NCBI GenBank assembly: GCA_013298775.1
Contig: JAAFIV010000008.1
Location: 31,028-95,027, forward strand
DNA length: 64,000 nt
Origin: Ignavibacteria bacterium
Lineage (GTDB): Bacteria; Bacteroidota; Ignavibacteria; Kapaibacteriales; UBA4661
Direction of reading: 5' to 3'
Shown here: in pieces, positions 1-64,000 of the stretch
How the letters are laid out: each line of letters begins with the position of its first letter
Numbering within the stretch: position 1 is the first letter of the stretch
Translations under genes and position numbers: made by a program
The notes under the pieces: model-generated
Database searches by the model: none
The model's input: only the letters and a program-made list of their open reading frames with translations
Told to the model about the DNA's origin: nothing

Positions 1-1263
1 AGCGAAACGTGGTATTTTCAGCGCATCAGCAAACGATATTTTACGAGCGAAGCCACCACTGCAACGATTACTACTGGCACGGTTGAGAACGGCTTCTTTC
101 GTGATTATTCAGCAGACTTCGGTATCAGCATTAGCACACGGCTCTACGGCATTGTAAACCCGCGTATTTTAGGGCTGAACTCGCTTCGACACACGCTTAG
201 TCCTTCGATTGGTCTGAACTACCAGCCAAATTTTGCTTTGCGAGAACTCGGCATGGTTGCTCAGGTTCTTAGGTCGGATTCGACAACAGTGTATAAAGAC
301 AAAAATGGCGATAGTATCAATTATTCCCGCTTTGAACGAGATGGCGGTTCGGTGCGCAATCCAGGTATTGTCGCGGGTTTGCGCTGGAGTTTGGACAATA
401 ATTTCGAGGCAAAAATTGCCGAAAGCGATACGTCGGAAAAAACGATACAGCTTATGTCGGTGAATCTGAATGGAAGTATCAATTTTGCAGCGCGAACCTT
501 TCAATGGAGTCCGATAGGTATGAGTTTTAGCAATAATCTCGGCGGGCTACAGTTTTCGGGCAATGCGGGCTTTGACGTGTACGACCAAGACACAGCAGAA
601 GGAGGCGTATTTTATCGTCGCATTAATACTTTCCTAGCTTCTTCGACAGGAAAATTCCCTGTTCGGCTCACGAACATAGGTTTTACGCTGGGTTTCAGCG
701 CAGGTAGCAACGGTACATCGTTTGGAAATGGTGCGGGAAATGTTCCGGGAAGTACGCAGTTGAATAATCCCAATGCCGCTCCCAACGCCGACACCACAGC
801 GAAAAAGGGCGGACCCAGCCAAGAAGACCTCGCACTCGGCGCACGTTTCCAACAGCGCATGGACAATACCTATCAGCAACTTGATTGGTTTGGTGAACAG
901 TCGGCAGGCTACCGCCCGCTTGATTTTACGTGGAATTCCAATTACAATGCGGCATTCAACTATTCTCCGAAAGCTGGACCAAATCTGCCCCCAACGCTGA
1001 GTGCGTTTATTTCAGCAAACTTTAGTGCAACTTTCGAGCGCACGTGGAATTTCTCCACCAGTTTCAGTTTTGATGCGGTCTCCGGGCAATTCAACGCACC
1101 TTCGCTCACGCTGAACAAAGATTTGTCGGACTGCTGGGCAATGAGCCTCACGTGGAATCCGATTGGGCAATCGCAGGGGTTTATGTTTCGGATTGGCATG
1201 AAAGCTGGGCAACTGCGGGATGTTCAGTATATGCGCCAGCAAAGCCCCTTGTTTCGGCAGTAG
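1..1263 (+). CDS. lptD: Putative LPS-assembly protein LptD, C-terminal part (truncated by the window start)
   Basis: The frame is open from base 1 (SETWYFQRI...LRHTLSPSIGLNYQPNF). Amphipathic beta-strands and the C-terminal LNKDLSDCWAMSLTWNP...FMFRIGMKA pattern match Bacteroidota-type LptD. Confidence 0.75.
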   Translation, partial: SETWYFQRISKRYFTSEATTATITTGTVENGFFRDYSADFGISISTRLYGIVNPRILGLNSLRHTLSPSIGLNYQPNFALRELGMVAQVLRSDSTTVYKDKNGDSINYSRFERDGGSVRNPGIVAGLRWSLDNNFEAKIAESDTSEKTIQLMSVNLNGSINFAARTFQWSPIGMSFSNNLGGLQFSGNAGFDVYDQDTAEGGVFYRRINTFLASSTGKFPVRLTNIGFTLGFSAGSNGTSFGNGAGNVPGSTQLNNPNAAPNADTTAKKGGPSQEDLALGARFQQRMDNTYQQLDWFGEQSAGYRPLDFTWNSNYNAAFNYSPKAGPNLPPTLSAFISANFSATFERTWNFSTSFSFDAVSGQFNAPSLTLNKDLSDCWAMSLTWNPIGQSQGFMFRIGMKAGQLRDVQYMRQQSPLFRQ

Positions 1264-1272
1264 AACTATCGC

Positions 1273-1428
1273 GTGAGGCTCTCACTTCCTAGTGAGGGTC
1301 TCACTTTGGTAAAGCGAGTTGGTAAAACGAGTTGGTAAAGCGAGTTGGTAAAGCGAGTTGGTAAAACGAGTTGGTAAAACGGGAAGTACAGGTAAAGTGA
1401 GACCCTCACTAGGAAGTGAGAGCCTCAC
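1273..1428. repeat. Perfect 35-bp inverted repeat enclosing a 13-bp tandem array
   Basis: Arms at 1273-1307 (gtgaggctctcacttcctagtgagggtctcacttt) and 1394-1428 are exact reverse complements. The interior is ggtaaa(g/a)cgagtt x5 plus a partial unit. Confidence 0.9.
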
Positions 1429-1434
1429 AGTAAC

Positions 1435-1472
1435 AAAAAAGGCAATTACTTTGTGAGTAATTGCCTTTTTTT
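1435..1472. terminator. Bidirectional intrinsic terminator between convergent lptD and ppiD
   Basis: A6-ggcaattact-ttgtg-agtaattgcc-T7. Confidence 0.85.
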
Positions 1473-1490
1473 ATCGAAACATTTTCGCTC

Positions 1491-3647
1491 TTAATCGCGG
1501 AAATACTTATTGCGATTATCAACAATATCCGAGCGTTCGCGGAGTTCGTTGCGCCATTTGAAGAAGGGCTGTCCCATTGCTTTGGTGCGTTCTGCTTGAG
1601 CAAGCGTAGCGCGTTGTGCGGCAAATGCTGCTGCATCGGCTTGTTTGCTGCCTTTGATTTGCGCCACGTAGTAGCCGCGCTCACCGCGAATCGGACCAAT
1701 AATTTTACCGCCCGCTTGCGCTGCTTGCGCGAACAAACTTGCCGAAAGCGCAACATCCGCGCCCACTTGCGGCAAACGACCGTTATTGGTAATACCAGCA
1801 GAATTGACGACCATCAAGGTAGAATCTACGCCTTTTGCTTTATTCAAGGAATCCAAACCAGAAACTTTTGCGAAGACTTCTTGTGCTTTGCCTTTCAGCG
1901 CATCAAGTTTCTTGCTCGTAAGAAGTTTCATGCGGATTTCCTCGCGAGCATCTTCAAGCGGCTTAATACCTGGCAAGCGGCTTTGTGCGATTTGTGCAAC
2001 GACAATCCCTGTATTCTTGATTTCAATTGGGTCGTGAATATCACCGACGTTACCATCGAAAGCAAAATTTGTCAAGGTGCGTGAACCCAAGATAGATGAA
2101 ATACGGCGGAAGTATGCTGTTTCACCAGCTTGAATGCCGAGCTTTTGTGCGGCTTCCAAGAATTTCGCGCCGCCTTGAGTTTGCTCTTTCAGGCTCGCTG
2201 CCGCACGGAACAAGCCGCTGCGGGTTGATTGGCTAATTGTTGGTTGTAGCGTAACTTCGCTATACTTGATTTCATCGGTCTTGCGGTCGGTTACTTTGAT
2301 AATGTGCCAGCCGAATTGTGTTTCTACTGGACCAACAATCGAACCAACAGCAGCCGTGCCAGCCGCATCTTCAAAGGGTTTTACCATCATGCCTTTGCCG
2401 AAGAAGCCCAAATCACCGCTATTTTGTGCCGCGCTTGGGTCTTTCGAGTATTGTTTTGCAAGGGCGTTGAAATCTTTACCCGATTGCGCTTCCTGCATGA
2501 TGCGCATTGCTTCTGCTTTTGCACTGTCTTTGTTCGCGCCGAACTGAAGCAAAATATGGCTTGCTTTGGTTTGCGCATTCACACCAGAGCGGCGGTCGTC
2601 CAAGCGAATAAAGGTCAAGCCTTGTTGTGTTTGAATCGGACCAACAACGCCGCGCAACGGCAAGTTGTTCAGCATCACGAGTGTTTGCGGTGGAACGTCT
2701 TGTACGAATTTGAAATCAACGGTTTGTCCACCGTAATCACCAACGAAGCGTTCAAAAACGGTGTCGCGCTGTCCAGGTGTTTGAGCGGTGTTCAGGTCGC
2801 CCATCATGCGCTCAAGACGCTTCTGAACGCGCTGAGAGTCTGCTTGCGACGGTACAATTGGCAAAATAGCGTAGTTCAATTTGCGAACTGCTTTTTGCTT
2901 GTACGAGGATTCATGCGCTTTGTAGTAGTTTGCAATTTCTTCCGCGCCAACGGTTACCGCGCTATCGGAAATAAGGTTTGCGTTCAACTGAAGGATATCC
3001 GCGTCGAGCGTAGAATTATCAGTCGTGAAGCGATTTTGTACGTAGAGCGGGTCAATCGCGCCAAAGGCACTGCCAACCGCCGCACGCATATTGTTTTGGA
3101 GTTTATCCATGCGGATAGCATCTTCAATGCGCACAAGGTATTTTTTGAAATTAGCCGCTTGTTCTGCGCTACCGCGTTGAGCAATAAGGTCAGGATTGGT
3201 AACGTATTCCAAATACATATCGCGGTTGAAGCGACCGACCGAATCCGTGAAAGGACGGCGCAACACATCCGGCGGGTTTTCCAATAATACGTCCAAAACC
3301 TCGTCGTTGCTCACAGTGATACCAAGTTTTTTTGCTTCTTGGCGCATGAGAATCTCATCCACCATTTCATTCCAGACTTGCTCGCGCACGGGAGCTTCAT
3401 CGAATTCTTCTTGGTTTGGATTTTGCTGACGCGCCATTTCCGCTTGTTCTTTCACGCGACGCTCAAATTCAGCATACATAATTTTTTCGCCATTTACCTC
3501 ACCGAGCTTTGCTGTTGCGAGGTTCTGACCTTGAGAGGTGATTGTCGGCAAGTCAATATCCGAAATCACCATGAAGAGAATGAACAGCACGGCAATCACC
3601 ACCAACACATAAGGCGAAATCGTGCGCATTTTGGAAAGTGTACCCAT
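1491..3647 (-). CDS. ppiD: PpiD-like periplasmic chaperone / peptidyl-prolyl isomerase (SurA-N plus parvulin domain)
   Basis: N-terminal TM anchor and SurA-N region. Parvulin motifs: ASHILL, FNALAKQYSKDP-SAAQNSGDLGFF, MVKPFEDAA, GPVETQFGWHIIKV. Confidence 0.85.
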   Translation of the reverse strand: MGTLSKMRTISPYVLVVIAVLFILFMVISDIDLPTITSQGQNLATAKLGEVNGEKIMYAEFERRVKEQAEMARQQNPNQEEFDEAPVREQVWNEMVDEILMRQEAKKLGITVSNDEVLDVLLENPPDVLRRPFTDSVGRFNRDMYLEYVTNPDLIAQRGSAEQAANFKKYLVRIEDAIRMDKLQNNMRAAVGSAFGAIDPLYVQNRFTTDNSTLDADILQLNANLISDSAVTVGAEEIANYYKAHESSYKQKAVRKLNYAILPIVPSQADSQRVQKRLERMMGDLNTAQTPGQRDTVFERFVGDYGGQTVDFKFVQDVPPQTLVMLNNLPLRGVVGPIQTQQGLTFIRLDDRRSGVNAQTKASHILLQFGANKDSAKAEAMRIMQEAQSGKDFNALAKQYSKDPSAAQNSGDLGFFGKGMMVKPFEDAAGTAAVGSIVGPVETQFGWHIIKVTDRKTDEIKYSEVTLQPTISQSTRSGLFRAAASLKEQTQGGAKFLEAAQKLGIQAGETAYFRRISSILGSRTLTNFAFDGNVGDIHDPIEIKNTGIVVAQIAQSRLPGIKPLEDAREEIRMKLLTSKKLDALKGKAQEVFAKVSGLDSLNKAKGVDSTLMVVNSAGITNNGRLPQVGADVALSASLFAQAAQAGGKIIGPIRGERGYYVAQIKGSKQADAAAFAAQRATLAQAERTKAMGQPFFKWRNELRERSDIVDNRNKYFRD

Positions 3648-3713
3648 TGGAGGTAAACTCCTTGAAAAACTGAATAAAAAGAATAATTGAATTGTTTACG
3701 CGGTGTAATCTTC

Positions 3714-3778
3714 GGAGCGCAGACGCTCTTGTCTGCGACGTTCCATCGAATTGCACAGACAAGAGCATCTGTGCTGCC
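3714..3778. repeat. REP doublet (REPIN-like)
   Basis: ggagcgcagacgctcttgtctgcg ... gcacagacaagagcatctgtgctgcc; two inverted copies of the CAGACA-n4-TGTCTG hairpin family. Confidence 0.7.
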
Positions 3779-4149
3779 AAAACCTGAAGAAACAAAGCCA
3801 GATTTCACGCGGCTCTCAGGAGATATTTCTTTGGAAAATATTCATCACAAAAGCGGTTTTGTAAAACTGACAAAGATTACAAATTTACGGTTTACTTCCC
3901 GATTTTCCAACAACTTTAGGCACGCACACTTCTCTACACCTTTTTTGACAAAGAATAATTTTGAAAAAAAACATCTTCAAAAGCTGATAAATACTCGGTT
4001 TTGAAAATCAATCGCAAGCAGGAATGCGCATTAGAAAAAAACGTCTTGCAGGAGAGCGCACAAGAGCGTTTTTTTGTAGGGAATCTTTTTATCGAAAGTT
4101 CCAATGACTTGTTTTGACAATTCCACCACTCATTTGAATCGCCCAAACT

Positions 4150-5961
4150 ATGGCTAAACGACGTAACCACCGCCGCTCCGACGACGACACACCCAAACTT
4201 ACCCGCGAACAAACCCGCGCACAACTTGGATTTTTACTCACCTTTCTCGCGCCGCACAAGTGGCGCATTTCCTTCGCTCTTTTGGCACTCGTTCTCTCCA
4301 GTGCCGCATCATTGCTCTTTCCGAAAGCGATTGAACTCCTCATTGATGCCGTGCTGAATGAATCAACCGCGAAATATTCCGTTAGCCTTATTTTTGGCGG
4401 ATTGCTTGCGGTGCTATTTGTGCAGTCTGTCACGCGCTATTTTACCTCAATGTCGTTGGCAACGATTATCGAAAATACGCTTGCGAGCTTGCGCACAGAG
4501 CTTTTTGAGCGGATTATCCGATTACCAATGAGCTTTTTTGCTGAAAGACGTGTCGGGGAGCTATCTTCACGGCTTTCTTCGGATTTGTCGCTTGTGCAAG
4601 AAACCTTTACCTTTAGCGTTTTGGAATTGCTCCGCCAAATGGTCTTTTTTCTTGGAAGCGTCGTGCTTATTGCCTCCACGAGCATTCAGCTTACCGTGAT
4701 GATTCTGCTCGTGCTGCCCGTGATTGTGGCAATTGCGCTTGTCTTTGCAAAATTCATTCGCAAATACAGCACCAAAACGCAGGATGCCCTCGCTGAAGCC
4801 GCAACGATTGTCGAGGAGTCGCTCCAAGCCATTGCGGGCGTGAAATCGTTTGTGAATGAACGCTATGAAGCCACGCGCTATCACTCAGCGATTATGAATA
4901 CGGTCGGTTTGGCACTTTCTGGTGCGCGGATTCGCTCGGCGTTTGTGTCGTTTATTTTGATGGTGCTGTTTGGCGGAATCGCTGGTGTACTCTGGTACGG
5001 CGGCAGTTTGGTACGCTCTGGCGCAATGACGATGGGCGGCTTAACATCGTTCATCATTTACACAACGTTTGTGGGCGGTGCTTTGGGCAGTTTTGCGGAA
5101 TTATTTGGGCAAATCCAACGCACGCTCGGCGCGTCGGTGCGCATCCGTGAGATTTTAGAATCCGAACCAGAACTCTTGGATAAAACCAATAATGCTGGAG
5201 AAGGCGCACCGGTACGCCGTTTGCAGTCGGTGGAGTTTCAAAACATCCACTTCGCCTATCCTGGACGCAAGGATGTACCTGCCTTACAGAATGTTTCGTT
5301 TTCCATTGAATCGGGCAAGCGTGTAGCGTTTGTGGGAGAATCAGGTGCAGGAAAAAGCACGACGGCGGCGTTAATTCAAGGCTTCTACGCACCAGAGAGC
5401 GGACAGATGTTATTCGACGGCGAAGCCGCATCCAGCCTCAGTTTGCGGGAAATACGCGAAAGCGTTGGGATTGTGCCGCAAGATATTGTGCTGTTTGGCG
5501 GCACGATTGCAGAAAATATCCGCTATGGCAAGCTAAATGCAAGTGATGATGAGGTCTGGGAGGCGGCACGTTTGGCAAATGCGGCAGAATTTATCGAACA
5601 ATTCCCCGAAAAATTACAAACGCTGGTCGGCGAGCGAGGCGTGAAGCTCTCTGGCGGGCAACGTCAGCGCGTGGCGATTGCGCGGGCAATTTTGAAAAAT
5701 CCGCCCATGCTCATTTTGGATGAAGCAACCAGCTCGCTTGATTCCCAAACCGAACACCTCATTCAAGAAGCAATGGAGCGGCTTATGACGGGGCGTACAA
5801 CGATTATTATTGCGCACCGCCTTTCGACCATTCGTCGGTGCGATACGATTTTCGTCTTCAGCAAAGGAAAGATTGTCGAGTCGGGAACGCATGAATCCTT
5901 GCTTGCCGACCAAACGAGCTTTTATGCGAAGTTGTGCGCGTTGCAATTTGGCGAAGCCTGA
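4150..5961 (+). CDS. ABC exporter, fused TMD+NBD (MsbA/MdlB-like)
   Basis: Six TM segments, Walker A GESGAGKST, signature LSGGQRQR, Walker B LILDEATSSLD, H-loop IAHRLST. Confidence 0.92.
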   Translation: MAKRRNHRRSDDDTPKLTREQTRAQLGFLLTFLAPHKWRISFALLALVLSSAASLLFPKAIELLIDAVLNESTAKYSVSLIFGGLLAVLFVQSVTRYFTSMSLATIIENTLASLRTELFERIIRLPMSFFAERRVGELSSRLSSDLSLVQETFTFSVLELLRQMVFFLGSVVLIASTSIQLTVMILLVLPVIVAIALVFAKFIRKYSTKTQDALAEAATIVEESLQAIAGVKSFVNERYEATRYHSAIMNTVGLALSGARIRSAFVSFILMVLFGGIAGVLWYGGSLVRSGAMTMGGLTSFIIYTTFVGGALGSFAELFGQIQRTLGASVRIREILESEPELLDKTNNAGEGAPVRRLQSVEFQNIHFAYPGRKDVPALQNVSFSIESGKRVAFVGESGAGKSTTAALIQGFYAPESGQMLFDGEAASSLSLREIRESVGIVPQDIVLFGGTIAENIRYGKLNASDDEVWEAARLANAAEFIEQFPEKLQTLVGERGVKLSGGQRQRVAIARAILKNPPMLILDEATSSLDSQTEHLIQEAMERLMTGRTTIIIAHRLSTIRRCDTIFVFSKGKIVESGTHESLLADQTSFYAKLCALQFGEA

Positions 5962-5996
5962 TGAGCAATACTGGAAAATTTTGCCGTCATTCGGCT

Positions 5997-6791
5997 CTAT
6001 TTTTCTGCATAAATCATTACCCAAAACCCTGACCACGAGGCAAAGAATTTTTGGTTAATGATATTCAAGAAGCGTGGATAATGGCGGCGAAGCGGGTCGC
6101 AAACGGCAAAGCGAACATTCCGAAACTGTGCAAACATTTCGCGTAATTCCGAGCGCGAATACGCTTTGCCAAGCGGGTTTTCTGAGCCGTCGTACACACG
6201 CACCCAATCATCGTAGGTGCGCCATTTTCCTTTGAGTAATCCTGTCAGAAAAAACAGCAGCGTTCCCAGCCAGACGTGGAGCGACTGCTTGTGGTAGAGC
6301 ATAATCACAATCTGCCCGCCGCCCGATTTCACAACGCGATGTACCTCATTGATTGCCGTTTGTGTGCGCGGTGTGTGGTGCAGCACGCCGAAAGAATAGA
6401 CGACATCGAAGGTGTCGTCGGGAAAGGGGAGATTTTCTGCATCGGCGGTGCGAAACTCGCCCGGTACGCCGTAGAGCGCGAAGCGTTTTTCTGCAAAGGC
6501 AACGCTATTTTCGGTTAAATCTACACCTGTCGTGAGTGCGCCATTGCGAGCAAATTGCAACGTGTCCGTGCCTAAACCACAACCAACTTCCAAGAGTTTT
6601 TTACCACGAAATTCCTTGAATTTGCAGAGTTTTTCCATGAAGGGCTGTATGGTATAGCGAAAACGCTCTACTTCATCGTAAAATTCTTTGCTGCCGCGTT
6701 CTACATGCGTGAATTGTGTGCCGCAGGGGTCGGCATTCCAGTAATCATGAACGCGGGCTTTGAGTTGCTCGTCTTGAACGTCTGGTATCAT
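5997..6791 (-). CDS. Class I SAM-dependent methyltransferase
   Basis: LLEVGCGLGTD, GVDLT, DAENLPFPDDTFDVVYSFGVLHH motifs. Confidence 0.9.
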   Translation of the reverse strand: MIPDVQDEQLKARVHDYWNADPCGTQFTHVERGSKEFYDEVERFRYTIQPFMEKLCKFKEFRGKKLLEVGCGLGTDTLQFARNGALTTGVDLTENSVAFAEKRFALYGVPGEFRTADAENLPFPDDTFDVVYSFGVLHHTPRTQTAINEVHRVVKSGGGQIVIMLYHKQSLHVWLGTLLFFLTGLLKGKWRTYDDWVRVYDGSENPLGKAYSRSELREMFAQFRNVRFAVCDPLRRHYPRFLNIINQKFFASWSGFWVMIYAEK

Positions 6792-6835
6792 TCGATATAG
6801 TTTTTTAGATGAAGTTCAGATAAAATCGTACGCTT

Positions 6836-6940
6836 TTGCCCTCATCCCCCGCCTTCTCCCAGAAGGAGAAGGAGCTAAGACGAAGAACATCGAACGCTTC
6901 TGAAGCCCTCTCCCTCTGGGAGAGGGTTGGGTGAGGGCAA
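6836..6940. repeat. Palindromic miniature element, CCCTCACCCAACCCTCTCCC...GGGAGAGGG family
   Basis: Terminal IR ttgccctca/tgagggcaa and two internal hairpins. Homologous to copies at 31327-31423, ~11524-11623 and ~50564-50660. Confidence 0.85.
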
Positions 6941-7211
6941 TCGTGAACGCAAGTTTTTATGCGGGTTTCAGAATTTTATCTACACTTCAATTTAGATGAG
7001 AATGAGATATTGTGAGATAATTTGGATAATCAAACCGAGAATTTACGCCACTTGTTGGCATTTTCCAATTTTTTCTTTTGGAGCAATTTCACTATGTGAG
7101 GCATACCTTGCCAATACGTGGAATTATTTGGGCAAGAACGGTGTTTAGCACCTATACGCCCAATTATCTGCGTATAAGTTACTCAATTTTTTACTCTCTA
7201 AGGATTTCTCT

Positions 7212-7718
7212 ATGATTCGTCGAATCATCAGTTCTACAATGGTACTTGCGTTTGCACTTGCCTTGACAACAACAGTGTTTGCACAGACCGCAAAAAAAGA
7301 TGCAAAAAAAGATATTGTTGAAACAGCAGTTGCGGCTGGCTCATTCAAAACACTTGCGACGGCACTCACCGAAGCTGGACTCATTGAAACACTCAAAGGC
7401 AAAGGTCCTTTTACAGTGTTTGCTCCAACCGATGCGGCATTTGCAAAAATTCCGAAAGCAACGCTTGATGGCTTGTTGAAAGACAAAGAAGCACTCAAAA
7501 AAGTATTGTTGTATCACGTAGTTGCTGGCAAAGTAGTAGCAAAAGACGTGATGACGATGAACGGCAAAGGCGCGAAAACAGTAGAAGGCTCGGAAGCAAT
7601 GATTAAAATTGATGGCAAAACCGTCATGGTTGATGCAGCAAAAGTAGAAAAAACAGACATCGAATGCAGCAATGGCGTTATCCACGTGATTGATACCGTG
7701 ATTATGCCAAAGAAATAA
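7212..7718 (+). CDS. Secreted fasciclin (FAS1) domain protein
   Basis: Signal peptide, FAS1 H1 motif [11 protein letters not shown] and H2 motif [13 protein letters not shown]. Confidence 0.93.
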
Positions 7719-7754
7719 GTGTTCATGCCGACCACAGCGATAGGGTCTTGAATA

Positions 7755-7792
7755 AAAAAATGGCTTGTAGAAATTTCTACAAGCCATTTTTT
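7755..7792. terminator. Intrinsic terminator downstream of the fasciclin gene
   Basis: A6-tggcttgtagaa-at-ttctacaagcca-T6. Confidence 0.85.
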
Positions 7793-7863
7793 GTTGAATG
7801 CACTTGCTCTTTCTCTTTGCTCGCACTATGTAAATCAGATTTCGCTATAAGCGAAATATTTTG

Positions 7864-7871
7864 TAATTTTG
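7864..7871 (+). promoter_or_regulatory. Candidate Bacteroidota-type -7 promoter element
   Basis: TAATTTTG (TAnnTTTG) about 110 bp upstream of the acyl-CoA dehydrogenase ATG at 7983. Confidence 0.35.
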
Positions 7872-7982
7872 TTTTCTGTACCGATATGCATCTGTACCCG
7901 TTTACAGTTGTCCTTGTTCTTCATTGTGTGTATTTCACATTTACTGTTCACTTCATTATTCATTTTTTCAGGAAGTTTTGCT

Positions 7983-9155
7983 ATGACAGATACGCTTGTA
8001 GCACCGACCGCTTTTGATTTCGACCTTAGCTCCGAGCAAGTGGCGGTGCGCGATACAGCACGCTCGTTCGCCGAAAATGAAATTGCTCCTGTGGCGTTGC
8101 ATTTCGATGAAACACAAGATTTTCCCCACGAAATTTTCAAAAAGCTCGGTGATTTGGGCTTTTTGGGAATTATGGTTCCCCCCGAATACGGCGGAAGCGG
8201 TATGGGATATGTAGAATACGCTCTTATTGTCGAGGAAATTGCGAAAGCCTGCCCTGCGATTGCGCTTGGCGTAGCCGCGCATAACGGCTTGTGTACGGGG
8301 CATATTCTTCGCTTTGGCAGCGAAACATTGAAAGCAAAATACTTGCCGCGCCTTGCAAGCGGCTCCACAATGGGCGCGTGGGGACTCACCGAACCCGGCT
8401 CTGGCTCCGATGCAGGTGGAATGCTCACCACCGCCGTAAAAGACGGAGACGATTGGATTCTGAACGGCGCGAAGAATTTTATCACGCACGGCAACGTGGG
8501 CGATATTGCGGTGATTCTCGCCGTCACCGACCGCTCCAAAGGTACGAAGGGCGTGACAGCGTTTGTTGTTGATAAATCCATGAAAGGATTTTTCGGCTCG
8601 AAAAAAGAAAATAAAGTGGGAATGCGATGCAGCGACACGGCGGGCTTGACGCTTGATAATGTGCGGGTTCCAGCAGAAAACATGATTGGCAATTTGAACG
8701 AAGGTTTTATTCAAACCATGCAAATTTTGGATGGCGGTCGTGTCTCAATTGCCGCATTAAGTCTGGGTTTGGCGGAAGCCGCAATGTCGCACTCGGTGAA
8801 ATACGCCCAAGCGCGGAGACAGTTTGGCAAGGCGTTATCGGATATGCAAGCAACGCAGTTCAAAATTGCCGAAATGTCGGTGAAAGTAGAAGCCGCACGT
8901 TTGCTCACCTTCAAAGCCGCATGGATGCGCGACAGAGGAATGAAAATGACGAAAGAAGCCGCACATGCAAAACTCTTTGCTAGCGAAATATCCGTGCAGA
9001 TTGCCGAAGAAGCCGTGCAGATTCACGGCGGCTACGGCTACACCAAAGAATATCCCGTCGAAAAACTCTGGCGCGATTCAAAACTGCTCACCATCGGCGA
9101 GGGAACAAGCGAAGTGCAGCGTATGGTGATTGCACGAAATGTGTTGGCGGAATAA
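7983..9155 (+). CDS. Acyl-CoA dehydrogenase
   Basis: GAWGLTEPGSGSDA, WILNGAKNFITHG, KVGMRCSDT, AVQIHGGYGY, IGEGTSEVQR. The start is moved to ATG 7983 (MTDTL). Confidence 0.95.
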   Translation: MTDTLVAPTAFDFDLSSEQVAVRDTARSFAENEIAPVALHFDETQDFPHEIFKKLGDLGFLGIMVPPEYGGSGMGYVEYALIVEEIAKACPAIALGVAAHNGLCTGHILRFGSETLKAKYLPRLASGSTMGAWGLTEPGSGSDAGGMLTTAVKDGDDWILNGAKNFITHGNVGDIAVILAVTDRSKGTKGVTAFVVDKSMKGFFGSKKENKVGMRCSDTAGLTLDNVRVPAENMIGNLNEGFIQTMQILDGGRVSIAALSLGLAEAAMSHSVKYAQARRQFGKALSDMQATQFKIAEMSVKVEAARLLTFKAAWMRDRGMKMTKEAAHAKLFASEISVQIAEEAVQIHGGYGYTKEYPVEKLWRDSKLLTIGEGTSEVQRMVIARNVLAE

Positions 9156-9204
9156 TCTTTGCGCGAAACGAGTATCGCAAAAAACGAGTATCGCAAAAAA
9201 CAAC

Positions 9205-9241
9205 AAAAAAGCCTCATGCAGACAGTCTGCGTGAGGCTTTT
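9205..9241. terminator. Intrinsic terminator after the acyl-CoA dehydrogenase, preceded by a 16-bp tandem duplication (9166-9197)
   Basis: A6-gcctcatgcagac-a-gtctgcgtgaggc-T4; aaacgagtatcgcaaa x2 lies just upstream. Confidence 0.75.
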
Positions 9242-9358
9242 GTGTATGGGTTGTGTACTTATTTTCGGTATTACTTCATTTGAACAAACGAAATTGATTG
9301 TTTATGTGTTTAGGGTGTGGTATCACACTTTTCCACTACTCGGATTATTCAAAACGTT

Positions 9359-10342
9359 ATGGAACAAAAATATCTTTCCCTCGCCCCAACAAACCTTAAA
9401 AACAAGCAATCAACGCGGTACGACGGCACAGGTTTTAGTGCTTCTTTGGAAGAATTTTCAGAACAAGATAAACAAACCTTGCTCACGGTATATCAACACA
9501 TCAAAGCTATTTACGATGTATGGCTGTACATGAAAGAAGCACCCAATTATAGGATTCTCCAACCCAATGCAGATTGGTTTCTTTCCGAAGGTTTTCTCAC
9601 GATTGCCAAAGATTTAGGAGCGAATGATGAATATCCATCAATACATATACAAAAAATCCTGCATGATATTCGTGGTGGTGCGCTAATGTCGATGGTAAGC
9701 CATGCAAACAAAATCAAAGCCATGAATTTGTACCACGAAGTAGATATTATGCGGAGTTTCGTGTTTCTCGCCCGCGACCAAGCCAAGATGATGCGCAATG
9801 CAGTGCATGATATTGACCTTATGACCCGCGCCGCCGACGAACGCATTCGGATTCATTCCATTTACGATTACGTTCAAAAATGGAATAATTTTGAATATCA
9901 CCATAACGACCGCACAATTACGGTGAAAGTACAATGCTATTTTGAAGGAAACGTTACCACCTGTTGTTTAGAGGCTTCCGCTCTCGACCGCGTGGTGTAC
10001 AATTTCGTCAATAATGCACTTCGCTTTTCCAAGGAAGATACTATCACCATCACCATTTTTCCTGTTGGAAATATTCTGCGGTGGGTGGTTGAAAACAAGA
10101 TACAACCTGAGAATATTACTTGGCTTCAAGAGCATATCGGCAATGATTTTTCCTTATTATTCAAGGGTGGAATTACGAACGAAGGCAATGGTATTGGTCT
10201 CTCGAATTGTGCGGATATTGTGGGAGCAAGTTTTGGAATGTCTGCTCCTGAGGCGATTGAGCAACGATATATTACAGCAACAGTGAGAGAAGAAACATTC
10301 TATGCCTGTTTTCATTGGAACGCAGTAGTTGAAAATGAGTAA
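9359..10342 (+). CDS. Atypical soluble histidine-kinase-like ATPase (H-box plus HATPase, no recognisable sensor or TM)
   Basis: LHDIRGG (H-box-like), VYNFVNNALRF (N-box), GNGIGLSNC (G2). No hydrophobic segment. Start at ATG 9359. Confidence 0.7.
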   Translation: MEQKYLSLAPTNLKNKQSTRYDGTGFSASLEEFSEQDKQTLLTVYQHIKAIYDVWLYMKEAPNYRILQPNADWFLSEGFLTIAKDLGANDEYPSIHIQKILHDIRGGALMSMVSHANKIKAMNLYHEVDIMRSFVFLARDQAKMMRNAVHDIDLMTRAADERIRIHSIYDYVQKWNNFEYHHNDRTITVKVQCYFEGNVTTCCLEASALDRVVYNFVNNALRFSKEDTITITIFPVGNILRWVVENKIQPENITWLQEHIGNDFSLLFKGGITNEGNGIGLSNCADIVGASFGMSAPEAIEQRYITATVREETFYACFHWNAVVENE

Positions 10343-10346
10343 TTTT

Positions 10347-11426
10347 TCACTGCACGGCGGTATATGATACAGCAGTGTTTTTTACCTGTATCGGCACGAG
10401 AAAGCTCGCCGTTACGCCATTTTCGGGTACAGTATTCTCAATCTTCAACGCTGAGGTTTCACCAAAAAGTTTTTGCAAACGTGCATCAACATTTGCAAGC
10501 CCAATACCTGTGGAATGAGTATTGGTGCTGCGTTGAAGTCCTACACCGTTGTCATGTATTTCCACCAGTAGGCGATTGTTCGTTTTTTCGTAGAGAATCC
10601 TGACAGAGACCTCACCACCACTTGCTTTGGGGGAAATTCCGTGCTTGACGGCATTTTCCACAAGCGGCTGCAAAAGCATGGGTGGAATGCGTGTATCAAG
10701 CAGCGTTTCATCCGCTTCTATGCGGTATTGTAGGCGTTTACCAAAGCGGGCTTGCTCAATAGCAAGATACTTTCGCACGAAGTCTAATTCCTCTCGAAGC
10801 GTCACCATTTCTCGCTTGTCGCTCTCTAGTGTATAGCGCAGCAAATCCGAAAGCATCTCCAAAACGCGCCGCGCTTCGTCCGGGCTTACGCCAACGAGCG
10901 CATTCACGACATTCAGCGCATTGAAAAGGAAATGCGGATTGAGCTGCGCACGCAAGGCGGCAAGCTCCATTTGGGTATTCAGATGTCGCAATTCTTTTTC
11001 ACGCTTTTTTTGTTCATTGATTTCCCGCCGGAAGCGCATCACCACAAAGCCCGCGAGAATAAGAGCGTTTTCAAGAGTGTGTTGTAGAAAAATCCAGTGC
11101 TTGTTGTTCCAAATGCCGATAAAGGCTTCCATACGCCCCCACGCAAAGACAACGCTAAGATTTGTAGCAATAAGCGTAAACGAAGTAGCGAGTACCCATG
11201 CGGCATACACGAGGATTTGCTTGCCAATATGCCAATGCTGCATATACCGTCCCGAACACCATAACATCGCCCAAATACTCGCGAAACGAAAATTTTCGGA
11301 AATGAGGTTGTAGAGAAAAACACCGACAAACGGCGCAGCACCTGAGTTTGCAACAAGCAACGCCTGAACTGCTGCATACAGCATCAGTCCGAGCCAGAGG
11401 AAGAATATGGAGCGTTTGGTAATCAT
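10347..11426 (-). CDS. LytS/YehU-family sensor histidine kinase
   Basis: About 4 TM helices, LRAQLNPHFLFNALN, YLAIEQARFG, LQPLVENAVKHG, DNGVG, GIGLANV. Start moved to MITKR; the longer ORF begins inside a repeat. Confidence 0.92.
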   Translation of the reverse strand: MITKRSIFFLWLGLMLYAAVQALLVANSGAAPFVGVFLYNLISENFRFASIWAMLWCSGRYMQHWHIGKQILVYAAWVLATSFTLIATNLSVVFAWGRMEAFIGIWNNKHWIFLQHTLENALILAGFVVMRFRREINEQKKREKELRHLNTQMELAALRAQLNPHFLFNALNVVNALVGVSPDEARRVLEMLSDLLRYTLESDKREMVTLREELDFVRKYLAIEQARFGKRLQYRIEADETLLDTRIPPMLLQPLVENAVKHGISPKASGGEVSVRILYEKTNNRLLVEIHDNGVGLQRSTNTHSTGIGLANVDARLQKLFGETSALKIENTVPENGVTASFLVPIQVKNTAVSYTAVQ

Positions 11427-11479
11427 ACTGAAAGTTACGAAAATTGCACTCAAGAGCGAATGAACATACCAAAAATTAT

Positions 11480-11713
11480 CCACGAATCGCACGAATCTTT
11501 ACGAACTCACCTTACGCACAAGACCCTCACCCAACCCTCTCCCAGAGGGAGAGGGCTTTAGAGCTAGTCTCCATCAACCCTCGCCCTCTGCTGGGAGAGG
11601 GTCTCGCGCAGCGAGGGGTGAGGGCAGCGCGAGAATGTGCGTAAGGTGAGTTCATGAATTCTTGCTCCCATGAGCTAGGGAAAATGATTCGTGTTCATTC
11701 ATGCGATTCGTGG
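11480..11713. mobile_element. Nested non-autonomous palindromic element (MITE-like) with three layers of inverted repeats
   Basis: Outer IR ccacgaatcgcacgaat (11480-11496) / attcatgcgattcgtgg (11697-11713). Middle IR gaactcaccttacgcaca (11503-11520) / tgtgcgtaaggtgagttc (11636-11653). The inner part is the CCCTCTCCC-family core. Confidence 0.75.
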
Positions 11714-11721
11714 ACAATCGC

Positions 11722-12498
11722 TTACTTCGCGCCCAGTTTTGGCAAAAGAACGTATTTCACCCAATTATAGTTAGGTTCAACCTGCAACGCACGCTCGTAA
11801 GCGGCTTTAGCGTTATCAGTATCGGATTCATCACTTTTTGCAAACATCAATCCTTTCCATGCAAAAACGTCGGCGTGTCCCCAATCAGGCATGAATGCTT
11901 CTTTTGCAGCGCACGCACCTTGTTCGGCGAGATCGCAAGCGCGTTGGAGATTGGCAAGTCCTTTTTGTTTGTCGCCGCCCCACATTGCGGGTTTGAAAAA
12001 GAGCGACACCCCTTCAAGCAAAAGAATACGCGGGTTTTTGGGTTGCAAGGTAATAGCACGTTCCATCGTAACGGCGGATTTCTGACCGTATTTCATACCC
12101 GCCATCATACCGCCTCCTGCCTTTTGTCCGTAGAGACTTGCCAAAAGCCCATATGCATCGGCGAAAGCAGGTTCCAGAGTTACTGCCTCTTCCAGCGCAG
12201 CAATTCCCGCATCAGCGTTCTGCTCGCTTGATGCTTTCTCGCTTGGAAGGTTCACGAGACTATAATGTGCATAACCGACAAAATAGAGCGCAGCTGCTTT
12301 TTTGTTCGGCTGGGTTGTTTGAGAAGCAGCCGTTTGAGCCATTTCCCGTGCGGCTTTGAGGGCTGCTGCTTCGCCCGTAACAGCGGCTTTTTGAACGGCT
12401 TCTTTTGCTTTCAAAATTACGTCATCGCTTTGTGCGAAAACAAACGTAGAGATGCTTGTAAGCAGCATCAATGCTAGGGTTGTGAGAACAGCACGCAT
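11722..12498 (-). CDS. Exported TPR-repeat protein
   Basis: Signal peptide MRAVLTTLALM...VFAQ and TPR-like helices (ALEEAVTLEPAFADAYGLLASLYG; AMERAITLQPKNPR; AYERALQVEPNY). Confidence 0.8.
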   Translation of the reverse strand: MRAVLTTLALMLLTSISTFVFAQSDDVILKAKEAVQKAAVTGEAAALKAAREMAQTAASQTTQPNKKAAALYFVGYAHYSLVNLPSEKASSEQNADAGIAALEEAVTLEPAFADAYGLLASLYGQKAGGGMMAGMKYGQKSAVTMERAITLQPKNPRILLLEGVSLFFKPAMWGGDKQKGLANLQRACDLAEQGACAAKEAFMPDWGHADVFAWKGLMFAKSDESDTDNAKAAYERALQVEPNYNWVKYVLLPKLGAK

Positions 12499-12530
12499 AA
12501 TAAAAACTCCGAAAAATGAGAAAAAATGTG

Positions 12531-12538
12531 TAAATTTG
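12531..12538 (+). promoter_or_regulatory. Candidate -7 promoter element
   Basis: TAAATTTG, 37 bp upstream of ATG 12575. Confidence 0.4.
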
Positions 12539-12574
12539 TGAAACAAAACTTTCTGACTATTTCAAATTTGATGT

Positions 12575-13222
12575 ATGGAAACACTTGATGACATTCGGTC
12601 AATTTTGCGTGATATTGCGATAGCTCAACGCGAAGCAGACGTAAGGAGTCAGCAACACGAGGAAGTGATTAAGGCTCTGCGTGAAGAGAACGAGCAACGG
12701 CGTATAGCTGCGGACGAACGCGACAAACTTCTCGACAAAAAAATTGCGGCTGTTTCAGAGCAAATCGGCGGTATCGGCAATAAATTTGGGCATTACACCG
12801 AAGCCTTGATTTTGCCTTCGATGGATAGAATGCTGCATGAACGCTTTGGTGGTCAGTTGGAACATATTTCTACACGCGTCCGTCGGCGACTGGGTGAGAG
12901 AATGATTGAACTGGATGATTTCGGCTATCGCAATGGCGACATAAATGCCGCGTATGTGGTCGAAGTGAAAGACATTGTGAAAGAACGCCATGTTGAGCAG
13001 ATGCTCAGAATTCTTGCGGATTTTCCCGACTTTTTTCCCGAACACGCCGAAAAACATCTTTACGGCATCATTGCGGGAATCGGCGCATCCGATGATGTAC
13101 AGCGCATGATTGCTGGTGCGGGCTTGTACTATGCCGATATTACCGATAACATTTTTACGCTTGTTTCACCGCATGATTTCGTCGGGAAAGATTTTCGGAG
13201 AATGAGCTTACAAAGCGCGTAA
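12575..13222 (+). CDS. DUF3782-like coiled-coil plus PD-(D/E)XK-fold protein
   Basis: Coiled-coil N-terminus, then IGGIGNKFGHYTEAL, IELD, YVVEVK and FPDFFPEH..KHLYGIIAG, which are typical of this family. Confidence 0.75.
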   Translation: METLDDIRSILRDIAIAQREADVRSQQHEEVIKALREENEQRRIAADERDKLLDKKIAAVSEQIGGIGNKFGHYTEALILPSMDRMLHERFGGQLEHISTRVRRRLGERMIELDDFGYRNGDINAAYVVEVKDIVKERHVEQMLRILADFPDFFPEHAEKHLYGIIAGIGASDDVQRMIAGAGLYYADITDNIFTLVSPHDFVGKDFRRMSLQSA

Positions 13223-13247
13223 AATCTCACTTCCCACTAATCAACAC

Positions 13248-15461
13248 TCAAAACTTCACCGTCGCCGTCGCGCCAATAAATACAAACTGCCTGTTCAAAC
13301 TCACATTTGCCTCGCGCTTGGAATAATCGGCTGAATACGTGTACCCAAGCACGTTTGCGCGTCCTGTGGCATTGGAAAGTGAGGCGAAAATGACCATAAA
13401 TGCTTTGTCGTTCAGGGGAAGAAAGTAGGAAACATCGGCATCGAAGCGCATTTGGTCGGGAAGCCGCTCCGAGCCTACGCTTCCATCTATCGGCTCGAAC
13501 CACGTGTATTGCCCTTCCACAAAGCGCATTCCACCCACAATCGGCGTGGTTGCTCGTCCTGTCGAATATCGTGCCGTTGTGCCAACACTCAAGCCTTCCC
13601 ACACGCGAACTTTGCCCACAAGCACGATATTATGCCGAATGTCAAACGGCGTTGCGCCTTCTTCATAGACAATTCCTTGCTCCGTGCGTCGTGCTTGCAG
13701 ACGATTCGTCTCCAAAAACGAGTAGGAAAGCCATCCGTTGAAATCGGTTTTGAGATATTCGCCATATTTTGCAAAAAAGTCTAGCCCGCGAGCGTAACCA
13801 TAGCCAAGATTTTGCGGAATGCCGCTCGTTGTCGGTAGAATCAGGTTTGCGTAGGTTTTGTTGTATGCTTCGGCACGAATTTGCGCATCGCCTTCGGTGT
13901 ATTCTGCGCCCAGAATGTAGTGCGTTGCTTGTTGGGCTTTCAATTCAGGGTTGCCACCAAGCGCGGTATTGAGCTGTTCGGGGCGACCGAATTGGTGAAA
14001 AATTCCCCACGCAGCGCGAAGGTTGAAACTCGGCGCGAACACGTACTTCAGCGATACACGTGGGTCGAACACGAGGTTTTGCGCGAGTGTTTGGTAATCG
14101 CTACGAATCCCAACGCCCGCCAAAAGATTTCGTGTGAGTTTCATTTCCGCTTCCACATAGCCACCAAGCCGCACTGCTCCTCCTTTGGAGGAAAATCGCT
14201 CCTCCGCGCTGCCTTGGTTGCGGATAATCTTTGTGCCTTCCAATTCGTCGTATTCTGCTTCCACGCCCGCCAGAATGCGCACCCAATCCGAGAGGTCTTT
14301 TTCAGCATCGGTGCGGCTTTTGAGGTTAATTTGTTGCGTAAGAATACCAAAGCTGGCTTCATCAATGGTGTTGCGAATAACATTCGCCGAAAGGCTTGAC
14401 TTTATCACCCATTCCTGCCAAACGTCGGTGATTTGGATATTGTGAATGGTATTCGTTTGTGCGGTTTTGAAAAGATTTTTATCCGCGCCTAAGCCATAGA
14501 ATGTGGACAAACCATTGCTTGAGCCGTAGTTAAAAAACTTTATTTTGCCCGTCGGCGAATACTTCCACACAAGGCTGACGTTAGCGTCAATCGAAGTCGG
14601 TGGTTCGTTGAATTGCGTTCGTAAACCATTCAAGCGAAAAAGCAAATCGGTGTTGGAATAATTCCCCGATGCGCGGATGCCAAGCGTTCCGGGAAGCAGT
14701 TCCGACGCGCCTCCCAGCGAGACACCACCTGTGGAAAGTGTGCCGTTGAATTGATTACCTGTCGGCATTCCCAGTCCTTCCAATGCCACCACGCCAGAGA
14801 GCGCATTTCCGTAGCGAGCCGGCATACCGCCGCTTGAGAAGAAGGTGCCGCTCACAAAAAAGGGTGGAATAAACCCAAACGTGCCGCCATTGGGCGCAGC
14901 AGCGCGGTAGGGCGAGGTAACGCTGGCTTGGTCAATGAGCGTAATTGTTTCGGTGAGGTCGCCGCCGCGTACAATCAGCCCAGAACCTTCGTCGGGTGAG
15001 GTTACGCCCGGAAAAGTCTGCAAAGCGCGGAAAATATCTGCCGCCGCACCAGGCGTGGTCAAGATTTCAAGCGGTTTCAAGGTTACGCCTTCCACTTCGC
15101 CCGATGTAAATGCGCTGGCGGAAACGGTCGCGCCTTTCAGATTCACGACTTTGGTCAGAAGGTGAATAGCAATGCGGGTTGTGTCGCCCTCAAGCAGGAT
15201 TTCTTGTTCAAACGCCTCGTAGGCGAGGTTCTTAATAGCAAGTATTTGTGCGCCTTTGAGGTCGGTTGTGATTGTGAACATACCCTTTGAATTTGTTACC
15301 CCACCTATTTTCGTGCCTTTCATTTTTACGCTGATATAGCCAAGCGAGTCGCCACGCTCATTCATCACAACACCAGTGATGATGCGCTTTGCGGGTTGGG
15401 CATGAAGTGTACTGGTGCTGCACAGTGCGATAATTGCTAAAAGTTGTAGTAATATCCGCAT
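13248..15461 (-). CDS. TonB-dependent receptor with N-terminal carboxypeptidase-regulatory-like domain
   Basis: Signal peptide MRILLQ...TLHAQ, plug motifs (LQTFPGV, GLIVRGGD, ARYGNALSGVV), beta-barrel strands, C-terminal F. Confidence 0.9.
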   Translation of the reverse strand: MRILLQLLAIIALCSTSTLHAQPAKRIITGVVMNERGDSLGYISVKMKGTKIGGVTNSKGMFTITTDLKGAQILAIKNLAYEAFEQEILLEGDTTRIAIHLLTKVVNLKGATVSASAFTSGEVEGVTLKPLEILTTPGAAADIFRALQTFPGVTSPDEGSGLIVRGGDLTETITLIDQASVTSPYRAAAPNGGTFGFIPPFFVSGTFFSSGGMPARYGNALSGVVALEGLGMPTGNQFNGTLSTGGVSLGGASELLPGTLGIRASGNYSNTDLLFRLNGLRTQFNEPPTSIDANVSLVWKYSPTGKIKFFNYGSSNGLSTFYGLGADKNLFKTAQTNTIHNIQITDVWQEWVIKSSLSANVIRNTIDEASFGILTQQINLKSRTDAEKDLSDWVRILAGVEAEYDELEGTKIIRNQGSAEERFSSKGGAVRLGGYVEAEMKLTRNLLAGVGIRSDYQTLAQNLVFDPRVSLKYVFAPSFNLRAAWGIFHQFGRPEQLNTALGGNPELKAQQATHYILGAEYTEGDAQIRAEAYNKTYANLILPTTSGIPQNLGYGYARGLDFFAKYGEYLKTDFNGWLSYSFLETNRLQARRTEQGIVYEEGATPFDIRHNIVLVGKVRVWEGLSVGTTARYSTGRATTPIVGGMRFVEGQYTWFEPIDGSVGSERLPDQMRFDADVSYFLPLNDKAFMVIFASLSNATGRANVLGYTYSADYSKREANVSLNRQFVFIGATATVKF

Positions 15462-15542
15462 GATTGTTCTCCAAAAGCTGTTCGTATCGTTGTAACTATA
15501 CGCAAGATACGGTGCGGTTTTGGAAGGTGTTGCAGAGCTTTC

Positions 15543-15597
15543 GACGAATTGCAGGAATGGAAGGACGAGTTGCGGGAGCGGGCGGTGAAGTGGTGGG
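15543..15597 (-). promoter_or_regulatory. Candidate LytTR-type operator: direct repeats at 21-bp period upstream of the TonB-dependent receptor
   Basis: On the + strand: gacgaattgcagg (15543), gacgagttgcggg (15564) and degenerate gtgaagtggtggg (15585). Confidence 0.45.
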
Positions 15598-15708
15598 AAT
15601 GGTAGGGGAAATATCATTGCAGAGAACCACAAAAGAGCGTATTTTTGTAGTGCATTTACCACACCTTTTTACCGTAAAAATTGGTATTCTTGAAATTCAG
15701 TCCAAACA

Positions 15709-16140
15709 ATGACCACCCCAACAGAAATCCGAGCAATAGCTGATTTGCGTATGGAGGAAGCAGAATTGCTCTTTTTGCATCAGAAATACGATGGCGCGTT
15801 TTATTTGGCAGGCTATAAACTGGAACTTTACCTGAAAGCAAAAATTTGTGAATGCTTGAATCTTGATGATTTCTATTCGATTCACGCTCCTAAAAGCGAG
15901 TTATCAAAAACATTTCTTGTTCACAATTTTAATCGGTTATTCCTTCTTTCAGGAGTACATCAACAATTTGAACAGGAGAAAACAACGCAGAAACATTTGA
16001 CCTCCGCTTGGTCTTGTATTTCTGAGGCTGCTTGGAGCGAAAGCATTCGCTATGATTCCAGTGGCAAGCGTGACGACTGTACAGTTCGTGATTTTATGAA
16101 CGCTATCAATACAATATCACAATGGATACTCGAACATTAA
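15709..16140 (+). CDS. HEPN-domain protein (putative RNase toxin)
   Basis: ADLRMEEAELLF...YDGAFYLAGYKLELYLKAKI, KTFLVHNFNRL (conserved His), W-x-E-x-x-RY; all-helical, 143 aa. Confidence 0.8.
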   Translation: MTTPTEIRAIADLRMEEAELLFLHQKYDGAFYLAGYKLELYLKAKICECLNLDDFYSIHAPKSELSKTFLVHNFNRLFLLSGVHQQFEQEKTTQKHLTSAWSCISEAAWSESIRYDSSGKRDDCTVRDFMNAINTISQWILEH

Positions 16141-16487
16141 CACAAAATAAACTCAAAGTGGAATTACAAAAGGTCATCAATGCTTTTGAGCAAGAAGGCA
16201 GACCGCTTGAATTTGTCGGCATTGCACCTCTTTATCTCCAACTACTTAACACATCGTATGTTGTTCAGGTATATGCTGCGTGGCTTGATGAAATGAGTAA
16301 TTGCAATGATGCACTCAATCTTGTAATTGATAAATTATACGAACTCTTGAGCGCAGACGTGCTGCGATACATTAACCGAGTCAATATTATCTCCGATAGC
16401 GGTGAAGTTCATTGTACCTCAAAAGGGCTTATTTTGAATAAGCCTGAATTTGAGACCTTAACAGAGCCTTTTGACTATACTGCATGA
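16122..16487 (+). CDS. Hypothetical protein overlapping the HEPN gene (putative antitoxin, possibly degenerate nucleotidyltransferase fold)
   Basis: 121-aa acidic ORF whose ATG lies 19 nt inside the HEPN gene. It has an alpha/beta pattern but no GSxA/DxD motif. Confidence 0.65.
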   Translation: MDTRTLTQNKLKVELQKVINAFEQEGRPLEFVGIAPLYLQLLNTSYVVQVYAAWLDEMSNCNDALNLVIDKLYELLSADVLRYINRVNIISDSGEVHCTSKGLILNKPEFETLTEPFDYTA

Positions 16488-16520
16488 CTACTTTACTGCT
16501 TGATTTGGAGTAAAATTATC

Positions 16521-16982
16521 ATGCTTGAAAATATTATCCTCAACGACATTAAAATTGCAATAGAAATTTGGGGTGAAGATTTGGATGAACAGGTAAAAGA
16601 ATGGCACAAAGTGGAGAAAAATACTGACACGCACTCTCTACAAACTGCACCGATACAAATACAAACGCTTCAGACGTTACAAGCGATTCAAAACTTGAAA
16701 CAATCTTCGGTACAATTCAAACTGTTCCTCACAAAACTCGCGCCTCACCTCCGCCCAGATTTTATGCCATCGGTGACTGTCGATAACGAAGGAGAATTTA
16801 TTTTTGAATGGTACGGACGGCAGGGAGCGCGGGCGAGTGTGATTGTTGGTGCAAATGGTGCGCTCTATTTTGTTTCACTTTTTCACGGTACGTCTATCAA
16901 ATCTCGCTTGCTGTGGAATAACGATATTCCGCCACTTATCCTCACAGAACTTGATAAAATCTACAAGGACAAGCAAGCATGA
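16521..16982 (+). CDS. Hypothetical protein (putative antitoxin) with PSVTVDNEGEFIFEW motif
   Basis: GGAG RBS at 16507-16510 precedes ATG 16521. ATGA overlap with the next gene. Confidence 0.7.
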   Translation: MLENIILNDIKIAIEIWGEDLDEQVKEWHKVEKNTDTHSLQTAPIQIQTLQTLQAIQNLKQSSVQFKLFLTKLAPHLRPDFMPSVTVDNEGEFIFEWYGRQGARASVIVGANGALYFVSLFHGTSIKSRLLWNNDIPPLILTELDKIYKDKQA

Positions 16983-17401
16983 ATCAAGCCTGTAATTACG
17001 ATTCTCCCTACGAAATTGGACGCTTTTTGCGAAAGGAATGGCTCAAAGAGAATAACTCTCGCATCCATGCAAATGCCTTCATGCCGCCAGAGAAAATTGG
17101 CTCTCGGTTAGAAGTCTCTTGCTTTGAAGTACAAATGCTCGATCACGCACAAATCCTTGATTTAGCGGATAAAAATGACCCACCGATTCTACCGAATAAT
17201 AGACCGCCTGTTGGCTATGGCGTAATTCCTGAAGCAGAATTCTCCAAAACCGCTTGTAATCTTGATTTTGACAATACTCCGCCGCGCCACGTGAACATCA
17301 AAGGTTGGGAGAATTTCCCAAACAAAGAAGACAAGCAACTGCAAGCCAGCATCCTCGCCGAAGCCGCATCACAACACATTTTTCTTCGCCCGTACCCTTA
17401 G
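16979..17401 (+). CDS. Hypothetical protein with ADP-ribosyltransferase-like residue pattern (putative toxin)
   Basis: GRFL...NAFMPP...LEVSCF...PPRHVNIKGW; ATGA-coupled to the upstream gene. The fold assignment is inference. Confidence 0.6.
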   Translation: MNQACNYDSPYEIGRFLRKEWLKENNSRIHANAFMPPEKIGSRLEVSCFEVQMLDHAQILDLADKNDPPILPNNRPPVGYGVIPEAEFSKTACNLDFDNTPPRHVNIKGWENFPNKEDKQLQASILAEAASQHIFLRPYP

Positions 17402-17456
17402 CAGTGAGAAAAACAACGAAACATGAACATTTTTATTTAACCTCAATTTATATACC

Positions 17457-17915
17457 ATGAACATCGCATCAAAACTCGTATGGAGAGCTGTTGTTGCTTT
17501 CTTTCTCGTGATTTTTTCAGCAAGCGATACTTTTGCACAAGAACCAGTAGAAAAGGTTCTTCGCGCCGTCTTGGACGAGCAAGTACAAGCCTGGAACGCA
17601 GGGAAAATCGAAGAATTTATGCAGGGCTATTGGGCATCAGATTCCTTGCGCTTTGCTTCTGGTGGAACGGTGAAACGTGGGTGGCAAGTGACGTTGGAAC
17701 GGTATCAAAAAAGCTATCCAAACAGAGCAGCAATGGGTGTTCTGAGTTTTACCGAACTTGAATACACCGTACTTTCAGCCGATGCCGCGCTCGTCTTTGG
17801 TAAGTGGCGGCTTCAACGCGAGAAAGACACGCCCAATGGCTTGTTTACGCTCACGTTTCGGAAAACTGCGCAAGGCTGGAAAATTATCCACGACCACACT
17901 TCGTCGGGGAATTGA
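17457..17915 (+). CDS. Secreted DUF4440 / NTF2-like protein
   Basis: Signal peptide; QVQAWNAGKIEEFMQGYW, RYQKSYP...MGVLSF, GLFTLTF...GWKIIHDHTS. Confidence 0.9.
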   Translation: MNIASKLVWRAVVAFFLVIFSASDTFAQEPVEKVLRAVLDEQVQAWNAGKIEEFMQGYWASDSLRFASGGTVKRGWQVTLERYQKSYPNRAAMGVLSFTELEYTVLSADAALVFGKWRLQREKDTPNGLFTLTFRKTAQGWKIIHDHTSSGN

Positions 17916-18062
17916 AGCAGGAGAGCGAAAAAGGAAATTGAAGCAGTGTGAAAATTCGTGAGAACACGGCTCGGCACAAGATTACATCTGGTTTCGGCAG
18001 ACATTGAGGAATTCTCGCTTTGAAGCAATATCGCTTCTAGGCAGAACGAAATCCGACTTGCA

Positions 18063-20171
18063 CTACTCCTCAGAAACATCCACACGCACAAGGCGTTGAT
18101 AAAATTTTACCTCTGGTAGATGTTCACTCCGAGCCGTGCTGATTGTGCCATCCGAGAATTGCTTTTGCGCAACAAGACGCAATGCAGTACGCGGAAGAGC
18201 AAGCCGAGCGGCAAGAGCATCGCAAAATGCTGGGGACGGCTCTGCATCAGCAAATGTGAGCGTTGCAAAACGTTTGTTCGATGTGCCGAGTGTTTGTGAA
18301 TTCGTTGAGAAAACCGCCGGAGACGAATCGGGCGTAATTGTGGACGAATACAAGCGTTTGCGGCTCTGTACTGCTGCGTTTTCTGGAACGACCTCTATTT
18401 CCAATTGCGGCACATCGGCGTTGCGATTACTGAAGTCCGTCACATCAAGTTTGAGCGACATTGCGCTCCCCGTGTTTGGCACAGAACCCGCTTCATTGCT
18501 CATGTTCAAATAAACGCTGCTTGGATATTCACTTCTGCCACGAATACTATTCAATGTTTTGATTTCCTGCCCGTCGAACTGCGTGCATTCCAAAATCCAG
18601 TCTTTAATACCTACGCCAGCACGAATATCTAGGTCAATGCGTAGCGTTGATGGGCTTGCTGTTTTTACAACACCCCGAAACTCCAGAGGGCGCATGATTT
18701 CTGGATTTGCAGAGCTGATGCGCACGGCGCGGTATTCGCTCAGTAACGAATCAGGCGTGTTTTCTGGGGGCGAAACGCGTTCCACATTTTCCTGCATTCT
18801 GTCAGGCGAAATTCCCCACGTGGCGCGTAAATACTCACGTACAGAGCGAACGCGCTCACTGGCGAGATTCACATCATTGCGCTCGGCACCGACCAAGCAT
18901 GTATAGCCTGTAAGCCTCACAGATGCTTGTGTTTGCTCTTGTAAGCGTTTGCCAATGATGTTCAAGAGGTGGTAATACGAGCGCATGGGTTCTTGCTTGG
19001 CAAGAGTTTCTGTGCCAAAACGTTTGACGGCATCAAGCGTCAAACGCCGATACCGTGCGGGAATCACGCTCGACCGCTCCGTAAAAAAGACCATCGGTAA
19101 CCATTCCTGCGTCCGAACGGTTTGTATTTCCGCAACACGAATGACGGGATTTTCCAACTCTTTTCCTGTTTCATCAATGCCCACAATCCGCCGAATACTT
19201 GCTGCAATGCCGCTTTGCTTTAATTCACGCAAATCTTCTTGAATTCTCGCTCGCTCGGTGACAACATTGCGTTCCATATCCTGAATTTTCCGCAAGCGAT
19301 ATTCAATTTCCGTCAAAGCATTTTCCCGCTCAGGATAGTACCGAAGCGCAATTCCACCCCGAATGCTGTTCACTCGCCAAAACTCGCCTTGGGCATCCAT
19401 TCGTTGGAAAATGTTGAATACGCCAATATCCGCAAGGGCGCGAACTTCTATCGAAAATACACGATTTGTTCCAAATTCAAATTCCACACCAAGCCCGCCG
19501 ATTGCCGCCGCATTGAAATTTGCAATGCCCCAATTCCGTACTTCTGGCAGTTCATCGCGCTTCTCGCGGCGCACACGCAAGCCATTTTCAAAACCGCCAT
19601 CACTTTCGGGAAGCATTTCTTCTCGCACATAGTAATCTTTGCGAGAAATAATGTCGCCGCGCAAGCCCGCATAGAGGTTCACTCCTTGAAGTGGAGCGGG
19701 TAAAGGATTCGCACGAAAGAGGAGTTCTGTGCCAATGGTGTGCAAGTACGTGTCCATCATGCGGAGCGAAACAAGACGAGCTTCTGTGCCGTCTGCGCGA
19801 CCTACAAGCGTGCGCAAGGTATCGGAGCGCAGCATTGCTTGTGGCAGGGCAACTCGAAGACTCAATCCCGCACTCAGCCACGATGCAAGCGGAATTTCCG
19901 CACCAATACTTCCTGCAAACCCTGTTCCCATGCCGTATCGAAAGGTATAGGCTGTGTTGGGTTCTGCGTTGTCAATCGTTTCGCGCACCCCAAGCGGCAT
20001 ATTCAAAAACTGCACGGCATGGAATTGGCTCAAAAACTCAATACTCCCGCTCAAGCGCACCGTTCCTATGCTTGAAGGGGCAAGAGATACAGATTGTGCA
20101 GAAGCATTTTTCACGAGAAATATACTTTGAGCGGCAAAAGCAGTTAAAAAGATATAGGCTACAAGGCGCAT
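18063..20171 (-). CDS. Outer-membrane beta-barrel plus OmpA-like domain protein
   Basis: Signal peptide and barrel-type strands ending GGIALRY, a coiled coil, then PMVFFTERSS, RLTGYT and LASERVRSVREYL (OmpA-C-like). Paralog of 35675-37924. Confidence 0.7.
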   Translation of the reverse strand: MRLVAYIFLTAFAAQSIFLVKNASAQSVSLAPSSIGTVRLSGSIEFLSQFHAVQFLNMPLGVRETIDNAEPNTAYTFRYGMGTGFAGSIGAEIPLASWLSAGLSLRVALPQAMLRSDTLRTLVGRADGTEARLVSLRMMDTYLHTIGTELLFRANPLPAPLQGVNLYAGLRGDIISRKDYYVREEMLPESDGGFENGLRVRREKRDELPEVRNWGIANFNAAAIGGLGVEFEFGTNRVFSIEVRALADIGVFNIFQRMDAQGEFWRVNSIRGGIALRYYPERENALTEIEYRLRKIQDMERNVVTERARIQEDLRELKQSGIAASIRRIVGIDETGKELENPVIRVAEIQTVRTQEWLPMVFFTERSSVIPARYRRLTLDAVKRFGTETLAKQEPMRSYYHLLNIIGKRLQEQTQASVRLTGYTCLVGAERNDVNLASERVRSVREYLRATWGISPDRMQENVERVSPPENTPDSLLSEYRAVRISSANPEIMRPLEFRGVVKTASPSTLRIDLDIRAGVGIKDWILECTQFDGQEIKTLNSIRGRSEYPSSVYLNMSNEAGSVPNTGSAMSLKLDVTDFSNRNADVPQLEIEVVPENAAVQSRKRLYSSTITPDSSPAVFSTNSQTLGTSNKRFATLTFADAEPSPAFCDALAARLALPRTALRLVAQKQFSDGTISTARSEHLPEVKFYQRLVRVDVSEE

Positions 20172-20249
20172 ATAATCAAGGATTCCTGTGGTGAAAGGAA
20201 GTGGGGATGTGTATCGGTGGTGCGCTTTTGATGATGAACTTCTTGCTTC

Positions 20250-20274
20250 GGTAGCGCAAACACTCTTGTCTGCG
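20250..20274 (+). repeat. Single REP (GTAG-type)
   Basis: ggtagcgcaaacactcttgtctgcg. Confidence 0.7.
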
Positions 20275-20311
20275 ACTTTGCAAATATATCTGACGGACGG
20301 CCACCCTATTT

Positions 20312-21499
20312 TTATTTGGCTTTCATGGGCAATTCCACAATAAACGTCGCGCCCTTACCAAACTCGGATTCGCACCAAACGTTTCCGTTCATTGCTTCCA
20401 CAATTTTTTTCACGATAGACAGCCCCAAGCCTGTTGAATCCTCGTTTCCGGTTGGTTGTGCCGAGAGGCGGGCAAATTTCCCAAAGAGTTTTTGCATATC
20501 TTCTTCGGAAATACCTGGACCTTCATCGCGGATTTCAATGCGAACCGCATTATTACTTGCATTATCAACAATTGAAATAAAAATATTCTTCCCGTGTGGT
20601 GAATATTTGACAGCATTAGAAATGAGATTGTCAAAGACTTGAATTGTCCACGATTCATCAGCATAAATACGCGCTGTTGGTGAAGACGCGTAATGAAGCG
20701 TGATATTTTTCGCTGTTGCCCGCGAACGATATTCATTCACCACATGGTCAAGAATGGTTGAAAGCGGCAAAGGAACTGGCATAAACTGAATTGCGCCGCG
20801 TTCCAACGCATTCACGTCCAAAAGATTGCGGATAATATCAAACATTCGATTCGAGGTTTTGACAACGCTTTTGAGCATGGTTTTGCGCATACTTGCGTCC
20901 ATGTCATCGTCGTCGCTACACATCTCGGCATACTCGCGAATAACCTGCAAGGGATTCTTCAAATCATGCGCAACAATGCCTAATACCTCGTCTTTTTCAC
21001 TGCTGAGGTCGCGCACTTTTTGCAGGGATTCCGCCAATTCATTGTTTCTCGTGGTAAGGTCGTAATGCTCAAAACACAGGCGCATAGCCTCGACCAGCTC
21101 TTCTCGCTGCCAAGGTTTCGTCAGAAAGCGATAGACATTGCCAAGATTGATGCTGTCAATAATATCCTGCACGTCAGTATAGCCTGTTAGAATCACGCGC
21201 ACCGTCGCAGGAACAAATTCCATGCTCTTTGCGAGAAATTGTGCGCCCGACATCCCGCCCATGCGCTGGTCGGCGATAATCACTTCGGGGCGAAATCCTT
21301 GCTCCAAGAGGCGTAGTGCGGCTTCGCCCGAAGGTGCAGTTTGCAATTCATACTGTTCGGCGAAAATGTCGGACAGCACCGCAAGCAGAATTTCTTCATC
21401 ATCAACAATGAGCAAAGGACGCTTTGGTGCGGCTTCGGGGGGAATATTACTATTGAGGACAGAACTATCCGATGGGGTAAGATTAAGTTTCATAATCAT
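20312..21499 (-). CDS. Cytoplasmic hybrid REC-HisKA-HATPase kinase
   Basis: REC: LIVDDE, IIADQRM, LTGY, TKPW. H-box VAHDLKNPL, N-box NLISNAVKYS, RDEGPG, GLGL. Confidence 0.93.
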   Translation of the reverse strand: MIMKLNLTPSDSSVLNSNIPPEAAPKRPLLIVDDEEILLAVLSDIFAEQYELQTAPSGEAALRLLEQGFRPEVIIADQRMGGMSGAQFLAKSMEFVPATVRVILTGYTDVQDIIDSINLGNVYRFLTKPWQREELVEAMRLCFEHYDLTTRNNELAESLQKVRDLSSEKDEVLGIVAHDLKNPLQVIREYAEMCSDDDDMDASMRKTMLKSVVKTSNRMFDIIRNLLDVNALERGAIQFMPVPLPLSTILDHVVNEYRSRATAKNITLHYASSPTARIYADESWTIQVFDNLISNAVKYSPHGKNIFISIVDNASNNAVRIEIRDEGPGISEEDMQKLFGKFARLSAQPTGNEDSTGLGLSIVKKIVEAMNGNVWCESEFGKGATFIVELPMKAK

Positions 21500-22093
21500 T
21501 TGACGAAATGAAGTGTGAACGTCGTGCCGGAACCTAGTTCTGAAGCGACGTTCAGCGTTGCACCATGTTGTTCCAAAATATTTTTGCTGATACTCAAGCC
21601 TAGACCGCTATTTCCCGCGCCTTTGCTGCTGAAAAACGGCTCGAATATGCGTGATACTCTATCCGATGGAATACCACCGCCATTGTCACTGACACGAACC
21701 GTACAACCTGCATTCGTGCGCTCTGAGGCAATCGTGATACTCGTTGCTCCTGCTTGTGCGGCATTCACGAGCAAGTTAAGAAATACTTGGTTAATTTCCC
21801 CAAAATTTGCTTCGATTGTTGTATCGCCCGCGACATCCAGCACCACTGCAACGGCGTTGTCTTGTAGTCTGAACAATTTCCGCCGCCGAGACAATTGCCC
21901 TTGCTAGAGAACCTATTTTACGGTGTTCAGCAGAATTTTTTACCTGTGGAATCCTCTCCCATACCGACCACTCCTTAGAAACCTTGTATTGGTCAGTGCT
22001 TGGGAATACATGAAGTATCTCGCTCTCTTGCGCAACAGCACGAGCGCAGAAGAGCCAACCAAGCAAAATGAGTGAAAGGATGCGGTACTTCAT
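21496..22093 (-). pseudogene. Remnant of a 7TM-DISM sensor kinase with internal deletion and frameshifts
   Basis: A signal peptide (MKYRILSL...AVAQ from 22093) and DISMED2-like start (alternate frame reads EDSTGK) are joined out of frame to a HATPase (EANFGEINQVFLNLLVNAAQAG...GLGLSISK) near-identical to the upstream paralogs. There is no TM region or H-box. Confidence 0.7.
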
Positions 22094-22162
22094 GGAGTAA
22101 TAGAAATTACTTGAACTCAAGTCATACAGATTAGTTGTTTCTCGTCTTGAATAGTTTTAATA

Positions 22163-22238
22163 GTGGCACAGACATTCTTGTCTGTGAATGTTGGTGCGGG
22201 TTTCAGGCGACAAACACAGACAGGAATGTCTGTGCTGC
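22163..22238. repeat. REP doublet (GTGG-type REPIN)
   Basis: gtggcacagacattcttgtctgtg-spacer-cacagacaggaatgtctgtgctgc; the spacer resembles that of 34056-34131. Confidence 0.85.
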
Positions 22239-22250
22239 TGAAGGCTGATT

Positions 22251-25200
22251 CTACGTGCGAAACGTCAGCGTAAAGGTCGTGCCTGTACCCTGCTCCGAAT
22301 GCACCATCAGCGTTGCGCCGTGCTGTTCAATAATTTGCTTGCTAATGCTCAAGCCTAAACCGCTTCCTGAGCCGCCTTTGGTGCTGAAAAACGGCTCGAA
22401 TATGCGCGTTGTCAATTCTTGCGTCATACCGCTTCCGTTGTCGCTGACACGCACCTCTACGCGGCGTGATTCCTTGTGTTCCTCGGCTTCAATCGTAATC
22501 GCTTTCGCTCCAGCTTGTGCGGCATTGACAAAGAGATTTAAAAATACTTGATTGATTTCACCAAAATTGACATTCAGCACAATATCGCTTGCAAAGCTCA
22601 TGGAAACAGCAACGTCCTTGAATTGATAGCGAAACATCTCCACCGTCGAGCGCAATTCATCCTCCAAACGTCCTGATTTCGCGCCCAATTCCTGATGTTT
22701 CGTGAAACTCTTCAGCGATGCCACGATGTGCTTCACGCGCTGCGCACCGTCCAGCGCAATAGTATTCATGCGCTCTAGCTCGCCGAGCATTGTGAACAAT
22801 TTTTGCACTTCCGGCGATTGTTTACTTTCTTCATCCACCAGCGACGACAAGAGATTCTGCACGGTATGAGCTTTTATGCGCATCTGCTCCAATGCCGCAT
22901 GAACAGCCGCATTGGGGTTATTGATTTCGTGCATCACGCCTGCTGTGAGCATACCGACCGCCGCAACGCGCTCGCTTGCGACCAGCTGCGTTTGCATGGA
23001 CTGTAAGTCAGCAACCATGCGGTCGAGCTGGATGTTTGATTCGTTCAAATGCGCATTGGCAAGCTCGATTTCACGCGCTTGTTCGGCTTGGATGTCGAGT
23101 TGCCGTTGGATTTCTTCATTCGCCTCGCTGAGTTCGCTCGTGCGCTCCCGAACAAGTGTTTCCAATGCTTCTGCACGACGATTGAGATGGCGCGTTCTGG
23201 CGCGATACGCCCCAAACCCAGCTCCAATCACGCAGACACCGCCCAGTGCGGTAAACCACCACGTTTCCCAAAAGTACGCATCCACAGAAAATTCTGCCGC
23301 CGCACCCGCTTCATTCCACACGCCGTCGTTGTTTGCAGCAATCACGCGAAAACGATACGTGCGCCCGCGCGGAAGGTTTGTATAATACGCCACACGCCGC
23401 GAAGCCGCATCCACCCACGTTTTGTCGTAGCCTTCCAACATATACTTACACTGCACTTTTTCGGGATAGAGCAAACTCGTAGCGGTATAATGAAATTCAA
23501 ACTTTTCTGTTTGAGGCGGGAAATGCGTTGCTGCGCTAGTATTTGTACGATTTTGCAAAGAATCTCCCTGCCACAACGTTCCGTATTGCGCACGAATGCT
23601 CTCGGTTTGGATAGATTCAATCACCACAGGCGGAGGAACATGATTCATAAAAAGCTCTGAAGGCTGCACCATTGCTACGCCCTGCATGGTTGGGTAATAC
23701 AGTTTTCCATCAAACGACTTCAGAAAACCCGCGTTACATTCGGGATTTTTCATGCCATCGGCTTTGCCAAATGCTTGTGAGACGACAAACGACCGCTTAC
23801 CCTCTGCAAACGCCGTCAAATCTGCTTTCCGCACACGAAATACGCCACGATTACATGACATCCACATCCAGCCGTTGTCGTCTTCCAAGATTGACCACAC
23901 GTGATTGTCGAACAAACCATGGGACGTATTGACAATCGTCCATTTGCCGCGCGAGTAACGGTGCAGCCCGCCGCCGACCGTCCCGACCCACACAACACTG
24001 TCGCGGTCTTGCACAATCGCGCGAATGAACGTATTTGCCAAGCCGTTGGTGTCGTTAAACACTGTCACTGAGCCGTTGTCAAGGTTTATTCGCCCCAAAC
24101 CGCCACCCCACGTTCCGACCCAGAGCGCGTGAGCAAACTTGTCCGGTAGAAGCGAAAACACGTAGTTGAGCGGCAAGCCTTCTTTTGCGGTGATAGACCG
24201 CGTAATAATGCTCTTTTCTCCGCCATTCTCAAGGTAATTCACACCGCCCCACGTGCCAATCCAAAGACCGTTTGGTGTGCGAACATCAGGTTTTATCGCG
24301 GTTACGATGTTGTTCAGTAAACCCTTTTGTGTGGAAAGTGTTGTCCATTTTCCTTGCAACAAACGGCTCAAGCCGCCGCCCCACGTGCCTACCCAGAGCG
24401 CACCATTACTTGTTCCGTCGGAGGAATCCTGCCACAAACTATGAACATTGTTGCTTGGCAAACCGTTTTTCGTGGTGTAATTGGTAAAAGTTTTTCCATC
24501 GAAGCGGCTAAGACCGTTGTACGTTCCTATCCAGAGCGCGGAGTCTGCCGAAGTCCTATTCACGCGCTTTTCAGACTGTGCAAAACTCACGGCAAAGTCG
24601 CCAACCAAGCCATCAAGCGTGGTGTAGGTCGTAAACGAGCTTGTATGCAGCCGCGTAATGCCGCCGCCTTGTGTGCCAATCCAGAGCGCACCTTCGCGGT
24701 CGCCGACAATGCTGTACACGACATTGTGCGAAAGCCCTTCTTTGGCGGTATAGCTTGTAACGATGCCGTTTGCAAGCCTGCTCACGCCACCGCCCCAGGT
24801 ACCAAACCACATTGCGCCAGCTCCATCACGCCAAAGTGCAGAGATGATTGGATTCTGCAGACCTTCTTTGCTCGAAAACGACGTAATTACGCCATTCTCA
24901 AGCCTACTCACGCCACCGCCGTTGGTTGCCGCCCAAACGACATCGTGCGCGGGGTTGCTTGTGTCCACAAGGATGCGCCAGACATTATTGCTGGAAAGAC
25001 CGTCGTTGCTGGTGTACAGCTTGGTAGAAATTTTTGACGCAGCGTCTTGTTGCATTCGTAACAACCCTTTTCCATCCAAACCCACCCAGACCGCACCGTC
25101 GCGCCCAACCGCGATTCCGTGCGTAACATTGCTTGGAAAGCCGTTTGCTTCGGTGAAATTGGTGAACGTACCATTTTCAAAACAGCTTATTCCACCGTCG

Positions 25201-25958
25201 CGGGTTGTTACCCAAAGCTCACCGTTACGTGCTTCGGCGAGGCAAACTATGATATTGCTCGGCAAACCGTCTTTTGTTGTAAAGCACGTAAACACGCCCT
25301 TTTCGAGCCGAATCAATCCACCCAGCGTCCCAATCCACAGCGTTGAAGTGCCGTCTGAATGGCGTATTTCCAAGAGTTCATTGACCCAATTATTTTTGAA
25401 AGCGGGCGTTGTGGTTTTATTGAAGGTTGCGAACTTCACCCCGTCGAAGCGCGTCAATCCTTCTTCGGTGCCAATCCACATATAGCCGTCGCGCGTTTGA
25501 CAGAGTGCGGTGACCGAGTTTTGCGGCAGCCCGTCGTCTGTTTTCCAAATGCGCTGCGCATTGCGGGAAATAGGAACGCTTGAAAGCAAGTGTGGCTGCG
25601 GTGTTTGGTTAAAAATGGGAATGCTGACGGGCTGGTGTTGTGCATGAAGTGGTGCGCTGCTAAGGAGGCGAAGGAGGCAAGAGCAGACTATCACATTATT
25701 GAGGATGTAAAAAAAATACGTGAACAAACTTCTTCTGGCTTCGATAGCGCGGACACTCTTGTCTGCGCCACCACAAGCGTCCAATGGCGCAGACAAAAGT
25801 GTCTGCGCTACCAATGAAGATGCTGCTCCCGTACTGTGTGAGCATTCTTGAATGCCCAAAAACTGGCTTTGGTAGCGCAGATGTGAGGAGAATACCTCAC
25901 CTTGTCTGCACCACCATCGGCAGTATTGTAAAAAAACAGCGTAAGAATGAGTTCTCAT
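22251..25958 (-). CDS. Sensor histidine kinase with periplasmic Reg_prop beta-propellers and Y_Y_Y domain (start uncertain)
   Basis: Repeated DxxGxLWIGTxGGGL/GLxxN blades, Y_Y_Y (YTNLPRGRTYRFRVIAANNDGVW), TM helix, H-box MHEINNP, HATPase. Confidence 0.9.
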   Translation of the reverse strand: MRTHSYAVFLQYCRWWCRQGEVFSSHLRYQSQFLGIQECSHSTGAASSLVAQTLLSAPLDACGGADKSVRAIEARRSLFTYFFYILNNVIVCSCLLRLLSSAPLHAQHQPVSIPIFNQTPQPHLLSSVPISRNAQRIWKTDDGLPQNSVTALCQTRDGYMWIGTEEGLTRFDGVKFATFNKTTTPAFKNNWVNELLEIRHSDGTSTLWIGTLGGLIRLEKGVFTCFTTKDGLPSNIIVCLAEARNGELWVTTRDGGISCFENGTFTNFTEANGFPSNVTHGIAVGRDGAVWVGLDGKGLLRMQQDAASKISTKLYTSNDGLSSNNVWRILVDTSNPAHDVVWAATNGGGVSRLENGVITSFSSKEGLQNPIISALWRDGAGAMWFGTWGGGVSRLANGIVTSYTAKEGLSHNVVYSIVGDREGALWIGTQGGGITRLHTSSFTTYTTLDGLVGDFAVSFAQSEKRVNRTSADSALWIGTYNGLSRFDGKTFTNYTTKNGLPSNNVHSLWQDSSDGTSNGALWVGTWGGGLSRLLQGKWTTLSTQKGLLNNIVTAIKPDVRTPNGLWIGTWGGVNYLENGGEKSIITRSITAKEGLPLNYVFSLLPDKFAHALWVGTWGGGLGRINLDNGSVTVFNDTNGLANTFIRAIVQDRDSVVWVGTVGGGLHRYSRGKWTIVNTSHGLFDNHVWSILEDDNGWMWMSCNRGVFRVRKADLTAFAEGKRSFVVSQAFGKADGMKNPECNAGFLKSFDGKLYYPTMQGVAMVQPSELFMNHVPPPVVIESIQTESIRAQYGTLWQGDSLQNRTNTSAATHFPPQTEKFEFHYTATSLLYPEKVQCKYMLEGYDKTWVDAASRRVAYYTNLPRGRTYRFRVIAANNDGVWNEAGAAAEFSVDAYFWETWWFTALGGVCVIGAGFGAYRARTRHLNRRAEALETLVRERTSELSEANEEIQRQLDIQAEQAREIELANAHLNESNIQLDRMVADLQSMQTQLVASERVAAVGMLTAGVMHEINNPNAAVHAALEQMRIKAHTVQNLLSSLVDEESKQSPEVQKLFTMLGELERMNTIALDGAQRVKHIVASLKSFTKHQELGAKSGRLEDELRSTVEMFRYQFKDVAVSMSFASDIVLNVNFGEINQVFLNLFVNAAQAGAKAITIEAEEHKESRRVEVRVSDNGSGMTQELTTRIFEPFFSTKGGSGSGLGLSISKQIIEQHGATLMVHSEQGTGTTFTLTFRT
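25743..25915. repeat. REPIN (25743-25812) plus a variant REP with an inserted hairpin (25871-25915), inside the 5' part of the kinase ORF
   Basis: gatagcgcggacactcttgtctgcgcc...ggcgcagacaaaagtgtctgcgctacc; ggtagcgcagat-gtgaggagaatacctcac-cttgtctgcacc. Confidence 0.8.
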
Positions 25959-28210
25959 GCCTTGTTTGAGGTATTTCGCTGAAGATGTGTCAGCGACGTG
26001 TGGAAGGTGAGCCGAAATGTTGTTCCCTTACCAATTTCGGATTCTACGGTCATTGTGGCGTTGTGGCGTTCAATAATTTTCTTGCTGATGCTCAGTCCCA
26101 AGCCGCTATTTGCCGCGCCTTTGGTTGTGTAGAATGGTTCAAAGATATGTGCGACAACATCAGGTGGAATGCCGCCTGCATCGTCGCTCACGAGAACTTC
26201 TAGCATATTCCCGCGCTCCTCCGAATGCAGGATAATTTCCGTTGCTCCAGCTTGCGCAGCGTTCACAAGCAAGTTCAAAAAGACTTGATTGATTTCCCCA
26301 AAGTTCGCTTCAATGCTTGCATTGCCGATGTATTCCTGCTTGATGCTCACCGCTTTGAATTGATAGCGAAACATTTCAATTGTTGAAACGAGTTCATCCT
26401 TCAGGGACGCAGTTTTCATGCCCGCTTCTTGGTGTTTGGTGAAGGTGCGGAGCGAGGCAACGATTTGTTTGACGCGGTTCGAGCCTTCCATTGCGAGCGT
26501 GTTCATACGCTTGACTTCATCCACCATCGTGAGGAATTTCTTTGCGTCAGGTGACTCCTTATCTTCTTCGTTCAAAAGCCCAACAAAAAACGTGCGAATA
26601 TCTTGTTCCTTGAGTTGCATTTGCTCCAATGCCGCATATACAGCCGCATTGGGGTTGTTAATTTCGTGCATCACGCCAGCAGTCAGCATACCAACTGCGC
26701 TTAAACGCTCGCTTGCAACGAGTTGTGTTTGTGTTTCTTTGAGGTCGGTAAGTGCGGTATCGAGTTCCAGAATGACTTCGTTCAGGTGCGTGTTCGTGAG
26801 TTCAATTTCGCGTGATTGCTCTTCCAAAATCTGATTTTGACGGCTTATTTCCTCGTTTGCGCTCGCCAATTCTTTATTGCGAATGCGTTCTTGTTCGTTA
26901 ATTTTCTCCGCAAAGGCGCGTTGTTGCTGCTCTTCCACGATTTGCTCCCGCATTTGCGTCAGGCGAGAAGCAAGGGCAAAAGAAAACAGCATCGTTTCGG
27001 CAACCCCAACACCGCTTGTAATCAAGGCTTCGTGAACGGGACCTATCACGTACATTGCAAATTTTGTTACCACCGCAATCGTCATTGTAAGCGTGTACAG
27101 GCGCGTGGAAAGGTCGTGAGTGCGGAGAAGCTCGCGGATAAGAACGACGAGCAACAGAAGACCACTCACTATCAAAATTGGCACACGCCATACGGTATAA
27201 TGCGCTGTCCAGCCGAGCGGGATGAAGAAAATGACCATGAGCGTTAGAGCCATGCTTGCAAGCAAAAGTCTATCAAGAATTTTGGGTAATTCTTCTCGAA
27301 TCGACATAAAAACGCGTACAAACTGCATAAACACGATGTACGTCCCCAATTGAATAGCAGCGTTTGCAAGCGGTTTTGCGGGAAGTGTAATAAAACGTTC
27401 CGAGAGCAATGTAGCCGTTGAAAATGCGTACAAAAACAATGATAAAACATGGACAACATACCAGAAATACACGCGGTCGCGAACAATGACAAGGGGAATC
27501 ATATTGAAAGCGGCAGCAAAAAGAATCATTCCAAGCATCACCGATGCTGCGGTTTCCCACAACCGATTTGCTTCCAAAAATGATTCCGCAGGACTAATAC
27601 GCAAGGTTAAAGCAGCAGGAGTGTAGAGCGCAATCACACGGACGTAAAAGGTGTAGGATTCTTCATCGGCAAGGGCAAGCGGAAAGGCAGAATACTTGGA
27701 TTGCAAGGCGCGTTGGCGCAATTCGGTACATTCTCCCGTAACGGAAGTCATAAAATCATTCGCCGTCAAAGCCTGAATTGAAGCGGTGTTTGGCGTGTAC
27801 AATATTGCAGAATCAATACGCGCATTGCCCATAAGCAGCACCCAATCAAGCAATTTCGTGTTATGCACCGTAAAGCGCACCCACACCGCCTCCTTGCCAC
27901 GCACGCGTAGTCCAGAGGAAACTCGTTCGAGAACACTCCTATTCACCCCTTCAAGTGGCTTAAAACCTTGTTGTTCGGCTATATGGAGAATATCCGAAAA
28001 ACTCATTATTCCCGAAGCATCGCGGTAGAACGTACATTGAGGAGAAATGTTGTACTCACGCGCTGAATCCAACGTTATGACATTCGGCGGAAAAACCTGT
28101 GCTGATGCGGTCTGCGCACATATCTCGTATTGGCGAAGTACGAGCAGCACCGCGCAGAGAAACACGACGAAGCTAGGCGTGGAACGTAGTAATATCAAGC
28201 GTTGCAGCAT
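25955..28210 (-). CDS. 7TM-DISM sensor histidine kinase
   Basis: Signal peptide, DISMED2 (YRDASGIMSF, VWVRFTV), 7 TM helices, coiled coil, H-box MHEINNP, HATPase. Confidence 0.9.
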   Translation of the reverse strand: MLQRLILLRSTPSFVVFLCAVLLVLRQYEICAQTASAQVFPPNVITLDSAREYNISPQCTFYRDASGIMSFSDILHIAEQQGFKPLEGVNRSVLERVSSGLRVRGKEAVWVRFTVHNTKLLDWVLLMGNARIDSAILYTPNTASIQALTANDFMTSVTGECTELRQRALQSKYSAFPLALADEESYTFYVRVIALYTPAALTLRISPAESFLEANRLWETAASVMLGMILFAAAFNMIPLVIVRDRVYFWYVVHVLSLFLYAFSTATLLSERFITLPAKPLANAAIQLGTYIVFMQFVRVFMSIREELPKILDRLLLASMALTLMVIFFIPLGWTAHYTVWRVPILIVSGLLLLVVLIRELLRTHDLSTRLYTLTMTIAVVTKFAMYVIGPVHEALITSGVGVAETMLFSFALASRLTQMREQIVEEQQQRAFAEKINEQERIRNKELASANEEISRQNQILEEQSREIELTNTHLNEVILELDTALTDLKETQTQLVASERLSAVGMLTAGVMHEINNPNAAVYAALEQMQLKEQDIRTFFVGLLNEEDKESPDAKKFLTMVDEVKRMNTLAMEGSNRVKQIVASLRTFTKHQEAGMKTASLKDELVSTIEMFRYQFKAVSIKQEYIGNASIEANFGEINQVFLNLLVNAAQAGATEIILHSEERGNMLEVLVSDDAGGIPPDVVAHIFEPFYTTKGAANSGLGLSISKKIIERHNATMTVESEIGKGTTFRLTFHTSLTHLQRNTSNKA

Positions 28211-28270
28211 GATGGCAAAAATTTAGTTAAGGAATGACAAAAGAATAAATGTACGTTTTCTCTTTCATTG

Positions 28271-28342
28271 GTGGCACAGACATTCCTGTCTGTGAGTCTT
28301 CAAACTCACATCAGGACTCACAGACAGGAATGTCTGTGCCAC
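28271..28342. repeat. REP doublet (GTGG-type REPIN)
   Basis: gtggcacagacattcctgtctgtgagtc...gactcacagacaggaatgtctgtgccac; 28-bp perfect arms. Confidence 0.9.
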
Positions 28343-28451
28343 TGAAGCCAAAAGAAGTTCATCCATTTATTTTACCTCCATTCCTAAGAACAACTCAAGC
28401 GGACGACGCATTCATCTTCCCGTTGATGGAAACATTCCCTTTTCTGTTCGA

Positions 28452-30305
28452 TTAATTCGTCCGAAACCCGCGCAAATCCCGCGCCAAATCTGGGAATAGT
28501 CGTGAGAAAATACTGGTCGTGTTAGCAGCTAAATCGCTGGGTTTTCCCGATTCTGCGAGGCTGCCGTTGTCGAGCGCGATAATCAAATCCGAGCGGCGGA
28601 TATTCGTTGTATCATTGGAAATATCGAGGATTGTCCAGTATTCACAGGAATACAAGCCATCCAAAATTTTGAGCTTCATAGATTCATCCAGCGTGTGAAA
28701 TGCTTCATCCACGACGAGGAGTTGGGGCTTGCCGATAATTGCCCGTGCAATCATAAGACGGCACAAAAGACTCTCGGATAAATTCACACCCGTTGCTTGA
28801 ACGCTTGTATTGAAGCCGTCGGGGAGGGCAATAATTTCTTCATAGACCTGCACCATTTGGGTTGCCCAGGTAAGGTCGTCGTTCGAGAAATCACGCCCGA
28901 GCAAGATATTATCTCGCACTGAGCCATCAAAAATTTCTAGCTGTGTTGTTATCACGCCTACTGCCGAGCGCGTATCTTTCATCTCCATGTGCCTGATTTC
29001 ATGCCCGTTCAGCATGATGCTACCGCTTTGCGCATCATACATTCGCGAGAGCAGTTGCGTAATGGTGGTTTTTCCTGCGCCCGTACCGCCAATCACGCTC
29101 GTGTGCATACACGATGGCACTTCAAAGGAGAGATTTTTCAGAGCTTTATTGCCGTCGGGATAAGCAAATTGTACATTTTGAAAGCGTAACGAAGCGGGAG
29201 AATACCGACGGTTGTACTTCTCGCCGTGCGTGTCTTCAAGCGGCTTGTCGGTGATGTGCGACATTTTATCAACCGCAGTGAGAAGGTCGTAGAAAATATC
29301 GAATTGGCTAATCAGTTTATCCAACGAATTTAAGACCGAAATAATGACGATTTCTGCCGCGACAAGCTGTCCGATGGATAAATCTTGGTCAATAACAAGC
29401 ATTCCGCCTAAGCCCAAAATACCGACGGTGGCAATCGCACGAAAGACCGTCGAACCAACGAGTTGCCGCGCCAAGACGCGAAAATGCTTCTTCCGCGCTT
29501 GTACGTATTCGCTCGTGATAGCATCTACGCGCTGCATGATGAAGGCTTCGGTGCTGTACATCTTGAAACTCGCGTGGCTGCGGGCAATTTCCTCCAACCA
29601 TTGCACCAGCGCGTACTTCTTTTTCGATTCCTTGATGCTTGTTTCCATACCGCCGTAGGACAGCACGAAAATAACAATTGCGGCAAAGAAAAAGAGCGCG
29701 AAATCGAACAAAATAAAGAGCGGATGATAGACCGCAAGCAGCACCAAGCCTACCAATGCCACAAGCGCAGCACTCAAGCCATCGAGAAGCAATTTCGAGA
29801 GTGATTTTTGAATGTTCAAGACATCGAAAAAACGATTGACAAGTTCCGGTGCGTATTCGCCCGCAAGAGCATCCATGCGGATTTTGGGCAAGCGCGTTGC
29901 AACGTCCAGCGCGGCTCGTACAAACAAGCGTCGTTGGAGAAGGTCAATCAAATACGATTCCATCACGGTAAAAATCCCCAGAAGTATCATTCCCACACCA
30001 ACCGCCACGCACAAGACAATGAGCTGTGGCGTAACCACGCCAAGTTGCACCGTGTTCACAATCGCTTGCGAGGAAAGCGGCACGACCAACCCCAAGAGAC
30101 CAGCAATCACCGAATATGTCACCAAAACCCAGATGTCACGCCGTTCCTGCGTTAGCAAACCAAAGAGCTTGCCTAACAGTTCACGCGTCGAGGGCTGATG
30201 GTGGTGGTCGTGGTGGTGTCCATGAGCATCGTGATGATTGTGGTCGTGGCTTGCGTGCGCGTTGTTATGCGCTGCCTGACCGTTTGTATGAGCATTTCCA
30301 GCCAT
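28452..30305 (-). CDS. ABC exporter TMD+NBD with degenerate signature and His-rich N-terminus (type I secretion-like)
   Basis: ELVNRFFDVLNIQK, TM helices, Walker A GGTGAGKT, signature LSESLLCR, Walker B LLVVDEA; 13 His in about 24 N-terminal residues. Confidence 0.85.
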   Translation of the reverse strand: MAGNAHTNGQAAHNNAHASHDHNHHDAHGHHHDHHHQPSTRELLGKLFGLLTQERRDIWVLVTYSVIAGLLGLVVPLSSQAIVNTVQLGVVTPQLIVLCVAVGVGMILLGIFTVMESYLIDLLQRRLFVRAALDVATRLPKIRMDALAGEYAPELVNRFFDVLNIQKSLSKLLLDGLSAALVALVGLVLLAVYHPLFILFDFALFFFAAIVIFVLSYGGMETSIKESKKKYALVQWLEEIARSHASFKMYSTEAFIMQRVDAITSEYVQARKKHFRVLARQLVGSTVFRAIATVGILGLGGMLVIDQDLSIGQLVAAEIVIISVLNSLDKLISQFDIFYDLLTAVDKMSHITDKPLEDTHGEKYNRRYSPASLRFQNVQFAYPDGNKALKNLSFEVPSCMHTSVIGGTGAGKTTITQLLSRMYDAQSGSIMLNGHEIRHMEMKDTRSAVGVITTQLEIFDGSVRDNILLGRDFSNDDLTWATQMVQVYEEIIALPDGFNTSVQATGVNLSESLLCRLMIARAIIGKPQLLVVDEAFHTLDESMKLKILDGLYSCEYWTILDISNDTTNIRRSDLIIALDNGSLAESGKPSDLAANTTSIFSRLFPDLARDLRGFRTN

Positions 30306-30365
30306 AGATTTTCAAGAACAAAGTTGGTGAGAACAAGAATGGAATAAGGGTGGAATGGAAAGGAT

Positions 30366-32903
30366 TTACGCCACATCCAAGAGCGAGTAATCCTTGCTAT
30401 TCTGACGCATAAACTCCTCGCGTATTGTAGTGTTTTCGGGCTTCCTGAGCTGTGCATCGTCAGCAATGAGCGCGAATGCGTCCTTACGAGCGGTGCTAAT
30501 GACATCGCCATCGCTCATTAAATCCGCAAACGCAAATTCTGGTACGCCAGATTGCCGCGTTCCCATGAAATCGCCTGGACCGCGCAAACCTAAATCTACT
30601 TCGGCAATCTTGAAACCATCGGTGGTTTCCTGCATGGTTTTGAGGCGAATAATCGAGGCTTTACGCTCGTTTCCTTCGTTTTTGCCTTGCAATTCGCGCT
30701 TGTTCAAATGAAACTTAAAATGGTCTTTCGTAGCGAGCAAACAGTACGATTGCTCCGCGCCACGCCCCACACGCCCGCGTAACTGGTGGAGTTGCGCCAA
30801 TCCAAAGCGTTCTGCATTTTCAATGAGCATCACGCTGGCATTCGGCACGTCAATTCCCACTTCCACGACCGTTGTTGCAACAAGGATATGAAACTCGCGG
30901 TTTTTGAAGGCTTTCATGGCATCTTCTTTTTCGTACCAAAACATTTGCCCGTGCAGCAAACCAAGTTTCAAATCAGGAAACACCTCGTGTTGCAGGTATT
31001 CATAATGCTCAACCGCAGATTTCGCCTCTACTTTCTCCGATTTCTCCACAAGCGGATACACGACATACGCCTGCCGCCCTTTCTGCACCTGCTCTTTGAT
31101 GAAATCCCACACAAGCGGCATTTTACTTTCAAAGACCACTTTTGTTTTAATCGGCTTGCGATTTTTGGGCAATTCATCAATCACCGAAACATCAAGGTCG
31201 CCGTACAAGGTCATGGATAAGGTGCGCGGAATGGGTGTTGCGGACATGACGAGGACGTGGGGAGCGAGATTTTTTGTTGCTTCTGAGGTATTCTTATCTT
31301 CCTGATTGCGACATTCTCCTTGTGCCAATCCCTCACCCAACCCTCTCCCAGAAGGAGAGGGCTTCAGAGATAGCTCTGTGTCTTGCCCTTCTCCCTCTGG
31401 GAGAAGGGTTGGGATGAGGGATTCACGAGAATCCAGCAAGTCTCCCTGAAACGACGCGCTCGCCTTATTCTTCAACTCCGCACGCTGCAACACCCCGAAA
31501 CGGTGCTGCTCGTCAATCACCACAAACGCCAGACGCTTGTATTCTGCGGCACTTTGGAAGAGTGCGTGCGTCCCGACGACGATGTGCGCCGCGCCAGAGC
31601 TTATCTTCTCGCCAATTTCCGTGCGCTGTTTTTTCTTTTGCCCGCCAATCAGTTGCACGACGTTTATCGGCGCGAGGTTGTGTGCGGTGCGGTGGTCGTT
31701 GAGCTTTGTGCAATAGTCCGCAATTGTGTTGTAATGCTGCTCGGCGAGGATTTCTGTGGGAGCCATAAGAGCGCATTGGTAGCCGCTATCAATTGCAGCG
31801 AGCATTGCCAAAAGTGCGACGACCGTTTTACCAGAACCTACGTCGCCCTGCAAGAGCCTATTCATCGGCTCTTTGGTGCGCATGTCGCCCATAATTTCCC
31901 GCAAAACCCGCTTTTGTGCTTTCGTAAGTTCAAAAGGTAATTGCTCCAGCATTGCACGCGCAGTTGAGCTTTTTTCCTGCACAGGCGGCGCAGCATCAAG
32001 CGTTTTTGTGCCTTTGTGCCGCATAGCAAGCAGCAATCCGAAAAAGAATAATTCCTCGTACTTCATGCGTTCACGCGCCTTTTCAAGCTCTTCGTGCGAA
32101 TCGGGGAAATGCAGTTGCCGCACGGCGCGTTGGATTTCAGGAAAATCATATTTCTGCAAAATGCTTTCCGACAAGGTTTCATGCAGGTTGGGAAGCTCTT
32201 GCTCAATCACCGATTGCACCACATTTCGCAGCACCCGCATACTAATTCCAGCATCTTTCATCTTTTGCGTGAGGCGGTATTTCGGCAGTATGCGCCCTTC
32301 GCCGTAGAGTTCGGCATCGTCGGGGTCAATTTTATCAATTTCTGGATGCGCAAATTGAATTTTTCCGTAGGCAAAATCCGCCAGACCGCTCACAGCCAAG
32401 AGTTGGTCTGCTTCGTAAATGCGCTTGAAATAGTCGGCTTGATTCCAAAACACGATTTCCGCTTTCACGCCCGAATTATCGTCTAATTCCACCACAACCA
32501 TTGTGCGATTTTTCCCAAACGTCCGCTCTCGTACCGCACGGACATACGCAACCACCGTGATTTCCGATTGCAACTTCATATTTTGGTCAGAAAATGCGTC
32601 GGTCTGTTGCGCTTGCACGAGTGCGTTGCGCAATTCCCTCAGAGACGGCACCGTTGCTCGGTCAATGTACGAGCGTGGATAGAATTTCAGCACATCTGCT
32701 GCCGTCAAAATACCAGCTTGCGCCAATGCTTCAGCGCGGCGCGGTCCAATACCGCGCAGATACTGGATTGGGGAGATATTTTTCTGGGTAGAAGTGCTTG
32801 GTGAAACAGGAGTTTTAGGCGCAGAGGTATGAGGAGACGACGAGGCGGCAGATAGCTCTGGTGCTTGCGTTTGAGCTTCCGATGTATTGGGAGAAGTATT
32901 CAT
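30366..32903 (-). CDS. recG: ATP-dependent DNA helicase RecG with an insertion between motifs II and III
   Basis: RLLQGDVGSGKT, MAPTEILAEQH, IDEQHRFG, MSATPIPRT, ATTVVEVGIDVPNA, GLAQLHQLRGRVGRG, DLGLRGPG. Confidence 0.97.
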   Translation of the reverse strand: MNTSPNTSEAQTQAPELSAASSSPHTSAPKTPVSPSTSTQKNISPIQYLRGIGPRRAEALAQAGILTAADVLKFYPRSYIDRATVPSLRELRNALVQAQQTDAFSDQNMKLQSEITVVAYVRAVRERTFGKNRTMVVVELDDNSGVKAEIVFWNQADYFKRIYEADQLLAVSGLADFAYGKIQFAHPEIDKIDPDDAELYGEGRILPKYRLTQKMKDAGISMRVLRNVVQSVIEQELPNLHETLSESILQKYDFPEIQRAVRQLHFPDSHEELEKARERMKYEELFFFGLLLAMRHKGTKTLDAAPPVQEKSSTARAMLEQLPFELTKAQKRVLREIMGDMRTKEPMNRLLQGDVGSGKTVVALLAMLAAIDSGYQCALMAPTEILAEQHYNTIADYCTKLNDHRTAHNLAPINVVQLIGGQKKKQRTEIGEKISSGAAHIVVGTHALFQSAAEYKRLAFVVIDEQHRFGVLQRAELKNKASASFQGDLLDSRESLIPTLLPEGEGQDTELSLKPSPSGRGLGEGLAQGECRNQEDKNTSEATKNLAPHVLVMSATPIPRTLSMTLYGDLDVSVIDELPKNRKPIKTKVVFESKMPLVWDFIKEQVQKGRQAYVVYPLVEKSEKVEAKSAVEHYEYLQHEVFPDLKLGLLHGQMFWYEKEDAMKAFKNREFHILVATTVVEVGIDVPNASVMLIENAERFGLAQLHQLRGRVGRGAEQSYCLLATKDHFKFHLNKRELQGKNEGNERKASIIRLKTMQETTDGFKIAEVDLGLRGPGDFMGTRQSGVPEFAFADLMSDGDVISTARKDAFALIADDAQLRKPENTTIREEFMRQNSKDYSLLDVA
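31327..31423. repeat. Palindromic element inserted in frame within recG
   Basis: aatccctcacccaaccctctcccagaaggagaggg...cccttctccctctgggagaagggttgggatgagggatt, homologous to intergenic 6836-6940; encodes LIPTLLPEGEG...PSPSGRGLGEG. Confidence 0.9.
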
Positions 32904-33009
32904 GGCATTGCACAATGCAAGGGCGAAATCGGGAACAATGTTCTCCGTGGGTCAAAAATATCTTTCCATATCAATTTTTCTACATCAATTTTTCCATGTC
33001 AATTCCATC

Positions 33010-33687
33010 TCACACAAATTCAAATAATTCCTTTGCAGAGAGCGTCAAATCAGGCAGAGCGGGCGCAGCCGAGCAAACAGCATTGTTGCGAATGAGGCTA
33101 GAATCTTGTGGCGAACGATACACGCGAACACGCTCAGAATCCGCATGAATACACCACACACAACGCACGCCATTTGCAAAATACTCAGCGATTTTTTGCC
33201 GAAGTTTCCCACGTCGGTCGTGTTTGTGGACAATTTCCACCACAAATGTCGGTGCCGTATATTTCCCTGCTTTTTGCGAGCGGGATTGCTTTTCGGTGAA
33301 ATATGCAAGGTCTGCAACCCTGATACTTTCTTTGCTCTCGGTCGTCAGAAGGCAGCGCGATTCTGCATAGAGCCAGCCTTCCTCAAAGTGCGTTGTACGC
33401 GTAAATGCACGGAGAAGCGTATTGATAATACTACGGTCTTTGGAGAGAAGGCTTGTTTCGTTGAGTTCTATTTTGTCATTGCGCCACTCGCATTTCCAGC
33501 CTTCGTGGTTTACTGGCAGTGTAAGAAAATGCTCTTTGCTGCTCATTGTTCCGTCGAGTTTAGGACGCAATACGGTGGGCTTTTTGACAGAAGTTTTGCG
33601 TGAAGAATGCTGCGCTTCTTTCATCGTGGTTGTCGAAGACTTTTTCTGTGCGTTTGTGCGCGTCTTCCCGTTAGATGTTGCCGCCAT
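33010..33687 (-). CDS. Uma2 (DUF820) family endonuclease-like protein with a basic N-terminal tail
   Basis: IRVADLAYF, APTFVVEIV, KIAEYFANGVRCVWCI, APALPDLTLSAKELF. Confidence 0.85.
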   Translation of the reverse strand: MAATSNGKTRTNAQKKSSTTTMKEAQHSSRKTSVKKPTVLRPKLDGTMSSKEHFLTLPVNHEGWKCEWRNDKIELNETSLLSKDRSIINTLLRAFTRTTHFEEGWLYAESRCLLTTESKESIRVADLAYFTEKQSRSQKAGKYTAPTFVVEIVHKHDRRGKLRQKIAEYFANGVRCVWCIHADSERVRVYRSPQDSSLIRNNAVCSAAPALPDLTLSAKELFEFV

Positions 33688-34055
33688 AGATATGGAAAAA
33701 ATGATGCAAAAGGTATCTCAATGCCTGAACGCCATGAATACGAGCGCATAAGCCAAAGCGCAATACTACGCAATCCTTGAAATATTACAAAGAGAAAGAT
33801 TGCCATCCCCCTAGAGGTAATTGCCGTGGAGATTCGATAAAACCTCGCTTCATCGCTCTTTCATTTTTTATCCAATGAAATGGCAATGAGCCGTGAAATG
33901 TGCGAAAAACTTGTAGTCTGCATGCAGAAATTATCGTATTTTGAAAATCAAGTCAAAAATATACCCCCATCTCGTGCCTTTGTGTATTGAGGTGGAAAAG
34001 TATAAAGCAAAAGGGTGCTAAATGATTTCAGTTGAAAAGAATCCTTACCTCATGA

Positions 34056-34131
34056 GTGGCACAGACATTCTTGTCTGTGAGTATTAGTGCGGGATTCAGG
34101 TGAAAAACACAGACAAGAATGTCTGTGCCAC
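34056..34131. repeat. REP doublet (GTGG-type REPIN)
   Basis: gtggcacagacattcttgtctgtg...cacagacaagaatgtctgtgccac. Confidence 0.9.
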
Positions 34132-34242
34132 TATTTGTTTTTTTACCTTTTCAACTCAATACCATACGTGATTTCCAACTGAAATCATTTAGTACCAACT
34201 CGGCTCTCGTTTGTTGTTTTTGTTATCACAATTTGATGATGT

Positions 34243-35418
34243 ATGGAAAAACTGAATCATATCCTGATAGTAGATGATGTACCAGAAAATGTACAGCTTG
34301 TTGGCTCTATGTTGCAACGGCGCGGGTATCGTGTTTCACTCGCCGAGCATGGCGAGCAAGCATTATCGTTGATTGAGCAAGACCCGCCACACCTGATTCT
34401 ACTCGATATTTCCATGCCCGATATGGATGGTTTTGATGTGTGTAATCGCCTCAAAAACGACCCCAAAACCCGTGATATTCCTATTATTTTTCTGACTGCT
34501 TTTTCTGATAAAGGGCGCGTCATTCAAGGCTTTGAAATTGGTGCGGTGGACTATGTTACCAAGCCCTTTAATTCTGCCGAATTGTTCTCGCGGATTCGCA
34601 CGCATCTGGATTTGCGTTTTACCAAAGAGCTTGTCATGCAGCGCAATCAGCAGCTCCAAGAACTCAATGACCAGCTTCATCAAGCCTCGCAGGATAAAGA
34701 CGAGTTGTTGGGAATTGTTGCGCATGATTTGAAAAGCCCTTTAAGTGCAATTCGGAGTATTGCCGAAACCCTGACCAACGACAAAAGCCTCACCGATGAA
34801 GAAAAAAACGACTTAAATCGCTCGGTGCTAGAAACGTCCGAGCGAATGTTCTCGCTCATTGAAGACCTTTTAAGTGCGAATGCGCTTGAGCGCGGGGGTA
34901 TGAAATTTCGCATGATGCCCGTAGATGTTGGTGATATTCTCCTTGAAACAGTACATCACTATAAAAATCCTGCCCGCGATAAAAATATAGCCCTGCACTT
35001 TCCCTCTACAAACCTCATATTTGCTTACACCGACGAAAAAGCACTCATCCACATTTTGGATAATCTTCTCTCGAATGCTATCAAGTATTCTCCGCAAGGA
35101 AAAGCCGTGTATGTGAGCATTGAAGAACGCGCCGCCTCAGGTGCAATGCCAGATGGAAGCATTCGTGTGGCAATTAAAGATGAGGGACAAGGTATGACAG
35201 AAGAGGATATGTCGAGACTATTTGGAAAATTTACCCGCCTTTCGGCAAAACCCACTGCTGGCGAGCATTCTACGGGTTTGGGATTATCTATTGTCAAAAA
35301 ACTTGCCGAGAGCGTCCATGCACGGGTGTGGTGTGAAAGCGTGTACGGGCAAGGTGCGACCTTCTTTCTCGACCTTCCACGCTTATCTGAAAATCAACGC
35401 GCCGAGTTTGGTGTGTGA
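34243..35418 (+). CDS. Cytoplasmic hybrid REC-HisKA-HATPase kinase
   Basis: REC: LIVDD, LLDISMPDMDG, FLTA, TKPF. H-box VAHDLKSPL, NLLSNAIKYS, KDEGQG, GLGL. Confidence 0.93.
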   Translation: MEKLNHILIVDDVPENVQLVGSMLQRRGYRVSLAEHGEQALSLIEQDPPHLILLDISMPDMDGFDVCNRLKNDPKTRDIPIIFLTAFSDKGRVIQGFEIGAVDYVTKPFNSAELFSRIRTHLDLRFTKELVMQRNQQLQELNDQLHQASQDKDELLGIVAHDLKSPLSAIRSIAETLTNDKSLTDEEKNDLNRSVLETSERMFSLIEDLLSANALERGGMKFRMMPVDVGDILLETVHHYKNPARDKNIALHFPSTNLIFAYTDEKALIHILDNLLSNAIKYSPQGKAVYVSIEERAASGAMPDGSIRVAIKDEGQGMTEEDMSRLFGKFTRLSAKPTAGEHSTGLGLSIVKKLAESVHARVWCESVYGQGATFFLDLPRLSENQRAEFGV

Positions 35419-35520
35419 ACGTTTGGGAATGTGTATATTCTCCAAACACCAGAGAAAATCAGGCTTCAGCAGATTTTCGTATCACAATAAAGTTTCTCTT
35501 TGCTATTAAACTAAACATTA

Positions 35521-35595
35521 TAGGACTTTCGCAAATGGCGCAGACAGGAGTGTTACGCGCTACCACGTGAGGCAGATTTTATGTGTCTCTGCCAC
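35521..35595. repeat. Partial REPIN (outer-IR type)
   Basis: taggactttcgcaaatggcgcagacaggagtgttacgcgctaccacgtga...; close to the reverse complement of 56160-56222. Confidence 0.75.
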
Positions 35596-35674
35596 TATTA
35601 AAAAGTAAAAACGTCTCATCTGTATAGTGTCTCTTCTCTTTCTGTCTCGTCCTTTCTCCTCAATTCCCTCTCAA

Positions 35675-37924
35675 TCACTCCGAAGGCGTATCAACGCGAA
35701 TTTCCACCATGCGAGAATACATGCGCCCTTCAGGTAAAGATTCATTGTAGATACTACTTTTGCCACCACGTGCTTTGGGAATTGCCGTAGGAATATGCCG
35801 ACCAGCCGTGATAATATTTGCCAGTGCGCGGCTCACAGCGCGGGCGCGGTCGAGAGCGAGAGCGAGATTCCGTGCGGGATTGCCATACGTATCGAAAGCC
35901 TTGTCGTTGTAGCCCGTTGCCGTAACCGTACCGCGTGCATAAAAAGGCTGCGCTGCAATGAGGCGAAAAAGCTGTTCTTGCTGGGCGGGCAGTGCAGCAC
36001 TGGTGTTGTCGGTATTTAATATGCGATATACGTCCAGCGTGCGCACGCTTTCGCCCCGACGCTTCCGCTCGGCTATGGTTATCTGCTCGACGGGAAAGGA
36101 TATTGTGGCGGTCGCGCCTTCGCCGGACTCTTCCGTGAAATCGAAATTGCAGCGTACAACGTCTTCCGTGCGAGGAATAGAGCCTTGTTCACGCGCCGGA
36201 CTCCAGACCAATTCCTCTGGTGGCGCACCTACGTCAGAGGAACGGCGAATGAGCCGTTTTGATTGCTCAAGCGTCAGCATCCATTGTTTTATTGGGCGTT
36301 TCGTATCGGCGCGGAGATTGAAGAGAATTGTTGGTGGATTTGCTTCGCGCAAGGTATCGGCAAAGACAAGCGGCTTCATAATTTCCCAGTCATCGGACGA
36401 CCATTCTACACGGCGATTTTCCTCGCTTGCAAGTGCTTCCGCGCTTTGTTTTTCTGCACCAAATTTATCTGCGCCCTGTTTCAAGAAAACTGTCGGCTTA
36501 TCAGGTTTGATGCGGGCTTCAATGCTCATTCGCTCTGGCTGAATACGCCAAACATCGCGCAAATACATCATCACCGCTTCGGCGCGGCGCGTGGCGAGTT
36601 CAATTCCCTGTTCCTGCTCGTCATTGCCAAGCATTCCCACAAGGCGCACCATTGCTTGCGGATGAGCTTTCATGCGCTTTCCAAGAATGTTCAGCGCGTG
36701 ATAATACATTTCCACGCTGCCCAAACGAGCGAGTTTTTCTTCTGTAAAGCCTGATGTTTGCTGGGTTTGAAGACGGAGATAGCGAGCGGGCATCACATCG
36801 GCGGCTTTGTCAAAAAAGATAATTGGCAAGAGCGGGTGCATTTGCCGCGAGGCGACTTCCTCCAGCGTAAGGCGCAGCAAGGGCGATTCTGCGCCAGTTG
36901 TATCAATTGCAACAGGAGCGATATTGATAGCAAGCTGCTTTGTTTGTGCGGTGCGTACAAGTGCAGGAGGCAAGAAAATACGCGGTGCTTCGGGCGAATA
37001 GCGCACACTTGCACCAAAGCGGAGATAGCCTGCATTCCAGAAATTCCCTTGTGTTTGGCTACCAATGCCTTTCTCATCCACCCAACTTGTCAGCATGGGT
37101 GTAAGATTCTGCGCGTACCAGACTTCTGGCGCGAAAAAAAAGGTTTCTTGCGGGTTGAGGGGAATGGCGTAAGAAACACCAAAGATTGCGCCCAGTTGCG
37201 GTAAAAAAAGATTACTCAACGTGGTGTCTCGAAACTCTGTACGCGAGCGTCCATCAGCACTGGTGAGGCTATCTTGCTCGAAAAAACGAATTTCGCCCGA
37301 AGCGTCAAGAATGCGACGTGTAAGGGTTCTCGTCCCAAACCCCGCACCAATTCTTGCTCCCAAATACACCGACGCACCGAAAAAAGGATGCCACGCAATA
37401 AGCGGTTCGGCGGAAAGAGTATGCACAAGCGTTTGCAAGCGATTCTCAGAAAAGCCCGTAATATCTACGCCAGAAGGACGTTGTAAAATGGACGTTTGCC
37501 CAAGAAACGTGGTGTGAAGCTGTGTGTAGCTGAGGCGTGCAGCAAGCGAAAAGGTATGCGAAAGAGGCTTTTCAAAGAATCCGCTTACGGTTGCACCCAA
37601 GCCAATGCTGCCACCGTAGGCACTGTCGTAGAACGTGCTAGGGGACATTCCCGGAAATACATCAAAGCTGGCATTGTGATAATTTAATCCATAACCGCCG
37701 TAGAGACCAACGCGCCATGCGGTTGGTTCGCGGAGCGGCGATTGTGCGTGCAGGAAGGGGAAGGAAATGAGGAAAATCAGAAAAAAAGCAGTCTTGTGGC
37801 TTCGGTAGCGCAGACATTCCTGTCTGCGCCATGTATGCCAATGAAATGGCACAGACAGTAGTGTTTGCGCTACTTTTGCATTCGGTATCGTCGTTGGAAA
37901 AATATGCGATTGGCGTTCACTCAT
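35675..37924 (-). CDS. Outer-membrane beta-barrel protein with two OmpA-like domains
   Basis: FFLIFLISFPFLHAQ signal core and barrel strands ending ASVRY. OmpA-like 1: PIIFFD, RLVG, LATRRAEAV. OmpA-like 2: TGYND, LALDRARAV, EGRMYSRMVEI. Confidence 0.75.
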   Translation of the reverse strand: MSERQSHIFPTTIPNAKVAQTLLSVPFHWHTWRRQECLRYRSHKTAFFLIFLISFPFLHAQSPLREPTAWRVGLYGGYGLNYHNASFDVFPGMSPSTFYDSAYGGSIGLGATVSGFFEKPLSHTFSLAARLSYTQLHTTFLGQTSILQRPSGVDITGFSENRLQTLVHTLSAEPLIAWHPFFGASVYLGARIGAGFGTRTLTRRILDASGEIRFFEQDSLTSADGRSRTEFRDTTLSNLFLPQLGAIFGVSYAIPLNPQETFFFAPEVWYAQNLTPMLTSWVDEKGIGSQTQGNFWNAGYLRFGASVRYSPEAPRIFLPPALVRTAQTKQLAINIAPVAIDTTGAESPLLRLTLEEVASRQMHPLLPIIFFDKAADVMPARYLRLQTQQTSGFTEEKLARLGSVEMYYHALNILGKRMKAHPQAMVRLVGMLGNDEQEQGIELATRRAEAVMMYLRDVWRIQPERMSIEARIKPDKPTVFLKQGADKFGAEKQSAEALASEENRRVEWSSDDWEIMKPLVFADTLREANPPTILFNLRADTKRPIKQWMLTLEQSKRLIRRSSDVGAPPEELVWSPAREQGSIPRTEDVVRCNFDFTEESGEGATATISFPVEQITIAERKRRGESVRTLDVYRILNTDNTSAALPAQQEQLFRLIAAQPFYARGTVTATGYNDKAFDTYGNPARNLALALDRARAVSRALANIITAGRHIPTAIPKARGGKSSIYNESLPEGRMYSRMVEIRVDTPSE
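37804..37873. repeat. REPIN in frame in the N-terminus of the beta-barrel/OmpA gene
   Basis: ggtagcgcagacattcctgtctgcgcca...tggcacagacagtagtgtttgcgctac; translates as VAQTLLSVP...WRRQECLRYR. Confidence 0.85.
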
Positions 37925-40443
37925 CGTTGAAGGGAGAGAAGCAAGGAATGGGTATGATTTGGCGTTTGAACAACCAGAACATACGCACCTTCGGGGACAT
38001 CTGCAAGAGAAAAGCGGCGTTCATGCGTGCCAAACGTAAATTTCTCTCCTGCAATGAGACGTTTGTAAATTCTACCAAATTTATCCTGCAACCACGCATT
38101 GACGCTGGTTTCCGCGCTTGTATTGCCATCCACTGTTAAGCGGAGTGTGCAATTATCATTTGTCGGGTTTGGATAGCTCCAAAGGCTGATATTTACTTGC
38201 TCCCGAGCTTTTTGTTCTTGAACGTATTGCTCTTGCGTGTTCTGTTCTTTTGCTTCGTGTATCCCAAGTTCATTGCCAAGCGTTGCGGAGGTAGAAAAGA
38301 AGCCAGGCGGCACGTTTGAGATGCGGAAGGAAGCATTTGTTTCCAATTCAAACTGTACCCCGTTGATGCGCTTGCCACTCGGCGTGAGGCAAAATGCGTT
38401 TTCGAGCGCAATGACGCTCGTTGCGGTGCTTGGATGCAACAAGCCCAGCATTCGGAGCGTGCCAATGGAGCTTGTTTGCACGTTCAAGGCGGGCGTTTGC
38501 CACGAGCATTGCACACGACGAATAAACGCGCTTGTACTACTTGTTTGCGCAATTATACCTGGTTGCACCGATGGAGATGGCGCGAGAACACGACCATCCA
38601 TGCGCACGGTGAAAGTAAGCGTCGTTGCGCCGACATCGCGCAAGGAACGAAGCAGATTCGTGGCGGTAAAGCGCATGTCGAAGGGGCGAGCGTGGTTTGC
38701 TTGATACGAACCCGTTGAAAGGCGCACCCGTACTGGTGTTTGAATAAAATTGAGCGTGTCGGAAAGAAGCACACAGCCTTGCTCGTTTTGAATCTGCACG
38801 GCGTACACACCACTTTGTGCGGGTGAGAATTCGTAACCAAATTCTTGTCCCGTGAAAGAACCATTGCGATTCAAACGAACCCAGTAATATTGCTGACTTG
38901 AAGCCACACGATTCATTACGCCAAGATAATTTCCAATTTGTCGAATTTCTGGCTTGACTGGCGGCGGAAACATCTGTACGTCCACCACATTCGATTCGGT
39001 CATACAACCATTGGCAAAGGCGCGTACTTGGTAGCGTCCGGGCGCGTCGAAGACGTAGCGTTCCGAAACGGTGCCAGTGGTAACAACGCCATTGACAACC
39101 CATTCGTAGCGGTCGAAATCGGGCGAGGTTTGGAGCAAGATGTAATCGCGTCCGTCGGGGAAATTGCAAAAACGATTCGTGCGGTCGCCGCGACTATTGC
39201 TTGGGTTCAGCACTAATGTCACAGCACTGGTCGAGCGCACCGTTGCAACGGATTCGCCAATACAGCCGTTATTATCCACCACCACAAGACGGTAGTCGCC
39301 TTCGGGAGCAATGGCAGTGCTGCTTGTGCTAATCGTGCGCCCCGTCGCAAGATTCGTCCACAGATACGCAGCAAAGCGTTCAGAGGAAGCGGTCAATCGC
39401 GCACCGTCGCCAGAACAATACGCCCGCAAGCCGCGTATTTCCAAGCGCGGACCAACGCTGAGAACGGTTGCAATGGTCGTTCCAGCAGGTAAAACGCCAC
39501 AGAGCGAGGGAATATCCCGCAAAACACGGAGGCGGTACAATTCAGTTTGGTTAATGGGGTCGTTGAATTGAAACGTAAAAACACTGTCAAACGCATCCAC
39601 CGCAAAGCTGCTGCTCGCGATACCGAAGCGTTGTGCAGAAACAAGCGTTATCGGACGCTCAACACCGCGCTCGCTTTCAAAGCGAAAGGCTTGCGGAACA
39701 ACACTACTGACACGCACGAGGTCGGAAAACTTCACCGTGATAGTATTGGTGAGGCATACACGCGAGGCAACCGATATAGAGCTAACATTGACTTCTGGCT
39801 GCACAACAACGTCTGGCGAGGATGAAAAGCCTAAATCCAGCACAAAACCTGTACGATGATTGCTCGGATTCATCACGAACACCAAGTATTCTTCGCCTTC
39901 GCGGACGTTTGGAATCGTCGGGGTAAAGTTGGGATTGAGTATGCCGCGCTCATCAATGACGACACCAGACGCGCCCGTCAAGCCGCCGCGTGGACTGGTA
40001 TTACACAGAATCGGCGCACCAAGCGTGCCACAGCGTGTGGAATCGGTAAGGCGAAATATCGCCCAATCATAGTTTGCTTCAGTATCGGTGCGCCCAGAGC
40101 TGGTGAGCGGACGCAGCATAAAACCAAGATTTCCGGAATTATGAATGCGGATTTTGTACCACACCGCGTTCCGAATCTGCGCCGTTGCTGTGCTGGAAAC
40201 ACAGGGCAGAGCGGGAGCAGTTTCCGTCAGGAAGGTAGAATCGGTGCGGGTTTGGATAGATTCAATTTGGCACAATAAAATTGGGTCGGCACAACGCGAA
40301 CCAAGCGCAGGCGGCTGCGTGGTAGCAGTGGTGCTTGTTTGAGCAAATACCATTACCCCATACGCAGTATGCACCAGCACCGCAAGGCAGCACCAGCAAA
40401 TAATGCAAAAAATCCGAAAAGTATGCAGCGTGAAACGAGGCAT
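37921..40443 (-). CDS. Secreted protein with T9SS type A C-terminal sorting domain
   Basis: Signal peptide, Cys-containing N-terminal domain (CADPILLC, NYDWAIF, ILCN), Ig-like repeats, C-terminal SYPNP...FGR...GAYVLVV. Confidence 0.8.
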   Translation of the reverse strand: MPRFTLHTFRIFCIICWCCLAVLVHTAYGVMVFAQTSTTATTQPPALGSRCADPILLCQIESIQTRTDSTFLTETAPALPCVSSTATAQIRNAVWYKIRIHNSGNLGFMLRPLTSSGRTDTEANYDWAIFRLTDSTRCGTLGAPILCNTSPRGGLTGASGVVIDERGILNPNFTPTIPNVREGEEYLVFVMNPSNHRTGFVLDLGFSSSPDVVVQPEVNVSSISVASRVCLTNTITVKFSDLVRVSSVVPQAFRFESERGVERPITLVSAQRFGIASSSFAVDAFDSVFTFQFNDPINQTELYRLRVLRDIPSLCGVLPAGTTIATVLSVGPRLEIRGLRAYCSGDGARLTASSERFAAYLWTNLATGRTISTSSTAIAPEGDYRLVVVDNNGCIGESVATVRSTSAVTLVLNPSNSRGDRTNRFCNFPDGRDYILLQTSPDFDRYEWVVNGVVTTGTVSERYVFDAPGRYQVRAFANGCMTESNVVDVQMFPPPVKPEIRQIGNYLGVMNRVASSQQYYWVRLNRNGSFTGQEFGYEFSPAQSGVYAVQIQNEQGCVLLSDTLNFIQTPVRVRLSTGSYQANHARPFDMRFTATNLLRSLRDVGATTLTFTVRMDGRVLAPSPSVQPGIIAQTSSTSAFIRRVQCSWQTPALNVQTSSIGTLRMLGLLHPSTATSVIALENAFCLTPSGKRINGVQFELETNASFRISNVPPGFFSTSATLGNELGIHEAKEQNTQEQYVQEQKAREQVNISLWSYPNPTNDNCTLRLTVDGNTSAETSVNAWLQDKFGRIYKRLIAGEKFTFGTHERRFSLADVPEGAYVLVVQTPNHTHSLLLSLQR

Positions 40444-41094
40444 GAAAGCGATAAAAAATTACAAAAATTGGTCTCGGTGTATGATAGGCGGTTCAGATAT
40501 GTGATGATTGTTTTGATGCAAAAGATTATTCAAAATATTAATGCCAATTAAAAGTTAGTCTAAATAGTTGATTTTTATGACACTGATTTAACTAATAAAA
40601 ATGATTTTCACAGATACATGATGTGAAATGATACAAAAGAAATCTTTTCAAATCATTATTCTTCAATCAGTTATCAGCTTTATCGGTTCAATCATTTTAA
40701 TCAGTGTCAAAAACTATCTTTTTAATTCGCATTATTATTCAAAAAACCCTGATAATCTGGTCAATCTGAAATCCGCATACCGTCGAAGATAAGCTCCTCC
40801 GAGTTTGCTCAAAATCTATGCCAAAGCACGGATTTTTCAAGCATTTGGCGCGAAAGCACGAAGCAAAGGACAAAGCAAAGTACGAAGCGAAATTCCACAA
40901 CGCACATTCTGTCCTGCTTTCTCGTATAACTTTCTCATATAGCAAACATAAGAAAAGGTCGGTAACAAGCAAATTTTTCTCGATACTCGCTTCTTGGCGA
41001 GCTGTGTAAACATGTGTAAAAACGGGACACTGCCCTTCATTCTCAAAGGAAAGCGTTTCAGAATGAGAAGAATGCTGTGTGCGAAGAGGAATTA

Positions 41095-41256
41095 GGACTT
41101 TCGCAAAATGGCAATCTTACGACACAGACAAAAGTGTCTGTGCTACCGAAGCCCCCGTGAAATCTGAGTGTATTGGCAGCACAGACACTCCTATCTGCGG
41201 CATTTGCGAAAGTCTAAAAAGAATCTAAAGAGAATCTAAAGAGAATCTAAAGAGAA
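41095..41256. repeat. REPIN with outer IR followed by an 11-bp tandem repeat x4
   Basis: ggactttcgcaaa...REP...REP...tttgcgaaagtct, then tctaaa(a/g)agaa x4 at 41213-41256. Confidence 0.85.
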
Positions 41257-41415
41257 AGAATTACCGCTCTTGAATTCAAGGCTGGCAAATTCAGAACTTT
41301 TTTTGTAGATTGTTGTCCGAATATATTTCGACCAATTTCGGTAAGAAACACCAACCGTTTTTTACGCATACCACCCAGTCCGACCTTGCCGATATCTCCA
41401 CTCTAAGGCTTACGA

Positions 41416-42267
41416 ATGAATACCTCTTCGGTACAGCAAGAACAAAGCACTCCTTCTCCTCTGCCCGCTAATGCAGAGCGTATTGCTGCATTTTCTTCTG
41501 AAATAGAACGTACCGAAACAGAAAGCACCCAAGCAGAAAACACCAATACCGAGACTAATACTGAGACTAGGATTGAAGAAACCACAAGCAAAGTACGCAT
41601 AGAAGACCTCAGCGATGAGCAACTTCTTGCCCGCCGACGTGCCTTCGAGCGAGAAGCAGTGCCATATATGGATGCTGTGTACCATTTTGCCTACAATCTC
41701 ACGGGCAATGGCGATGATGCCAGCGACCTCTTGCAAGAAACCTTTCTCAAAGCCTTCCGCTTTTTCGATTCCTTCCAGCAAGGAACGAATTGCAAAGCAT
41801 GGTTGTTTCAGATTTCAAAGAATTCCTTCATCAACCGCTATCGTAAGCAAACACGCGAGCCAGACAAAGTTCGGTACGATGAAATTGAAGAATACTACGA
41901 AACCCTTCGCCCCGTCAATGTTGATGCAAATAATCTTGAAGAACACTTATTCAATAATTTGCTGGATGATGAAGTAACCGCAGCATTGCAGCATTTACCC
42001 GAAGCCTTTCGTACGGTTTTGATACTGAGCGATATTGAAAGCCTCACCTACGAAGAGATTGCGGAAGTGCTGGATTGTCCTATCGGAACGGTGCGCTCGC
42101 GGCTGCATAGAGCGCGAAAAATGGTGCGCGATGAGCTTCTTGACTACGCAAAATCGAAAGGATTTTCTTCCACAGGCACAAATACTGAGACAAACACCGC
42201 AAGCACCAAGAAAAACAAAGCACATTCAAGCAATATAGCCACCGATTTTACCGATACATCACCATAG
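41416..42267 (+). CDS. ECF sigma-70 factor (SigH/SigR-like)
   Basis: FEREAVPYMDAVYHFA, DASDLLQETFLKA, AWLFQISKNSFINRYRK, YEEIAEVLDCPIGTVRSRLHRAR. Confidence 0.93.
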   Translation: MNTSSVQQEQSTPSPLPANAERIAAFSSEIERTETESTQAENTNTETNTETRIEETTSKVRIEDLSDEQLLARRRAFEREAVPYMDAVYHFAYNLTGNGDDASDLLQETFLKAFRFFDSFQQGTNCKAWLFQISKNSFINRYRKQTREPDKVRYDEIEEYYETLRPVNVDANNLEEHLFNNLLDDEVTAALQHLPEAFRTVLILSDIESLTYEEIAEVLDCPIGTVRSRLHRARKMVRDELLDYAKSKGFSSTGTNTETNTASTKKNKAHSSNIATDFTDTSP

Positions 42268-42355
42268 CGTTGTCCAGTTGTCATACGCTTGCGCAGTCCA
42301 TCATTGCTTAATTCCCATTATGGTTGTGGACACAATACATTGGCATCTCGTGGCT

Positions 42356-42422
42356 TGAGACAAGAGTGTCTGTGCTACTGATAAACACTGGCTTCGGCAC
42401 AAGCAGACACTCTTGTCTGCTC
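42356..42422. repeat. Degenerate REP doublet between the sigma and anti-sigma genes
   Basis: tgagacaagagtgtctgtgctac...aagcagacactcttgtctgctc. Confidence 0.7.
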
Positions 42423-42497
42423 AATGTAACGTAATTATGTCCACAACCTTACGGTTCTTGATTTCTTTTCACCACGTTCGCACACCACATTTCCGCC

Positions 42498-43613
42498 ATG
42501 GCAAATGTTTCCCCACAATTTTCCGAAGACTCCCTCAGCGCATTCTTGGATAATGCGATAGAGACGCAGGAGCAGCACACCGCTATTGAGCAGACACTTC
42601 GCTCGAATGCGGCTCTGAATGCGGAATATCACTCCCTGAGAGCTGTAAAACAGCTTTTAGGCGAGCGTGCAGGAATCTTGCGCGGGTACGCTCCCGCCGA
42701 AGCACGGCATAAAACCTTGCTCAAATTGGAACAAGAACTGACGCATCTCAGCACAATGGCACGCTTACGAGACACAGAGAACGCCCAACGTTCAAATGGA
42801 ACTCATTCACGTTCAAACGTCCACTCGCTGCAAGGCGCAACAAATGTGAAAAATGGCAATGCTCACAAGAGCAAGAATACTATCCTCCACCTCGTGCCGT
42901 TTTCCGAAATGACGGGCGATGCCTCCTCGTTGCGGCGACAGCAGTTCTGGGAACGGCGCGGTTTGTTGCTTGCAGCAGTGCTTGTGCTTACTGTGGGTCT
43001 TACCTTCATGCGGCTTCTCACAGGACTTTCCGCGTCGTCGCATTCTTCGGCACATTCGCTTGCAACAAGCACAGGAAATACAGGAAATATTGATGCACGC
43101 CTTGTACAATGCCGCCTAGTGGAAGAATCATTGAGCAATTACGATGCCGTTGTGCGTGGGAAAATCAAGCTCCAATATGCAAGTTCCTCATTTCAAGCAG
43201 TGGATAGTTTCTTCCAAGCGCAAGGCGTGGAATGTAAGCTCGTGAATCCTCGCATTAAGGACGCACGCTTGCTTGGCGGCGTGGTTTCGGAGGAAAATGG
43301 GAAGAAATCTGCTCATCTCGTGTTTGCTCATAAAGGACAAACCGATGCAAAAGAAGAATTGATGTATATGTGGGAAATTGAAGAAACTCCAGCAACAATA
43401 CGCCATGCGGCAATTTCCCCGCAAGCATGGCAAATGCTTCAATCTGGCGAATGGCTCTGGAACACTTCTTTTTGGGAGACAAAAGAAGAACATACGCAAA
43501 CCCCGCGAGCAACCGTCGTGTATTGGGAAGATGAAACCGTGAAGGCGCACCGTACACTATGCGCCGTTGTCAGCGCAATGCCTCGTGCGCAGATGCAAGC
43601 CCTTTTTCAGTAA
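42498..43613 (+). CDS. Putative membrane-anchored anti-sigma factor
   Basis: N-terminal LSAFLD...helical anti-sigma-like domain, single TM (LLLAAVLVLTVGLTF), C-terminal periplasmic domain; lies directly after the ECF sigma. Confidence 0.7.
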   Translation: MANVSPQFSEDSLSAFLDNAIETQEQHTAIEQTLRSNAALNAEYHSLRAVKQLLGERAGILRGYAPAEARHKTLLKLEQELTHLSTMARLRDTENAQRSNGTHSRSNVHSLQGATNVKNGNAHKSKNTILHLVPFSEMTGDASSLRRQQFWERRGLLLAAVLVLTVGLTFMRLLTGLSASSHSSAHSLATSTGNTGNIDARLVQCRLVEESLSNYDAVVRGKIKLQYASSSFQAVDSFFQAQGVECKLVNPRIKDARLLGGVVSEENGKKSAHLVFAHKGQTDAKEELMYMWEIEETPATIRHAAISPQAWQMLQSGEWLWNTSFWETKEEHTQTPRATVVYWEDETVKAHRTLCAVVSAMPRAQMQALFQ

Positions 43614-43658
43614 GTACATGATTCTTACATGAAGCAATGATAATGAAAAGGTAAGCTA

Positions 43659-43749
43659 GGAACGCAGATTTGAGGATTGAAAGGATGTTGAAGATAAAGA
43701 AAAGTCCTCGAAATCCTGAGAGTCTGGGACCTCATCCGCGTTCCAAATA
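43659..43749. repeat. About 90-bp palindromic element (GGAACGCAGAT...ATCYGCGTTCC), copy 1
   Basis: Terminal IR; its reverse complement aligns along its length with 46380-46467. Confidence 0.8.
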
Positions 43750-43824
43750 ATCGTTTCGTAAGTTAAGAATCGTGTAGTACGTTTCCCATCATTCATTCTC
43801 ATTGTTGCACCTTCTCAACAACGC

Positions 43825-44499
43825 ATGAATACTTCGTTCCCACCTTTTGCGAGCATCATCATTGATTTTGACAGTACGATTGTACAGGTAGAATCGCTGG
43901 AAGACCTTGCTGCAATTGCCCTGCGAGGCTGCAACGACCGCGAAGAGCGCGTCCGTGCTATCACCGACCTCACCAATCAAGCTATGGCGGGAACTCTCCG
44001 CTTCGACGAAGCCTTATCGCGCAGAGTACCGCTTCTGGGTGCAAAACGAGAACACCTTGCAGAATTGGTGCGGGTTTTGGATGGTAAAATCACTCCTTCT
44101 TTGAAACAACATTCTCATTTTATCCGTTCAAACGCCGAGAGAATCTACGTAGTCTCTGGTGGATTCAAAGAATTTATTTGCCCCGTTGTCGAGAAACTTG
44201 GCTTTCTGCCCAAAAACGTGTACGCGAATAAATTTATTTTTAATGAGCAGGACGAAATTATTGCCGCGAATACGGAAAATTTCCTTTCACAAGAAGACGG
44301 CAAAACCAAGCTCCTGCGCCACTTGCAGCTTCCTCGTCCCCGTGTTATTATCGGCGATGGTTTTAGCGATTATCAGCTCAAAGCAAGCGGCGAAGCGGAA
44401 ATGTTTTACGCGCTCACAGAGAATATCTTCCGCGATACCGTTGCCGCCCATGCAGACCGCATCCTTACGAGCTTCGATGAACTTCCTTCGATTGTGTAA
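43825..44499 (+). CDS. serB: HAD-IB phosphoserine phosphatase-like protein
   Basis: DFDSTIVQVESLEDLA, TNQAMAG, FDEALSRRV, VVSGGF, IIGDGFSD. Confidence 0.8.
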   Translation: MNTSFPPFASIIIDFDSTIVQVESLEDLAAIALRGCNDREERVRAITDLTNQAMAGTLRFDEALSRRVPLLGAKREHLAELVRVLDGKITPSLKQHSHFIRSNAERIYVVSGGFKEFICPVVEKLGFLPKNVYANKFIFNEQDEIIAANTENFLSQEDGKTKLLRHLQLPRPRVIIGDGFSDYQLKASGEAEMFYALTENIFRDTVAAHADRILTSFDELPSIV

Positions 44500-44568
44500 T
44501 TTCAATTGCCCAAGCAGCTTGATTTCCCAAGAAATTCTGTTCTCTCTTGTTCATTTTCCCCTGTTCCA

Positions 44569-45075
44569 ATGAAGATATCCTCTCCTCTTTACCTTGCTGT
44601 ATTTGCTCTTTTCTCCAGCATTGGTGCGGCTTCCGCCTATGCAGAACAAACACCTCGTTTGAATAGAGACACCATCAATGTGAGAGTGGTAAAAGTTACC
44701 GATGCCGATACCTACAAGGTGCAATACCGTACATACCGCATATTTCCTATCCGCTTGCGTATGCCCATTCCCACCGATACCGTTGATACCTTCGACCGCA
44801 ATGTTCGTCGTGCAAAGAAGCAAGCAGCACGTTTGGGTATTAGCCTTGATTCTGTGCGGGTTTTAGCGGTACAAGCAACAGCTTTTACTGATTCTGTTCT
44901 CAAAGCGAATAAGTATCAAGTAAAAATTATTCATTACCCCGACCAAAACGTCCCCGCGAAAGATGTGTCGTTCAATCGCCTATTGCGTGGCGTGGTTGTT
45001 GATGGAAAGCATCTCGGAACATTGCTGCGTGAGCGGGGATTCACGGTGGAATCGCGCTTGAATACTGGGAAATAA
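44569..45075 (+). CDS. Secreted thermonuclease (SNase)-like protein
   Basis: Signal peptide, VVKVTDADT, IRL...DTVD, FNRLLRGVVVDG...LLRERG. Confidence 0.65.
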   Translation: MKISSPLYLAVFALFSSIGAASAYAEQTPRLNRDTINVRVVKVTDADTYKVQYRTYRIFPIRLRMPIPTDTVDTFDRNVRRAKKQAARLGISLDSVRVLAVQATAFTDSVLKANKYQVKIIHYPDQNVPAKDVSFNRLLRGVVVDGKHLGTLLRERGFTVESRLNTGK

Positions 45076-45110
45076 GAAAGCGAACATCTTGCAGAACGCG
45101 TAAAATCCTG

Positions 45111-45118
45111 TATATTTG
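45111..45118 (+). promoter_or_regulatory. Candidate -33/-7 promoter
   Basis: TTG at 45089-45091 and TATATTTG at 45111-45118, with a 19-bp spacer, upstream of the lipoprotein gene. Confidence 0.45.
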
Positions 45119-45232
45119 TGGCATTCTGTTTTTAACAATTGCTGCTCATGGTCAAAACATACGTCCAAAAATGTGTCCAATAATCCTCTTTTTTACACTT
45201 CATTCTGTTCACGTATGCAAAAGATAATTCCG

Positions 45233-46309
45233 ATGCAAACCCGCATTATTCCTGCATTTGCATCATCATTACCAAGAGCTTTTGTTGCTCTTTTCGTTGC
45301 TGTTCTTTTTGGTGCGCTCTCGTCCTGTGCAACCATTTCTGGCTATAAAGAATACACGGTACATTTAACCTCCGTCCCAGAAAAAGCGGATGTGAAAGTT
45401 ACGGACGAGCGTGGAAAAGTCGTCTTTACGGGGCAAACGCCTACGTATGTGAATTTGCCAACGTCTGCTGGATATTTTCAAGGAAAATATTATACCGCAA
45501 CCTTCACCAAAGAAGGTTCTGCGCCTATTTCAGCGTATTTGCAGCATGAAGTAACGGGCTTGTACATTGTTGGAAATAGCTTGTCATTTGGCGCACTGGG
45601 CTGGCTCCTCGCCGACCCAATTTCTGGTGGCATGTGGCGATTACCCACAAATGTAGAAGTGAAACTCGGCGAAGCAAAAACAAATGCTCCCGCAACGCCA
45701 CAGACTGGCGCACAGACTGGTGTACAGACTGGTGTCCCAACAAGTACAGAAGCAAGCACGACATCTCAAGATACCGTCATAAAACCCTCACCAACACGTG
45801 CTTGGGGACGTATTTCGCTTGGTTCAAATATCCCCATTGGCTCGGAAACGCTGAATAGTGCGTTGGGTGCAACAAGTAATATTATGCTCTACTACGAGGT
45901 TTTACCACGTTTCGCGCTTGGATATGGCTTTGAATCCACAACTTTTCAGAATTTTGCGACAACACAAGTGCAAACAACAGGTGGAATCACGACAACACGT
46001 GTTCCTCTGCCAACCTTTGGCGGCGGGCTTTCGGGGTCAATGATGTACCGATTCCAAGAGTCGCCACTTGCTTCGCCATATCTTTCCCTCAGCGCAACAG
46101 CAGGTTTGGCGTTTTCTTTTCTTCCGTCGCTGTATTGGAATGCCTCCGCAATGGGCGGCTATCAGTGGATGCTCGGCGATTTTTTGGTCTTTGCTGAAGC
46201 AGGTGCGCTCAATCTTCAAGGACAAAACTTTATCACGATTTCGGGTATTTCCTCAACGTACCAAGCCGTGATGCTGCAAGGGCGCGTGGGCGTAAATTTC
46301 TGGTTTTAA
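45233..46309 (+). CDS. Lipoprotein with PEGA-like domain fused to a C-terminal beta-barrel-like domain
   Basis: Lipobox LSSC; TSVPEKADV...GQTP...GYF...Y; Thr/Gln-rich linker; amphipathic strands ending GRVGVNFWF. Confidence 0.65.
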   Translation: MQTRIIPAFASSLPRAFVALFVAVLFGALSSCATISGYKEYTVHLTSVPEKADVKVTDERGKVVFTGQTPTYVNLPTSAGYFQGKYYTATFTKEGSAPISAYLQHEVTGLYIVGNSLSFGALGWLLADPISGGMWRLPTNVEVKLGEAKTNAPATPQTGAQTGVQTGVPTSTEASTTSQDTVIKPSPTRAWGRISLGSNIPIGSETLNSALGATSNIMLYYEVLPRFALGYGFESTTFQNFATTQVQTTGGITTTRVPLPTFGGGLSGSMMYRFQESPLASPYLSLSATAGLAFSFLPSLYWNASAMGGYQWMLGDFLVFAEAGALNLQGQNFITISGISSTYQAVMLQGRVGVNFWF

Positions 46310-46379
46310 GAGCCTCAAGAGAAATCAAGACTTTTGGAATGAAGAGTTGTAGTACAGAATTCTTGAATGAAGCAATGAC

Positions 46380-46467
46380 TATTTGGAACGCAGATGAAGC
46401 CCAGACTCTCAGGATTTTGAGGACTTTTTTATCCCCTCAATTCTCGAAATCCTCAAATCTGCGTTCT
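46380..46467. repeat. About 90-bp palindromic element, copy 2 (inverted relative to copy 1)
   Basis: tatttggaacgcagatgaagcccagactctcaggattttgaggac...aatcctcaaatctgcgttct. Confidence 0.8.
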
Positions 46468-46552
46468 TTGCTCGCATTGTTCATTATCACTGCGTAATGC
46501 AAGAATCATGTATGTAGAATCAACAGTTTTCAGCATTCACACGAATAAAAAC

Positions 46553-46795
46553 ATGATTCAATTCACTGCCAAAGAAAAAGCCTCCATGACCGAAAAACTC
46601 AGGGAATACGCGGGTCGGGAATGGGAACAGGAACTCGGACGCTTTGAAGCAGAAGCCTTTTTGGAATTTCTCGAACAGGAAATTGGCGCGTACTACTACA
46701 ATCGTGGTATTTTCGATGCGCAAACGATTGTTGCCGACCGCGTAACAGACATCCAAGATGCAATTGGAAACCTCGAAAAGCCCACTGAACGCTAG
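46553..46795 (+). CDS. DUF2164 family protein
   Basis: LREY...ELGRFEAEAFLEFLEQEIGAYYYNRGIFDAQ. Confidence 0.85.
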   Translation: MIQFTAKEKASMTEKLREYAGREWEQELGRFEAEAFLEFLEQEIGAYYYNRGIFDAQTIVADRVTDIQDAIGNLEKPTER

Positions 46796-46888
46796 GTTCT
46801 GGGCTGTTTTGAGGTTTGCAATTGCACTTTTTACCTCGCATATTCAATGTATCATTTTCACTCTCTTCTACCACCATTTTACCAAACC

Positions 46889-47377
46889 ATGTTTCAACTC
46901 GACGAATCCCTCACCGCGCTTGATAAAACCTCGTTTTACAAAGAGCTACACGTCCAAACCGAGCATTTGCTTTATGGCGAGCGCGATATGATTGCCAATC
47001 TCGCCAACGTCGCATCGTTGCTGTATCATTCCTTTTCGGAGGTCAATTGGGCGGGCTTCTACTTGTGGAAAGAAAATGAGCTGGTGCTTGGTCCGTTCAA
47101 TGGCAAGCCAGCGTGCGTGCGTATTGCATCGGGACGAGGTGTGTGCGGTGCAGCCGTAGAGCGGCGTGCAACAGTTGTTGTGGAAGATGTGGAAGCGTTT
47201 CCGGGTCATATCGCGTGCGATTCCGCTTCGCGCTCGGAAATTGTTATTCCGCTTCTGCACAATGGCGCGTTGTTAGGCGTGTTGGATATTGATAGTCCCG
47301 TTCATAGCCGTTTTGATAATGATGACAAGCAAGGTTTAGAGCGGCTTGTGGAGATTGTGCTGGCTAGTTTTGTGTAA
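46889..47377 (+). CDS. msrC: GAF-domain free methionine-R-sulfoxide reductase
   Basis: ANLANVASLL, NWAGFY, GPFNGKPACVRIASGRGVCG, HIACDSASRSEIVIP, LDIDSP. Confidence 0.9.
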   Translation: MFQLDESLTALDKTSFYKELHVQTEHLLYGERDMIANLANVASLLYHSFSEVNWAGFYLWKENELVLGPFNGKPACVRIASGRGVCGAAVERRATVVVEDVEAFPGHIACDSASRSEIVIPLLHNGALLGVLDIDSPVHSRFDNDDKQGLERLVEIVLASFV

Positions 47378-47398
47378 TAAATATACCCCAAGCATTAT

Positions 47399-47430
47399 CC
47401 CGCCGGTCGAACCCTTCGCCGTCCGGCGGG
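47399..47430. terminator. GC-rich hairpin between convergent msrC and ygfZ; same family as 50716-50769
   Basis: cccgccgg...gccgtccggcggg. Confidence 0.5.
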
Positions 47431-47461
47431 TGCCTCTGGAAATCTACTCTGACTGGAAAAC

Positions 47462-48544
47462 TCACATCACAAACGGTAATTTCACTATCTCCAAGCGTTC
47501 TGCATAGCCAGAAGTACCATCCTCCAACGCCGCATCAATACTCGCTCCTGGATTTGCAAAGGCAGTGCGAATATAGCCGAGCGCAATATATTTCTGAAGC
47601 TCTGGCGAATAGGTGCTGCTCGTAACGCCGCCAATATCAGTGCGCTTGCCATCCGTTTCATCGAAAAAGCGGGCATTTGGGGGAATTGCTTTATCGCTCA
47701 CAACACCTGAAAGCCGCACCTTTACTTTATTGTAGGTGTCCAAACGGGCAATCACTTCCTGCCCGATGTAGCATCCTTTTTTGAAATCCACTAAGCCCAC
47801 CAAACCTGCTTCGAGCGGATTTCGCTCGTCCGTCCATTCCGCGCCATGTTTGCCCCATGCCGCTTCAATCCTGAGTGTTTCAAAGGTTTCTGCATCAATT
47901 TCACAGACACCATTCTCAGCATTTTCTGATAATCCCCGCAAAAGCTCATAAACACTCGCTTCCACAGCACGAGGGAAATGTAGCACATAGCAATATCCGC
48001 ACAACGGAGCTTGCTTGATAATCGTACAAGGAATACTGCTGAGGAGCGCGTCTTTCCACGCATTGTGGCGAAAATCTTGTAATTTTAATCCCGTCAATTC
48101 TTCCAAAAGCTGCTGGCTTCGCGCCCCAAAGATGAGTATTGATGCGTACTCTGGGCTACCATCCTGCGCAACTGCATCTTCAATGAACGTGTATTTATCC
48201 AACCATGCCGCCGCTTTCGCACCAAAACCTGCGGAAAAAAGCATTTGCAAATATGCTGGAGAAGTACCATTTTGTGCGGCTTCCGGGCGAGCGAGAATCG
48301 TAAAAACATCAATAATTCGTGCTTTGTCGGTGAGCAAGATATTTTGCACGCCAACGCCTTCGCTTTGCAACGACACTTGCTCTGGAGAACTGATATTTAC
48401 TGGGTTTGCGAGCTTTGTTACGTCATTCGTGGTGAGGCGTTGCAAAAGGTCGAGCATATCTTTGCCGCGCCCAAGCACGGTATCAAGCGGGTATGCGCAC
48501 CAAGCAACGCTGTTTTTTGCAATGTCGTAGTGAGATTGATTCAT
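47462..48544 (-). CDS. ygfZ: YgfZ/GcvT-family folate-binding protein
   Basis: DLLQRLTTNDV, ETLRIEAAW, signature KGCYIGQEVIARL. Confidence 0.9.
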   Translation of the reverse strand: MNQSHYDIAKNSVAWCAYPLDTVLGRGKDMLDLLQRLTTNDVTKLANPVNISSPEQVSLQSEGVGVQNILLTDKARIIDVFTILARPEAAQNGTSPAYLQMLFSAGFGAKAAAWLDKYTFIEDAVAQDGSPEYASILIFGARSQQLLEELTGLKLQDFRHNAWKDALLSSIPCTIIKQAPLCGYCYVLHFPRAVEASVYELLRGLSENAENGVCEIDAETFETLRIEAAWGKHGAEWTDERNPLEAGLVGLVDFKKGCYIGQEVIARLDTYNKVKVRLSGVVSDKAIPPNARFFDETDGKRTDIGGVTSSTYSPELQKYIALGYIRTAFANPGASIDAALEDGTSGYAERLEIVKLPFVM

Positions 48545-48735
48545 GGCGTGAGAAGTGGAAATATGTGGTGAAAATGTGTGGTGAACGTGAAGGAAAATAA
48601 TTCGCGGACGGCAAGCGTATTTTTCATAATTTTGACGTTCTCTTTTGTAAATTATTGCGAGAAAATACCGTTTCCAAACACATTCCTCCAAAGGTGTTTT
48701 TCTCACAATCTTTCCCCCAACAACCGTAGTATTTC

Positions 48736-50451
48736 ATGCTTCAGCAACTCACTGTCCGCAATTTTACTCTCATTGAAGAACTCGACCTCAACTTTGGGCG
48801 TGGCTTAAACATTATCACGGGCGAAACTGGTGCCGGAAAATCTATCATCGTGGATGCGTTGCTGCTGCTCTTCGGCGAGCGTGGTTCGGCGGAGTACGTC
48901 CGCAAAGGCGCACCCAAGGCGGTGATTGAAGGAACATTTTCGATTGTCAAAAATAAACTTTTAGCCGAGTTTTTGGAACAAAACGATATTGAGCGAAATG
49001 GCGATGAACTCATGCTCCGCCGCGAGATTTCCGAAAAAGGCACCTCGCGCTCCTTTGTGAACGATACGCCCGCGCCGCTCAATATCATGCGAGATTTAGG
49101 TGCGTTACTCGTGGATTTTCACGGTCAGCACGAGCATCAATCCTTGCTTCGCGCGGAATCGCACGTGAATTTTATTGATAATTTTGAAGGCGTTGCTCCC
49201 GCGCTTGCCGCCTATCAAGCGGAATTTCAGGCATTGAAAACATCCATTCAAGAGCGCAGCGACCTCGCTTCACGCGAGCGCACGCTTGCCGAGCAGTCGG
49301 AATTTCGCCGTTTTCAGTTGGAGGAAATTGACCAATTAAAGCCAGAGCGCGGCGAAGAAGAGGCGTTGGAGCAGGAACTTTCCTTGCGCGAGAACGCCGA
49401 GCAGTTGCACGACCTCACATACCGCTTGGCTGCTTTGCTCTACGATGAGGAAGATTCCGTGCGCGACCGCTTGGCATCGGCGAAAAACATTTTAGAGGAA
49501 TTGGCAAATATTGACCGCGAATTTACTGAATACGGCGCGGAATGCCGCTCTGCGATTGCGATTGTAGGCGAGATTGCCAAATTTGCCCAAGCATACCGCG
49601 AAAACATTGAGTTCCAGCCCGAACGCTTGGAAGAAATTCGCTACCGATTGCAGCAATTAAGCCGTTTGCGGAAGAAATACGGTTCGTGGGACGAGCTGTT
49701 TGCAAAATGGGACGATTTGAAGCGCGATGCAGAACTTTCGGAAAATTTCGATGCCGCTCTCGAGCGCATCAGTGCTGAGATTGAAGCCACACGCGACCGC
49801 TTGGCAAAAAGCGCGGAAAAACTCTCCAAAAAACGCCGCACCATTGCTGACCGCGTAGAAAAAACGATTATTTCGACCTTGCAAACGCTCGGAATGCCGC
49901 ATATTCGCTTTGCTGTGAACTTCGCCCGCGAACTTGCTATTCCTGGAACAAGTGAAAGTGAATTGTACGCGACATTGGACGCAGAGCGCATCGTTGCTTA
50001 TCCCAACGGCACAGAGAAGGTTGAATTTCTCATTGCCGCCAATCCGGGCGAGGAACTCAAACCGATGGCGCGTATCGCCTCTGGCGGCGAGATTTCCCGC
50101 GTGATGCTGGCTTTGAAAGCCGCTCTCGCCGAATCCGACCGCTTGCCAATGATGGTGTTTGATGAAATTGACACGGGTATTAGCGGGCGCATTGCCCAGA
50201 AGGTCGGTAAAACCATGCGCGAACTGGCAAAGCATCCGCAAATTATCGCTATTACGCACCAGCCGCAAATTGCCGCTTTTGCCAATACGCATATCATGGT
50301 GGAAAAGCGTCAAACCAGCACCAGCACACGCATTTCCGCCGTTGTTCTCAGCGACGACGAGCGCGTCTATGAAGTGGCACGTTTGCTCTCTGGCGAGGAA
50401 ATCACCAATGCTGCCTTGCAAAGCGCACGGGAGCTCGTCGAAGGACATTGA
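48736..50451 (+). CDS. recN: DNA repair protein RecN
   Basis: GETGAGKSIIVDAL, DFHGQHEHQSL, coiled coil, ASGGEISRVMLA, VFDEIDTGISG, ITHQPQIAA. Confidence 0.97.
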   Translation: MLQQLTVRNFTLIEELDLNFGRGLNIITGETGAGKSIIVDALLLLFGERGSAEYVRKGAPKAVIEGTFSIVKNKLLAEFLEQNDIERNGDELMLRREISEKGTSRSFVNDTPAPLNIMRDLGALLVDFHGQHEHQSLLRAESHVNFIDNFEGVAPALAAYQAEFQALKTSIQERSDLASRERTLAEQSEFRRFQLEEIDQLKPERGEEEALEQELSLRENAEQLHDLTYRLAALLYDEEDSVRDRLASAKNILEELANIDREFTEYGAECRSAIAIVGEIAKFAQAYRENIEFQPERLEEIRYRLQQLSRLRKKYGSWDELFAKWDDLKRDAELSENFDAALERISAEIEATRDRLAKSAEKLSKKRRTIADRVEKTIISTLQTLGMPHIRFAVNFARELAIPGTSESELYATLDAERIVAYPNGTEKVEFLIAANPGEELKPMARIASGGEISRVMLALKAALAESDRLPMMVFDEIDTGISGRIAQKVGKTMRELAKHPQIIAITHQPQIAAFANTHIMVEKRQTSTSTRISAVVLSDDERVYEVARLLSGEEITNAALQSARELVEGH

Positions 50452-50516
50452 GGAAAGGATGAAACTTGAGCGTAACGCTCAAGGAGGGCTGAGGGTTGAA
50501 AAGTACGTGAGCTTGC

Positions 50517-50544
50517 AATAAATAAATAAATAAATAAATAAATA
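50517..50544. repeat. (AATA)n microsatellite abutting a MITE-like element
   Basis: aataaataaataaataaataaataaata directly before actcacc. Confidence 0.85.
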
Positions 50545-50690
50545 ACTCACCTTACGCAAAAGACCCTCACCCAACCCTCTCCCAGAGGGAGAGGGCTTCA
50601 GAGCTAGTCTCCACCAACCCTCGCCCTCTGGGAGAGGGTCTCGCGCAGCGAGGGGTGAGGGCGGCGTGAGAGTTTGCGTGTAAGGTGAAT
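50544..50690. mobile_element. MITE-like palindromic element, second copy of the 11503-11653 core
   Basis: aactcaccttacgc...ccctcacccaaccctctcccagagggagaggg...gggagagggtctcgcgcagcgaggggtgaggg...gtaaggtgaat; nearly identical to the 11.5-kb copy. Confidence 0.8.
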
Positions 50691-50900
50691 AAATAATTGT
50701 AATTGTTCAGGTCTTCCCGTCGGGCGGCTCACGCGAAGCGCAGAGTACAGGAACGCTGCCGTCCGGCGGGTGCGTCGCTTGTACAGCACTCACTGGACGG
50801 GCTACTGTGCTTGTGATAACAGCCGCCCGACGAGATAGTACCTGACTAGTTACAAATAATTTCCGTTACTCCATTTTTTGTGCATTCCAAAAACAATACC

Positions 50901-53042
50901 ATGCCTACAACACCTGTTTTGACGCGCCTTCTCTGCTTTTTTTGCTTCTGCTTCTTTCTCAGTGAAAGTGCTTCGATATTTGCACAAGGAAAAAGCAAAA
51001 AATCGAAAACTCCTTCGCAGGAAGCACCCGTAGAAGCCGCACCAGTCGTTGCTCCACAGATATTTACGCTCAAAAACGGCTTACAGGTATTGCTTTTTGA
51101 AGACCCTTCGCAGCGCGATTTAACTCTCCGTCTCAACTTTGCAGGCGGCATGGCGGCTGATTTGCAGGATAAGGAAGGCACAGCAGAAATGCTGGCAGAA
51201 TGGCTCAATTTCAACGCAAAAACGAGCATTACCGAAGTTGTGCCGCCGCTCGACACCGCGCAAACCCGCTTCAATGCCGCCGCTACACCCGATGCAATTA
51301 CCATCACGCTGCGCGGCGCATCAAATCGCTTTCCCACGCTTGTCACCTTGCTTGTAGAGGCGGCATCTGCGCCCGTGTTTTTGCGTGCCGATATGGAAAC
51401 CCTGCGCGAGCAAGTTCTGACGCGGGTTCTGACGGCGCAGCATAGCGTCGAGTATTTGATTGATGCAATGTCGGCACGAGTGCTTTTGGGTGATTATCAT
51501 CCATACGCCCGTAGAGCTGGTGAAACCTCGCTTTCCGCGCTCACCATTAACGAAATAAAAGATTTTCACGCGCTCTTTTTCTTGCCCAATAACGCCTCAC
51601 TCGCCGTCATTGGCGGTATGAGCAAAAAAGAGCTATTGCCTCTGCTTGAAAAAGCGTTTAAGAACTGGAAATCAGGCGTTATCCCGCGTTTCCCCGATTT
51701 AACCCCGCGCCCATTGCCGCAAGGTATTTATCTTGTAGAAGCTCCGAAAGCACGATATATCCGCGCGGGGCGCGTCATTGCTGGCTTGTACACGCCTATT
51801 GATACGACCAAAGCCAGCGATTCCACCGCAAAAATTTTCCCTGCAACCGTCTTTGCCTCGCTCGGCGCACCTGTTGGCGCATTCGACGAGGAAGCGATGT
51901 TGCAAACCTTGCCCAAACCAGAAAAATGGTATCTGCCGAATAAGTTCGCCACACGCCTGATTCCAAGCGTGATTGCGCCATTTTCAGGATTTGAAAAACT
52001 CATTGGGCGTATTGCCAGAGGAGAAAATCCAGCACAAGACCAGATGCCAACCGATTCTACGTTTGCTTCACGCCAAAGCGAGGACGAACGCCGCGTTCAA
52101 GCAATGCTGGACTCCGTTCACATCCGCGCAGAGCTGCTCCAAAGCGGCTTGGTGAACAACATCACGCCTGAATACTTGCTCGCCGCTCCGCAGCGCGTGA
52201 AAGCAACAACCTTTTCGGATGTACGCGAAACGGCAAAAAAATATCTCGGTACGGCACGGCTTACGATGATTGTTGTGGGCGCACCAGAGGCGTTGAACCC
52301 GCTTGTGGGCTTGGGTGTAGCACAGTCGCGCGTGGTCTATCGCTATTCTGACGCGTTGGAGCCGATTATGACGTTTGAAAAAACGGAATTTAATTTGCAA
52401 GAAATTGTCCAGAAACACGCACAGGCACTGGGCGGAACGACGGCAGTTGCGTCGTTGCAATCGCTTGTGGCTACGTCGGAATTGCAGCTTTCGGCAATGG
52501 GACAGAAATTTCCAGGAAGTATTGTTACCAAACATAAAGCTCCGAATAAAATTTCGCGTATTCTCGAAATCCCTGCAACCCAGATGCTGCAAGCTCTCTG
52601 GTGCGACGGCGCGAAAGCATTTGATAAAATTGAAATGATGGGCAATGAACAGCCCTTGCAACAACGCCAAGCAAAAGAAATCGAAAGTGCGCTCTTTGAT
52701 GCACAAATTTTCCCGCTTCTTTCCCTGCATTCATGCGGCTTCACGGCGGAATTGCTTGGAAAACGTGAAGGGCAAATTGTGATAAAAGCAAGCGCGGCAA
52801 GCGGTACCACCAAAACGCTTATGCTAGATGAAACCACAATGCTCTTGTCGAAGATTGAGGAAATGCGCCAAACACCGCAGGGAATTATCAAATCGGTGCA
52901 AGAATTTCGAGACTACGAGCGGGTTGGCGGGGTGCAGCTTCCGAGCGTGATTGTACTGCGCACAGGACCTGGCACGCTGATTGGCAAAACAAAATATCAG
53001 CTCAATCCCGATATTAGCGATAATGAATTTTTGCCGAAGTAA
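50901..53042 (+). CDS. M16 (insulinase) family inactive-subunit-like protein with a C-terminal LolA/DUF620-like domain
   Basis: Signal peptide; TLKNGLQV; EGTAEMLAEWL in place of HXXEH; HPYA; FHALFFLPNNASLAVIG; C-terminal IVQKHAQALGG... Confidence 0.75.
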   Translation: MPTTPVLTRLLCFFCFCFFLSESASIFAQGKSKKSKTPSQEAPVEAAPVVAPQIFTLKNGLQVLLFEDPSQRDLTLRLNFAGGMAADLQDKEGTAEMLAEWLNFNAKTSITEVVPPLDTAQTRFNAAATPDAITITLRGASNRFPTLVTLLVEAASAPVFLRADMETLREQVLTRVLTAQHSVEYLIDAMSARVLLGDYHPYARRAGETSLSALTINEIKDFHALFFLPNNASLAVIGGMSKKELLPLLEKAFKNWKSGVIPRFPDLTPRPLPQGIYLVEAPKARYIRAGRVIAGLYTPIDTTKASDSTAKIFPATVFASLGAPVGAFDEEAMLQTLPKPEKWYLPNKFATRLIPSVIAPFSGFEKLIGRIARGENPAQDQMPTDSTFASRQSEDERRVQAMLDSVHIRAELLQSGLVNNITPEYLLAAPQRVKATTFSDVRETAKKYLGTARLTMIVVGAPEALNPLVGLGVAQSRVVYRYSDALEPIMTFEKTEFNLQEIVQKHAQALGGTTAVASLQSLVATSELQLSAMGQKFPGSIVTKHKAPNKISRILEIPATQMLQALWCDGAKAFDKIEMMGNEQPLQQRQAKEIESALFDAQIFPLLSLHSCGFTAELLGKREGQIVIKASAASGTTKTLMLDETTMLLSKIEEMRQTPQGIIKSVQEFRDYERVGGVQLPSVIVLRTGPGTLIGKTKYQLNPDISDNEFLPK

Positions 53043-53049
53043 AAAATTA

Positions 53050-53201
53050 TAGGACTTTTGCAAATGGCGCAGACAGGAGTGTCTGCGCTACCATCTGAAC
53101 GAGATTTCATACGACTTCAGTAGAACAGACACTCTTGTCTGTTCCATACAATCTGTTCCATACAATCTGTTCCATACAATGAGTATGTTGCGAAAGTCCT
53201 A
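53050..53201. repeat. REPIN with outer IR containing a 14-bp tandem repeat x3
   Basis: taggacttttgcaa...ttgcgaaagtccta; tctgttccatacaa x3 at 53138-53179. Confidence 0.9.
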
Positions 53202-53240
53202 CATCAATCACCATACATTTTTCTTTTTCAAGGTCTTCCA

Positions 53241-54044
53241 ATGATGATACTCGATATTGATAACTACTGGCTTACATGGTCATTACTCATGACGTTTATC
53301 TCCGTGCGCTATGGCGTGATTGCAGGTGTATTTTTTCTGTGGTGGTACATTGTACGCCGCGAAAAATGGGCGACGCGGAAAATTCAGCAAAAATATCCCG
53401 CCAAGCAAGATTACAAGCGGGAAATTGGCTATTCGGTACTCACATTTCTCATCTTTGCAACAATCGCTTCCATTGTGTATTTGCCAAAAGTGCATCCCTA
53501 TACGCAAGTTCACCGCGACGTAAGTGAGATTGTTGGTGCGAACACTGCTCTGCAAGCCGCATACTGGCTTGGTGGCGTAGTGATGATGCTGTTCGTTCAC
53601 GATGTGTATTTTTACTTCATGCACCGCATTGTGCATCGCAAAAAAATCTATCCGATTGTCCACAAAGTGCATCATCTCTCGCATAATCCCACGCCGTTTA
53701 CTGCCTTTGCGTTTCATCCTTTCGAGGCACTGACAGAGTTTCTCATTTTCCCCATCATTGCCTTCACCATTCCGCATACAATCGGCATGATAGCCACGTG
53801 GCTGGGGCTGATGACGCTTTACAACGCCTACGGACACTTAGGTTTTGAGCTGTATCCGAAGGATTTCCACAAACATTGGTTGGGGAAATGGATAAATACG
53901 TCGGTAAATCACAATATGCACCACAAGTACGCAACCAGTAACTACGGGCTATACACGCTGATTTGGGACAGACTCTTTGGTACAATTCATGCGAAATACG
54001 ATGAAACCTTCGAGGAAGTATCGGCGCGAAAGCAGGTAGTGTAG
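53241..54044 (+). CDS. Sterol desaturase / fatty-acid hydroxylase family protein
   Basis: TM helices; His boxes HDVYFYFMHRIVH, HKVHH, HNMHH; NYGLYTLIWDRLFGT. Confidence 0.92.
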   Translation: MMILDIDNYWLTWSLLMTFISVRYGVIAGVFFLWWYIVRREKWATRKIQQKYPAKQDYKREIGYSVLTFLIFATIASIVYLPKVHPYTQVHRDVSEIVGANTALQAAYWLGGVVMMLFVHDVYFYFMHRIVHRKKIYPIVHKVHHLSHNPTPFTAFAFHPFEALTEFLIFPIIAFTIPHTIGMIATWLGLMTLYNAYGHLGFELYPKDFHKHWLGKWINTSVNHNMHHKYATSNYGLYTLIWDRLFGTIHAKYDETFEEVSARKQVV

Positions 54045-54065
54045 TAGAGTAGGACATGTTACAAT

Positions 54066-54112
54066 AAGAAAGCCGTATTTACGCGCTCCGTGCGCATAAA
54101 TACGGCTTTCTT
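54066..54112 (+). terminator. Long hairpin / terminator after the desaturase gene
   Basis: aagaaagccgtattta-cgcgctccgtgcgca-taaatacggctttctt. Confidence 0.7.
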
Positions 54113-54554
54113 GTTTGCACGTTGTGTGCTTGAAATATATCCGCCAAAGCTGTTGTGATGAGGCTTTGAGATTGTTTTGTTTGCGTCGTTATGAGGCAGC
54201 TTTCCTGCGTTAGGCAGCTTTCTTTTTGCCTTTTTTCTGACGACGTTTGCCGTACGAGCCAGCATAGATTTTACCGCGACGAGAGCGGCGATCGCCTTTA
54301 CCCATGATAGTCATTCAATAAAAGTGGAACATTGTGTTGATTGTGTATTGATTGCTGACCGACAAGATACAATTTTCGCACCACTCGCGCAAGCATTTCC
54401 CGAATGTATTTGAGCGCAGCCTGAGGGCATCGTGAGCGCGTCATGAGCGCAATATCTGGAAAGGTTTTTCTTGGTGAAATGCGCACCATTGCGTACATTC
54501 GTGGCTTGGGTGCAGACAAATTTTTTCTTCTTTTTCATCTTTATTGCTTGCTGT

Positions 54555-56018
54555 ATGTTTTCAAAAATTTTGATTGCCAATCGCGGTGAAATCGCGCTTC
54601 GAGTGATTCGCACCTGCAAAAAAATGGGCGTGAAGACTGTTGCAATTTACTCCGATGCCGACCAACGCTCGCTTCACGTGCAAGAAGCTGATGAAGCCGT
54701 TGCAATTGGCGGTTTTACGCCTCGCGAAAGCTATTTGGTGATGGAAAAAGTGCTGGATGCGGCAATCAAAACAGGTGCAGAAGCAATTCATCCTGGGTAT
54801 GGATTTTTATCGGAAAACCACGTATTTGCACGGCGTGTGAAGGAAGCAGGATTAGTGTTTATTGGTCCATCGCCAGAGGCAATTGAACAACTCGGCGACA
54901 AAACCGCCGCTCGCGCTCTTGCCGAAACAGCAAATGTACCCTTTGCATCTGGCTCCACAAGCGCAGTTGCGTCCTTCGAGGAAGTGCGCCAATATGCAGA
55001 AAAAATCGGCGTTCCTGTCATTTTGAAAGCGGCGGCTGGCGGTGGAGGCAAGGGAATGCGTGTGGTGTACGATATGGCAGATTTAGAGTCAGCCCTCGCG
55101 GGCGCACAGGGAGAGGCTTTGACGGCATTTGGCGATAACCGTGTTTTCATTGAAAAATACATTGTGCAGCCACGCCACATTGAAATTCAAATCCTCGCCG
55201 ATGCGCATGGAACGGTGCTGTATTTCCCTGAGCGCGAATGCTCTATCCAACGCCGCCACCAGAAAGTGATTGAAGAATCACCCTCGACTGCCATTACGCC
55301 CGAACTTCGCAAAGCTATGGGCGAAGCGGCTTCCCGCCTTGTTCAAGCCTCGAATTACACCAATGCTGGAACGCTGGAGTTTTTGCTTGATGCCAAAGGA
55401 AATTTCTATTTCATGGAAGTAAACACACGCCTCCAAGTGGAACACCCTGTAACCGAGATGGTTACTGGCGTGGACTTGGTTGAGCATCAATTACGCATTG
55501 CTTCGGGCGAGAAACTTTCCTTGAAGCAAGCAGACCTCACCCCGCGTGGTCATGCGATTGAATGCCGTATTTGTGTGGAAGATGTCTATAACGATTTCTT
55601 CCCCGATTCTGGCGTAATCTCGTACTTGTCCTTGCCCGAAGCGGACTATATCCGCAATGAATCTGCGCTGTACGTCGGCTACGAAAGCGGTATTCACTAC
55701 GATTCGATGGCAGCAAAGCTCATTGTTTGGGGCAATGACCGCCACGAAGCTATTGAGCGCACACTTCACGCACTGCGAAATTATCACCTTGCAGGCTTCA
55801 ATACCACGATTCCCTTTTGCCTCTTCGCGCTTGATTCCGAGCCATTTCGCTCGGGCAATTACTCCACTTTTTTCGTGCAAGAACAGTGGCGCAAGCAAGT
55901 CCCTGACGCAATGCAGAATCTCATTGCCGCCGCTGCCGCCTACACCCGTACACACTTGGATTCACGCCGCACACCGCAATTTTCTTCCGATAGTTTGTGG
56001 GCAGGAAATGCACGGTGA
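54555..56018 (+). CDS. accC: Biotin carboxylase subunit (acetyl/propionyl-CoA carboxylase), no fused BCCP
   Basis: KILIANRGEIA, IHPGYGFLSEN, KAAAGGGGKGMR, RECSIQRRHQK, EVNTRLQVEHPVTE. Confidence 0.93.
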   Translation: MFSKILIANRGEIALRVIRTCKKMGVKTVAIYSDADQRSLHVQEADEAVAIGGFTPRESYLVMEKVLDAAIKTGAEAIHPGYGFLSENHVFARRVKEAGLVFIGPSPEAIEQLGDKTAARALAETANVPFASGSTSAVASFEEVRQYAEKIGVPVILKAAAGGGGKGMRVVYDMADLESALAGAQGEALTAFGDNRVFIEKYIVQPRHIEIQILADAHGTVLYFPERECSIQRRHQKVIEESPSTAITPELRKAMGEAASRLVQASNYTNAGTLEFLLDAKGNFYFMEVNTRLQVEHPVTEMVTGVDLVEHQLRIASGEKLSLKQADLTPRGHAIECRICVEDVYNDFFPDSGVISYLSLPEADYIRNESALYVGYESGIHYDSMAAKLIVWGNDRHEAIERTLHALRNYHLAGFNTTIPFCLFALDSEPFRSGNYSTFFVQEQWRKQVPDAMQNLIAAAAAYTRTHLDSRRTPQFSSDSLWAGNAR

Positions 56019-56059
56019 AGGTACGAGCATTGTGGAGAATTCCCATAAAAATATCAAAC

Positions 56060-56095
56060 AAAAAAGCCTGAATGCCGCATGGATTCAGGCTTTTT
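56060..56095. terminator. Bidirectional intrinsic terminator
   Basis: A6-gcctgaat-gccgcatgg-attcaggc-T5. Confidence 0.8.
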
Positions 56096-56125
56096 CTTGA
56101 GGCTTTGGTAAAATGCTGGTTTTCT

Positions 56126-56258
56126 GGCACAGACAAGAGTGTCTGTGCTACCGAAGACACGTACAATCTGCATCACGTGGTAGCGCGTAACACTCCTGTC
56201 TGCGGCATTTGCGAAAATCCTATTTCTATAATCGTTTCTATAATCGTTTCTATAATCG
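56126..56258. repeat. REPIN followed by a 12-bp tandem repeat x3
   Basis: ggcacagacaagagtgtctgtgctac...ggtagcgcgtaacactcctgtctgcggcatttgcgaaaatccta; tttctataatcg x3 at 56223-56258. Confidence 0.85.
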
Positions 56259-58289
56259 TGCAAGTTCCGATTGAAAATTGCGCAAACTCGTTGTTGATGT
56301 GCGCAAATGCTTGATGTATTCGTGCCAGTCCTGCGATTGCCCTAAAATAGTGCTTTGAATGTGCTGAATACGGCGTAGCGTTTTCACAGCGTCGATGTGG
56401 TAATTGGCTTTATGTTCTTTCAGGAGCGTATCCACGTGCTTTTTGTAGAGCAAAACATATTCTGCGGGATGCGTAATGATGAGCGATTCCTCGTATTTCA
56501 TCATTTCTGGAATATTTTTTTCAATTGTTTTCCAGAGTTTTGCCATATCGCCTTGCTCGTGGTAAATTCCCGCAAGTAGAGGCGTTACCAAACCTGAATA
56601 CGCATACGTATTTTCCTTCAAGAGCTTCATTGCAGCAGAAATCATCTGTTGTTGAATATCGGCAGCCTCGCCGGGATGCAAGTATTTTTTTGATTCCGTA
56701 ATAATGGAAATAGTCCATTTTCCTTCGTTAAGAACAGTGCGGAAGAGTTCTTGAATGCGCTCATAGCTATTCGTTGCGACGAAGTGCTTTATCAAAAGCG
56801 CGTAGAATGGATGCTCGAATGCGTCCATACTGCGCTGAAAGGGTTCAAGAGGGTTTGAAGCGTGTTTTGCGGTACTTCCAAATGAAAAAATGGGTGTTCC
56901 GAAAACATTGAACATTGGTACTTTGCTATCATTTTTCAAATGTCCGAGAAAAATGCGCAAAAGCGCGTCGTAGTTGTTGTTTGCAACATAGTATTCCGAG
57001 AGCATTTGCAAGAGTGGGAGCTTCATTTGTGCATTGCCCGGGATTTTCAAAATACCTCGCTCGGCAATTTCCATTGCTTTGAGAATATTCTTTTCTTCCT
57101 CCTTCCAAAACTTCGCAAACTGCACGTAATCAGGGATATGCGTGAGGTTGTTTTCCATCATTTTTATTCGCGCTGCTTTGTCGTTGGTTTTGGTGAAAAT
57201 CGCCTCCAGAAATGGCTTGACTGCTTGCTTTTCCCACGAGTTTGTGACTGCAAAAAACTCTTTGGTGAAAATATCATAATCCTCCCTCTCAAGGCAAAAT
57301 TCCTGACTAAAGGCAAACACTGGGCGGGCATCGTACGCATGAGAAACGATGAGTTTACGCACGACACTCGCAATCTTCTCAAGAAAGGTTGTTCGCTGGT
57401 CGGGCGTTGGGAGGCGTTCCTGATTCATGGTAAGAACATCCTTGCACAGAGCGTCGTAGGCATCCTCAATACGGCGCGAATTCACGGTTCTTTCACTAAA
57501 AAGCTCAAGCAAACTCAGCAAAATTTCCGTTTTTGGTCGCCATTGGTGCATGCGCGGAAGCTGGTCAATACTGGCTTGCAGGGCTTGTAATTGTTTCATA
57601 AATGCTGTTGCGGTGAAACGCTTAAACTCAGCATTTTTTCTGGGGAATATCTTGAAAATTTCTTTGGAAATTCCTTCCAACACCTCATCGTTATTGGAAC
57701 GGAAGCGAATGAGCAAGTCGCGCTTCACGTCGGGATATTTATCGGCAAACTGCACAAGCAGCGTGGTAAGTTCGCTCGTCGAGAGCATTTCCAAATGCTG
57801 CTGCAATACGCTTTCCGCGCCTTTTTTGGCGTTTTTTTTCGTGCTTTTCGCGGTGCTGCTTTTTATATCACCTTCGCCTCCCGCGCCCGCCTCCTGTGCG
57901 GTTTTTGTACGATTCAATTTCCGAGCAATGACACCAGTCCCAGAAGCCGCTCCAAGACTAGCATTCGCACTGCCAAAGCGTCGTGCATACTCGTCCGTAT
58001 TGCGGTAATGTAGCAGTGCCGCAAGAACGGCAGTTTGAGCTAATTCAGGATTGCCTTCAATGTCGGAATCCCAGACTAGCCCGCTTTTGGCGTTTTCGCT
58101 CATGTCCACGTTGCGCTCTGTGCCTTCAATGAGGAGCGTTCCATACACCACGTTATCGCTGATATTGAATTCGGTATTCAACACAGCACCTTGCGCAATG
58201 AGCTTTTGTGCGGCATTCAAGGGAGCAGTGCCAAAATGTTCTTTCAGCGCGTCATCGCTGAGATTGTTAAAGAAAAGAGTAGAAGCCAT
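56250..58289 (-). CDS. SWIM-zinc-finger-family-like helical protein lacking the zinc ligands
   Basis: N-terminal G.V...V.GT..., followed by AVLAALLHY, LEMLSTSELTTLLVQFA and the C-terminal Y..AVKTL...DWHEYIKHLR...NFQSEL pattern of SWIM-family proteins. Confidence 0.55.
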   Translation of the reverse strand: MASTLFFNNLSDDALKEHFGTAPLNAAQKLIAQGAVLNTEFNISDNVVYGTLLIEGTERNVDMSENAKSGLVWDSDIEGNPELAQTAVLAALLHYRNTDEYARRFGSANASLGAASGTGVIARKLNRTKTAQEAGAGGEGDIKSSTAKSTKKNAKKGAESVLQQHLEMLSTSELTTLLVQFADKYPDVKRDLLIRFRSNNDEVLEGISKEIFKIFPRKNAEFKRFTATAFMKQLQALQASIDQLPRMHQWRPKTEILLSLLELFSERTVNSRRIEDAYDALCKDVLTMNQERLPTPDQRTTFLEKIASVVRKLIVSHAYDARPVFAFSQEFCLEREDYDIFTKEFFAVTNSWEKQAVKPFLEAIFTKTNDKAARIKMMENNLTHIPDYVQFAKFWKEEEKNILKAMEIAERGILKIPGNAQMKLPLLQMLSEYYVANNNYDALLRIFLGHLKNDSKVPMFNVFGTPIFSFGSTAKHASNPLEPFQRSMDAFEHPFYALLIKHFVATNSYERIQELFRTVLNEGKWTISIITESKKYLHPGEAADIQQQMISAAMKLLKENTYAYSGLVTPLLAGIYHEQGDMAKLWKTIEKNIPEMMKYEESLIITHPAEYVLLYKKHVDTLLKEHKANYHIDAVKTLRRIQHIQSTILGQSQDWHEYIKHLRTSTTSLRNFQSELARL

Positions 58290-58298
58290 TGTTCATCA

Positions 58299-58368
58299 GT
58301 GTTGAGTTGTCGGTGTTGAGTTGCCAGTATTGAGTTGCTGGTATTGAGTTGTCATTGTTAAGTTTTGA
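58299..58368. repeat. 14-bp degenerate tandem repeat x4-5 immediately upstream of the SWIM-like gene
   Basis: gtgttgagttgtcg / gtgttgagttgcca / gtattgagttgctg / gtattgagttgtca / ttgttaagttttga. Confidence 0.8.
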
Positions 58369-58404
58369 GTGTCGGCTGAATATTTATCCTTCTGCGCACA
58401 GTGT

Positions 58405-60672
58405 TCAAGCGCGTTCCAGCCAAACAGTGTTCATGCGTCCTTTTCCCTTAATTTCGATTTCACCGCGTGGAGAGCAGATATAGTCTTGTGTTGGAGCATT
58501 TTTTGTTTCTTGCACCAAGCGTTCTGCAAAAATATCTGAGCAATGAATTTTCCCCGCAATCCCTTGCGATTCCATGCGCGATGCAATGTTTACGGTATCG
58601 CCCCAGAGGTCGTAGGCAAACTTTCGCTTGCCAATCACGCCCGCAACCACCGACCCCGAATGCAGTCCCACTCTCATTTCCAATGAAATGTCGAACATTG
58701 TGCTGAGATTTGCAATTACTTGTTGCATTGCTAAGGCAGTATTGGCGGTGCGTGTGGCGTGGTCGTGTTGCGGGAGTGGCAGCCCCGCAACTGCCATGTA
58801 GCAATCCCCAATCGTCTTGATTTTTTCCAAGCCATGTTCTTGGGCAATTGCATCGAACTCCGAAAAGACGGTATCAAGCATACCAACAAGCTCTTCGGGC
58901 GAAGTTTTGCTCGCAAAGACCGTAAAACCAGCAAGGTCGGCAAAAAGAACGCTCACACTCTCGAAACGGTCGGCAATCAGCTTTTCCCCTGCCATGAGGC
59001 GTGTTGCAATGCTGCGTGGAAGGATATTCAAGAGCAATTCATCCGAGCGTTCGCGTTCTTGTTCAATGATGATATTTTTTTCCTGCAACGCCGTATTTGC
59101 AAGCTCAATCTCGCGTGATTGCTCGGTTTGGATGTCGAGTGCGCGAGAAATTTCCTCATTTGCATTTTCCAATTCCAGTGTGCGCTCACGAACTTTGCTT
59201 TCCAATTCTTGTTCGGATTGCCGCAGCGTTTCAATCATCAATTCCGTACTCCGCAAGGCTTCGTCTTGTGCTATTTTCTTTTCTTGTTTGATAACATTGA
59301 TGCGGTCTGCAAGCCCTAACGACAATAGAAAAATCTCTAACGCCGAGCCAATTTGCAAACCGTACACCGTCAAAATTCCACTCGGCAAAAGGTTCAAATT
59401 GCGCAAAGCCGCCATGCTGATAGACGTAAGCAAAAGTACCCATGCAACAAGGAAATATCGGGCGGGACGGTAGCCCTTACGCAAGCAAATAACGGAAACA
59501 CCGACAATAATTGGCAACGTAAAAATTGGCGCACCATACATAAATCGAATAGCAGTGCTGTACGGCAGAATGAACGCAAGCAGCATTCCCACAAGGAAAT
59601 ACGCCATCATTACATTCATAAAGCGGTGCATTCGCGGAGCAAAGTGGCGGGTATTCAAATAATTTTGCGAGAATACAAAAATGCTCAATCCCGAAAAGCC
59701 CATGAATACTATCACCGAGCGATTATGCCATACAGGAGCATTGCCCCACAAATACTGAAACGCAAGACCATTCCAAATAAAAAGAAACATCCCGTAACAC
59801 AGAATATACGCGACATAAAACAAATAACTCGCATCGCGTAACGAAATGTACACAAAGAGGTTATAGCCAATCATCACGAGCAAAATACCATAAAAAATTC
59901 CGAGCAAAAATTGCTCATTTGCAATGTGCCTGCTCATCGCTTCGCCAGTGCGGAACATGATAGGAAAGGTCATGGAGCCTTGCGATTCCAAACGCAAATA
60001 TACCGTCATCGTTTGCGCTCCGTCCATTCTTCGTGCTGACGATGAATCAGTATGAATGCCAGTATTTGTGAGGCTTGTAGGCTGCGGCAAACGAAAACAT
60101 GGCATACGGTACGAAATATCACGCCCATCTGCAAACGGAAGCATATCACCGCTTTGACGCGCTGTATAGGAGACTGTATAGGCGGCTGTATAGGCGGCTG
60201 TATAGGCTTGCGTAGCTGTTATATTCGGTGGCTCAGGACTTACCGAAAGGTTGGGCGTAAAGAAAACGATATGGTCTAGCTGCGGATAGGGAATCTCCAA
60301 AAACCAGTCGTGATGCGCTTTTGCGGAAGTCAATACTTCTTGCGAAAATTCAAGGGTCAATCGAACCCAATACACCGATGTTGTATGTCCAAAGTTGGGG
60401 TCGCTTGTGCCTGTATAGCGCGTAAACGCTTGCATATTCTCCTGTGCAGATATTTCTTTGAAGCTCAGTTTACCCGTGCGGTCTTCGAGAATTTCCAAAA
60501 AGCTGTTTGCATTGTATTCTTCCCTATCGGCAGAGAGGCGCAGCAAGGTCGGCGCAGACGAAACCTGTCCCAGAACCCGCATAGGGACAAGAGAAGCGCA
60601 CAAGAGCATCGCAACAAGGAAGAATGCCACAGTGCGCACAAAGAAAGAACACAAAGGACAGCAAGAGTACAT
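58405..60672 (-). CDS. 7TM-DISM class III adenylate cyclase
   Basis: DISMED2 (LEDRTGKLSF, PNFGHT..VYWVRL), 7TM, coiled coil; catalytic FADLAGFT, KTIGDCYM (ATP-specifying K), YDLWGDTVNIASRMES. Confidence 0.93.
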   Translation of the reverse strand: MYSCCPLCSFFVRTVAFFLVAMLLCASLVPMRVLGQVSSAPTLLRLSADREEYNANSFLEILEDRTGKLSFKEISAQENMQAFTRYTGTSDPNFGHTTSVYWVRLTLEFSQEVLTSAKAHHDWFLEIPYPQLDHIVFFTPNLSVSPEPPNITATQAYTAAYTAAYTVSYTARQSGDMLPFADGRDISYRMPCFRLPQPTSLTNTGIHTDSSSARRMDGAQTMTVYLRLESQGSMTFPIMFRTGEAMSRHIANEQFLLGIFYGILLVMIGYNLFVYISLRDASYLFYVAYILCYGMFLFIWNGLAFQYLWGNAPVWHNRSVIVFMGFSGLSIFVFSQNYLNTRHFAPRMHRFMNVMMAYFLVGMLLAFILPYSTAIRFMYGAPIFTLPIIVGVSVICLRKGYRPARYFLVAWVLLLTSISMAALRNLNLLPSGILTVYGLQIGSALEIFLLSLGLADRINVIKQEKKIAQDEALRSTELMIETLRQSEQELESKVRERTLELENANEEISRALDIQTEQSREIELANTALQEKNIIIEQERERSDELLLNILPRSIATRLMAGEKLIADRFESVSVLFADLAGFTVFASKTSPEELVGMLDTVFSEFDAIAQEHGLEKIKTIGDCYMAVAGLPLPQHDHATRTANTALAMQQVIANLSTMFDISLEMRVGLHSGSVVAGVIGKRKFAYDLWGDTVNIASRMESQGIAGKIHCSDIFAERLVQETKNAPTQDYICSPRGEIEIKGKGRMNTVWLERA

Positions 60673-60718
60673 ATCGGCAAGAGGAAAAAATGGAAAGTAT
60701 TTCGCCAGTTTTTACTAT

Positions 60719-60905
60719 TAGGACTTTCACAGATGGCGCAGACAAGAGTGTTTGCGCTACCACGTGATGCAGATTTACGCGTCTTCGGTAGCACAGATGG
60801 CGCAGACAAGAGTGTCTGCGCTACCACGTGATGCAGATTTACGTGTCTTCGGTAGCACAGACACTCTTGTCTGTGTCACAAAACGAACATTTTGCGAAAG
60901 CCCTA
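60719..60905. repeat. REPIN with outer IR and an internal 64-bp tandem duplication
   Basis: Units at 60728-60791 and 60792-60855 both start cacagatggcgcagacaagagtg; outer taggacttt...gcgaaagcccta. Confidence 0.9.
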
Positions 60906-60914
60906 TGTAAGATT

Positions 60915-63284
60915 TTACGCCTCTTCCAAAGGAAATGCGACCACAAAAACTGCCCCATTGCCAAACGAGGATTCGCACCAAATTTGCCCATTCATACTTT
61001 CTACCAAGCGTTTGGCAATGGACAAGCCAAGCCCCGTCGAATGCTCGCCGCCAGTGGGTTGGGCGGAAAGGCGAGCGAATTTTTGAAACAACTTGGACTT
61101 ATCCTCTTCCGTCAAGCCTGGACCTTGGTCGCGCACCACGAGCAGCGCAGTGGGTATTTGCAAGCGTTCGAGAGCCTGTATTCCCAAGGCTCCCAGCATG
61201 GAAGGGTGCATTTTTACATCGTCGGTATGAGGACGAATTTGCAAGGTGCGCACAGAAATTGTCGTCTGGCGCGGCGAGTATTTGACAGCGTTGGAAACAA
61301 GATTGTCCGCAATTTGCCGAAGCAAACCTTCATCCAACAAGCATGGAATTTCGGACGCATTGGCTTTGAATTCAATCGTGATGCGCTTGTTTGCTGAGGC
61401 TAAACGATAGCTATCGCAAACGCTTTTTGTGAGCGCGAGCAAGTCTTCTTGGCGCATGTTTGGCTTGATTGCGCCTTGTTCGATTGCATTAACATCCAAC
61501 AAATTGCGGACAATTTCAAACATTCTATCCACCGATTGCGCCATCGTTAGTGCCATACGATTCAGGTAGCCAGGCTTGATGTCGTCGCCGCTTCGGAGAA
61601 TTTCAATCATCCCTTTCAAGCCCGTAAGCGGGTTCTTGAGGTCGTGTGCAGCAATTCCTAGAAACTCATTTTTCTCATTGTTTACTTCCGCCAATTGGAC
61701 AAGTTTTTCCTGCAACTCAGCGTTCATGCGCTCTGTGAGCATTTTCTGTTCTTCAAGTAATTCTCGCTGATGCACGAGTTCGGAGTTTGCTTGCTGAAGG
61801 CTTGTGTTTGCTTGCTCGGTTTCGAGTGTTTGCTCCTGCAATATCTCCTGTTGGCGTAAAATGGACGTATTCATCTCGGCAAGCTCCAGATTTCGCTCGT
61901 GTTCGAGTTCGCGCTCGCGCTCTGCAATGGAGCGTTGTTCCTTCTCTTCAGCCAATCGGCGTTGCGCTTGAGCATTGTACATTCCGAGCGCGAAACATTC
62001 CATCACAATTTGCACTGCTCCAGCGAGCGTACCAAGTTTTGCCGAGAAAAAATCACCATACTCAGGAAGGAAGCTGCTGCCGACAAAGTTTGCAAAAATA
62101 GTGCTTGCATTGCATAACGCCCACGAACAAATGTACACCCAATACGAAAAGCGCAACAATTCCGAGCCTCGCCGAGCAGCCATGTAGCCGCTTGCAATAA
62201 TCAAAACGATAACAACAATCGTAATTGCACCAGCAACTGCGAGCGGTATAATGCCCAATGCAGAAGTAATAATGAATACCCCGCAAACACCCATCGCGCC
62301 AAGAATAATGCGGTCGAGACGAGGAGCGTAGAGGGCGGTATTACAAAAATTGCGCGAGAACAACAGCGAAAGCAAACACGACACAAACACACAAACAGTC
62401 AGAACCCTTGTATTATAGCGGGGTATATCGAACCATAGAAATTCGCCAAACACCCCCGATACGGCGGTGAGTGCGCCCAAGCTCCCCAACAAATGCAAAA
62501 CGACAATAAAATACAAACGATTCAGCGTGGCAAGGTACATTGCGCTATTGAAGAGAATCATGCACCAAAGGATGCCCCAAACAAAGCCATAAAAATTAAA
62601 ATCGCTATGCTCAAGCCGCGTAAATCCTTGCTGTGTGTAGAGAACAAGATTGAACAAGAGAGGATTGGTGCCATATGCGCAGAGGTAGAACGTTTTTGTT
62701 TGCTGTGCCGCTAGTTCAATGGTGAACACGGCTCGCCGCCGCTTCATTGTGCGGGAGTCAATAAATATCGCGTTTCCAGTGTATTCTTGCATAAAACCGC
62801 CCTCTGGAAGTGGCTGATACAATATCACGGAATCAACGATGGTCGTAGCGGCATCAAAAATACGCGTGATGGGCGTATTTTGGGTGTTTCGCACCGTAAC
62901 ACGAATCCAGACTTTATCGGATGTGTAGCCGAAATTGGGGTGTTCGTCCTCCGTTTGCCGAAAAAATTCTGCAAAGCGCGGCGAACTCACACTTTCAATG
63001 GTGCTGGTTCCTTCAATATCGCGAAAATACGCGGCATTGGTGCGTATTGGCTGTACGTCGGACTCATCGTAAATATTGACAACAAGCAACGGCATACGTA
63101 CTTGAGTTGGTGCGATTGCTTGAACGCTAGTATTTGCGGGTATTGCGGGAGACTCCTGTGCAATACTCGGAGAAATGAGCGTACAAAAAACAAGGCAAAC
63201 AGATACCCCCAACACCCACAAGTGTTGTATGGATGCCGCTTGGAAGCGACAATATCCTAAAAAATGGAAGAAAAGGCACTTCAT
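60915..63284 (-). CDS. 7TM-DISM sensor histidine kinase
   Basis: DISMED2 (FRDIEG, PNFGYTSDKVWIRV), 7TM, long coiled coil, H-box AAHDLKNPL, NLVSNAVKYS, RDQGPG, GLGL. Confidence 0.9.
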   Translation of the reverse strand: MKCLFFHFLGYCRFQAASIQHLWVLGVSVCLVFCTLISPSIAQESPAIPANTSVQAIAPTQVRMPLLVVNIYDESDVQPIRTNAAYFRDIEGTSTIESVSSPRFAEFFRQTEDEHPNFGYTSDKVWIRVTVRNTQNTPITRIFDAATTIVDSVILYQPLPEGGFMQEYTGNAIFIDSRTMKRRRAVFTIELAAQQTKTFYLCAYGTNPLLFNLVLYTQQGFTRLEHSDFNFYGFVWGILWCMILFNSAMYLATLNRLYFIVVLHLLGSLGALTAVSGVFGEFLWFDIPRYNTRVLTVCVFVSCLLSLLFSRNFCNTALYAPRLDRIILGAMGVCGVFIITSALGIIPLAVAGAITIVVIVLIIASGYMAARRGSELLRFSYWVYICSWALCNASTIFANFVGSSFLPEYGDFFSAKLGTLAGAVQIVMECFALGMYNAQAQRRLAEEKEQRSIAERERELEHERNLELAEMNTSILRQQEILQEQTLETEQANTSLQQANSELVHQRELLEEQKMLTERMNAELQEKLVQLAEVNNEKNEFLGIAAHDLKNPLTGLKGMIEILRSGDDIKPGYLNRMALTMAQSVDRMFEIVRNLLDVNAIEQGAIKPNMRQEDLLALTKSVCDSYRLASANKRITIEFKANASEIPCLLDEGLLRQIADNLVSNAVKYSPRQTTISVRTLQIRPHTDDVKMHPSMLGALGIQALERLQIPTALLVVRDQGPGLTEEDKSKLFQKFARLSAQPTGGEHSTGLGLSIAKRLVESMNGQIWCESSFGNGAVFVVAFPLEEA

Positions 63285-63330
63285 ACAAAAAACAAAGAAA
63301 AGCAAAATGATAACCTAAATCCTAAATAAC

Positions 63331-63447
63331 GACGTTCGTAAATGGTGCAAACATGAGTGTCTGCACTACTATCAAACTCAGTTGTCATGCGGCTTCGGTA
63401 GAGCAGACACTCTTGTCTGCTCACAAAAACGCACTTGTGCGAAAGTC
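63331..63447. repeat. Degenerate REPIN (outer-IR type)
   Basis: gacgttcgtaaatggtgcaaacatgagtgtctgcactac...ggtagagcagacactcttgtctgctc...gtgcgaaagtc. Confidence 0.75.
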
Positions 63448-63479
63448 ATGCTCATAACTAACGACGGCATGACCAGCAA

Positions 63480-63998
63480 CTACCGCACAACCGTGAAAGG
63501 AAGACGCTGTATCGCGCCAGCACACTCGATTTGCACCATGTACATCCCAGAAGGAAATGTGTGAACATCCAAGAGTGCATGCTGTATGCCGCTTTGCATC
63601 GCGGTTTCGGGGATTTCAATAACATTCGCGCCAAGCATATTCACGACGCGGAAGCGCACCATTCCTTGTTGCTTCAGCGTAAAACGCACGTGAGCCGCAT
63701 CCTGAGCGGGATTTGGCATTATTTGCGTCTGCGCTTGTTCAAAGGGCGATGTAACATTATTGATGATATTGAGAATGCGCTCGGGGAAAAGCCGCACCGT
63801 TACTGGATAGTGGTCGCTGGTGGTTTGTACATACGATGGAATAAACGACGTATTTTCTACCTTCTCCGCGCCTTGAATCATCGCCGGACGCATGGCAAGA
63901 TTGCTCACGAGGATATTATCAATCATGCTATTTCCGCTTGCAAAGCTGCTTAAACCTTGTCTTCCCAGCGAAAGCGTTGCAGGAAAAAAGCGAAGTGA
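63480..63998 (-). CDS. Endonuclease/exonuclease/phosphatase-domain protein with T9SS type A sorting domain, C-terminal part (truncated by the window end)
   Basis: The frame is open to the window edge. IDNILVSN and SDHYPV are EEP C-terminal motifs; IMPNPA...NMLG...SGMYMVQI is CTD-like. Confidence 0.75.
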   Translation of the reverse strand, partial: SLRFFPATLSLGRQGLSSFASGNSMIDNILVSNLAMRPAMIQGAEKVENTSFIPSYVQTTSDHYPVTVRLFPERILNIINNVTSPFEQAQTQIMPNPAQDAAHVRFTLKQQGMVRFRVVNMLGANVIEIPETAMQSGIQHALLDVHTFPSGMYMVQIECAGAIQRLPFTVVR

Positions 63999-64000
63999 AT

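Follow-up and report, generated by a model that had tools for sequence, protein, structure and literature searches.

Two coupled genes are found on the forward strand of the window, i.e., the whole stretch of 64,000 nucleotides that was analyzed. The first of these, here called B' (16521-16982), encodes a protein of 153 aa that contains PSVTVDNEGEFIFEWYG and, within it, the motif EGEFIFEW. Its ATG start codon is preceded by GGAG 10 nt upstream, and an alternative in-frame start, TTG at 16500, would yield a product of 160 aa. The second gene, C (16979-17401), encodes a candidate effector enzyme of 140 aa, which contains the segments EIGRF, NAFMPP, LEVSCFEV and PPRHVNIKGW as well as the conserved residues R15, S47, R103-H104 and W110. 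The stop codon of B' and the start codon of C overlap in the sequence ATGA (16979-16982, forward strand), which couples the two genes; the same 4-nt overlap is also seen in the relatives L001, L005 and L008. An earlier note on this DNA described an ATGA-coupled pair with an EGEFIFEW protein upstream, and both open reading frames (ORFs), the overlap and all motifs quoted there are present. As discussed below, B' is the N-terminally truncated middle gene of a cassette in which three genes, A, B and C, follow one another.

The left syntenic anchor of the locus is a gene for a TonB-dependent receptor on the reverse strand (13248-15662), the homologue of which in L008 adjoins a complete A-B-C cassette. 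In the window, the space between this gene and B' is occupied by two other genes, both on the forward strand. The first (15709-16140) sits in the place of gene A and encodes a 143-aa protein with a weakly HEPN-like N-terminus (E = 0.02, below the cut-off), which matches the PADLOC model PDC-M28A at E = 0.02. The second (16122-16487) is an acidic ORF of 121 aa, located where the 3' part of A and the 5' part of B would otherwise be; it ends with a TGA at 16485-16487 and has the same reading frame as B'. This ORF is an orphan, i.e., a search among 5.8 billion proteins returned the protein itself alone. The lengths of the two products, 143 and 121 aa, add up to a value near the length of A. The right-hand recombination junction, a boundary that belongs to neither strand, is located at 16488-16545, where, according to the DNA alignment, homology to the L008 cassette restarts inside gene B.

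The A-B-C cassette and its distribution

Close homologues of C are few (six, at 60-76% identity, including one that stems from a Kapaibacteriota metagenome-assembled genome), while those of B' number 13, with lengths of 193-205 aa. On the contigs of the close relatives the layout is A-B-C on every one, with overlapping stops and starts. Here, A is a protein of 238-273 aa that matches the NCBIfam model TIGR04255 (E values from 6e-25 to 7e-33), B comprises 203-205 aa and C 128-138 aa. The locus in the window almost certainly belongs to this cassette family. The view of the locus as a two-gene system must consequently be revised: the cassette comprises three genes, with a TIGR04255 gene in the lead, and the locus represents its truncated end.

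To determine the distribution of the cassette, one genome per species was scanned with the motif RHANI[IVL]GWP, taken from a 14-sequence sub-alignment of C. Of the 96 stretches that were obtained, 80 loci were kept and analyzed by ORF calling and iterated HMMs. These loci are found in Thermodesulfobacteriota, Nitrospirota, Planctomycetota, Ignavibacteria/Chlorobi, Gemmatimonadota, Acidobacteriota, Verrucomicrobiota, Proteobacteria, Spirochaetota, Chloroflexota and other groups. A B-family ORF is present at 75 of the 80, and in three of the remaining five C stands at the end of a contig. Where both ORFs were called (72 loci), B is located directly 5' of C in all cases but one, L052, in which a 494-aa gene lies between them. 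The association with A is looser. A TIGR04255 gene is found directly 5' of B at 53 of the 80 loci and is fused to B once (L049); at about 10 loci a different ORF of 208-240 aa, which matches no family, abuts B, and about 8-12 loci harbor no co-oriented partner gene for B-C at all. From these counts it becomes apparent that B-C is the constant core of the cassette and that its third part, A, is often present but can be replaced.

The A proteins match TIGR04255 alone, i.e., neither Pfam (the SecB model included) nor the PDB gave a match, and profile searches of the PDB sequences for each of the three proteins returned noise or nothing. Within the phylum, TIGR04255 genes are found in 24 of 401 genomes, where two coupled small genes usually come after them. 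Ten such cassettes were scanned for the identity of the third gene: one encodes a MazF/PemK toxin (E = 4e-13), one a weak HEPN match, one a DUF7689 protein, and seven encode proteins of no known family. The literature that was searched does not mention TIGR04255, and the A-B-C cassette, built from three families without a published function, is apparently undescribed.

One viral contig in IMG/VR carries a full A-B-C set; no B of the Kapaibacteria type was detected in that collection, and a tblastn search of plasmid and phage collections with a consensus-like C gave no match. An 8-kb phage-like contig (L178) encodes a solo B core of 97 aa, 73% identical to B', with neither C nor A. This contig also carries a tail-fibre homologue that matches 685 phage records and a gene common to Bdellovibrio and crAss-like phages. 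An antidote carried by a phage would be expected to look like this solo B core, although it is a single case.

Architecture of the B family

Three regions are discerned in the wide B family: a variable segment at the N-terminus, which comprises about 45 residues and includes a "G-S" motif, a helical region that ends in NWDGYGA (a motif lost in the Kapaibacteria clade), and a conserved domain of the form PDGEI-FEW ... YAG-FG ... HG. The start of B' falls just past the N-terminal segment. About 56 N-terminal residues of the homologues are missing from B', while the entire conserved C-terminal domain is retained, i.e., the helical region and NEGEFIFEW...GANGALYFVSLFHG.

The median number of residues before WDGY in B is 68 at loci with A versus 48 at partner-less loci, and at several of the latter it is as small as 15-36. 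Several loci that lack A carry an N-terminally short B of 112-137 aa. These short segments indicate that A-less pairs with an N-terminally short B exist in nature. The pattern is compatible with a link between A and the N-terminal segment in B, though it is no proof of one. An HMM built from this segment retrieved B-family proteins alone and no middle proteins of other TIGR04255 cassettes; at the sensitivity of this HMM, the idea that the segment is a docking motif common to those cassettes is unsupported and was set aside.

Across the family, B is acidic and C basic, with median pI values of 5.0 and 8.7, respectively. The earlier note had taken the upstream protein to be the partner of C, which agrees well with this charge difference and with the adjacency of the two genes at 71 of 72 loci. 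The further proposal that the upstream protein inhibits C fits the same obligate adjacency and the acidic/basic pairing of the family, from which the C protein of the window departs with a pI of 5.5.

Replacement of A and the genomic island

When the window was aligned with L008, homology was found at the 5' end of the TonB-receptor gene, none at about 15610-16540, and again from about 16545 to the stop codon of C. A TIGR04255 gene was found nowhere in this genome, window included, in a whole-genome search, and the 143-aa and 121-aa ORFs show no similarity to A, B or C. Because the alignment gap is filled by unrelated ORFs and the genome lacks a TIGR04255 gene, we conclude that gene A and the beginning of B were replaced; more specifically, the unrelated two-gene unit at 15709-16487 has very probably taken the place of A and of about 56 codons at the N-terminal end of B. 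Diverged or frameshifted remains of A were also considered as an origin of the two ORFs, and this candidate was rejected on the lack of any BLASTP, hhalign or six-frame TIGR04255 signal.

A different view of the same region is that the four co-oriented genes at 15709-17401 form a new chimeric unit, in which the 121-aa ORF and B' may be, or may until recently have been, a single adaptor that joins the HEPN-like protein to C. The two segments involved (16122-16487 and 16521-16982) are indeed in one frame with a single stop codon between them, the middle proteins of TIGR04255 cassettes are modular, as is also seen in the A-B fusion of L049, and PADLOC's PDC-M32A combines a C-terminus similar to that of B with a greater overall length. 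However, a common frame is expected by chance in one case out of three, the assignment to HEPN is below threshold, and the orphan ORF has no homologue, hence no fused relative is known. We therefore give this alternative a very slight chance.

The island is confined to this genome: of 41 related genomes, 1 carries gene C, and the gene is missing from all eight genomes of the same genus. These eight retain the gene for the TonB-dependent receptor, but with other genes beside it and without the island. The G+C content of the island is 0.37-0.44, compared to about 0.50 in the flanks. Searches around the island for flanking direct repeats, att-like sites, terminators and promoters gave nothing above background.

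The truncation raises the question of whether B'-C is still functional. The two genes are more than chance ORFs because homologues exist for each and because the pairwise dN/dS values relative to these homologues are 0.12-0.17 for C and 0.12-0.30 for B', at saturated dS. Nevertheless, this copy may be inactive, given that B' lacks its N-terminal segment and A is absent. In the extreme case, B'-C would be a decaying, non-functional remnant, i.e., the promoter, A and the start of B were removed, and the reading frames are merely unbroken so far. Such a scenario would account for the loss of A from the genome and of about 56 residues from B', as well as for the observation that no promoter-like site 5' of B'-C rises above the shuffled background; moreover, an unneutralized toxin would be intolerable, so that silence or inactivity is a simple route of survival after a truncation. 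On the other hand, neither frame is interrupted, none of the family-invariant residues has been lost, and B' has an ATG, the GGAG at a distance of 10 nt and a complete conserved domain. Pairs that include the window show dN/dS values no higher than those among the relatives themselves, although with saturated dS a recent event would be invisible. In addition, natural A-less loci with a short B exist, and transcription could be supplied by read-through from the co-oriented upstream unit. On balance, a decaying remnant is an unlikely, but not negligible, explanation.

Conservation and predicted fold of C

An exhaustive profile search yielded a C family of 113 cluster representatives at E ≤ 1e-3, with lengths of 84-172 aa. 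In a set of 139 distinct members, H104 is invariant (139/139), and W110 and R103 are found in 137 and 134 of the 139, respectively; S47 is conserved in 137/138 and R15 in 128/132, with His at position 15 in two close relatives. Further conserved residues are F34, P36, P101 and N106. The Arg, Ser and His that had been singled out from the window as putative catalytic residues thus coincide with the most conserved residues of the family (128/132, 137/138 and 139/139).

An AlphaFold model of C obtained from an alignment of 59 sequences reached a pLDDT of 94.4 and a pTM of 0.88; the confidence depends on the alignment, as seven close homologues gave a pLDDT of 37. The model displays six strands of at least three residues (12-17, 46-50, 79-84, 94-96, 104-108 and 134-136) and four helices (31-34, 56-65, 85-90 and 116-131). 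In terms of sequential order, R15 is found in strand 1, S47 in strand 2, and strand 5 begins with H104. The earlier expectation that the Arg and the Ser reside on strands is borne out by this model, where they fall within 12-17 and 46-50, respectively.

The triads described for ADP-ribosyltransferases (ARTs) are H-Y-[EDQ], R-[ST]-E and H-H-hydrophobic. The putative R-S-H triad of C matches none of these three clades, as His is found in the place of Glu. Members of the ART clan, of which R-[ST]-E is one clade, share a split sheet, 4-5-2 / 1-3-6, in which strands 1 and 2 and the front edge of strand 5 contribute the residues of the triad (PMC7955679). Because the positions of R15, S47 and H104 follow this order, the sequential layout of the modeled C fits that of an ART in which His replaces Glu.

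A Foldseek search of the PDB with the model gave no match at E ≤ 1e-3 (all E values were at least 0.038), and a search of BFVD returned nothing significant. The top PDB matches were heterogeneous, including RNA polymerase I, gyrase, eIF1 and KptA. The sole ARTs in the list were KptA/Tpt1 structures (TM 0.34-0.41, probability 0.13-0.20, E 1.7-2.1), i.e., 9ld4_A, which is the best compact match (TM 0.41, rmsd 4.3 Å over 101 columns, probability 0.20), and 7kw8 (TM 0.34). KptA/Tpt1 (PF01885) belongs to the H-H-h clade of the ART clan and thus resembles C also in the lack of a catalytic Glu. In contrast to these proteins, C has neither an N-terminal winged-helix lobe nor the context of the R-H-R-R tetrad, and the matches are not significant.

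At the level of sequence, the B' and C proteins of the window matched no Pfam, NCBIfam or PADLOC model (at E ≤ 1 for C against Pfam and for both against PADLOC). For 59 members of the C family, Pfam matches at E ≤ 0.1 were noise, with no RES (PF08808) or other ART among them. In hhalign comparisons, for which the Tpt1 and RES alignments were built from genome matches, the C profile scored a probability of 0.3% against RES (19 proteins) and 0.5% against Tpt1. The assignment of C as a RES-domain protein was therefore abandoned, and with it the RES-like part of the earlier proposal. ART families are notoriously hard to detect by sequence, and the positive control, Tpt1 against RES, i.e., two true ART families, gave a probability of only 1%. 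Because this control is equally blind, the hhalign result excludes membership in these families, but not an ART fold.

Of the ART-like layout proposed for C, the order of the residues on strands 1, 2 and 5 has thus been retained, but a significant structural counterpart in the PDB was not found. Similarly, the structure prediction and Foldseek comparison that had been suggested gave a confident model, but KptA/Tpt1, at the low TM scores given above, as its best match. As no Foldseek hit reached E ≤ 1e-3 and the KptA/Tpt1 matches are weak, an ART fold of C is plausible but unproven, and on the basis of the model we consider the chance that C has an ART-like fold to be somewhat short of even. 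That the chemistry of C would be NAD+-dependent is doubtful.

The main competing explanation is that C is an effector with a new, non-ART fold and another chemistry, e.g., phosphotransfer or hydrolysis on RNA or a nucleotide by R103-H104 and S47, in which case the ART-like spacing would be coincidental. This alternative would explain why a model with a pLDDT of 94 has no PDB match at the above threshold, a heterogeneous list of top matches and no significant BFVD match, why its profile lacks similarity to RES and Tpt1, and why the ART motifs contain nothing that corresponds to W110 and to the adjacent, invariant R103-H104 pair. It is more difficult to reconcile with the order of the conserved residues, which follow the ART scheme on strands 1, 2 and 5, and with two independent KptA/Tpt1 structures being the best small-domain matches; also, the profile argument loses weight with the 1% score of the positive control. 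We regard a non-ART fold as a serious possibility, albeit a somewhat improbable one.

Comparison to known systems

The only database models with any similarity to B or C are those of PDC-M32, a phage-defence candidate of PADLOC, which is also a pair composed of a partner and a small protein. B proteins of the wide family match the C-terminal third of PADLOC PDC-M32A weakly (E from 1.5e-5 to 6e-3), and one C protein of the family matches PDC-M32B over nearly its whole length, also weakly (E = 3.2e-4). In contrast to B, PDC-M32A comprises 375 positions with a different N-terminal part, the model set does not include a TIGR04255 gene, and the B' and C proteins of the window do not match at E ≤ 1. 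PDC-M32 is itself listed merely as a hypothetical candidate (PMC12429752).

The cassette is reminiscent of CmdTAC and the toxin-antitoxin-chaperone (TAC) systems. These systems are also composed of three genes: the toxin is small, the antitoxin carries an extra segment that is separable, and the third protein acts on the antitoxin. They are sporadic and linked to defence, and the toxin of CmdTAC is an ADP-ribosyltransferase. The third component of TAC is a SecB-like chaperone (PMC11618068; bioRxiv 10.1101/2024.02.24.581848). Here, in contrast, the third protein belongs to the TIGR04255 family, without a Pfam or PDB match, the genes are arranged as A-B-C, no similarity between C and CmdT-type ARTs was detected, and the window lacks the third component.

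RES-Xre (MbcTA, PrsTA), ParST and DarTG are ART-fold modules in which a small cytoplasmic enzyme is paired with a translationally coupled neutralizer encoded upstream and strands 1, 2 and 5 supply the conserved residues, a layout that the candidate enzyme C and its putative neutralizer B would share. The pair differs from these in that the third residue of C is His rather than Glu and that B has neither an Xre-type HTH nor a macrodomain. A Pfam scan of 29 members of the B family gave noise, and neither these nor B' matched the Xre-type antitoxin features (HTH or DUF2384).

Functional interpretation

A toxin-antidote relation of B and C is suggested by the coupling of the genes, their charge complementarity across the family, sporadic distribution and foreign composition, as well as by the MazF toxin that takes the third position in a different TIGR04255 cassette and by the weak PDC-M32 matches. 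On these grounds we consider such a relation probable. The alternative of a small housekeeping or regulatory pair of an enzyme and its partner, i.e., not a conflict system, would be in line with the acidic C of the close clade (pI 5.5 in the window and 4.7-6.8 among the Kapaibacteria-clade proteins, unlike the basic family norm) and with the failure of a consensus-like C to match sequenced plasmids and phages. However, a housekeeping function is not expected of a gene that only 1 of 41 related genomes carries, that all eight genomes of the same genus lack, and that is found in variable genomic contexts and in an island of low G+C content; furthermore, the architecture is common to the MazF-bearing TIGR04255 cassettes, and an A-B-C triad is found on one IMG/VR viral contig. 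A housekeeping pair therefore has a slight chance.

The following mechanism would be consistent with the toxin-antidote reading. B'-C is the surviving core of a mobile three-gene cassette, in which recombination has very probably exchanged A and the beginning of B (~56 codons) for an unrelated unit, leaving the B' domain and C intact. C would act as the effector, i.e., the toxin, which the C-terminal domain of B presumably neutralizes by direct binding, in a manner similar to that of type II systems. A may be an accessory regulator or sensor that acts via the N-terminal segment of B. The enzyme itself would be a minimal ADP-ribosyltransferase-like protein, in which R15, S47 and H104 serve to bind NAD+ and to cleave it or transfer from it, with H104 in the place of the usual catalytic Glu. 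For the explanation as a whole, i.e., a B-C remnant with C as an ART-like toxin and B as its antidote, we see about even chances.

A more far-reaching version, which we consider quite unlikely, is that the R-S-H proteins constitute a new minimal ART-like clade and serve as the warhead of a tripartite defence or addiction system governed by TIGR04255 proteins. In such a system, the PDGEI-FEW domain of B alone would hold C in check, A and the N-terminal segment of B would jointly form a separable trigger, and the solo B of L178 would be a phage antidote.

Implications

The locus is of moderate significance: it is a naturally truncated member of what we regard as an apparently undescribed variant of toxin-antitoxin-type modules, i.e., a data point rather than a discovery by itself. 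If the interpretation given above holds, B-C would be part of a conflict module that spans phyla. Because C combines a confidently predicted fold that has no solved relative with an invariant set of Arg, Ser and Arg-His, it could represent a new toxin chemistry or a new clade of ARTs. The copy in the window, which lacks A and the N-terminal segment of B but retains an intact and apparently constrained B core and C, suggests a division of the cassette into a minimal toxin-antidote core and a regulatory add-on, and if the R-S-H clade reading is true, the window would constitute a natural deletion experiment.

Genomic setting of the island

In the window, the third-position candidate effector gene C and its N-terminally truncated partner gene B' are preceded by two ORFs that replace A, the TIGR04255-family gene of the cassette, and the 5' end of B. 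This four-gene island (window 15600-17400) has a G+C content of 0.37-0.44, as compared to about 0.50 in the flanking TonB-receptor gene and the downstream genes. Genomes of the same genus retain the receptor gene, but in them both the DUF4440 gene (17457-17915) and the gene for the 702-aa protein are found on other contigs, i.e., the segment 15600-17400 is a variable junction.

The first ORF of the island encodes a 143-aa protein (15709-16140), for which only sub-threshold similarities were obtained, to HEPN (Pfam, E=0.02, residues 9-48) and, over almost the full length, to PADLOC PDC-M28A (E=0.02). It overlaps by 19 nt with the second ORF (16122-16487), which encodes an acidic 121-aa protein (pI 4.6) that matched only itself in a search of 5.8 billion proteins. 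This second ORF is in the same frame as B', from which it is separated by a single TGA (16485-16487) and 11 codons.

Variation of the cassette among relatives

Replacement of the TIGR04255 gene is also seen in a Desulfobacterota-centered subgroup (L039, L040, L042, L044, L047, L048 and L053; also L028, L064 and L084), where a different gene, encoding 208-240 aa and without a match in Pfam or NCBIfam, abuts B. The B proteins of this subgroup have a longer N-terminal part, with about 97 residues ahead of the WDGY motif. Other arrangements include the insertion of a minus-strand 494-aa gene between B and C (in the segment L052 1807-3974), fusion of A and B into one 414-aa ORF (L049 2744-3988) and an orphan C without B upstream (L067 1534-1941).

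The third gene also varies in other TIGR04255-led cassettes of the same phylum as the window genome, where it encodes a MazF/PemK toxin (L103 2479-2862, E 4e-13), a DUF7689 protein (L104 2644-3069, E 4e-36) or a weakly HEPN-like protein (L099 2788-3153); seven more third-position genes of such same-phylum cassettes were not assigned to any family.

Within the Kapaibacteria clade, both partners seem to have changed jointly. With pI values of 4.7-6.8, the C proteins of this clade (P0001-P0007) are acidic to neutral, in contrast to the basic C proteins of the wider family (median pI 8.7), and the NWDGYGA motif is gone from the B proteins of the clade.

The C-terminal domain of B is also found on its own, as a 97-aa solo copy (L178 5001-5294) on an 8-kb, phage-like contig (Logan contig SRR31089939_44840), which encodes a tail-fiber homologue and holin-like small membrane proteins, and on which no C-family or TIGR04255 gene was found. 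This solo domain may be a phage-encoded antidote.

Follow-up and report, generated by a model that had tools for sequence, protein, structure and literature searches.

In-frame palindromic repeats in essential proteins are best known from Rickettsia, and the Rickettsia palindromic elements (RPEs) have been reviewed (PMC10969869). RPEs are palindromic, ~100-150 bp long and present in many copies. They are read in frame in many unrelated housekeeping genes, where they encode a conserved peptide at sites tolerated by the host fold, and their hosts are reduced intracellular alpha-proteobacteria. A second described system is the BoxC/PIT/TMECO pattern, an intrastrand triplex motif of Escherichia coli and other Proteobacteria in which a C-rich 9-mer is followed by a 3-6-nt loop, a G-rich 9-mer, a short loop and another G-rich 9-mer (CCCNCNCCC...GGGNGAGGG...GGGNGAGGG); in E. 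coli K-12, it is reported as 'always' intergenic (PMC4666352). REPs and REPINs (PMC3116915, PMC6006769) are inverted hairpin doublets with a spacer. They number in the hundreds per genome and are gained and lost among closely related strains or species, and cases of REPs inserted in frame into genes have been described (PMC6006769).

Here, we report a palindromic repeat that is read as protein within the recG gene of a free-living member of the Kapabacteria (FCB group) with a 5.2-Mb genome. The window, i.e., the whole stretch of DNA analyzed, is 64,000 nt long, and its features are listed in Table 1. This genome is designated G000, its sister species G006, and other G-numbers denote congeners. 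The best explanation, which we consider very probable, is that a non-autonomous palindromic repeat was incorporated in this lineage into the reading frame of recG, in the linker between helicase motifs II and III, as a tolerated passenger. The case adds an example to a phenomenon already known and is not a new kind of thing, and it places a pattern similar to that of Rickettsia in a free-living FCB-group bacterium.

Table 1. Features of the recG locus and related repeats in the window
Feature	Position	Strand	Basis
recG CDS	30366..32903	-	ORF call; Pfam; exact 845-aa protein on record
Helicase motif III SAT, residues 558-560	31236..31244	-	A559, T560, P561, I562 and P563 invariant in alignment
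C-side linker EDKNTSEATKNLAP	31260..31303	-	G006 DNA homology resumes at ~31276; helix 535-548 in model
Whole repeat-derived stretch (core and degenerate flanks), encodes D495-Q538	31304..31431	-	128-nt ungapped alignment
Palindromic core of 91 nt, inverted BoxC/TMECO-like arm pair, encodes S499-G529 (SLIPTLLPEGEGQDTELSLKPSPSGRGLGEG)	31330..31420	-	28 other full-length copies
Second arm CCCTCTCCT-TCT-GGGAGAGGG-TT-GGGTGAGGG, encodes PSPSGRGLGEG	31330..31361	-	Published TMECO pattern match
Inter-arm spacer of 24 nt, encodes QDTELSLK	31362..31385		Sequence; inner stem in RNA fold
Arm with 10-nt blocks CCCTTCTCCC-TCT-GGGAGAAGGG-TT-GGGATGAGGG	31386..31420	+	Sequence; hairpin 100% complementary
Native N-side linker LQRAELKNKASASFQGDLL, predicted helix 475-498	31432..31490	-	G006 DNA homology up to 31440; model
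Helicase motif II DEQHRFGV, residues 468-475	31491..31514	-	D468, E469, Q470, H471, F473, G474 and V475 invariant in alignment
Intergenic relative of the recG element, same two arms, longer spacer	6839..6937		Sequence; alignment
Further family member, one arm with TCTCGCGCAGCGAGG inner hairpin variant	50560..50660		Motif search; alignment

Residues are numbered in the 849-aa product of the recG ORF as read from an upstream TTG (30366-32915, minus strand); the ATG at 32903 is the start of the called protein of 845 aa. All Pfam parts of RecG were found (RecG_wedge, DEAD, Helicase_C and RecG_dom3_C), and the best PDB match, by sequence and by fold, was RecG 1gm5. A 53-sequence RecG alignment revealed that all invariant columns are kept, including GDVGSGKT, PTE, DEQH, ATPIPRT and HQLRGRVGR. 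PHVLVMSAT begins at residue 552, and 76 residues separate it from DEQHRFGV (468-475), compared with 12-30 in more than 70 relatives. Measured from DEQH to SATPIP, the distance is 90 aa in G000; most of 79 Kapabacteria/Bacteroidota loci have 26-37 aa, and congeners whose RecG site is empty have 40-44 aa. Thermotoga maritima RecG (1gm5) has ~4 residues where the G000 protein has 68. The linker between motifs II and III of RecG is thus marked as a naturally hypervariable, permissive site, which could serve engineered insertions. In the AlphaFold model, residues 501-539 form a coil with pLDDT below 50, flanked by helices 475-498 and 535-548, and the Pro/Gly/Ser/Glu/Arg-rich insert is modelled as an unstructured loop between motifs II and III. 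A preliminary description of this DNA had counted 76 residues between the two motifs, with the frame preserved and the helicase motifs intact, and had placed the insert in a loop of the motor domain; the count, the Pfam and alignment data, and the model agree with it on each point.

Two other ideas are that an assembler misplaced the repeat into recG and that recG is a pseudogene in the making, both of which we regard as very improbable. The frame and all conserved residues are retained. Unique sequence flanks the element, which does not reach the length of a typical read pair and sits within a contig of 150 kb. Misassembly would not be expected to yield 14 independent in-frame cases that share one preferred frame. 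The genome is a 95-contig draft, and a small probability of assembly error persists because the exact 845-aa protein is on record in a single assembly, this one.

At the DNA level, the insert is a two-arm palindrome at 31327-31423. The arm at 31386-31420 has the triplex-motif orientation on the plus strand, and the coding strand reads SLIPTLLPEGEG there. The spacer (31362-31385) contains a small hairpin of its own; spacers are the most variable part among copies of the element. Repeat similarity extends beyond the palindrome: 31304-31431 aligns without gaps over 128 nt with another copy in this genome (G000:C5:18997-19087) and the flanks of that copy, which is of the MITE type, and flank similarity between these very short sequences has p ~0.006-0.02 against shuffles. 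An extended inverted repeat (31306-31318/31427-31439) also surrounds the core. We estimate the recG element at about 128-148 nt overall, i.e., the 91-nt core plus flanks, with outer boundaries uncertain by ~10 nt. The preliminary description, which gave ~97 nt and ~32 residues, was thus right that this part of the protein is repeat-encoded and too short in its extent: the element accounts for ~44-49 residues, because similarity to another copy runs for 128 nt. An intein or intron was set aside, as the 91-nt insert codes for no enzyme, only for a peptide of 31 residues, and inspection by eye revealed no motifs of the splicing type. Predicted insert-derived peptides include LIPTLLPEGEGQDTELSLK and PSPSGR-containing ones of RecG, LeuRS, MnmE and GltB.

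The coding-strand arm (31330-31361) has the three-block order of the BoxC/PIT/TMECO pattern with one mismatch, and the block sequences CCCTCTCCC, GGGAGAGGG and GGGTGAGGG are the same, by eye, as those in Table 1 of PMC4666352. The second loop, exactly 3 nt in that pattern, is 2 nt (TT) in recG; a search of G000 found 11 sites with the strict 3-nt loop and 124 more only when a 2-nt loop was allowed. Judged by their sequence, the arms of the recG repeat are of the BoxC/PIT/TMECO triplex-motif type. No match was obtained by blastn in 5,426 genomes of E. coli, and shared low-complexity blocks of 9-11 nt are below the reach of this method. Both BoxC/TMECO and the recG repeat form inverted pairs of two arm types, lie in locally variable DNA and have no known transposase. 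The recG repeat differs in that it occurs in another phylum, has one arm with 10-nt blocks and mostly a 2-nt second loop, is readable as protein, and is also the core of longer MITEs that bear terminal inverted repeats (TIRs). We know of no function, mobility mechanism or transposase for the BoxC/TMECO motif. It was reported as strictly intergenic in E. coli, yet verified coding sequences contain the recG copy and no fewer than 13 others, and in G000 the motif can be read as protein.

The wider palindromic repeat family in G000 comprises 215 loci, 163 of them paired and 52 single core hairpins. The 91-nt unit has 28 other full-length copies in the genome, with 87-96% identity, and within the window the hairpin core motif occurs 13 times (0 expected). 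The core is also carried by two longer repeat families, A and B, which are MITEs with their own TIRs, and the palindromic family was found in seven of eight congeners and in one sister genus. At the level of DNA identity, the recG insert is shown to be a bona fide member of this 215-locus family; the preliminary description had already matched its palindrome to an intergenic copy and to MITE cores, and both matches hold. The repeat shares with RPEs its palindromic structure, size and copy number, its in-frame occurrence in unrelated housekeeping genes, its conserved peptide and its tolerated sites. It differs from them in that its arms are G-run/C-run triplex motifs and that only ~7% of its loci in G000 are genic, and its host is free-living. 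To our knowledge, there is no sequence relationship between the two; the likeness is one of way of life, and family membership is not claimed.

Besides RecG, no fewer than 13 housekeeping proteins of G000 contain in-frame copies of the family, for a total of 14 Pfam-verified hosts. The others are GltB, an AddA/UvrD-type nuclease-helicase, SMC, DnaE, Mfd, PolA, LeuRS, MnmE, MoeA, two alpha-2-macroglobulins, an HTTM/VKGC protein and an M1-peptidase-like protein, and in all of them the in-frame copies are located between Pfam domains or at domain edges. The core is open in three of its six orientation/frame readings, and all five genic 91-nt copies use one common open frame, LIPTLLPEGEGQ...PSPSGRGLGEG. 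In addition, the recG mRNA strand over the insert has a predicted fold of -89.7 kcal/mol (z = -7.4) whose stability none of 200 shuffles reached, in line with the strong mRNA hairpin suggested earlier.

This strong frame preference and very stable predicted fold, and the fact that several hosts handle DNA (RecG, Mfd, DnaE, PolA, SMC and the AddA-like protein), are what might be expected if the insert had been co-opted, either with its flexible Pro/Gly-rich loop as a new RecG interaction surface or with its -90 kcal/mol mRNA hairpin tuning expression by ribosome pausing, an RNase III site or transcription attenuation. We find such co-option improbable. The same peptide also occurs in GltB, LeuRS, MnmE, MoeA and the macroglobulins, which share no common pathway; sister species lack the element at the corresponding sites, and the loop is disordered in the model. 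Purifying selection alone predicts the frame preference, because the remaining open frames of the core encode Cys/Trp/Phe-rich peptides. The insert would instead be a selectively tolerated passenger, transcribed and translated with a RecG that is presumably still functional, and the strong predicted hairpin would be a side effect. Surviving events would be those that landed in permissive loops, kept the frame and used the hydrophilic, stop-free reading. By analogy, the recG repeat would work like an RPE, i.e., as a tolerated selfish passenger.

Comparison with relatives provided information on how the element entered its sites. DNA homology between G000 and G006 recG stops at 31440 and resumes at ~31276, i.e., right around the element. 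The element is absent from leuS, mnmE and polA in G006, G005, G007, G001 and G002, and comparison with these empty sites shows that it replaced 24-40 nt of loop sequence. In leuS, 93 nt took the place of 24 nt, and the junctions share CCC and GG. No target-site duplication was seen at recG, leuS or mnmE, which argues against classical MITE insertion with target duplication. The term 'mobile' is based on copy number, identity and presence/absence, because neither a target-site duplication nor a partner enzyme was found. The junctions, with loop replacement, 2-3-nt microhomology and no duplication, hint at spread by repair or template switching rather than by a classical transposase. Entry probably occurred by insertion-with-replacement at 2-3-nt C-run/G-run microhomology, not by cut-and-paste with target duplication. 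The earlier reading of a mobile repeat tolerated in frame in the manner of RPEs is supported by DNA identity within the family, by congeners lacking the element at this site, and by the recurrence of its peptides in no fewer than 13 further proteins. The search for empty RecG alleles in relatives that it proposed had a mixed outcome: congeners have them (40-44 aa), but the sister species G006 carries an in-frame transposase (RAYT) cassette at this site.

With its two arms 24 nt apart, the recG element has the doublet form of REPs and REPINs, and it lacks their GTAG/CGTC foot. A true REP family (GGCACAGAC-N6-GTCTGTG) coexists in G000, separate from the recG repeat. G000 has two Y1 transposase (PF01797) loci, both flanked by hairpins other than this repeat, and tblastn with the congeners' RAYT gave no match in G000; a REP/RAYT origin of the recG element was therefore rejected. 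A DUF559 nuclease was also rejected as a partner, as the C-run/G-run repeat beside the only DUF559 gene is a different one, and no link to the element was shown.

Four congeners (G006, G008, G005 and G007) carry a complete REP-RAYT-REP transposase cassette, in frame, at the same RecG linker. Like the recG repeat, these cassettes are read through in frame within a permissive loop; unlike the G000 insert, which encodes no enzyme, they encode a folded HUH/Y1 transposase domain of ~135 aa on ~50-residue linkers, with conserved HUH and Tyr motifs. We found no paper describing in-frame REP-RAYT-REP cassettes inside host genes. One RecG loop thereby links two kinds of in-frame selfish DNA, a repeat and a RAYT cassette. 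A possible REP remnant persists in G001, which is empty at the RecG site and next to G007, one of the RAYT carriers.

These observations raise the possibility that the G000 lineage once had the cassette and deleted it, that the triplex-motif element came with or after the deletion, and that the flanks are partly REP remnants. This order of events is credible, if somewhat short of probable. G000 is placed as sister to RAYT-bearing G006 with 100/100 support, and G008, G005 and G007 have the cassette too. G000 also has ~665 REPs of the cassette type, more than any other sampled member of the genus, without the matching RAYT, and the possible remnant in G001 fits the same history. The recG flanks show weak REP similarity, with TGGCACA and AGAATGTC in the right order (p ~0.04-0.06 each). 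However, shuffling tests on these very short sequences favour the C5 MITE copy (p ~0.006) over REP (p ~0.04-0.12), i.e., the flanks match another triplex-motif element better, and repeated gains could also give the patchy RAYT presence. Tentatively, then, the RecG II-III linker may be a long-lived niche for selfish DNA, in which G000 lost its RAYT cassette and the triplex-motif repeat now fills the site. If so, one selfish element has succeeded another within one protein loop, and the ~665 orphan REPs are a natural experiment on a REPIN population after RAYT loss. Such a history would alter the account of the site only, and the identity of the 91-nt core is the same in either case.

The recG gene is a single long open reading frame on the minus strand, and its product has the complete RecG architecture in Pfam (wedge/OB, DEAD, Helicase_C and RecG domain-3 C-terminal). 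This exact RecG protein is on record from one assembly only; residues are numbered here on an 849-aa product, counted from an upstream TTG. All invariant RecG columns were retained in a 53-sequence alignment of this protein and its relatives, and the retained motifs include Walker A GDVGSGKT, PTE, DEQH, ATPIPRT and HQLRGRVGR. The nearest solved structure is Thermotoga RecG (1gm5), with E = 2e-140 by sequence and E = 6e-47 by fold of the model.

The preliminary description had placed about 76 residues between DEQHRFGV and PHVLVMSAT, and this gap was borne out, as the former spans residues 468-475 and the latter begins at residue 552. The distance from DEQH (motif II) to SATPIP (motif III) is 90 aa in the source genome (G000), 26-37 aa in the majority of 79 related loci and 40-44 aa in empty-site congeners; Thermotoga RecG has about 4 residues at the position where G000 RecG has 68. 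Empty alleles, which the preliminary description had proposed to seek in close relatives, occur among congeners but not in the closest one, the sister species G006. In RecG of a sister genus (G010, L028), the distance is 54 aa, with an unrelated extra stretch (KGVNGHLPLVIGEDIHAQASNA); linker length varies even without recognizable repeats.

The linker of G000 contains a two-arm palindrome in its DNA, and the core pattern of its hairpins is found at 13 places in the window, with none expected. A search of G000 (5.19 Mb, 95 contigs, 48% G+C) with the recG copy delimited a repeat unit of exactly 91 nt, with 28 further full-length copies of 87-96% identity; core hairpins CCCTCTCCC-NNN-GGGAGAGGG are present genome-wide as 163 paired and 52 single occurrences. 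An arm consists of three blocks, e.g., CCCTCTCC(T)-TCT-GGGAGAGGG-TT-GGGTGAGGG. The majority of the 91-nt copies form the core of longer repeats, which fall into two families, each having terminal inverted repeats of its own; an ungapped alignment of 128 nt joins the recG copy to one longer-family copy inside another gene. By this alignment, the repeat-derived stretch comprises about 44-49 residues (D495-Q538 at least), in agreement with the 46-50 residues by which this linker exceeds that of empty congeners; the earlier figure of about 32 residues was right as to repeat origin but too short. Of 8 other species in the genus, 7 carry the family, as does one sister genus. At the sequence level, these data confirm that a repeat lies in the recG frame and would be translated with it, and the proposed tolerated insertion is supported.

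Family-A MITEs (terminal inverted repeat CAGGGCTGTTAAGTTCT) often sit inside C-run/G-run/G-run hairpins of a type that also brackets the only DUF559 (Vsr-like) nuclease gene in G000. These bracketing repeats, inverted CGCCCCC-TTGATAAA-GGGGG-AAC-GGGGG, form a family different from the recG element.

The BoxC/PIT/TMECO "intrastrand triplex motif" was described in E. coli and other Proteobacteria; in E. coli K-12 it is reported as always intergenic, sometimes forms inverted pairs of two arm types, and is tied to local sequence variability, with no transposase known (PMC4666352). The G000 element shares the three-block arm make-up but, unlike the intergenic K-12 motif, lies within the reading frame of recG. 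The published pattern matches the coding-strand recG arm with one mismatch if a 2-nt second loop is permitted; G000 has 11 sites for the strict pattern and 124 for the 2-nt-loop version. Based on this fit, we classify the recG element as a putative variant of the motif. No match was obtained by blastn of the element against E. coli genomes, a search in which low-complexity blocks of 9-11 bases are undetectable.

Coordinates of the features discussed (positions without a contig refer to the window; C, contig of G000)
Feature	Location	Details
recG	30366-32915	minus strand
recG public start	32903	ATG; 845 aa
Two-arm palindrome	31327-31423
91-nt element	31330-31420
Ungapped repeat alignment	31304-31431	128 nt
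Folded mRNA segment	31295-31455	mRNA strand
Element in leuS	C46:21360-21450	empty site L119 (G006)
mfd	C34:165193-168777	host gene
dnaE	C20:22014-25799	host gene
smc	C42:234-4070	host gene
addA-like	C26:28915-33156	host gene
recG cassette, G006	L065
recG cassette, G005	L066
recG cassette, G007	L067
recG cassette, G008	L068
REPs	C1:1693, C1:6074, C1:10874	examples
Y1 gene	C1:198447-198791	in-frame TAA
Y1 gene	C8:8052-8396
DUF559 gene	C6:56678-56995	L111 1450-1950

A proteome search for element peptides had also been proposed. Long open frames across family members, checked with Pfam, yielded 13 more host proteins that contain the element in their interior: GltB, an AddA/UvrD-type helicase-nuclease, SMC, DnaE, Mfd, DNA polymerase I, LeuRS, MnmE, MoeA, two alpha-2-macroglobulins, an HTTM/VKGC protein and an M1-peptidase-like protein. 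In these proteins, the element occupies an inter-domain linker or interrupts a Pfam profile. Besides recG, the DNA-transaction genes mfd, dnaE, smc and addA-like carry single or paired arms in frame. Genic loci account for about 7% of the 215 element loci, far below the coding share of a typical bacterial genome. The 91-nt core is free of stops in three of six orientation/frame combinations, and the five genic 91-nt copies (in recG, leuS, mnmE, one macroglobulin gene and the gene of the M1-like protein) all share a single reading, (S/T)LIPTLLPEGEGQ...PSPSGRG(L/Q)GEG; the remaining open readings include Cys, Trp and Phe. This shared reading is the apparent signature of selection filtering insertions. 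By analogy with Rickettsia palindromic elements, which are likewise selfish, palindromic and in frame in permissive loops (PMC10969869), the recG element, built from BoxC/TMECO-type arms, would be a selfish repeat tolerated in permissive loops of essential proteins.

LeuRS, MnmE and PolA lack the element in five congeners, including G006, and DNA comparison with these empty sites revealed no duplication of the target site. The leuS copy puts 93 nt in place of 24 nt of the host loop, with only CCC and GG common to host and element ends at the junctions; the lost host stretch, GGGCATGAGGAAGG, is itself similar to an element terminus, a likeness suggestive of entry guided by microhomology. The replaced stretch in mnmE is about 40 nt long. 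Entry may thus proceed by insertion-with-replacement seeded by C-run/G-run microhomology, possibly through end joining or template switching where the DNA tends to form structures. Cut-and-paste transposition is disfavored by the missing duplication and the replacement of host DNA.

The AlphaFold2 model of G000 RecG (mean pLDDT 78) assigns residues 501-539 a pLDDT under 50 and shows them without secondary structure; helices 475-498 and 535-548 flank them, and the RecA-like domains around them are confident. The prediction is thus of a flexible loop in the linker that joins motifs II and III, in line with the motor-domain loop proposed earlier. The strong recG mRNA hairpin proposed along with it was also recovered as a prediction (-89.7 kcal/mol, z = -7.4, with 0 of 200 shuffles as stable).

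The same linker carries a different insert in other congeners. The DEQH-to-SATPIP distance is 232-278 residues in G006, G005 and G007; in G008 a contig break falls in the linker, and the end of the same insert is on the next contig. The insert is a Y1/HUH transposase (Pfam Y1_Tnp) between translated REP hairpins (VAQTFLSV ... QTRMSVP), which together make a complete in-frame REP-RAYT-REP cassette, of a repeat family separate from the recG element. It is present in six protein clusters (P0001-P0004 and P0006 being RecG of congeners), and its motifs RNLPHW, DH(V/I)H, WQDES(F/Y)DRIIR and Y(I/M)xxNP, the HUH and Tyr motifs among them, stay conserved at identities as low as about 50%. AlphaFold folds the transposase of the G006 protein as a beta-alpha domain of its own (pLDDT 65-90), connected through two disordered tethers, each about 50 residues long. 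RAYTs of this lineage are also read in frame in other phyla (P0005-P0034), each time flanked by translated REP hairpins. They lie within type ISP/MmeI-like restriction-modification enzymes, DNA methylases, an aminoacyl-tRNA synthetase and a SNF2 helicase; in Planctomycetes, one ends a thiamine-phosphate synthase at its C-terminus. A literature search found no description of in-frame RAYT cassettes inside host genes; a large survey of these transposases dropped over-long proteins, taking them for fusions or errors of annotation (PMC6006769).

With the linker left out, a RecG tree pairs G000 with G006 as sisters (100/100 support) and places the empty G001, which retains 33 nt with a possible REP remnant, beside the RAYT-bearing G007. 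Matches to GGCACAGAC-N6-GTCTGTG, with one mismatch allowed in all genomes, numbered 665 in G000, the highest among the congeners sampled, 532 in G006, 236 in G001, 95 in G007, 28 in G005 and 2 in G002. The G000 REPs are mostly inverted doublets, and tblastn detected no RAYT of the cassette type in the G000 assembly, so that they resemble an orphan REPIN population. The G000 insert has flanks closer to another element copy (p ~0.006) than to REP (p ~0.04-0.12). The most economical history of the RecG site, proposed tentatively at somewhat short of an even chance, is an old cassette in the genus with repeated loss. G000 would then be among the lineages that lost it, and its linker is now occupied by the triplex-motif element. 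Two other Y1 transposase (RAYT-like) genes of G000 each have their own flanking hairpin type, distinct from both the cassette REP and the recG element.
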